Shown here in pieces: positions 1-32,000 of a stretch of DNA of 32,000 nucleotides. The notes under the pieces are model-generated. The model made no database searches and was not told the origin of the DNA. It saw only the letters and a list, made by a program, of their open reading frames with translations. The translations under genes were made by a program, and so were the position numbers. Origin of the DNA: Erysipelotrichaceae bacterium (lineage in GTDB: Bacteria; Bacillota_I; Bacilli_A; Erysipelotrichales; Erysipelotrichaceae); assembly GCA_963663995.1 (NCBI GenBank), contig OY760660.1:1320001-1352000 (forward strand), in the 5' to 3' direction. How positions within the stretch are numbered: the stretch's first letter is position 1; every line of letters begins with the position of its first letter.

Positions 1-1158
1 ACCAATCAAATGGTCACCACCTTTTCTACTGTTATGACAAACAATTCTAAGGCATCTGCAGATTTAGTTGATAAACGTTTAGATGAACTCTCTAAATATC
101 TTCGAGATAATCAACAACAGCTTCAGCAAGTTGTTTATAAATCTTTAGTTGAAATTAATACAAACTTAGAAAAAACCAGTAAATCAAACGAAGAAAGATT
201 AAGTGCAATACGAGAAACTGTAGAAAAACGATTAACTGCTCTTCAAGAAGATAATGCCCAAAAACTTGATAAGATGCGTGAGACTGTCGATGAAAAGCTT
301 CAGAAGACTTTGGAAGATCGAATCTCACAATCCTTTAAACAAGTCTCAGAACAACTCGAATCTGTATATAAATCACTGGGCGAAATGAAAAATATTGGCG
401 TAGAAGTTGGTGATCTTAAGAAAGTATTATCCAATGTTAAAACAAAAGGTATCTTAGGTGAAATCCAACTAGCTGCCATCTTAGAACAAATCTTATCCCC
501 AGAACAGTATGAAGAAAACATCGTTACTGTTCCAGGATCAAGTGCTCGTGTTGAGTTTGCGGTTAAGTTACCCGGTGATGGAAATGTACCCGTTTATTTA
601 CCCATAGATTCTAAGTTTCCAACCGAAAGTTATACAAGATTACTGGATGCTTATGAAACAGCTGATAAAGTGTTAATTGATTCAGCCGCAAAAGAACTAG
701 ATTCAACGATTAAATCATTTGCGAAAGATATCCATGATAAATATATCCAAGCTCCTAGTACCACAGACTTTGGTATTCTCTTTCTACCTATCGAAGGTTT
801 ATATGCTGAAGCAGTTAGACGAGGTCTAGTGGAAACACTACAAAGACAGTATAAAATTAATCTAGCTGGACCTACCACGATGGCTGCCTTACTAAATTCA
901 CTTCAAATGGGCTTTAAAACACTCGCTATTCAACAAAAAAGTGGTGAAGTTTGGAATGTTCTATCAGCCGTTAAAACTGAGTTTGAACAATTCGGCGATA
1001 TATTACAAAATGCCCAAGATAAACTCACCCGTACCAGTGCTGATTTAGATAAACTGATTGGTACACGAACTCGAAGTATTAACCGAAAGTTGAAAGATGT
1101 TTCTACATTACAACTAGGTTCTAAAGAATTATTAGAATTAGAGACAGAGGACGAATAG
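1..1158 (+). CDS. rmuC: DNA recombination protein RmuC, probably 5'-truncated by the window edge (first in-window ATG at 10)
   Basis: Long coiled-coil N-terminal part followed by an RmuC-like C-terminal region (FLPIEGLYAEA, LAGPTTMAALL). The frame is open back to position 1 and no N-terminal membrane segment is seen. Confidence 0.8.
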   Translation, partial: TNQMVTTFSTVMTNNSKASADLVDKRLDELSKYLRDNQQQLQQVVYKSLVEINTNLEKTSKSNEERLSAIRETVEKRLTALQEDNAQKLDKMRETVDEKLQKTLEDRISQSFKQVSEQLESVYKSLGEMKNIGVEVGDLKKVLSNVKTKGILGEIQLAAILEQILSPEQYEENIVTVPGSSARVEFAVKLPGDGNVPVYLPIDSKFPTESYTRLLDAYETADKVLIDSAAKELDSTIKSFAKDIHDKYIQAPSTTDFGILFLPIEGLYAEAVRRGLVETLQRQYKINLAGPTTMAALLNSLQMGFKTLAIQQKSGEVWNVLSAVKTEFEQFGDILQNAQDKLTRTSADLDKLIGTRTRSINRKLKDVSTLQLGSKELLELETEDE

Positions 1159-1168
1159 TCCTCTTTTT
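1147..1168 (+). terminator. Rho-independent terminator of rmuC
   Basis: GAGGAC-gaata-GTCCTC followed by TTTTT. The TAG stop codon lies in the loop and 3' arm. Confidence 0.7.
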
Positions 1169-1184
1169 AATAATAATTACTTTT

Positions 1185-1213
1185 ATTGTAATTACAATGT
1201 AATGACATATAAT
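1185..1213 (+). promoter_or_regulatory. Putative toxin-antitoxin promoter/operator
   Basis: Perfect 14-bp palindrome ATTGTAATTACAAT (1185-1198) overlaps a -35-like TTGTAA (1186-1191). After a 16-nt spacer comes TATAAT at 1208-1213. Confidence 0.45.
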
Positions 1214-1219
1214 AAAAGT

Positions 1220-1489
1220 ATGAAGAACACAGTTATACAAATACGCATTGACAAAGAAACTAAAGTTGCAGCTGAAAAAGTCATTACTGATATGGGACTA
1301 AACTTTTCAAGCGCAATTCAAATGTTTCTTAGACAAGTTGTTCAAAAACAAGAAATTCCTTTTACGATTGAGTCTCGTGGCTATAATCAAAAAACTTTAG
1401 ACGCATTTGATGAATCACTGGAATCTGGTGATTTAGAAACTTTTGAAAGTATAGATGATTTTATTAAGGATTTTAATGACAACAAGTAA
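1220..1489 (+). CDS. dinJ: RelB/DinJ-family type II antitoxin (alternative upstream ATG at 1202)
   Basis: From the ATG at 1220 the N-terminus reads MKNTVIQIRIDKETK, the typical DinJ/RelB ribbon-helix-helix start. It sits directly upstream of a YafQ-like toxin. Confidence 0.85.
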   Translation: MKNTVIQIRIDKETKVAAEKVITDMGLNFSSAIQMFLRQVVQKQEIPFTIESRGYNQKTLDAFDESLESGDLETFESIDDFIKDFNDNK

Positions 1490-1500
1490 ATATTTATAAT

Positions 1501-1767
1501 GTGATAATTCAAAAGACAACACGTTATAAGAAAGACGAGAAAATTCTACGGAAGCGAAACTACAATATGAATCTTCTACTAGAAGTAATTATGCAAATAT
1601 ACTCTGGTCATTCCCTAAGTTCGAAATATCAATTACATTCTTTAGTTGGTCAATATTCAAACTCTTTCGAATGTCATATTAAACCTAATTGGTTATTAAT
1701 TTTTCGACTTGTTGAAAATGAACTTATCCTAATTAGAACCGGAACACATTCAGATTTATTCAAATAA
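1501..1767 (+). CDS. yafQ: YafQ/RelE-family type II toxin (mRNA interferase), GTG start
   Basis: Aligns by eye along its length with E. coli YafQ (Y.KD.K...KR, H.L.G, H..PNWLLI, RTGTHSDLF). It starts 11 nt after the dinJ stop. Confidence 0.8.
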   Translation: MIIQKTTRYKKDEKILRKRNYNMNLLLEVIMQIYSGHSLSSKYQLHSLVGQYSNSFECHIKPNWLLIFRLVENELILIRTGTHSDLFK

Positions 1768-1784
1768 AATGAGATCTTTCTCGC

Positions 1785-2249
1785 TCAATTTTTCATATTC
1801 ACATCCACATCTACAAGATATCGTGCTTTTAATTTATATTTCTTTAATACTTTAAGTTGATCTAGAGGTATATTCATAAAAATGAGTTCATGATTAAATT
1901 CAATGGTTTTAAGTTTGCTTAGTATAAGCTTTCTTTTGTCTTCTGTAAGATCTTCATATAGATCTATTCTATTTATTTTCTTAGTGTTTAATAATTTATT
2001 CATAAATTGAATAAATGATTCATTTTGATCAATATCGTAAGCTAATAAAATCAGCGCATCTTCCATAAAGTGTTCATTGGTAGGTATAAGACTCATCCCT
2101 TTTTGTATTTTGAGTCCACCATTTTCTTCTTCTCTTTCGACAAACCACATAGGTCTATTGTTCTCATGACAACTAATCAGTGTGTCATAGTGATAATTAC
2201 CATACCAATCTGCTTGTCCAACTAATATATGCTTGTTATAAAATTTCAT
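1785..2249 (-). CDS. Hypothetical protein, 154 aa, no family recognised
   Basis: Intact ORF with a strong GGAGGG ribosome-binding site 6 nt upstream of the ATG. It lies downstream of, and co-oriented with, the ADP-ribosylglycohydrolase gene. Confidence 0.6.
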   Translation of the reverse strand: MKFYNKHILVGQADWYGNYHYDTLISCHENNRPMWFVEREEENGGLKIQKGMSLIPTNEHFMEDALILLAYDIDQNESFIQFMNKLLNTKKINRIDLYEDLTEDKRKLILSKLKTIEFNHELIFMNIPLDQLKVLKKYKLKARYLVDVDVNMKN

Positions 2250-2328
2250 GTCTATCCCTCCGTAGTAGTGTTTTTATAACATAGTTAAACTAAGCTTAAA
2301 AGTTAGCTGTCCTTTAAGGTGGACAGAC

Positions 2329-3102
2329 TTATTTTTCAAACTTCTTATAAAACTGCTTAATGATCCTTTTCATATCTTTATTGATATACATAAAAACAAA
2401 TTCTTTAACAGAATCATCTATCCCATAGTAACTTTCAGCTATCCCACCTGCCATACAGGCGATGGTATCACTATCACCACCATATGATATTGCTGTTCTA
2501 ATAACATCTTCAAAATCATGTCCTTGTAGAAAAGCAAAAATTGCGAGTGGAACTGTGATTTGACAGGTTTCATTAAAGCCAATATCTCTTATCTCTTCAA
2601 CATTAAGATTTAGATCATAATGAAAACGTTCTTCTATTTCATTTTTAATAAATGTTTTATCTTTCTTTTCTTTTGCATAATAGATTGCTAAAGCAATCGC
2701 TTGTGCACCTTTGATTCCTTCAGGATGATTATGCGTTGCTTCAGCACTATACTTAGCGAGTTTTAAAACCTCCTCTACAGTTCTTGCGATGTATCCAATC
2801 GGTGAAACTCGCATACCAGATCCATTTCCATATGAATGATAAGGTTCTAGACTCTTGGAAATTCCCCAACGATAAAACATTCCACCAAAACCACGTTTGT
2901 CGTGATAGGTTTTTCTGAAATGATATTTATAAGCTACATCAAATCCCATAAAAGGATGGATAATCGCATCCATAGTTGCGATAGTTAGAATCGTATCATC
3001 AGTATAACGACAATGTTTCTTTTCAATTTCGAAATCTTTTGTATAAACATTATTAAACTCAAATACGCTTCCTACAATATCGCCATATATCACTCCAAAC
3101 AT
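2329..3102 (-). CDS. ADP-ribosylglycohydrolase family protein (DraG/ARH-like)
   Basis: Motifs YGDIVGS, YTDDT, GNGSGMRVSP, ATHNHPEG and GGDSDTIACMAGGIAE. The start is moved to the third ATG (MFGVIYGD) because GGAGG lies 7 nt upstream of it. Confidence 0.85.
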   Translation of the reverse strand: MFGVIYGDIVGSVFEFNNVYTKDFEIEKKHCRYTDDTILTIATMDAIIHPFMGFDVAYKYHFRKTYHDKRGFGGMFYRWGISKSLEPYHSYGNGSGMRVSPIGYIARTVEEVLKLAKYSAEATHNHPEGIKGAQAIALAIYYAKEKKDKTFIKNEIEERFHYDLNLNVEEIRDIGFNETCQITVPLAIFAFLQGHDFEDVIRTAISYGGDSDTIACMAGGIAESYYGIDDSVKEFVFMYINKDMKRIIKQFYKKFEK

Positions 3103-3263
3103 AAACATTCCTCCTTTTGACTTCTCTATCATAAGTTTATGTTTACAACTTGTGGTTAATTGATAATTGACTTAGTTGTCCATCAAATAGTACAGGTATG
3201 TTGATTCTTTAAATGCTGAGGGTTATTTTATAAGTGACTTGGGGAAGTCAGTAACGGAGGGTT

Positions 3264-3401
3264 ATGATGGATATTATTGTAATCATATTATGTATTGTTT
3301 GGGTATTTCTTGGGATGGCATCCAGTTCTAAGGTAGATATCGATAAGACTGTTCCTAACCCTCCTGATCCATATGATGGGTTCGATGACTTTGATGAATA
3401 A
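3264..3401 (+). CDS. Small membrane peptide, 45 aa (absent from the supplied ORF track)
   Basis: MMDIIVIILCIVWVFLGMASS... has one hydrophobic helix and an acidic tail. GGAGGG lies 3 nt upstream of the ATG, and a clean terminator follows at 3416-3439. Confidence 0.45.
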   Translation: MMDIIVIILCIVWVFLGMASSSKVDIDKTVPNPPDPYDGFDDFDE

Positions 3402-3415
3402 TCATGTGCGCGTTA

Positions 3416-3439
3416 AAAGTCATAAAATGACTTTTTTTC
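3416..3439 (+). terminator. Rho-independent terminator
   Basis: AAAGTCAT-aaa-ATGACTTT followed by a T-run. Confidence 0.65.
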
Positions 3440-3462
3440 TTTGAAAGATTTATAATTTGATT

Positions 3463-3819
3463 ATGGTAAAAGATATTCCTCGTTTCCTTAAACAAATAAG
3501 CTACACACTCTTTATTGCCAATATTCAATTTTGGTTGTTTATCTTTGTTTATACGAGTTTTATTGTTTATAAAAATAATCCTGATGTTTTGTATTTAAAA
3601 GTATTATTAGCCATTGAGCCAGTCTTATTGACTTTAGTGTTTTATGGCTTTGTTCATGAACAAAAGATCTTATATAGTTTGGGATTAATCTTAACTTTAT
3701 CTAATGCAATCTTATCTGTTTTAGATCAAATTGGAACTGTTGATTTGATTTCGTTAGCCTTAAGTGTTAGTTTATTTCTATGTTTACTTACACAGTTTAG
3801 ACTTTTTTATAAGCATTAA
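3463..3819 (+). CDS. Hypothetical integral membrane protein (about 4 TM segments)
   Basis: Hydrophobic ORF. The ATG at 3463 is preferred over the TTG at 3457. There is no Shine-Dalgarno sequence, and TATAAT lies at 3451-3456. Confidence 0.6.
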   Translation: MVKDIPRFLKQISYTLFIANIQFWLFIFVYTSFIVYKNNPDVLYLKVLLAIEPVLLTLVFYGFVHEQKILYSLGLILTLSNAILSVLDQIGTVDLISLALSVSLFLCLLTQFRLFYKH

Positions 3820-3932
3820 ATGTAAGCCCTTTGACAATTTCACATATTTGTCTCACATTGTGTTCACATACAAGGGGTATGATAGAAATGCTGATTTGGT
3901 AAAATAAAACAAACAGTGTAGGATAAACACAT

Positions 3933-4343
3933 ATGATAAATCGTTTTAAGTATTCTTTATATCGTTTCATGATTGGACGCTACGGTAATGATGCATTAGG
4001 CTTTGGGCTATTAGGCCTTAGCTTTTGCTTCAGTATTATGTCTGGATTCTTTGGGGATTACAGAACTTATGTAGCACTTCTTTCATATTTACCTTTATGG
4101 TATGAAATGTATCGTTTTCTATCTCGTAATATTTATGCACGACAAAAAGAAAACAATAAGTTTCTCAGTTTGATTAAACCTTTTAGAAAAGAAGGCAAGC
4201 GTATTTATCTAAACTTTAAACAAAAAGACTACAAACATTACACTTGCCCACATTGTTCACAACTCATACGCGTTCCTGCTAATCGCGGGCGTATTGAAAT
4301 AAGTTGTCCACATTGTCGTAAAACATTTGTAAAGAAAACATAG
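3933..4343 (+). CDS. Membrane protein with C-terminal zinc ribbon
   Basis: Two hydrophobic segments, then CPHC-x15-CPHC at the C-terminus. Confidence 0.65.
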   Translation: MINRFKYSLYRFMIGRYGNDALGFGLLGLSFCFSIMSGFFGDYRTYVALLSYLPLWYEMYRFLSRNIYARQKENNKFLSLIKPFRKEGKRIYLNFKQKDYKHYTCPHCSQLIRVPANRGRIEISCPHCRKTFVKKT

Positions 4344-4351
4344 GAGATATT

Positions 4352-4639
4352 ATGTACGGATTTAGTTTTCTAAAATATATTGGCTATTTTCTTATCTTAA
4401 ACTTAGTTTTAAATTACGCTTTTAGAATTTCACCACTTTTGGGCTTTTTAGCCTTTGGTGCTTTTATTTATTACAGTATCTTTAGACGTATGGGTACACA
4501 AAAAATGTGGGGTTCTACTCAATTTAAAACATATAACTCAGGTCAAAGACAACAACAATCTTACGAACAACCAAAAGAAACATTTAAAAAAGATCCAAAT
4601 GTGATCGATGCTGAATACCACGAGCACAAAACACACTAA
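4352..4639 (+). CDS. Small membrane protein, hypothetical
   Basis: Two hydrophobic helices and a Q-rich polar tail. GGAG lies 6 nt upstream of the ATG, and the gene starts 8 nt after the previous gene. Confidence 0.55.
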   Translation: MYGFSFLKYIGYFLILNLVLNYAFRISPLLGFLAFGAFIYYSIFRRMGTQKMWGSTQFKTYNSGQRQQQSYEQPKETFKKDPNVIDAEYHEHKTH

Positions 4640-4662
4640 GAGCCACTTCCGTGGCTCTTTTT
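4639..4662. terminator. Bidirectional rho-independent terminator
   Basis: AGAGCCAC-ttcc-GTGGCTCT flanked by A/T runs, between convergent genes. Confidence 0.7.
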
Positions 4663-5536
4663 AATGAATATACTGTTTAACCAAATCTATAAATAATGAT
4701 ATTAAAGGATTTTTAGCTTTGTTGCGGTGTATTGCAACTACAGCTTGAAGAAGCTTGTTATCTTGGGCTGTTGGTATTTTTATCAATTGTTTGTTTAACA
4801 ATTTATCTTCTAAAGTAAATGATGGAAGATATGTCATTCCAAAATCATGCTCGACTAAATTAATGATACTTGGAATACTGCCAAGTTCCACTGTATGACT
4901 TATATCAATTTTTTCATTTGCACAATTTTCCTCAAAGATTTGTCTAAAGATGCAGTTAGGTTCATTAATCACAAAGGGAATTGAAATAGAATCACTAAGT
5001 AGATTAGGGTTCTCTTCATAAACTTTTGGAGATACCACACAATCCATAAGGTATAAACCTAAGCGATGAAATTCGAATATCGACATATCTTTATTAATAT
5101 TTTCATAGAATATTCCAATATCACTAGTCCCATTTTTAAGTTTGTTATATGTTTCATAACAGTTTGTTGACTTGATACTTAACTTTGCTTTAGGTGCTAA
5201 GCGATGAAATTCTTTTAGAACGGGTGCTAACTTATAACAGAGTATCGTTTCCGCAACATCAATTTCTAATGAGCCTTCTAATGGATTTTGATTAAGTTGG
5301 ATAAGATCGTTTACTGAACTTAGAACTCCATCAACATAAGGTAGTAGCGCTTTCCCATCTTTCGTCAATTTCATTTGACGTCCTATCTTTTCAAAAAGTT
5401 GGATACCCAATTCGTTTTCAATTTGTTTAATTTGAAAGGTAATGGTTGATTGAGTGTAATTCAGTTTCTGTGCAGCTTTTGAAAAACTACCTGTAACCAA
5501 GATTGTTTTAAATGTTTCTAGGTATTTTATTTCCAT
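4661..5536 (-). CDS. LysR-family transcriptional regulator
   Basis: N-terminal helix-turn-helix (LETFKTILVTGSFSKAAQKLNYTQSTITFQIKQIENELG) plus a LysR substrate-binding domain. The start is set at MEIKY, where GAAGGA lies 7 nt upstream. The track start at 5551 is a TTG. Confidence 0.9.
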   Translation of the reverse strand: MEIKYLETFKTILVTGSFSKAAQKLNYTQSTITFQIKQIENELGIQLFEKIGRQMKLTKDGKALLPYVDGVLSSVNDLIQLNQNPLEGSLEIDVAETILCYKLAPVLKEFHRLAPKAKLSIKSTNCYETYNKLKNGTSDIGIFYENINKDMSIFEFHRLGLYLMDCVVSPKVYEENPNLLSDSISIPFVINEPNCIFRQIFEENCANEKIDISHTVELGSIPSIINLVEHDFGMTYLPSFTLEDKLLNKQLIKIPTAQDNKLLQAVVAIHRNKAKNPLISLFIDLVKQYIH

Positions 5537-5640
5537 TTTAAATTCCTTCAATTTTATTGAATGATAATATCTATTATTTCAATTTGATTTAAGTATATTC
5601 TAGTCTTATCTTTAAGTAAAAGAAAGCATGGATCAAATTT

Positions 5641-6222
5641 ATGAACTATATCCTCCTCTATCTACCATATGCCTTTATAACTGCTTATACACCTGGACCA
5701 AACAATTTACTTTCATTACATTCCTATGCTCAAAACGGTTTGAAAAAAGGACTGTATACAACCTTTGGTATTCTAAGTGGTTTCTTTATAGTCATGAGTT
5801 TTACAGCTTTCATCTCAGTTGAGCTCACAACATGGGTTCCATTCATTTCCCCTTATCTTAAATACTTAGGTGTTTTATATATATTATGGTTGACTTATCA
5901 CATATTGATGAGTAAACCTTCTGAACTATCTAAAAATAATAACAACAATTTTAAAACTGCATTTTTACTGCAGTTTATGAACGTCAAAATATTTCTATAT
6001 GCCCTAACCATATATAATTCCTATATTTTGCCAAACTCCCATTCAACATCGCTTTTAATTATCAGCGTTTGTGTGAACACATTAATCGGCATCTCAGGAA
6101 CAATTGTCTGGGGCTTAACCGGTTCACTACTTCAAAAACTGCTAAAGAAACATTATAAAATACTCAATATCTTAATGGCACTCGCCTTAGTTTATTCAGC
6201 CGTTCAAATTCTTAGCGATTAA
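5641..6222 (+). CDS. eamB: LysE/RhtB-family exporter, EamB-like (cysteine/O-acetylserine efflux type)
   Basis: Close by-eye match to E. coli EamB (ITAYTPGPNN, LQFMNVKIFLY, LALVYSAVQI). It is divergent from the LysR gene. Confidence 0.75.
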   Translation: MNYILLYLPYAFITAYTPGPNNLLSLHSYAQNGLKKGLYTTFGILSGFFIVMSFTAFISVELTTWVPFISPYLKYLGVLYILWLTYHILMSKPSELSKNNNNNFKTAFLLQFMNVKIFLYALTIYNSYILPNSHSTSLLIISVCVNTLIGISGTIVWGLTGSLLQKLLKKHYKILNILMALALVYSAVQILSD

Positions 6223-6653
6223 TCATCCCAACCAAATTGGGTAAAAATTATTTTTTTTAAATATGCTTCTACTGCATATTTTACATAGGGAATCGTATTA
6301 TCAGGTAGTTCTTTTAAATCTACCCATTTCAATTCATCGCATTTATCAAGTTCACAATTGCTTACATTACCTTCAAATTGTTTACATTCAAAGAAATAAT
6401 CCATGCGTTCACTCTCTGATTTACGATGCATGATTTGAATTGCTTTAAGATGATCTTTTTCTATGTCTATACCAATCTCTTCTTTAGCCTCACGTATCAT
6501 CGCATCGATATAGGATTCATTCGCTTCAACATGTCCTGCACAAACACTATACTTACCATCTTCATATCCTGTATTAAAACGTCTAAGTAATAATATTTGA
6601 TTATCTTTAATAATAAATAAATGAACTGCTAAGAAAACCTTAGTCCTTGCCAT
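6219..6653 (-). CDS. NUDIX hydrolase
   Basis: Nudix box GHVEANESYIDAMIREAKEEIGI. Confidence 0.85.
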   Translation of the reverse strand: MARTKVFLAVHLFIIKDNQILLLRRFNTGYEDGKYSVCAGHVEANESYIDAMIREAKEEIGIDIEKDHLKAIQIMHRKSESERMDYFFECKQFEGNVSNCELDKCDELKWVDLKELPDNTIPYVKYAVEAYLKKIIFTQFGWDD

Positions 6654-7542
6654 GATTTAGATGATGATAAAGTGCGCCGATAAGATTACTATCATTCCCG
6701 AATGCACAAGGAACAATCTTCATCATTTTTTGAGGTGCCCAAGTGAGTTGTGTGAATAAATTTTCTAACTTTGCTTTAATAGTCTCAATGAGAATTTCTT
6801 GTGCAGAAACACCACCACCAATCGCAATTGTTTCAGTATCTAGAATTGTTTGAATAGTAAAGAGACCATAAGCAAAGCTTTCTGAGAAATCCTCTAAGAT
6901 CTTTTGCGCAACACTATCTTCTTGATGAATAGCTTCAAAGAATATTTTTCCGTTAACTTCTTTTGGATCTAAACCTTTAACACGTGCATATGAGCCTGTT
7001 AAATTGCCAGTTGAATTGATTCGTGCCCATACATTAAATGGATCATTAATGGGTTGAATGGTTGTTGGTAAACCAGATACTTCACCTGATGCAAAGTTAA
7101 ATCCTCGGTGTACTTTTCCATTAACCACAATGCCACCACCAATGCCTGTCCCAATCGTTAGAACCATTCCACAGTCTACATTTTGAAGAGAACCTTTCCA
7201 TAATTCTGCACTAGCTGCACATTTCGCATCATTATCAATCGTTACTGGTACATTTACTTTAGCTTTAATCAAGTCAGCTAAGGGACATTCCATAATATAG
7301 TGTGATAGAGCGCCCCCAGTAAACATATAGCCTTTGTTTGCATCTATTCGTCCTGGTGCACTCATCGCAATGCCAGATACATCTGGGTGTTTTTGATAGA
7401 GTTCAGTGATTACTTCAATAAAATCATCTAAGTTTGTTTTGGGAGTATTAACTTCTCCTTTACTTAGAATCGTTGATTCTTCATTCATTAAGGCATACTT
7501 AATAGCCGTTCCACCTACATCAATTCCTAAATATGTTTTCAT
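6640..7542 (-). CDS. ROK-family sugar kinase
   Basis: GIDVGGT ATP-binding start, DNDAKCAA and GTGIGGGIV motifs. GAGGAAAA ribosome-binding site. Confidence 0.85.
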   Translation of the reverse strand: MKTYLGIDVGGTAIKYALMNEESTILSKGEVNTPKTNLDDFIEVITELYQKHPDVSGIAMSAPGRIDANKGYMFTGGALSHYIMECPLADLIKAKVNVPVTIDNDAKCAASAELWKGSLQNVDCGMVLTIGTGIGGGIVVNGKVHRGFNFASGEVSGLPTTIQPINDPFNVWARINSTGNLTGSYARVKGLDPKEVNGKIFFEAIHQEDSVAQKILEDFSESFAYGLFTIQTILDTETIAIGGGVSAQEILIETIKAKLENLFTQLTWAPQKMMKIVPCAFGNDSNLIGALYHHLNHGKD

Positions 7543-7571
7543 AAATTTTCCTCGTAAATTAAGATTATCAC

Positions 7572-7594
7572 AAAAAAAGACTCTTGCGAGTCTT
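7572..7594 (-). terminator. Rho-independent terminator of the cyclophilin gene
   Basis: Minus strand reads AAGACTC-gcaa-GAGTCTT followed by TTTTTTT. The hairpin overlaps the stop codon. Confidence 0.6.
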
Positions 7595-8108
7595 ATAAAG
7601 TTTGATGTAGATAATCAGCACCAAATGTTTCAACCGTCACTGATTGAATCACTTGAGCATCTAGTGGTTTATCCATACGATCACGTTTAACACCAACGAT
7701 ACGATCAATGATATCCATGCCTTTTAATACTTTACCAAATGCTGCATATTGACCATCTAAGTGAGGTGCATCCGCAACCATAATAAAGAATTGTGAACCT
7801 GCTGAATCAGGATGCTGAGAACGAGCCATGGAAATAACACCACGTGAATGTTTCATATCATTTTGAACACCGTTATAACTAAATTCACCTTTTATACGAT
7901 AGCCAGGTCCACCAGTACCTGTCCCTGTAGGACAACCACCTTGAACCATAAAGCCAGGAATAACACGGTGGAATGTTAATCCATCATAAAAACCTTCTTT
8001 AACTAAATGTATGAAGTTCGCAACACTAATTGGTGCAACTTCTGGATTAAGTTCTATATGGACAGCTTCGTCCCCCTTAAACTGCATTGTAACTATTGGA
8101 TTTCTCAT
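7593..8108 (-). CDS. ppiB: Peptidyl-prolyl cis-trans isomerase, cyclophilin type
   Basis: FHRVIPGFMVQGG, SMAR...DSAGSQFFI and the LDG.Y..FG cyclophilin signature. Confidence 0.9.
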   Translation of the reverse strand: MRNPIVTMQFKGDEAVHIELNPEVAPISVANFIHLVKEGFYDGLTFHRVIPGFMVQGGCPTGTGTGGPGYRIKGEFSYNGVQNDMKHSRGVISMARSQHPDSAGSQFFIMVADAPHLDGQYAAFGKVLKGMDIIDRIVGVKRDRMDKPLDAQVIQSVTVETFGADYLHQTL

Positions 8109-8332
8109 CTAAACTCTCTCTTTTTCATTAAAAATAAAACACACTTTTTATAGTGCCTTTTTATAATACTCAATGTTACACCTAAAATCAAACAAAATAC
8201 GTGATAACTACACATATACGTTCAAATATCACTACATATAAATACTAGCTAGCAATTTTAAATATACAAACGATGCATATATACTAAATATTATATTATT
8301 TTTGTGAAATAAATAACTTTTAAGTGAAAACT

Positions 8333-8350
8333 ATGTTAATATATTAACAA
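8333..8350 (+). promoter_or_regulatory. Rex-box-like operator candidate upstream of the hydrogenase operon
   Basis: ATGTTAATATATTAACAA contains the perfect 16-bp palindrome TGTTAATATATTAACA. It ends 20 nt upstream of the hydC ATG and overlaps TGTTAATAT, an extended -10-like sequence. Confidence 0.45.
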
Positions 8351-8369
8351 ATATGGGAGGTACTAACCT

Positions 8370-8876
8370 ATGACCGCTCGCATCAATGACAAAAGCTTGA
8401 AGACCATCAATAATATTATTCTCAAGCACAAAGACAAATTAGGACCTGTAAAACTGATGTTGCATGATGTCCAACATGACCTTGGCTACATACCCTTTGA
8501 GGCTATGGAAAAGATATCAGTCGCTACAAATACACCTGTAGCAGAAATTTATGGAGTTGTGAGTTTTTATACTCAATTTACAACTGAACCTAAAGGCAAA
8601 CATGTGATTAATATCTGTATGGGTACAGCATGTTATGTAAAAGGATCACAACTTTTATTAGACCGTGTCAGTCTTCTTACCAAAGCACCAATTAATGGAA
8701 CAAGCGAAGATGGCATCTTTTCTTTAGATGCAACTCGCTGTTTAGGGGCTTGTGGACTCGCACCTGCTTGTGTACTTGATGGTCAAGTTTATGGCAATGC
8801 TAACAGTAACAAATCTTTTGAAGAAGAGTTAAAGAAAATTCTGCGCAAGGAGCTTTCTACTCGTGAAACTCACTAA
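8370..8876 (+). CDS. hydC: NuoE-like [2Fe-2S] subunit of NADH-dependent [FeFe] hydrogenase
   Basis: Thioredoxin-like 2Fe-2S pattern (ICMGTACYVKG ... CLGACGLAPA). GGGAGG ribosome-binding site. First gene of the operon. Confidence 0.85.
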   Translation: MTARINDKSLKTINNIILKHKDKLGPVKLMLHDVQHDLGYIPFEAMEKISVATNTPVAEIYGVVSFYTQFTTEPKGKHVINICMGTACYVKGSQLLLDRVSLLTKAPINGTSEDGIFSLDATRCLGACGLAPACVLDGQVYGNANSNKSFEEELKKILRKELSTRETH

Positions 8877-9234
8877 TTTATTAAATTTTATAGAAGCAGA
8901 AGCACTTACACTTCCTGAAGAAACATTTTTAGAGAATGATTTTCTCTATGTCGCAACTTCTGATTTGATGAGTGATTTATTAGCTTTAATTATCGCACCC
9001 TCTGAAAAAACTGTTCTCGTGACAGGATTAGCGAATGGTTCATCCTTAAGAACAGCTGAAATGCTAGATATACAAAATATTATTTATTGTCGCAACAAGC
9101 GCTTGAATAATGATCATGCTCAACTTGCTAAATCAATGGGCATCAATACCTTTAGCACCAAACTACCGATGTTTGATGTGATCGGTATTTTCTATCGAGA
9201 AGGATTACTTACTGCAACCCGTTTGCACAAATGA
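8863..9234 (+). CDS. DRTGG-domain-like protein (GTG start, 14-nt overlap with hydC)
   Basis: VLVTGLANGSSLRTAEMLDIQNIIY resembles the DRTGG core. The assignment is from memory of the family and was not searched. Confidence 0.55.
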   Translation: MKLTNLLNFIEAEALTLPEETFLENDFLYVATSDLMSDLLALIIAPSEKTVLVTGLANGSSLRTAEMLDIQNIIYCRNKRLNNDHAQLAKSMGINTFSTKLPMFDVIGIFYREGLLTATRLHK

Positions 9235-9665
9235 AACTTAGAACCTTTCCAATAGCGGCAAACGACTACAATAATGCCGGCACTGTATCTAGCGAACTTA
9301 AAAAATGGGCAAAGCGACAAGAATATGATCCTGTCTTCATACGACGATTTGCGATTGCTTGTTATGAAGCAGAGATTAATACCATTATTCATTCTAAAGG
9401 TGGTGTAGCCATCTTAGATTTAGATGATACTTATATCAATATTATTTTCCAAGATTTTGGACCTGGGATTGAAGATATTGAATTAGCGATGACTGTTGGT
9501 TATTCATCAGCCAGTGAGACTGCTCAAGCAATGGGTTTTGGTGCAGGTTTGGGTCTAAATAACATCAAGAAGAACGTAGACAAATTTAAACTTGAGTCTT
9601 GTTGTGAAGGAACACGTTTAACAATTGGGTTTAAGCGAATGGAGGCACTACATGAAGATCAATGA
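9231..9665 (+). CDS. RsbW/SpoIIAB-like GHKL ATPase (anti-sigma-factor-type serine kinase fold)
   Basis: N-box YEAEINTIIHS, G1 DFGPGI, G2 GFGAGLGL. ATGA overlap with the upstream gene. Confidence 0.7.
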   Translation: MKLRTFPIAANDYNNAGTVSSELKKWAKRQEYDPVFIRRFAIACYEAEINTIIHSKGGVAILDLDDTYINIIFQDFGPGIEDIELAMTVGYSSASETAQAMGFGAGLGLNNIKKNVDKFKLESCCEGTRLTIGFKRMEALHEDQ

Positions 9666-9978
9666 ATTAATTAAAGAAACAAAATGGAAACATAGCGGTT
9701 CTGATAAAAACACTGAGATTAGCGGAATCTTTGTCGGTGATTTACTTTCTTATGTCATGGGGCATGGACAAGAACGTCAAGTTTGGATCACCATGCAAAA
9801 TCATGTGAACGCCATTGGTGTCGCAAATCTAAAAGAGTTTGCAGCGATTATCTTAATTGATTCATTAGAATTTGATGAAGACTGTCTTAAAAAGGCAAAA
9901 GCTTCACATGTCTCAATTCTTACCAGTCCTTTAAACGCCGTTGATACGATCAGATCCCTTATCGATTTAGGTTTGTAG
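9652..9978 (+). CDS. Second DRTGG-like small protein
   Basis: The start is moved to the ATG at 9652, where GGAGG lies 6 nt upstream, giving a 14-nt overlap with the upstream gene. GDLLSYVM ... WITMQNHVNAIGVA pattern. Confidence 0.5.
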   Translation: MKINELIKETKWKHSGSDKNTEISGIFVGDLLSYVMGHGQERQVWITMQNHVNAIGVANLKEFAAIILIDSLEFDEDCLKKAKASHVSILTSPLNAVDTIRSLIDLGL

Positions 9979-9979
9979 T

Positions 9980-10663
9980 ATGAAATACGACTTGCACATA
10001 CACTCTGGTTTATCCCCTTGTGCTGAGGATGAAATGAGTCCTAACAATATTGTGCAGATGGCAAAACTACATCAACTTCAATTGATCTCTGTATGTGATC
10101 ATAATTCAAGCCTTCAACAAGCTCTTATTTCCAAAATAGCTAAAAAACATCATATTGACTATTGGTTTGGAATAGAAATTTGTAGTAAAGAAGATGTCCA
10201 TATCTTGGCTTACTTCAAAAAATTAGAACATATACAAAATTTACAATCCGTTATTAATACTTATATGACAAAGATTGAAAATAAAAGTGATATCTTTGGA
10301 CATCAAATCATCTATGACGAAAATGATCGTCGTATTGATGAAGTTAAAGTGCTACTCTTATCTGCCTTAAATCTTTCCTTAGAAGAATGTATTTATCTGA
10401 TTCATAAGAATCGTGGTAAAGCAGTTCTCGCTCATATCTATGGAAGAGAGAATGGTGTTATTCAACAGTTAGGATTTATTCCTCAAGATATCTATATTGA
10501 TGGGGTAGAAGTCACAAAGACTGAAGACATCAAACGCTTTGAAGAAGAATATCCACAGTATGCTAACTTACCAATCTTTATGAACTCAGATGCACATCGT
10601 TTATCCGATATTATCAAGGATCATCATGATTTGCCTTCATCTGCCCATTGGTTTCGAAAATGA
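9980..10663 (+). CDS. PHP-domain metal-dependent phosphoesterase
   Basis: YDLHIHSGLSPC ... SVCDHNS ... AHIYG ... NSDAH, typical PHP metal-binding motifs. Confidence 0.8.
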   Translation: MKYDLHIHSGLSPCAEDEMSPNNIVQMAKLHQLQLISVCDHNSSLQQALISKIAKKHHIDYWFGIEICSKEDVHILAYFKKLEHIQNLQSVINTYMTKIENKSDIFGHQIIYDENDRRIDEVKVLLLSALNLSLEECIYLIHKNRGKAVLAHIYGRENGVIQQLGFIPQDIYIDGVEVTKTEDIKRFEEEYPQYANLPIFMNSDAHRLSDIIKDHHDLPSSAHWFRK

Positions 10664-11181
10664 AAGATCTTGCTGAAGTCAGTTTAGAGCTCTTAATTAA
10701 TGCTTGTGAAGCTAAAGCCTCATACATTGATTTCGAACTAAATTTAGATCACACCAACAAACTAATCATTAAAGATAACGGCTGTGGGATAGCTGAAGAA
10801 GATTTAAAAGATATCACATCACCTTTTAAAACAAATCGAGAAACAAGAGACTGTGGCTTTGGTTTAGCTTTCTTTGCTCAAGCCATACAACAAGCCGATG
10901 GTGTCTATGAAATTAGAAGTGTTGTCAATCAAGGCACAAGCATCGAAGCATCATGGAATGCTAATCATATCGATGCTCTACCACTTGGCAATATTGGTGA
11001 AAGCATTGCTTTATGTCTACAACGAAATCCAGATTTAGATTTAAACTTTACGCTACGACATTTATCATCTATCAAAACATTTCGTAGCTGTGAAGTAAAA
11101 GAAGCCATTCATCCACTTTCAATTAGCGATATTGAAGTACTTAAGTGGATTGAAAATACAATTAATTCACTTTTTATTTGA
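10660..11181 (+). CDS. GHKL (histidine-kinase-like) ATPase, stand-alone
   Basis: ELLINACEA (N-box), DNGCGI (G1), GFGLAFF (G2). The ATG at 10660 forms an ATGA overlap with the PHP gene stop. The track start at 10648 is a TTG. Confidence 0.7.
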   Translation: MKDLAEVSLELLINACEAKASYIDFELNLDHTNKLIIKDNGCGIAEEDLKDITSPFKTNRETRDCGFGLAFFAQAIQQADGVYEIRSVVNQGTSIEASWNANHIDALPLGNIGESIALCLQRNPDLDLNFTLRHLSSIKTFRSCEVKEAIHPLSISDIEVLKWIENTINSLFI

Positions 11182-11199
11182 TTAGAAAGGAGACTATAA

Positions 11200-11580
11200 A
11201 TGAAAAGCTTAGAAGAATTAAACAAAATTCGTGAACAAGCCTTAAAACGCGTTAATTTAAGACAAGATTCACAAGACAAGTATCGTATCCTGGTCGGTAT
11301 GGCCACCTGTGGGATAGCCTCAGGTGCACGTCCTGTATTAAAAGAATTTATGAAGTGTATCGATAAAGATCCACAAGCTGTGACTGTTTCACAAACAGGT
11401 TGTGTTGGCATGTGTCAATTTGAACCTATTGTCGAAGTCATTGACCAAGAAGGTGAAAAAACAACCTACTTTAAAGTCAATCCAGATAAGGCCAAAGAAA
11501 TCTATTATGAACACATTAAAAATGGACATGTGATTGTTGAATATACACAAGCTCATTATTTAAAAGAAAGTGAGGATTAA
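11200..11580 (+). CDS. Thioredoxin-like [2Fe-2S] ferredoxin (HydD-like accessory subunit)
   Basis: MATCGIASGA ... GCVGMCQFEP pattern. AGGAG ribosome-binding site. Confidence 0.75.
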   Translation: MKSLEELNKIREQALKRVNLRQDSQDKYRILVGMATCGIASGARPVLKEFMKCIDKDPQAVTVSQTGCVGMCQFEPIVEVIDQEGEKTTYFKVNPDKAKEIYYEHIKNGHVIVEYTQAHYLKESED

Positions 11581-11582
11581 GT

Positions 11583-13379
11583 ATGGAACGGACACATATC
11601 CTTGTTTGTGCAGGAACGGGCTGTACTTCATCTAGTTCACTAGAAATTGTAAAGAGATTTGAAAAAGGTTTAATTCATCGTCATTTAGAAGATGAAGTTA
11701 AAGTAGTTCGTACCGGATGTTTTGGTCTGTGTCAAAAAGGACCTATTGTAGCGATTCATCCAGATCGAGTCTTCTATAATCATGTTTCCATTAAAGATGT
11801 TGATGAAATCTTAGATGAGCACATCTATAAAGGTCGACCAGTACAGCGATTAATGATTAATGATATTGATGAAGAAACTGAAAATAAAATCTTTGATTTT
11901 AACAAGATTCGCTTTTACGCTAAACAACATCGTATTGTTTTAAAGAACTGTGGTGTCATTAATCCTGAGGATATCACTGAATATATTGCGATGGATGGTT
12001 ATCAAGCTTTAGGTAAAGTTCTAACGACTTTCACTCCACAAGAAACAATCGATGAAATCACTAAGAGTGGTTTAAGAGGTCGTGGTGGTGGTGGGTTCCC
12101 AACCGGTAAGAAATGGCAATTCGCAGCGGACCAAAAAAATGATGATAAATACGTTATCTGTAATGCTGATGAAGGTGATCCAGGAGCTTTTATGGATCGT
12201 TCTGTTTTAGAAGGTGATCCTCATTGTGTCTTAGAAGCTATGGCTATTGCTGGTTATGCGATTGGTGCTCATACCGGTTATGTCTATATTCGAGCTGAAT
12301 ATCCGATTGCCGTTGAACGTTTGAAAATCGCAATCGCTCAAGCTCATGAATATGGTTTATTAGGAAAGAATATCTTAGGCTCAAACTTTAACTTTGATAT
12401 TGAAATAAGACTTGGAGCAGGTGCCTTTGTCTGTGGTGAAGAAACAGCGTTAATCGCATCGATTGAATCAAGACGTGGTATGCCATCCGTAAAACCTCCA
12501 TTTCCTGCTGTTAAAGGTGTTTGGGGTAAACCAACCATTATTAATAATGTTGAAACATTCGCTAATATCTGTCCAATTATTCGTCGTGGATCATCATGGT
12601 TTGCCTCTATTGGAACTGAGAAATCTAAAGGAACCAAAGTTTTTGCCTTAGGTGGCAAGATTAAAAATACGGGTCTAGTAGAAGTTCCAATGGGAACAAG
12701 TTTACGAGATGTAATCTATGAAATAGGTGGTGGGATTCCCGATAATAAGAACTTTAAAGCTGTTCAAACTGGCGGTCCTTCCGGTGGTTGTTTAACTGAA
12801 GATCATCTAGATACTCCGATTGATTTTGATAATCTTATTGCCTTAGGTTCAATGATGGGATCGGGTGGCATGATTGTCTTAGATGAAGATAATTGTATGG
12901 TTGATGTAGCACGTTTCTATATGGACTTTATCGTTGATGAATCCTGTGGAAAATGTACACCCTGTCGTATAGGAACAAAGAGAATGTTGGAATGTCTTGA
13001 AAGTATTTGTGAAGGCACTGCTACGATGGAAACTTTAACTGAGTTAGAAGATTTAGCGGCTCACGTTAAAGTCAATTCACTGTGTGGTTTAGGACAAACT
13101 GCTCCTAATCCAGTTCTATCAACTTTACGTTTATTTAAAGATGAATACTTGGCACATGTCGTTGATAAAACATGTCCTGCTCATGTATGTAAGAATCTAT
13201 TATCCTATGTGATAAATCCAGACTTATGTCGTAAATGTGGAATTTGTGCTAAGGGCTGTCCTACTTCAGCCATCTCAGGTGTATTAGGTAAAGAACCCTA
13301 TGTTATTGATGAAGAAAAATGTATACGCTGTGGAGCATGTATAACAAATTGCCCATTCGAAGTGATTGAAAGAATATAA
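11583..13379 (+). CDS. hydB: NuoF-like NADH/FMN-binding subunit of bifurcating [FeFe] hydrogenase
   Basis: N-terminal 2Fe-2S domain, GRGGGGFPTGKKW FMN/NADH site, ESCGKCTPCR 4Fe-4S motif, and a C-terminal 2x[4Fe-4S] ferredoxin domain (CRKCGICAKGCP, CIRCGACITNCP). Confidence 0.9.
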   Translation: MERTHILVCAGTGCTSSSSLEIVKRFEKGLIHRHLEDEVKVVRTGCFGLCQKGPIVAIHPDRVFYNHVSIKDVDEILDEHIYKGRPVQRLMINDIDEETENKIFDFNKIRFYAKQHRIVLKNCGVINPEDITEYIAMDGYQALGKVLTTFTPQETIDEITKSGLRGRGGGGFPTGKKWQFAADQKNDDKYVICNADEGDPGAFMDRSVLEGDPHCVLEAMAIAGYAIGAHTGYVYIRAEYPIAVERLKIAIAQAHEYGLLGKNILGSNFNFDIEIRLGAGAFVCGEETALIASIESRRGMPSVKPPFPAVKGVWGKPTIINNVETFANICPIIRRGSSWFASIGTEKSKGTKVFALGGKIKNTGLVEVPMGTSLRDVIYEIGGGIPDNKNFKAVQTGGPSGGCLTEDHLDTPIDFDNLIALGSMMGSGGMIVLDEDNCMVDVARFYMDFIVDESCGKCTPCRIGTKRMLECLESICEGTATMETLTELEDLAAHVKVNSLCGLGQTAPNPVLSTLRLFKDEYLAHVVDKTCPAHVCKNLLSYVINPDLCRKCGICAKGCPTSAISGVLGKEPYVIDEEKCIRCGACITNCPFEVIERI

Positions 13380-13388
13380 GGAGGGAAA

Positions 13389-15158
13389 ATGATGAAAAAA
13401 GTAAATATAAGCATTAATCATAAAAACTATGAAGTCGACTCAAATTTAACTGTTCTTGAAGCAGCTCGAAGTGTTGGCATTAGCATTCCTACCTTATGTT
13501 TCTTAAAAGATATCAATGAGACTAGTGCTTGTCGTGTTTGTGTGGTTGAAGTCAAAAATGCCCGTAGTTTAGTCACTGCTTGTTCATATCCTGTAACTGA
13601 GGGTATGGAAGTTTTGACCCATAGTGGAAAAGTCATTGATTCACGTAAGAAAACTGTTGAGCTTATCTTATCTAATCATTCCAAAGATTGTTTAGCATGT
13701 GTACGTAATCAAAACTGTGAACTACAAAATATTAGCCAAGATTTAAACATTCGTGATATTCCGTTTCAAAATGGGGCTAAGACAAGCCCTACCTTTGATG
13801 AAGTAGCTGATGGAATCGTTAGAGATACCTCTAAATGTATCTTATGTGGTCGTTGTATTGAGATGTGCAAACAAGCTCAAGGTTTAGGGATATTAAACTT
13901 TATTGGACGTGGTTTTGAGACAAAAGTAGGTCCTGTATTTGACGCCAGTTTTAATGATGTGAACTGTATGCAATGTGGTCAATGTGTCACAGTTTGTCCG
14001 GTTGGTGCTTTAAGTGAAAAAGAAGAAATACACAATGTGATTAATGCCTTAAATGATCCACAAAAAACAGTTGTGGTACAAACGGCACCCGCCATACGTG
14101 CTAGTTTAGGTGAAGAATTTAATATGCCAATTGGTTCACGTGTGACTGGGAAAATGGTAAGTGCTTTAAGACGTATTGGATTTGATCGTGTTTATGATAC
14201 AAATTACGCTGCAGATTTAACCATCATGGAGGAAGGTACAGAGTTTATCCATCGTTTTAAAGATGGTGGTACGCTTCCACTGATTACATCTTGTTCTCCT
14301 GGATGGATTAGATACATGGAATATGAATACCCTGATCTTATCCCCAATATTTCAAGCTGTAAGAGTCCACATATGATGTTTGGAGCTATTCTAAAGTCTT
14401 ACTTTGCTGAAACTAAAGAATTAAACCCTGATGATGTTTATGTGGTTTCAATAATGCCTTGTACTGCCAAAAAGGTCGAAAAAAATCGAATCGATGAACA
14501 TATGGAAAGAGTCGATGTTGATGCTGTACTGACCACCAGAGAATTAGGTAAACTGATTAAACTCTATGGTTTAGATTTTGTGAACTTACCTGATGAAGAA
14601 TTTGACCAAGATATGTTTGGTGAATACACCGGTGCCGCTGCTTTGTTTGGGGCATCAGGTGGTGTTATGGAAGCAGCTCTTAGAACTGTGACTGAAATCT
14701 TAACCGAAAAACCTTTAGATAATGTCGACTTTGAAATCGTAAGAGGACATGAAGGTGTTAAAGAAGCTACTTTAGATATTAATGGGACTGAAGTAAGAGT
14801 CGCCGTTGCCCATAGTATGAAACTCGCAAAACCACTACTCGATCAAATAAGAGCTGGTACTTCTCCTTATGCCTTTATTGAAATCATGGGATGTCCTGGT
14901 GGGTGCATAAATGGTGGTGGTCAATCAATCGTTAGTGCGAATGTACGTAATCGTATTGGAAATGACTATATGAGACTTAGGGCGAACGCTATGTATGATG
15001 AAGATAAATCCAGAACTTATCGTAAATCGCATGAAAACAAGCAAGTTCAAGAGCTCTATGATAATTTCTTGGAAAAACCAGGTTCTCATATCGCCCATAA
15101 TTTACTCCATACACATTACAGTGCAAAAGACCGTTATAAAGTCTTTAGAAATGATTAA
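13389..15158 (+). CDS. hydA: [FeFe] hydrogenase catalytic subunit (CpI-like architecture)
   Basis: N-terminal 2Fe-2S, His-ligated 4Fe-4S (HSKDCLACVRNQNC) and two ferredoxin 4Fe-4S motifs. H-cluster motifs TSCSPGW (variant), MPCTAKKVE and EIMGCPGGCINGGGQ. Confidence 0.9.
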   Translation: MMKKVNISINHKNYEVDSNLTVLEAARSVGISIPTLCFLKDINETSACRVCVVEVKNARSLVTACSYPVTEGMEVLTHSGKVIDSRKKTVELILSNHSKDCLACVRNQNCELQNISQDLNIRDIPFQNGAKTSPTFDEVADGIVRDTSKCILCGRCIEMCKQAQGLGILNFIGRGFETKVGPVFDASFNDVNCMQCGQCVTVCPVGALSEKEEIHNVINALNDPQKTVVVQTAPAIRASLGEEFNMPIGSRVTGKMVSALRRIGFDRVYDTNYAADLTIMEEGTEFIHRFKDGGTLPLITSCSPGWIRYMEYEYPDLIPNISSCKSPHMMFGAILKSYFAETKELNPDDVYVVSIMPCTAKKVEKNRIDEHMERVDVDAVLTTRELGKLIKLYGLDFVNLPDEEFDQDMFGEYTGAAALFGASGGVMEAALRTVTEILTEKPLDNVDFEIVRGHEGVKEATLDINGTEVRVAVAHSMKLAKPLLDQIRAGTSPYAFIEIMGCPGGCINGGGQSIVSANVRNRIGNDYMRLRANAMYDEDKSRTYRKSHENKQVQELYDNFLEKPGSHIAHNLLHTHYSAKDRYKVFRND

Positions 15159-15177
15159 ACGCCTTCGGGCGTTTTTT
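15158..15177 (+). terminator. Rho-independent terminator of the hydrogenase operon
   Basis: AACGCC-ttcg-GGCGTT followed by TTTT. Confidence 0.75.
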
Positions 15178-15191
15178 GATATGCTTATCTT

Positions 15192-16226
15192 ATGAACATT
15201 AGAAAATTACAAAATACGATTAAGGCACCAACCTTAATTACAGATGCGAAAATGATTGATTATTTAATTGGAGAATCGTTTCATGTAAGTGAGCGCTTCT
15301 TAGGACTGCTTGTGGAAGAAGAAAGTGTAAAACTCTTTTTAAATAATCTCTTTCCAACAAAGCTAAAAGATTTAACAATCATTCGTTTTAGTGATACTGA
15401 TAATATTGTTGAAATATTGGGTCAACACATCAGTCATAAAACGCTGCATGTAGACAAAAACTTAAGAGCAGAGTTCTTGCTTAAGCTGATGAGAGCTTAT
15501 CCTCACTTAGATGTACACTTAGACACAGTCGCTGATTTAGTTAGAAGCATCAAAGATAGCGATGAGAGAGAAAAGATGCGCAGAGCCTCTCAAATCAACG
15601 ATAGTGTTATGGCTAAAGTCCCTTATCTATTAAAAGTGGGCATAAGTGAGAAAGATGTCGCCATTGCGATTGAGAAGCTCTTCATTGATGAAGGAGCTGA
15701 TGACGCTAGTTTTGGCAGTATCGTTGCCTTTGGTGATCATTGCGCTGATCCACACGCCATGCCAAGTGAAAGAACACTCAAAGAAAATGAATCGATCATC
15801 ATTGATATGGGTTGTATCAAAGATGGATATTGTTCAGACATGACACGTACTTTCTTTGTAAAATCTAATCCTTACGCAGACATCTATAATCTTGTCAAAC
15901 AAGCTAATCTTGCTGCTGAAGCAATCATCAAACCAGGCGTAAAGTTTTGTGATATAGATAAAGCTGCTCGTGATGTGATAGAAAAAGCAGGTTATGCTGA
16001 GTATTTTATTCACCGAACAGGACATGGTATAGGAAAAGATGTTCATGAACCCTATGATGTTTCCTCAAGTATTACGATGGAAGTTAAAGAAGGCATGTGT
16101 TTCTCAATCGAACCTGGAATCTATTTAGAAGGACAAGTTGGGGTAAGAATTGAAGATTTAGTCCTTGTCACAAGCACTGGTTGTGAAGTCTTAAATCACT
16201 ATCCAAAGGATCAAGAAATCATCTAA
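15192..16226 (+). CDS. M24-family Xaa-Pro peptidase
   Basis: DMGC..DGYCSDMTRTF, HRTGHGIG, SIEPGIY and GVRIEDLV metal-ligand motifs. Confidence 0.85.
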   Translation: MNIRKLQNTIKAPTLITDAKMIDYLIGESFHVSERFLGLLVEEESVKLFLNNLFPTKLKDLTIIRFSDTDNIVEILGQHISHKTLHVDKNLRAEFLLKLMRAYPHLDVHLDTVADLVRSIKDSDEREKMRRASQINDSVMAKVPYLLKVGISEKDVAIAIEKLFIDEGADDASFGSIVAFGDHCADPHAMPSERTLKENESIIIDMGCIKDGYCSDMTRTFFVKSNPYADIYNLVKQANLAAEAIIKPGVKFCDIDKAARDVIEKAGYAEYFIHRTGHGIGKDVHEPYDVSSSITMEVKEGMCFSIEPGIYLEGQVGVRIEDLVLVTSTGCEVLNHYPKDQEII

Positions 16227-16235
16227 TAGTAAAAA

Positions 16236-16256
16236 AAAGACCATTACGGTCTTTTT
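16236..16256 (+). terminator. Rho-independent terminator
   Basis: AAAGACC-attac-GGTCTTT followed by TT. Confidence 0.7.
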
Positions 16257-16261
16257 AGTTT

Positions 16262-16320
16262 TAGGGGGGTTGGTACTGTTTGGGTGGGGGAAGTCAGTAC
16301 CAACACAGGTAACTACCTGC
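16262..16320. other. G-rich structured element (two adjacent hairpins) in a convergent intergenic region; candidate small RNA
   Basis: GTTGGTACTG (16269-16278) and CAGTACCAAC (16295-16304) form a perfect 10-bp stem around the G-rich loop TTTGGGTGGGGGAAGT. CAGG-taacta-CCTG follows at 16306-16319. Confidence 0.3.
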
Positions 16321-16470
16321 ACTATTATTATACACATTTTATGACAAATTTCAGTAAAATTCATTCTACTTTCACTAAATAAGTGAAAACTGTCTAAATC
16401 GTTATAGGTGTTTATACTTAATAACTTACTTTTTATTATAAAAAACTAAAATGTTTCGCTAAATATAAAT

Positions 16471-24831: not shown

Positions 24832-25614
24832 ATGCCTTTTGAAGAGAGAGTTTATCGCTCACAAAATAAAAATGATGGATTATTAAAGTTCACGGTTATT
24901 ATCGAAGAATCTGATTGTGAAATCGTCATGGATCCTGTTGTCGATCTTGAGATCGCTTTTAGTTATAGTGAAAAAATATTATTCGACATTCGTGAAGACT
25001 TAAAAACTGTTATTCATCATTTCCCAGATTTTCTAAACAGTCATCAACCCATCACGATATCTGACAATGACTTAGATCTACTTCAACTTAAAGATCAAAA
25101 TATGATTAAAAGAATGTTAGAAGCTAGCACTATAGCTTTGGTAGGTCCAATGGCATGTGTTGCGGGAATGACCTCTGAACTGCTTGTGAAATCAATTCAA
25201 AAACAATTTCAGGTGAAGAATATCTTCTGTGAAAATGGGGGTGATATCTATATCGATGGAAATAGTGATAAAACAATATCGATCTATGCAGGACAATCCC
25301 CTTTAAGCAATCAATTAGCACTTAAAATAAAAAAAGAAGATTTACCCCTATGTGTCTGTACTTCATCGGGAACTGTCGGTCATTCTTTCTCATACGGAAA
25401 AGCCGATGCCTGTGTTTGTGTTTCAAAAAATAGTGCACTTGCGGATGCCTGTGCAACTGCTTTGGCAAACAAAATACAAACAGCGGATGATATTGAAGCA
25501 TGTCTCAATGATGGTTTAGGCATACCTGGATTAGATAGTATTGTGATTATTAAAGATGACAAAATTGGCTATACAGAAAAGACGATCTTAGTTAAAAGAA
25601 GTTCACAAGAGTGA
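24832..25614 (+). CDS. UPF0280 / COG2122 ApbE-like protein
   Basis: TSSGTVGHSFSYGKADA ... ALADACATALAN pattern as recalled for UPF0280. It starts 3 nt after the previous stop. Confidence 0.7.
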   Translation: MPFEERVYRSQNKNDGLLKFTVIIEESDCEIVMDPVVDLEIAFSYSEKILFDIREDLKTVIHHFPDFLNSHQPITISDNDLDLLQLKDQNMIKRMLEASTIALVGPMACVAGMTSELLVKSIQKQFQVKNIFCENGGDIYIDGNSDKTISIYAGQSPLSNQLALKIKKEDLPLCVCTSSGTVGHSFSYGKADACVCVSKNSALADACATALANKIQTADDIEACLNDGLGIPGLDSIVIIKDDKIGYTEKTILVKRSSQE

Positions 25615-25623
25615 ACTTCTTTT
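25594..25623. terminator. Bidirectional terminator shared by convergent genes
   Basis: Perfect 13-bp stem AAAAGAAGTTCAC-aaga-GTGAACTTCTTTT. It contains the TGA of the plus-strand gene and touches the TAA of asnA. Confidence 0.75.
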
Positions 25624-26629
25624 ATAGTAGATTCATATTGTTTTGTTTACACCATTCATCCATCTCATCAGACCATACAGAAGCTTGAACTTCTCCTATA
25701 TGAGCTTTTCTAAGATAGAACATACACAAACGAGACTGACCAATTCCACCCCCCATTGAATATGGAAGTTCTTGGTCTAATAGTGCTTTATGGAATGGAT
25801 AAGCTTTACGATTTTGCGCATTTGCTTTTTCTAATTGTTCTAGTAAGGCTGTTTCATCAACACGTATTCCCATTGAGGAAAGTTCAAAAGCACGATTCAA
25901 AACTGGATTATAAACAACGATATCCCCATTGAGTGTCCAATCATCATAATCAGGTGCACGACCATCATGTTTAATGCCAGACTTTAGTAAGTCACCAATT
26001 TGGAAAATAAAGACAGCTTTCTTTTCTTTAACAATCTCATCTTCTCTTTCTTTTGGACTTAAATCTGGATATTTATCTTCTAATTCTTGAGTACTGATAA
26101 AGAAAATATTGTCTGGAAGGATTGGATGAAATTGTGGATATTCTTTAAAGACATCTTTTTCTAAATCACGGATTACTTTATAAATACTTCGAACCGTATC
26201 AGCTAAAGTGTGATAATTTCGATCTTCTTTTAAAATGTTCTTTTCCCAGTCCCACTGATCAACATAAATGGAGTGAAGATTATCAGCATCTTCATCACGA
26301 CGTATCGCATTCATATCTGTATAGAGACCTTCATTAGCTTGAAATCCATAACGTTTAAGGGCTAAACGTTTCCACTTTGCGAGTGAATGAACCACTTCAA
26401 CTGTTTCAGAGTTGAGTGATTTCACATCAAAAGCAACCGGTCTTTCAACGCCATTTAAATCATCATTTAAACCAGTATTTTTACGCACAAACAAAGGTGC
26501 AGATACACGGGTTAAATTTAAAGCTTTCGCTAAGCGATGTTCAAAGTGATCTTTGATGAATTTAATCGCAACTTCTGTTTCTCTGATATCTAATGGATGT
26601 TTATAAGATTTTGGTGTGTGTAATGTCAT
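25622..26629 (-). CDS. asnA: Aspartate--ammonia ligase (asparagine synthetase A)
   Basis: Strong by-eye match to E. coli AsnA ([34 protein letters not shown]). The start is moved to MTLHTPK, which has an AGGAGAA ribosome-binding site. Confidence 0.9.
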
Positions 26630-26637
26630 AAGTTCTC

Positions 26638-27192
26638 CTACTGCGGCCAATCTGTTATAACTTGTCCAGTGACTAAAAACGCTTTTTTAGAGATTTTCGC
26701 TAATGGACTATCCGAGAGTGAGTCTGAATAGAATTCATTGATTTCTTCATTTGGATAAAGTTCTCTAAATCGTTTTACTTTTTCTTCACCATAACAGTTT
26801 TCTTTAGAGCGACCTGTAATTGGATCAACGCGTGAAGCAATTAATGTTACGCCTAATTTATCACAAATAGGTTTAAGTAAAACTTCAGGCGAAGCAGAGA
26901 TAATCACATCGCTACTATCTTTTTGTTTCATATAGAAATCATTGATTTTATCCAGACGTGTTTCCCAAAATTCTTCAGCTCTTTTTTCAATACTATCAAT
27001 ACGATTAAAGTAGATATAAAAAATCGTTTTCATATCTGTTTTGCTTATGATATGTAGTTTATACATACCAAAGGCAACAATCATCTTAATCCAATACATC
27101 GCTATGATGGGATTTTTTTGTAGATTGAAGAGATAGAACTCTACAGAACTATCATTAGGATAAATTGTTTTATCAAAGTCATATACATTCAT
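26638..27192 (-). CDS. HAD-superfamily hydrolase (subfamily IB-like)
   Basis: The N-terminus MNVYDFDKT carries the DxD nucleophile motif. The ATG at 27192 is preferred. The track start at 27207 is a TTG inside a TATAAT box. Confidence 0.7.
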
Positions 27193-27207
27193 ACACGTAT
27201 TATACAA
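27193..27207 (-). promoter_or_regulatory. Putative -10 box placed for a leaderless transcript
   Basis: Minus strand reads TTG TATAAT acgtgt ATG, with TATAAT at 27204..27199 and the ATG at 27192. No Shine-Dalgarno sequence. Confidence 0.35.
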
Positions 27208-27220
27208 TAATGTTTAGACA

Positions 27221-27240
27221 AAAAAAGGAGCATCTGCTCC
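27221..27240 (-). terminator. Rho-independent terminator ending the PTS/deacetylase operon
   Basis: Minus strand reads GGAGC-agat-GCTCC followed by TTTTTT, abutting the stop codon. Confidence 0.65.
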
Positions 27241-28073
27241 TATATAAGTTTATATAAATCACGATATGTGATTAGTTCAATTTCATTATTTTCAATCCAC
27301 TGTATGAGTTTTGGAGATGTCATCATTTGGTGGTCTCTCATTCTTTCAAGTGAAAGTGTTGTCCAATCGAATAATTCAGCATCCACGTATCCAGGATGTC
27401 CTAGAATAGCGAATAATTCTTTATCTAAGAAATAATCAGCGTTATCCAAAACCATATTTAGTGGGTTTTTATTAATTTGAGCAATTGGATTAAAAACTTT
27501 GTTATTTAGACTTGATTGACTCATATCCATTTGTTTATCTCTCATAAGATCCATAATCGATACCAAACCAACTTTTTCCCATAAATCCATTGAGAATGGC
27601 AAACCTTCTTCTTCGCCAACTTTACGAATCGCATCAAGATAGTTTTCGTGCATTAATGAATGTGCATGTAAATAACCAGGTTTTTCACCAACTAATCTTA
27701 CATACTTGTCATATTGAGCTCGAATCTCTTTATAAACCTCTTCAAAAGGAAAGAGTGCTCTACGTCCTGCCTCTGTTTTGAATTCTTCTTTAGCCATCGT
27801 TGTACCAGATTTGATAAAATTTCCATTCTCATCGACTAAATGTGGTATTTCTTTAGAATCTGCGACTGAAGGTCCAGCTACAATATTAAAATCTATCCCA
27901 AAGCAAGCTTGAGGTCTCTCTTTTATAAAAGAGGCTGCCCATTCAGCGATTGGCATATTAACGAACATTCCAGTATTTCTTAAGACACCGTTATCAATGG
28001 CATCCAAAATCCCATAGGTTACTGCCTTTGTAAAACCATAATCATCCCCTTGTACTAATACTTTATTTTTCAT
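27240..28073 (-). CDS. ChbG/YdjC-family carbohydrate deacetylase
   Basis: GDDYGFTKAVTYGILDAIDNGV, HAHSLMH and GHPGYVD match the E. coli ChbG motifs by eye. Confidence 0.8.
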   Translation of the reverse strand: MKNKVLVQGDDYGFTKAVTYGILDAIDNGVLRNTGMFVNMPIAEWAASFIKERPQACFGIDFNIVAGPSVADSKEIPHLVDENGNFIKSGTTMAKEEFKTEAGRRALFPFEEVYKEIRAQYDKYVRLVGEKPGYLHAHSLMHENYLDAIRKVGEEEGLPFSMDLWEKVGLVSIMDLMRDKQMDMSQSSLNNKVFNPIAQINKNPLNMVLDNADYFLDKELFAILGHPGYVDAELFDWTTLSLERMRDHQMMTSPKLIQWIENNEIELITYRDLYKLI

Positions 28074-28075
28074 AT

Positions 28076-29260
28076 TTAATTCCCCATTTTTAGCATTTCC
28101 ATATTAAATAAATCAGTATCTTGATTTAAATCAAAAATCTTCTGACCTTTCAAAAAGGTTTGAAGAACTTTAAATTTCGGACTAACGATGATAAAGTCAG
28201 CATCTTTTCCAACTGTTAAGGATCCTTTTTTATCAGAATAAGCATATTTTCGACTTGGATTTAATGCCGCCATTTTCATAACATCAACAATTGGAATATT
28301 TAAATCTGTGACTAAGTTCTTTATTCCAAAAATAACAGGTTGAGTTGACCCCATTAAGCGTCCAGTATCTGTTAGACAATAACCTTCTTCTGTAACATTC
28401 GCATACATATCTTTAAACATAAGATATCGACCCACAGGTGCACCTGATAGTGGTGTGCAATCAGAGACCATCATGAAACGACTGATATCTTTGATTTTAA
28501 AATATAAATCAATCATTTCTAAACTGACATGCATTCCATCGCAAATAATTTCACAATCAACATTCGGATGCGTTAATGCCGCACCAAGCCCACCAATATC
28601 ACGATGGTGTAAACCAGTCATGACATTTCCAGTATGTGTTGACACACTTATCCCTTGATCAAAGGCTTTTTTTGCATCTTCATACCCTAAGTCACTATGA
28701 GCATATGCAACGGTTACACCTTCTGACAAAAAGTAGTCTCTTATTTCATCTATTCCATCGATCTCGGGTGCTAAGGCAACAAGTTTTAGCTGACCTTTCG
28801 CCTCCTCTACCATTTTTTTTGCTGTTTCAAGGCTCACTTCTGACCATCCAGTCTTAATGCCTTTTTCACCAACACGATTCAGCCAAGGACCTTCAGAATG
28901 GATACCGCGAATTTGTGCTCCTTCATCCATTTTAGATAAATCAGCTATTGCAGAAAACATACTAATATCAGCTGTTGGTAAAATAGATGTAACACCTTGA
29001 CTTGCTAAACCTTTTAAATAACCTTTAACTGTTTTAATATCCTTTTCTTTATTCACTGATTCCATTAGATTAAATCCAAATACACCATGATTATGAGTAT
29101 CAAATATGCCTGGTAATATCATAGAATCCTTTAAATCAATGATTTCTTTAGCATAAGTTTTTGCTGATACTGACTTAATTATTCCATTTTCTACTTCTAA
29201 GTATCCATCAATCACTTGATGTTCACAGACTATTTGTTTTGACTTATAAACTTTCATCAT
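28076..29260 (-). CDS. NagA-like N-acetyl-hexosamine-6-phosphate deacetylase (amidohydrolase)
   Basis: PGIFDTHNHG, HSEGPW, AHS and THTGN motifs, and the C-terminal GSLTVGKDADF. Confidence 0.8.
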   Translation of the reverse strand: MMKVYKSKQIVCEHQVIDGYLEVENGIIKSVSAKTYAKEIIDLKDSMILPGIFDTHNHGVFGFNLMESVNKEKDIKTVKGYLKGLASQGVTSILPTADISMFSAIADLSKMDEGAQIRGIHSEGPWLNRVGEKGIKTGWSEVSLETAKKMVEEAKGQLKLVALAPEIDGIDEIRDYFLSEGVTVAYAHSDLGYEDAKKAFDQGISVSTHTGNVMTGLHHRDIGGLGAALTHPNVDCEIICDGMHVSLEMIDLYFKIKDISRFMMVSDCTPLSGAPVGRYLMFKDMYANVTEEGYCLTDTGRLMGSTQPVIFGIKNLVTDLNIPIVDVMKMAALNPSRKYAYSDKKGSLTVGKDADFIIVSPKFKVLQTFLKGQKIFDLNQDTDLFNMEMLKMGN

Positions 29261-30195
29261 TTTTCAACCTCTTTGAATGATTGGAATATTCCATTTCTAA
29301 TATCTATCAATCGCTCTACATTTACATCATAGTCTTTTTTAGTTCGTGTGTTTTTTAAAACAAGATCATTTTTATAACGATCTCCACTCACCAACATCAT
29401 CCCTGAAGGAAAATATGAAAATATCTGATTTTCAGATCCTTCTTCTTTATACGCCTTGAGTATAATATCGGTTTTAAAGTTTTGTATGAATATTTGAGCG
29501 TTTTTTTCAAATTTATGGGATGTCGCTAACGCAAGTATTTCTCCACTAGCTAAACCATCCAGAATTAATGTTTTCATATGTGTAGGAATTAGATTAAGTT
29601 CTCTAATATCCTTATAACCTTCCATGCCAGATGATGCTTTATCTACTAGAACAAAAGCAACTTTATTTCTTAAACTTTTTTCTTTTAATAAATCAATAAT
29701 TGCTACAAGTGATACAGAATTTCTATTGTAATTAAATCGATTAGGATAACCTGTCATTAACTTGAATAATTGACCAATTATAATAAAACTGATAATTCTA
29801 ACGATTGTTGAAAAAATTAATGTATCCCAAGTGAAAGTATTTAAAACCAGAAGATACAAACCAATAAAAAGAATTGCGCTAACAATGACTTGTAAAACTA
29901 AATTTAGTTGATCTATTGAAAAATTCTTTTCTTGTTTAAAAGGATAGTATTTTTGATTTGGTAATAATAATTTTGTAGGCGTATCATACGCTGCCATGAC
30001 CACATGTTTAGCTTTCTTTAAATCGCCAATTACCATGTGCGTATTAATAAACCCAAATTTCTTTTTATTGAAGAATTCAATATTCCAATCGTTTGCTTTT
30101 GCAATTTTAGAAACTTCTTCAATAAATAATTTTTTTTGTTTTTTAGTATATCTTTTACCTAAAGTAATACCAAAATGTAATATGAGATCTTTCAT
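29257..30195 (-). CDS. Hypothetical membrane protein with a degenerate M28-peptidase-like pattern
   Basis: Two or three central hydrophobic helices. The flanking segments resemble M28 motif order, but most metal ligands are replaced. GGGGAGG ribosome-binding site. Confidence 0.55.
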   Translation of the reverse strand: MKDLILHFGITLGKRYTKKQKKLFIEEVSKIAKANDWNIEFFNKKKFGFINTHMVIGDLKKAKHVVMAAYDTPTKLLLPNQKYYPFKQEKNFSIDQLNLVLQVIVSAILFIGLYLLVLNTFTWDTLIFSTIVRIISFIIIGQLFKLMTGYPNRFNYNRNSVSLVAIIDLLKEKSLRNKVAFVLVDKASSGMEGYKDIRELNLIPTHMKTLILDGLASGEILALATSHKFEKNAQIFIQNFKTDIILKAYKEEGSENQIFSYFPSGMMLVSGDRYKNDLVLKNTRTKKDYDVNVERLIDIRNGIFQSFKEVEK

Positions 30196-30210
30196 TCAAC
30201 CTCCCCTAGA

Positions 30211-30238
30211 ATAAAGGGAGAATCCATTGATTCTCCCC
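30211..30238 (-). terminator. Intra-operon hairpin (partial terminator/attenuator) between IID and downstream genes
   Basis: Minus strand reads GGGAGAATC-aatg-GATTCTCCC followed by TTTATTCT. Confidence 0.5.
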
Positions 30239-30250
30239 TTGACTTCAATC

Positions 30251-31066
30251 TTAGAAAATCCCGAAAGCGGCTAAGAATATAGAACCAAACATAATACCTA
30301 AGACAAGCGTAATTGGTTTGAAACCTTTTTTAATTAAACTAACTAAGAAGAACAATAAGCCAACTGATAAGATACCTGGCATAATAGCTTCTAATGTATC
30401 TAAAACAACAACTGAGGTATCACCTACGATGATTGTCCAAGATAAGCCAACATTAACCATTTGAGCAACCATTGCCCCAACCATTGTTAAACCAACAATA
30501 GCAGCTGATTTTGTAAGAGCAGACATTAATCCGGATTGGAAGACACTATCAATGAAAGTTGTTCCCATAGTATAGCCAATACGTAATAAATAATATTTAG
30601 CAATGGCTTGTCCACCACCATACATTAAGATAAAAATAATAACCCCTAGGAAACTGCCTTGTGATGCTAAACCAATTGCAATACCAGCAGAAATAACACG
30701 GACAACATTGAAGAAAAAGCTATCCCCAATACCTGCTGTTGGTCCCATTAATGCGACTTTGATATTTTCAATCGTTTCATCATTAACTGAACCTTTTTCA
30801 ATTTTTTCTTTTTCCATCGCATAGATTAAACCAGCAATGAAATTAAACATAACGGCATGTGTATTAAAGAAGTTTGTGTGACGTTTTAAAGCAGCTTTAC
30901 GTTCTTCATCATCTTTATACAATGCATTAATCGCTGGAGATAATGTTAACGCAAATGAACTACTTTCCATTTTAACCATATTAAATCCTGCAAAGACAGT
31001 CCCAGAGAAGAGGAACATTTTATTAAGAATTTTATTCTCTTCTTTTGAATATTGATATTTAGCCAT
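30251..31066 (-). CDS. PTS mannose/sorbose-family IID component
   Basis: FFNTH, LMGPTAGIGDSFF and overall colinearity with ManZ/AgaD. Confidence 0.9.
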   Translation of the reverse strand: MAKYQYSKEENKILNKMFLFSGTVFAGFNMVKMESSSFALTLSPAINALYKDDEERKAALKRHTNFFNTHAVMFNFIAGLIYAMEKEKIEKGSVNDETIENIKVALMGPTAGIGDSFFFNVVRVISAGIAIGLASQGSFLGVIIFILMYGGGQAIAKYYLLRIGYTMGTTFIDSVFQSGLMSALTKSAAIVGLTMVGAMVAQMVNVGLSWTIIVGDTSVVVLDTLEAIMPGILSVGLLFFLVSLIKKGFKPITLVLGIMFGSIFLAAFGIF

Positions 31067-31854
31067 TAGAAGAAGTCCTCACTTTCTGATCCAACTTTCG
31101 CCATTGAATTTTTTAAATCAACAAATTTCTTTTCATTATAGAAATAACCAACTGCAACAATTAACGCTAAAATTGCAATTGCAAGTGTAGGTAAACTGAG
31201 GTATTTAGCTAACACAAATCCTGCAAAGAAATAAATTCCAACTTCTTTGTTCCAAATCATTGATGTAATGATTGCGAAACCAACAGCGGTCATCATACCA
31301 CTTGCTTTACCTAACCCCGTCATGATAAAGACTGGTAATGAACCTAAGAACGCATTAAGTGATTCAACACCGAATGCAATTGCTAAATACAATGCGACCA
31401 TTGAACCCAAACGAGCGATAAACGCATCAAATAAAACAAGTTGGATACCAAATGATTTCATATTTCCTTTTTCTGCAAGATGTTCCCAATAAGGAGCCAT
31501 ACCTGCAAACATGGAGAATAATAAACCATTAAGAGAAGCCATAATTGTACCAATTGGTAAAGCTATTGCTAAACCAGCTTCGATATCGCCTCCTGTTAAT
31601 ACTGTATAAGAAACTGATATAAGCGCACTTGTTAATGCGTCGGCAGGAACAGATCCACCGATAGGGGAAATCCCCATAAAAATCGCTTCTAATGCAGCAC
31701 CCATCACAATACCAGTATGGAAATCGCCAAGCAATGCTCCAACTAGTGGAGCTGCGACAATTGGTCTTGTGAATACTTGAAATGACGTAAACGTCATATC
31801 AAGGGCTGATAGAATAAAATAAGCTAAAACAACTAATAAAGCACTTTGAGCCAT
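31066..31854 (-). CDS. PTS mannose/sorbose-family IIC component
   Basis: Polytopic membrane protein of ManY/AgaC type. Its stop overlaps the IID start by 1 nt. Confidence 0.9.
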   Translation of the reverse strand: MAQSALLVVLAYFILSALDMTFTSFQVFTRPIVAAPLVGALLGDFHTGIVMGAALEAIFMGISPIGGSVPADALTSALISVSYTVLTGGDIEAGLAIALPIGTIMASLNGLLFSMFAGMAPYWEHLAEKGNMKSFGIQLVLFDAFIARLGSMVALYLAIAFGVESLNAFLGSLPVFIMTGLGKASGMMTAVGFAIITSMIWNKEVGIYFFAGFVLAKYLSLPTLAIAILALIVAVGYFYNEKKFVDLKNSMAKVGSESEDFF

Positions 31855-31885
31855 AAATAATTCCTTTCTTTAACTTTTGATTTTT

Positions 31886-32000
31886 TTATTTAAAGATACG
31901 AGTAACATCTTCACTACTAGACTCTGGGGTTACTTGATAAATGCATTTGAGTCCAGTTGCAATGAGTTTGCGGAATTCCTCAACTTCCATATCATTGCAA
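31886..32000 (-). CDS. PTS mannose-family IIB component, C-terminal fragment (continues beyond the window)
   Basis: The reverse frame reads ...CNDMEVEEFRKLIATGLKCIYQVTPESSSEDVTRIFK*. Position directly upstream of IIC fits IIB. Confidence 0.5.
   Translation of the reverse strand, partial: CNDMEVEEFRKLIATGLKCIYQVTPESSSEDVTRIFK

Follow-up and report, generated by a model that had tools for sequence, protein, structure and literature searches.

The closest described systems are the loci of putative sensory group-D HydS hydrogenases (M2e; apparently 'group C1' of HydDB), among them TamHydS of Thermoanaerobacter mathranii, Cthe_0335, TTE0887 and Halsa_1868. Beside group-D hydrogenases, published papers list a 'histidine kinase', an 'anti-sigma factor Ser/Thr kinase' and a 'PHP domain protein' (PMC4237134, PMC3561251, PMC8163306), and as late as April 2026 a paper described the signaling partners of group-D HydS as unknown (PMC13104023). 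Caldanaerobius, Thermoanaerobacteraceae and many other loci share with the locus studied here the gene order D1-K1-...-D2-PHP-[NuoE]-K2-HydD-NuoF-HydA, in which D1 and D2 are stand-alone DRTGG proteins, K1 and K2 GHKL ATPases and PHP a predicted metal-dependent phosphoesterase. They differ from the window (the whole 32,000-nt stretch of Erysipelotrichaceae DNA analyzed here), in which the HydS gene is missing and the K1 and D2 genes share 14 nt. Judged by its genes, the window cassette is the neighborhood of group-D HydS already known at annotation level, minus the sensor. The searchable literature yielded no account of the cassette as a defined unit, of its DRTGG members, of its links to Rnf, Bcd-Etf or FDH-type enzymes or of CBS-K1 fusions and, in line with the initial annotation, no functional characterization.

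The cassette resembles partner-switching modules (SpoIIAB-SpoIIAA-SpoIIE; RsbW-RsbV-RsbU/P) in combining a small SpoIIAB/RsbW-type GHKL kinase, small single-domain partners whose invariant serine lies at the N terminus of a helix and a dedicated phosphoesterase, all encoded by cotranscribed, translationally coupled genes. In contrast to those modules, it has DRTGG proteins for STAS, PHP for PP2C, an extra MutL-like GHKL protein and no sigma factor, and phosphorylation is something we infer here. The group-C (M2f) HydS systems (Thermotoga maritima HydS, Ruminococcus albus HydS and Thermoanaerobacterium hfs), with PAS, PP2C and Ser/Thr kinase genes near HydABC, embody the same concept of a hydrogenase-like sensor and kinase/phosphatase genes beside a bifurcating hydrogenase. 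However, their families are PAS, PP2C and Hanks-type or histidine kinases, whereas those of the cassette are DRTGG, a SpoIIAB-like kinase, PHP and a GHL-like ATPase, and the window is without a sensor.

The CBS-DRTGG insert of family II pyrophosphatases shares with the cassette both the DRTGG fold and an association with CBS domains, seen in the CBS-K1 fusions of six cassettes, but the cassette DRTGG proteins are stand-alone, carry DLMSD or DLLS motifs and have TGL-x-N where the canonical motif is TGGDR. Control of hyd operons by Rex is established in Clostridia. A Rex-box-like palindrome also precedes the present operon, and such boxes are enriched before nuoE or D1 in related loci, but this transcriptional input is encoded elsewhere and leaves the five cassette proteins unexplained.

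Results

The five cassette genes lie inside a nine-gene hydrogenase operon (Table 1). All five ORFs, with the motifs quoted for them in the initial annotation, are present in the plus-strand translations, and the successive junctions from NuoE to K2 are exactly those it gave: a 14-nt overlap, ATGA, a 14-nt overlap, a 1-nt gap and ATGA. Shine-Dalgarno sequences are present for D1 and D2 and absent for K1 and K2, the two genes at ATGA junctions. Alternative starts exist for D2 (TTG at 9625, in the mechanical ORF list) and K2 (TTG at 10648); the starts chosen for the five ORFs are backed by homolog alignments. The one convincing plus-strand terminator is that after hydA, as had been claimed, and a weak match at 12768 inside nuoF is no more than chance would give (6 sites found versus 4.4 expected). 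These junctions and the lone terminator bear out the proposal that the five genes are cotranscribed and translationally coupled with the hydrogenase subunits.

Table 1. Features of the hydrogenase operon and its embedded cassette (window coordinates)
Feature	Position	Strand	Details
Candidate Rex-operator-like palindrome ATGTTAATATATTAACAA	8333..8350	.	20 nt 5' of the nuoE start
HydC / NuoE-like [2Fe-2S] subunit, first gene of the operon	8370..8876	+	PF01257 1.4e-37; GGAGG ribosome-binding site
D1, stand-alone DRTGG-fold protein, 123 aa	8863..9234	+	GTG start
K1, SpoIIAB/RsbW-like GHKL serine-kinase-type ATPase, 144 aa	9231..9665	+	
D2, second stand-alone DRTGG protein, 108 aa	9652..9978	+	ATG with GGAGG 7 nt upstream
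PHP-family metal-dependent phosphoesterase, 227 aa	9980..10663	+	
K2, stand-alone GHKL ATPase, 173 aa	10660..11181	+	ATG start
HydD-like thioredoxin-type [2Fe-2S] ferredoxin	11200..11580	+	PF01257 6.3e-5; NCBIfam 2Fe-2S ferredoxin
HydB / NuoF-like subunit (NADH, FMN, Fe-S binding)	11583..13379	+	Complex1_51K 1.8e-47; NADH_4Fe-4S 8.9e-33
HydA, catalytic subunit, NADH-dependent (bifurcating-type) [FeFe] hydrogenase	13389..15158	+	NCBIfam NF040763 (872 bits, cut-off 765); Fe_hyd_lg_C 4e-93
Intrinsic terminator closing the nine-gene operon	15157..15182	+	15157-15174 plus T-run; 7-bp stem with 4 G-C pairs

The Rex pattern TTGTTAAN4TTAACAA has one match in the window, with 1 mismatch; taken alone, this match does not reach significance when 2 mismatches are allowed. 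In 1.35 Mb of sequence from related loci, however, 9 of the 12 matches with at most 1 mismatch fall 37-244 nt upstream of nuoE or D1. The palindrome is the likely site of NADH/NAD+-responsive transcriptional control for the whole operon. No gene for a STAS protein, sigma factor, receiver, HTH partner, HydS or HydEFG was found within the 32-kb window, which confirms over its full length the earlier statement that the module has no STAS, sigma, receiver or DNA-binding partner.

Pfam matches of the window proteins alone are weak, and only K2 (HATPase_c) exceeds the Pfam cut-off. With profile searches, orthologs and AlphaFold models, the five domain calls (DRTGG, GHKL, DRTGG, PHP, GHKL) hold at the family or fold level. 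For D1, the window protein has no Pfam match, while 22 of 26 orthologs match PF07085; the D2 window protein matches DRTGG at 1.4e-3 to 1.8e-3, and 29 of 31 D2 orthologs match PF07085. The top fold matches of the D1 AlphaFold model (pLDDT 93) are the DRTGG structures 3l2b and 2ioj, and there is no STAS structure among its top 50; DRTGG is not a STAS fold. The D1 and D2 profiles align with an hhalign probability of 99.8% (E = 2e-28), and the two proteins are paralogs. The D1 family, with 1,335 representatives at 50% identity, has the subfamily-specific invariant motif DLMSD, in which Ser37 is kept in 150 of 151 cluster representatives, as well as TGL and RT; the invariant motif of D2 is DLLS. 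In both, the invariant serine stands at a helix N terminus, and these subfamily-specific motifs are missing from the canonical DRTGG protein AF1212. We know of no DRTGG protein that is phosphorylated.

The K1 window protein matches HATPase_c_2 at 6.9e-5 and the NCBIfam SpoIIAB model at 1e-8, and the best solved relative of the family profile is SpoIIAB (3e-11), with RsbW at 9e-4. Its N-box (E46, N50), G1 (D75xGxG) and G2 (G102xGxGxG) are invariant in 30-75 orthologs. K2 (HATPase_c 2.8e-13, HATPase_c_3 1.9e-6) has invariant N18, D43xGxG and G70xG, a C-terminal extension of about 70 residues and no HisKA/DHp domain. Its AlphaFold model (pLDDT 89) best matches the N-terminal ATPase domains of MutL/PMS2, over 170-200 columns, compared with only about 100 columns for histidine-kinase catalytic domains, so that the modeled K2 fold is nearer MutL-type GHL ATPases than a kinase. 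The label 'kinase/phosphatase-like' given to the module consequently suits K1 and PHP better than K2. The PHP window protein matches PF02811 at 4.8e-5; its metal ligands H6, H8, D40-H41, E66, H74, H152, D204 and H206 are invariant in 20 diverse homologs, and Cys14 (LSPC) is invariant in the subfamily. Its nearest solved relatives, at about 1e-8, are EndoQ, RNase AM and Cv1693-type phosphoesterases, which by homology would place PHP closest to enzymes acting on nucleic acids or nucleotides, not to protein phosphatases.

Homologs of the five proteins number in the hundreds, and 85 cassette loci from at least nine phyla were annotated with cassette and redox models. Their recurrent order is D1-K1-[group-D HydS]-D2-PHP-[NuoE]-K2, with D1 before K1 in 67 of 75 loci, D2 immediately 5' of PHP in 79 of 85, HydS after K1 in 53, and K2 after PHP in 54 loci or after NuoE in 19; one locus (L041) encodes a fused PHP-K2 protein. 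The gene directly downstream of K2 is HydD in 41 loci and rnfC in 8. The cassette adjoins HydABC in 51 loci and Rnf in 9, where it stands in front of rnfCDGEAB. Elsewhere it precedes Bcd-EtfAB, an 11-subunit nuo operon (nuoABCDHI) or enzymes of the FdhA-like and NuoF-GltD Bfu types, or follows PFOR. The shared theme of these neighbors is NADH/ferredoxin-coupled redox enzymes, not hydrogenase only; HydABC, the target first proposed, is too narrow a description. About a quarter of the cassettes have no adjacent redox enzyme or lie on cut contigs, which makes action in trans or another target possible. No sigma factor or DNA-binding gene accompanies the cassette in the 85 loci as annotated with these models. 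In six loci, all without HydS, a CBS pair is fused to K1, and the input of the cassette is interchangeable between a HydS gene and such a pair. Hydrogenedentota are reported to have a hydrogenase fused to HATPase_c (PMC11406978).

The closest relatives of the window have HydS between K1 and D2, where the window has the 14-nt overlap instead. The lineage of the window appears to have lost HydS from the cassette, the absence being one within 32 kb. Four lineages, down to about 50% identity, keep the HydS-less layout, and cassettes without HydS have arisen repeatedly in other phyla. Across the five genes, dN/dS is 0.03-0.21 and every family-invariant residue is present. Identity to the related locus L086 is 75-87% for the cassette proteins versus 94-96% for the structural subunits, the cassette proteins being the faster-evolving. 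By this comparative sequence evidence, the five genes are a real, selected copy of a widespread cassette.

Discussion

The description of the module as neither a textbook partner switch nor a two-component system stands. Our preferred reading, held tentatively and at somewhat less than an even chance, is that the five genes form a functional signaling cassette without its sensor, a partner-switch-like, ATP-dependent regulator of NADH/ferredoxin enzymes with a post-translational output. One probably Rex-controlled promoter would transcribe the cassette with hydC-hydD-hydB-hydA, and coupled translation would proceed by pairs, D1 to K1 and PHP to K2. K1, from its motifs, may behave like SpoIIAB/RsbW, both binding a partner and using ATP as a serine kinase, and D1 and D2 may replace the STAS antagonist, their invariant serine being a candidate phospho-acceptor or docking site. 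PHP, standing in for PP2C and paired with D2, would reset the state. K2 may be a MutL-like ATP switch, placed nearest the output on the strength of gene order, and the output would tune how active the NADH/ferredoxin enzyme is, or its state of assembly. We take this output to be post-translational because no DNA-binding part exists. Since HydS is lost and there is no CBS pair, the GHKL proteins themselves probably provide the input here by sensing the adenylate state; the Rex boxes before nuoE or D1 suggest a separate, transcriptional input.

The cassette could instead control transcription through an unlinked factor. K1, as an anti-sigma factor or anti-regulator, would sequester a distantly encoded sigma or transcription factor, with D1 or D2 as the antagonist, and what the cassette set would be expression of the hyd, rnf and related operons, not enzyme activity. 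K1's nearest characterized relatives are indeed the anti-sigma kinases SpoIIAB and RsbW, the cassette in many loci lies upstream of the neighboring operon across a gap of 150-280 nt that would suit promoter control (for example, K2-rnfC in L002 and L004), and earlier papers speculated that such kinases and phosphatases regulate transcription (PMC3492117). We nevertheless consider this somewhat unlikely: neither the window nor the 85 annotated loci hold an accompanying sigma or DNA-binding gene, in the window and about a quarter of loci the structural operon encloses cassette genes, with junctions that overlap or nearly abut (NuoE-K2-HydD), and a plausible Rex operator already covers transcription. 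An unlikely reading is that no protein is phosphorylated and that PHP cleaves a small nucleotide, for instance pAp, Ap4A or a short oligonucleotide. Nucleotide-responsive adaptors, the role then left to the DRTGG and GHKL proteins, would relay adenylate or alarmone state to redox enzymes. This would fit the solved relatives of PHP, which include RNase AM, EndoQ and the 3',5'-bisphosphate nucleotidase Cv1693, the CBS pairs fused to K1 in six loci and the fact that DRTGG domains are best known within an adenine-nucleotide- and Ap4A-regulated CBS-pyrophosphatase. However, the ligand of that enzyme is reportedly bound by the CBS domains, not by DRTGG, in the 2010 work of Tuominen et al.; K1 retains complete SpoIIAB-type kinase motifs; and the invariant serine of D1 and D2 has no obvious nucleotide-binding role.

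The kinship of K2 with GHL ATPases, which are ATP-driven clamps, and its place directly 5' of HydD or RnfC would also suit a MutL/Hsp90-like helper working with its partners on flavin/Fe-S modules of the NuoEF or RnfC type, as a chaperone for the insertion of cofactors or the assembly of oligomers. Yet a SpoIIAB-like kinase and sensor inputs that can be swapped (HydS, CBS) typify signaling rather than maturation, the cassette also sits beside enzymes built without NuoF or RnfC (Bcd-Etf, PFOR, 11-subunit Nuo), and HydABC of cassette-carrying organisms has reportedly been purified and heterologously expressed without cassette proteins; we regard such a helper as quite improbable. Close to refuted is the proposal that the four or five genes remaining after HydS loss are nonfunctional operon passengers. 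The sensor gene of all closest outgroup relatives is missing here, and the cassette proteins do evolve faster than the structural subunits, but the frames are intact, the family-invariant residues are all kept under low dN/dS, the same HydS-less layout persists in four lineages, and HydS-less cassettes recur in other phyla.

Of the two roles put forward in the initial annotation, the assembly checkpoint has less support than the post-translational gate. We infer that such a gate, acting on NADH/ferredoxin-coupled redox enzymes, is still the best guess for what the cassette would do in this bacterium and its relatives.

A Translationally Coupled Five-Gene Block within the hyd Operon

Nine successive ORFs run along the + strand of the window from 8370 to 15158. 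The predicted bifurcating [FeFe] hydrogenase HydABC, with its NuoE-like, NuoF-like and HydA (H-cluster) subunits, is encoded within this one operon, and HydA scores 872 bits against NF040763 (cut-off 765). Re-examination of the ORFs and junctions bore out the five further genes of the initial annotation, here termed D1 and D2 (small DRTGG proteins), K1 (a SpoIIAB/RsbW-like GHKL protein), PHP (a phosphoesterase) and K2 (a second GHKL ATPase), together with its series of junctions: a 14-nt overlap between nuoE and D1, ATGA, a 14-nt overlap between K1 and D2, a 1-nt gap and ATGA. Shine-Dalgarno sequences precede D1 (AAGGAG) and D2 (GGAGG), and none was found before K1 or K2, the two ATGA-coupled genes, an arrangement that fits termination-reinitiation and production in pairs, D1 being made together with K1 and PHP together with K2. 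The sole convincing + strand terminator in the window (15157-15174) lies 3' of hydA, as had been proposed. Likewise, the claim that the module has no STAS, sigma factor or receiver partner stands within the window, as the rest of the 32 kb has housekeeping content and no gene for STAS, sigma factor, receiver, HydS (the group-D, or M2e, putative sensory [FeFe] hydrogenase) or HydEFG.

Positions of the cassette genes in the window and of related loci with other neighbors or fusions
Feature	Locus	Position	Strand	Remark
D1	window	8863-9234	+	start codon backed by homologue alignments
K1	window	9231-9665	+	start codon backed by homologue alignments
D2	window	9652-9978	+	start codon backed by homologue alignments
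PHP	window	9980-10663	+	start codon backed by homologue alignments
K2	window	10660-11181	+	start codon backed by homologue alignments
Cassette neighbor	L030	11150-14450		Bcd, EtfB and ferredoxin-fused EtfA
Cassette neighbor	L013			molybdopterin oxidoreductase
Cassette neighbor	L050	3233-7573		nuoABCDHI operon starting at nuoA, without nuoEFG
Cassette neighbor	L078	5188-8718		PFOR gene
CBS-K1 fusions	L018, L031, L032, L041, L043, L074			K1 of ~315 aa

A palindrome, ATGTTAATATATTAACAA (8333-8350), located 20 nt 5' of nuoE, fits the consensus of Rex operators save for a single mismatch. Taken alone, this site is not significant at the two-mismatch setting, at which 0.8 matches are expected by chance. 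The match gains meaning from the position of the same motif in related loci, where 9 of 12 Rex-like matches lie just 5' of nuoE or D1 and eight loci carry the motif in one of these places. In several related loci the motif falls between PHP and nuoE, splitting the cassette into two transcription units. An NADH/NAD+ input to transcription of the operon is probably already present through this putative Rex site. Given such a probable input to transcription and a cassette without a DNA-binding part, a post-translational role for the cassette is the more economical reading. The AT-rich hyd promoter region also contains a direct repeat, GTGAAA...GTGAAA, spaced ~22 nt apart at 8300-8330, just 5' of the Rex-like box.

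Several features elsewhere in the window were recorded. A T-box leader (114 bits; 23009-23223, +) lies directly before two ORFs: 23222-24427, a homocysteine-biosynthesis gene of the COG1900 type (PF01837), and 24427-24828, which encodes a ferredoxin with a NIL domain. The prfB gene for RF2 (~18514-17411, - strand) carries CTT TGA C, the classic site for programmed +1 frameshifting, ~70 nt past the ATG at 18514; in the mechanical ORF list the gene appears just as its downstream frame of 348 aa, which starts at TTG. Two adjoining, ATGA-overlapping paralogous ORFs of ~155 aa and similar sequence lie at 16471-17408 (- strand); their equivalents in L086, a syntenic relative of the window, are annotated as GNAT acetyltransferases. 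A divergent pair encoding a LysR-type regulator and a LysE-family exporter (4661-6222) is missing from the otherwise syntenic L086.

The Cassette Combines Two GHKL Proteins, a PHP Enzyme, and Paired DRTGG Proteins

Profile searches and conserved motifs upheld the domain calls of the initial annotation, mostly at the family level; by themselves the window proteins give weak matches. The window K1 matches HATPase_c_2 (6.9e-5) and NCBIfam SpoIIAB (1e-8), and the best matches of its family profile among solved structures are SpoIIAB (3e-11) and then RsbW (9e-4). Its N-box, G1 and G2 motifs are intact and invariant among orthologues. K2 matches HATPase_c (2.8e-13) as well as HATPase_c_3 and NCBIfam MutL (1e-6). 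The top fold matches of the K2 model (pLDDT 89) are the ATPase domains of MutL and PMS2, which align over the full length (170 to 200 columns) with TM-scores of only 0.5 to 0.6, whereas histidine-kinase catalytic domains align over only ~100 residues. K2 has no DHp domain, transducer domain or conserved histidine; the only semi-conserved histidine, present in 80% of orthologues, is a valine in the window protein.

The window PHP protein matches PF02811 at 4.8e-5 (24.2 bits, just under the Pfam cut-off of 26.4), a family present in most of its homologues, and the metal motifs HxH, DH, E, H, H and DxH are all invariant in the homologue alignment. Cys14 is specific to this subfamily. Among solved structures it comes nearest to EndoQ, RNase AM and a bisphosphate nucleotidase, and not to the protein phosphatases CpsB/YwqE. 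PHP is the sole hydrolase of the cassette, which has no PP2C-type (SpoIIE/RsbU) phosphatase.

The DRTGG assignments emerged from the families. The window D1 alone has no Pfam match and the window D2 alone matches DRTGG below the Pfam cut-off (E of about 1.4e-3 to 1.8e-3), but PF07085 is matched by 22 of 26 D1 and 29 of 31 D2 orthologues. BLASTP of D1 against D2 gave no match; profile-profile alignment with hhalign (99.8% probability, E = 2e-28), the only comparison to reveal their kinship, identifies the two as paralogues. For the D1 model (pLDDT 93), fold matches include the DRTGG structures 3l2b and 2ioj (TM-scores of 0.67 to 0.75), and no STAS structure occurs among the top 50. The D1 family comprises 1335 representatives at 50% identity, nearly all of them stand-alone proteins of 115 to 125 aa. 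In the cassette DRTGG proteins the canonical motif TGGDR is changed to TGL-x-N. D1 and D2 also have in common a motif (DLMSD in D1, DLLS in D2) that canonical DRTGG domains lack, and its serine is kept in 150 of the 151 representatives of D1 and in every one of the 79 aligned D2 proteins. In the D1 model this serine sits at the N-terminal end of helix 36-42, a geometry shared by the phospho-serines in SpoIIAA and HPr.

No DNA-binding family came up when orthologues of D1 and D2 were scanned with Pfam. The "AraC-family regulator" described beside TamHydS (PMC8163306) did not recur as a family trait: in our loci HydS is followed by D2, and D1 precedes K1. Two further proteins were noted in connection with D1. 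U1, a 250- to 310-aa protein with no Pfam match, lies directly 5' of D1 in Clostridia-type loci, mostly Rnf-linked (L002, 7976-8824; L004, 5822-6748; L005, 4787-5569; and L010, L011, L019, L028, L030 and L073), and is absent from the window. In P0281 (389 aa), a database protein, a D1 domain is fused to a hydrophobic N-terminal segment and to a stretch that is SPOR-like by eye.

The Cassette Recurs beside Ferredoxin-Handling Enzymes in Many Phyla

PHP relatives number in the hundreds: at least 419 were confirmed among 600 candidates when a single genome was scanned for each GTDB species. We annotated the best 80 of these, plus seven loci from exact protein look-up, using models built here. One order, D1-K1-[HydS]-D2-PHP-[NuoE]-K2, recurs across 85 loci. 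D1 lies directly before K1 in 67/75 loci and D2 directly before PHP in 79/85, while K2 follows PHP in 54 and NuoE in 19. K1 is followed by a HydS-like [FeFe] hydrogenase of 390 to 460 aa in 53 of 75 loci and by D2 directly in 21. Carriers occur in no fewer than nine phyla (Bacillota, Bacteroidota, Nitrospirota, Desulfobacterota, Planctomycetota, Acidobacteriota, Bipolaricaulota, Caldiserica and Fidelibacterota).

Among the annotated loci, 51 have the cassette beside HydABC-type genes and 9 have it beside rnfCDGEAB, with HydS present or absent; the two counts include the duplicate L001/L002, and part of the genes scored as HydA encode FdhA-like proteins and not hydrogenases. Bfu-type clusters beside cassettes encode FdhA-like molybdopterin subunits, NuoF-GltD fusions and a NuoG-N/Pyr_redox_2 protein. 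The common denominator of the neighbors is ferredoxin-handling enzymes, most of which also handle NAD(H). Thus, the reading that tied the module to HydABC is too narrow: the cassette is not bound to hydrogenase and adjoins Rnf, Bcd-Etf, Nuo and PFOR genes too.

The Window Cassette Is a Sensor-Less Variant

Six HydS-less cassettes from four phyla encode a K1 with an N-terminally fused CBS pair, and in these loci the cassette sits between NuoE-HydD-NuoF and the catalytic subunit. PHP and K2 are fused in one locus, and a published survey describes HATPase_c fused to a HydS-type hydrogenase in Hydrogenedentota (PMC11406978). Together, these fusions suggest two sub-modules, sensor-K1-D1 and D2-PHP-K2.

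The window has the order and the NuoE/HydD/NuoF/HydA neighbors of the group-D HydS-linked cassette, but HydS is missing between K1 and D2; the overlap of these two genes lies where HydS would be, and HydA is the only H-cluster protein in the window. In a rough neighbor-joining tree of PHP, the window and L003 fall inside an Erysipelotrichaceae clade in which all seven other members have HydS, and the window gene order differs from that of its Erysipelotrichaceae relatives only in the missing HydS. L086 (syntenic, 75% PHP identity) and L087 (59%) also have this nine-gene operon without HydS. Between the window and L086, rough dN/dS values, with dS near saturation, are 0.03 to 0.21 for cassette genes and 0.03 to 0.06 for structural genes. 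Every family-invariant residue is kept in the window cassette, and a search for residues conserved only with HydS, as candidate contact sites, gave nothing convincing (three marginal columns). The window cassette has probably lost its sensor yet remains under selection, and the retained invariant residues and the lack of HydS-only residues indicate that its core can work without HydS. The window copy is a sensor-less variant of a known but uncharacterized regulatory neighborhood.

That neighborhood has surfaced in papers on thermophilic Clostridia, which list a "histidine kinase", an "anti-sigma factor Ser/Thr kinase" and a "PHP domain protein" near bifurcating hydrogenases and, on the strength of these neighbors, class M2e/group-D hydrogenases as sensory (PMC4237134, PMC3561251, PMC3608648, PMC3492117). 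TamHydS has been characterized spectroscopically (PMC8163306), and an April 2026 follow-up states that the signaling partners of group-D enzymes are unknown and that identifying interaction partners is critical (PMC13104023). In the openly searchable literature, we found no paper on the five-gene cassette as a unit, its DRTGG members, its Rnf-, Etf- and FDH-type links or its CBS fusions, and searches on DRTGG with hydrogenase, Rnf with anti-sigma/PHP and M2e with kinases returned annotation-level remarks only.

A Partner-Switch-Like Model and Its Alternatives

How might such a cassette act? A two-component system has a HisKA/DHp phospho-histidine and a receiver, whereas the cassette has neither, and no HisKA or Response_reg match was obtained for any of its five proteins in Pfam/NCBIfam. 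The RsbW/SpoIIAB partner-switch employs a GHKL serine kinase with intact motifs, which K1 resembles by sequence. However, its antagonist is a STAS protein with a phosphorylatable serine, for which the cassette has DRTGG folds instead, and its phosphatase is a PP2C enzyme (SpoIIE/RsbU), for which the cassette has a PHP-family enzyme. The invariant helix-N-terminal serine, the SpoIIAB-like kinase and the dedicated phosphoesterase together suggest a partner-switch in which DRTGG would take the place of STAS, and PHP that of PP2C. No gene for a sequestered output, be it a sigma factor or another protein, lies in the window. A partner-switch-like, post-translational mode of action is a model that we advance tentatively, its chances falling a little short of even. 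In the interpretation given by the initial annotation, a post-translational gate or assembly checkpoint on HydABC, the domain set and the coupling stand, but Rnf, Etf and PFOR neighbors speak against action on HydABC alone. Other readings considered were a STAS-like role for the C-terminal extension of K2 and a function in defence or as a toxin-antitoxin system. A function in defence is unlikely because the synteny of the cassette with redox enzymes is rigid across phyla.

The partner-switch-like model may be extended to a new class of partner-switching, with DRTGG for STAS, PHP for PP2C and swappable inputs, that would serve as a post-translational general valve on the ferredoxin/NADH node; we consider this wider proposal rather unlikely. 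H2 would be sensed through group-D HydS and adenylates through a CBS pair, some cassettes having no input module, and the valve would act on HydABC, Rnf, Bcd-Etf and Bfu-type formate dehydrogenases and transhydrogenases. If this is true, the sensor-less form in the window would show that the core senses the cellular energy state by itself.

The balance of ferredoxin, NADH and H2 in anaerobes is central to fermentation, syntrophy, acetogenesis and the hydrogen economy of gut and rumen. Our analysis defines the putative signaling partners of group-D HydS as a rigid five-protein cassette, and the wider pattern opens both signaling by group-D HydS and control of the ferredoxin/NADH node to direct test. 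The cassette appears not to depend on the sensor, as purifying selection persists after loss of HydS and a CBS pair can be used instead. If the model is right, the cassette would offer a handle for engineering H2 or ethanol yield in Clostridium thermocellum, Thermoanaerobacterium and Caldicellulosiruptor.
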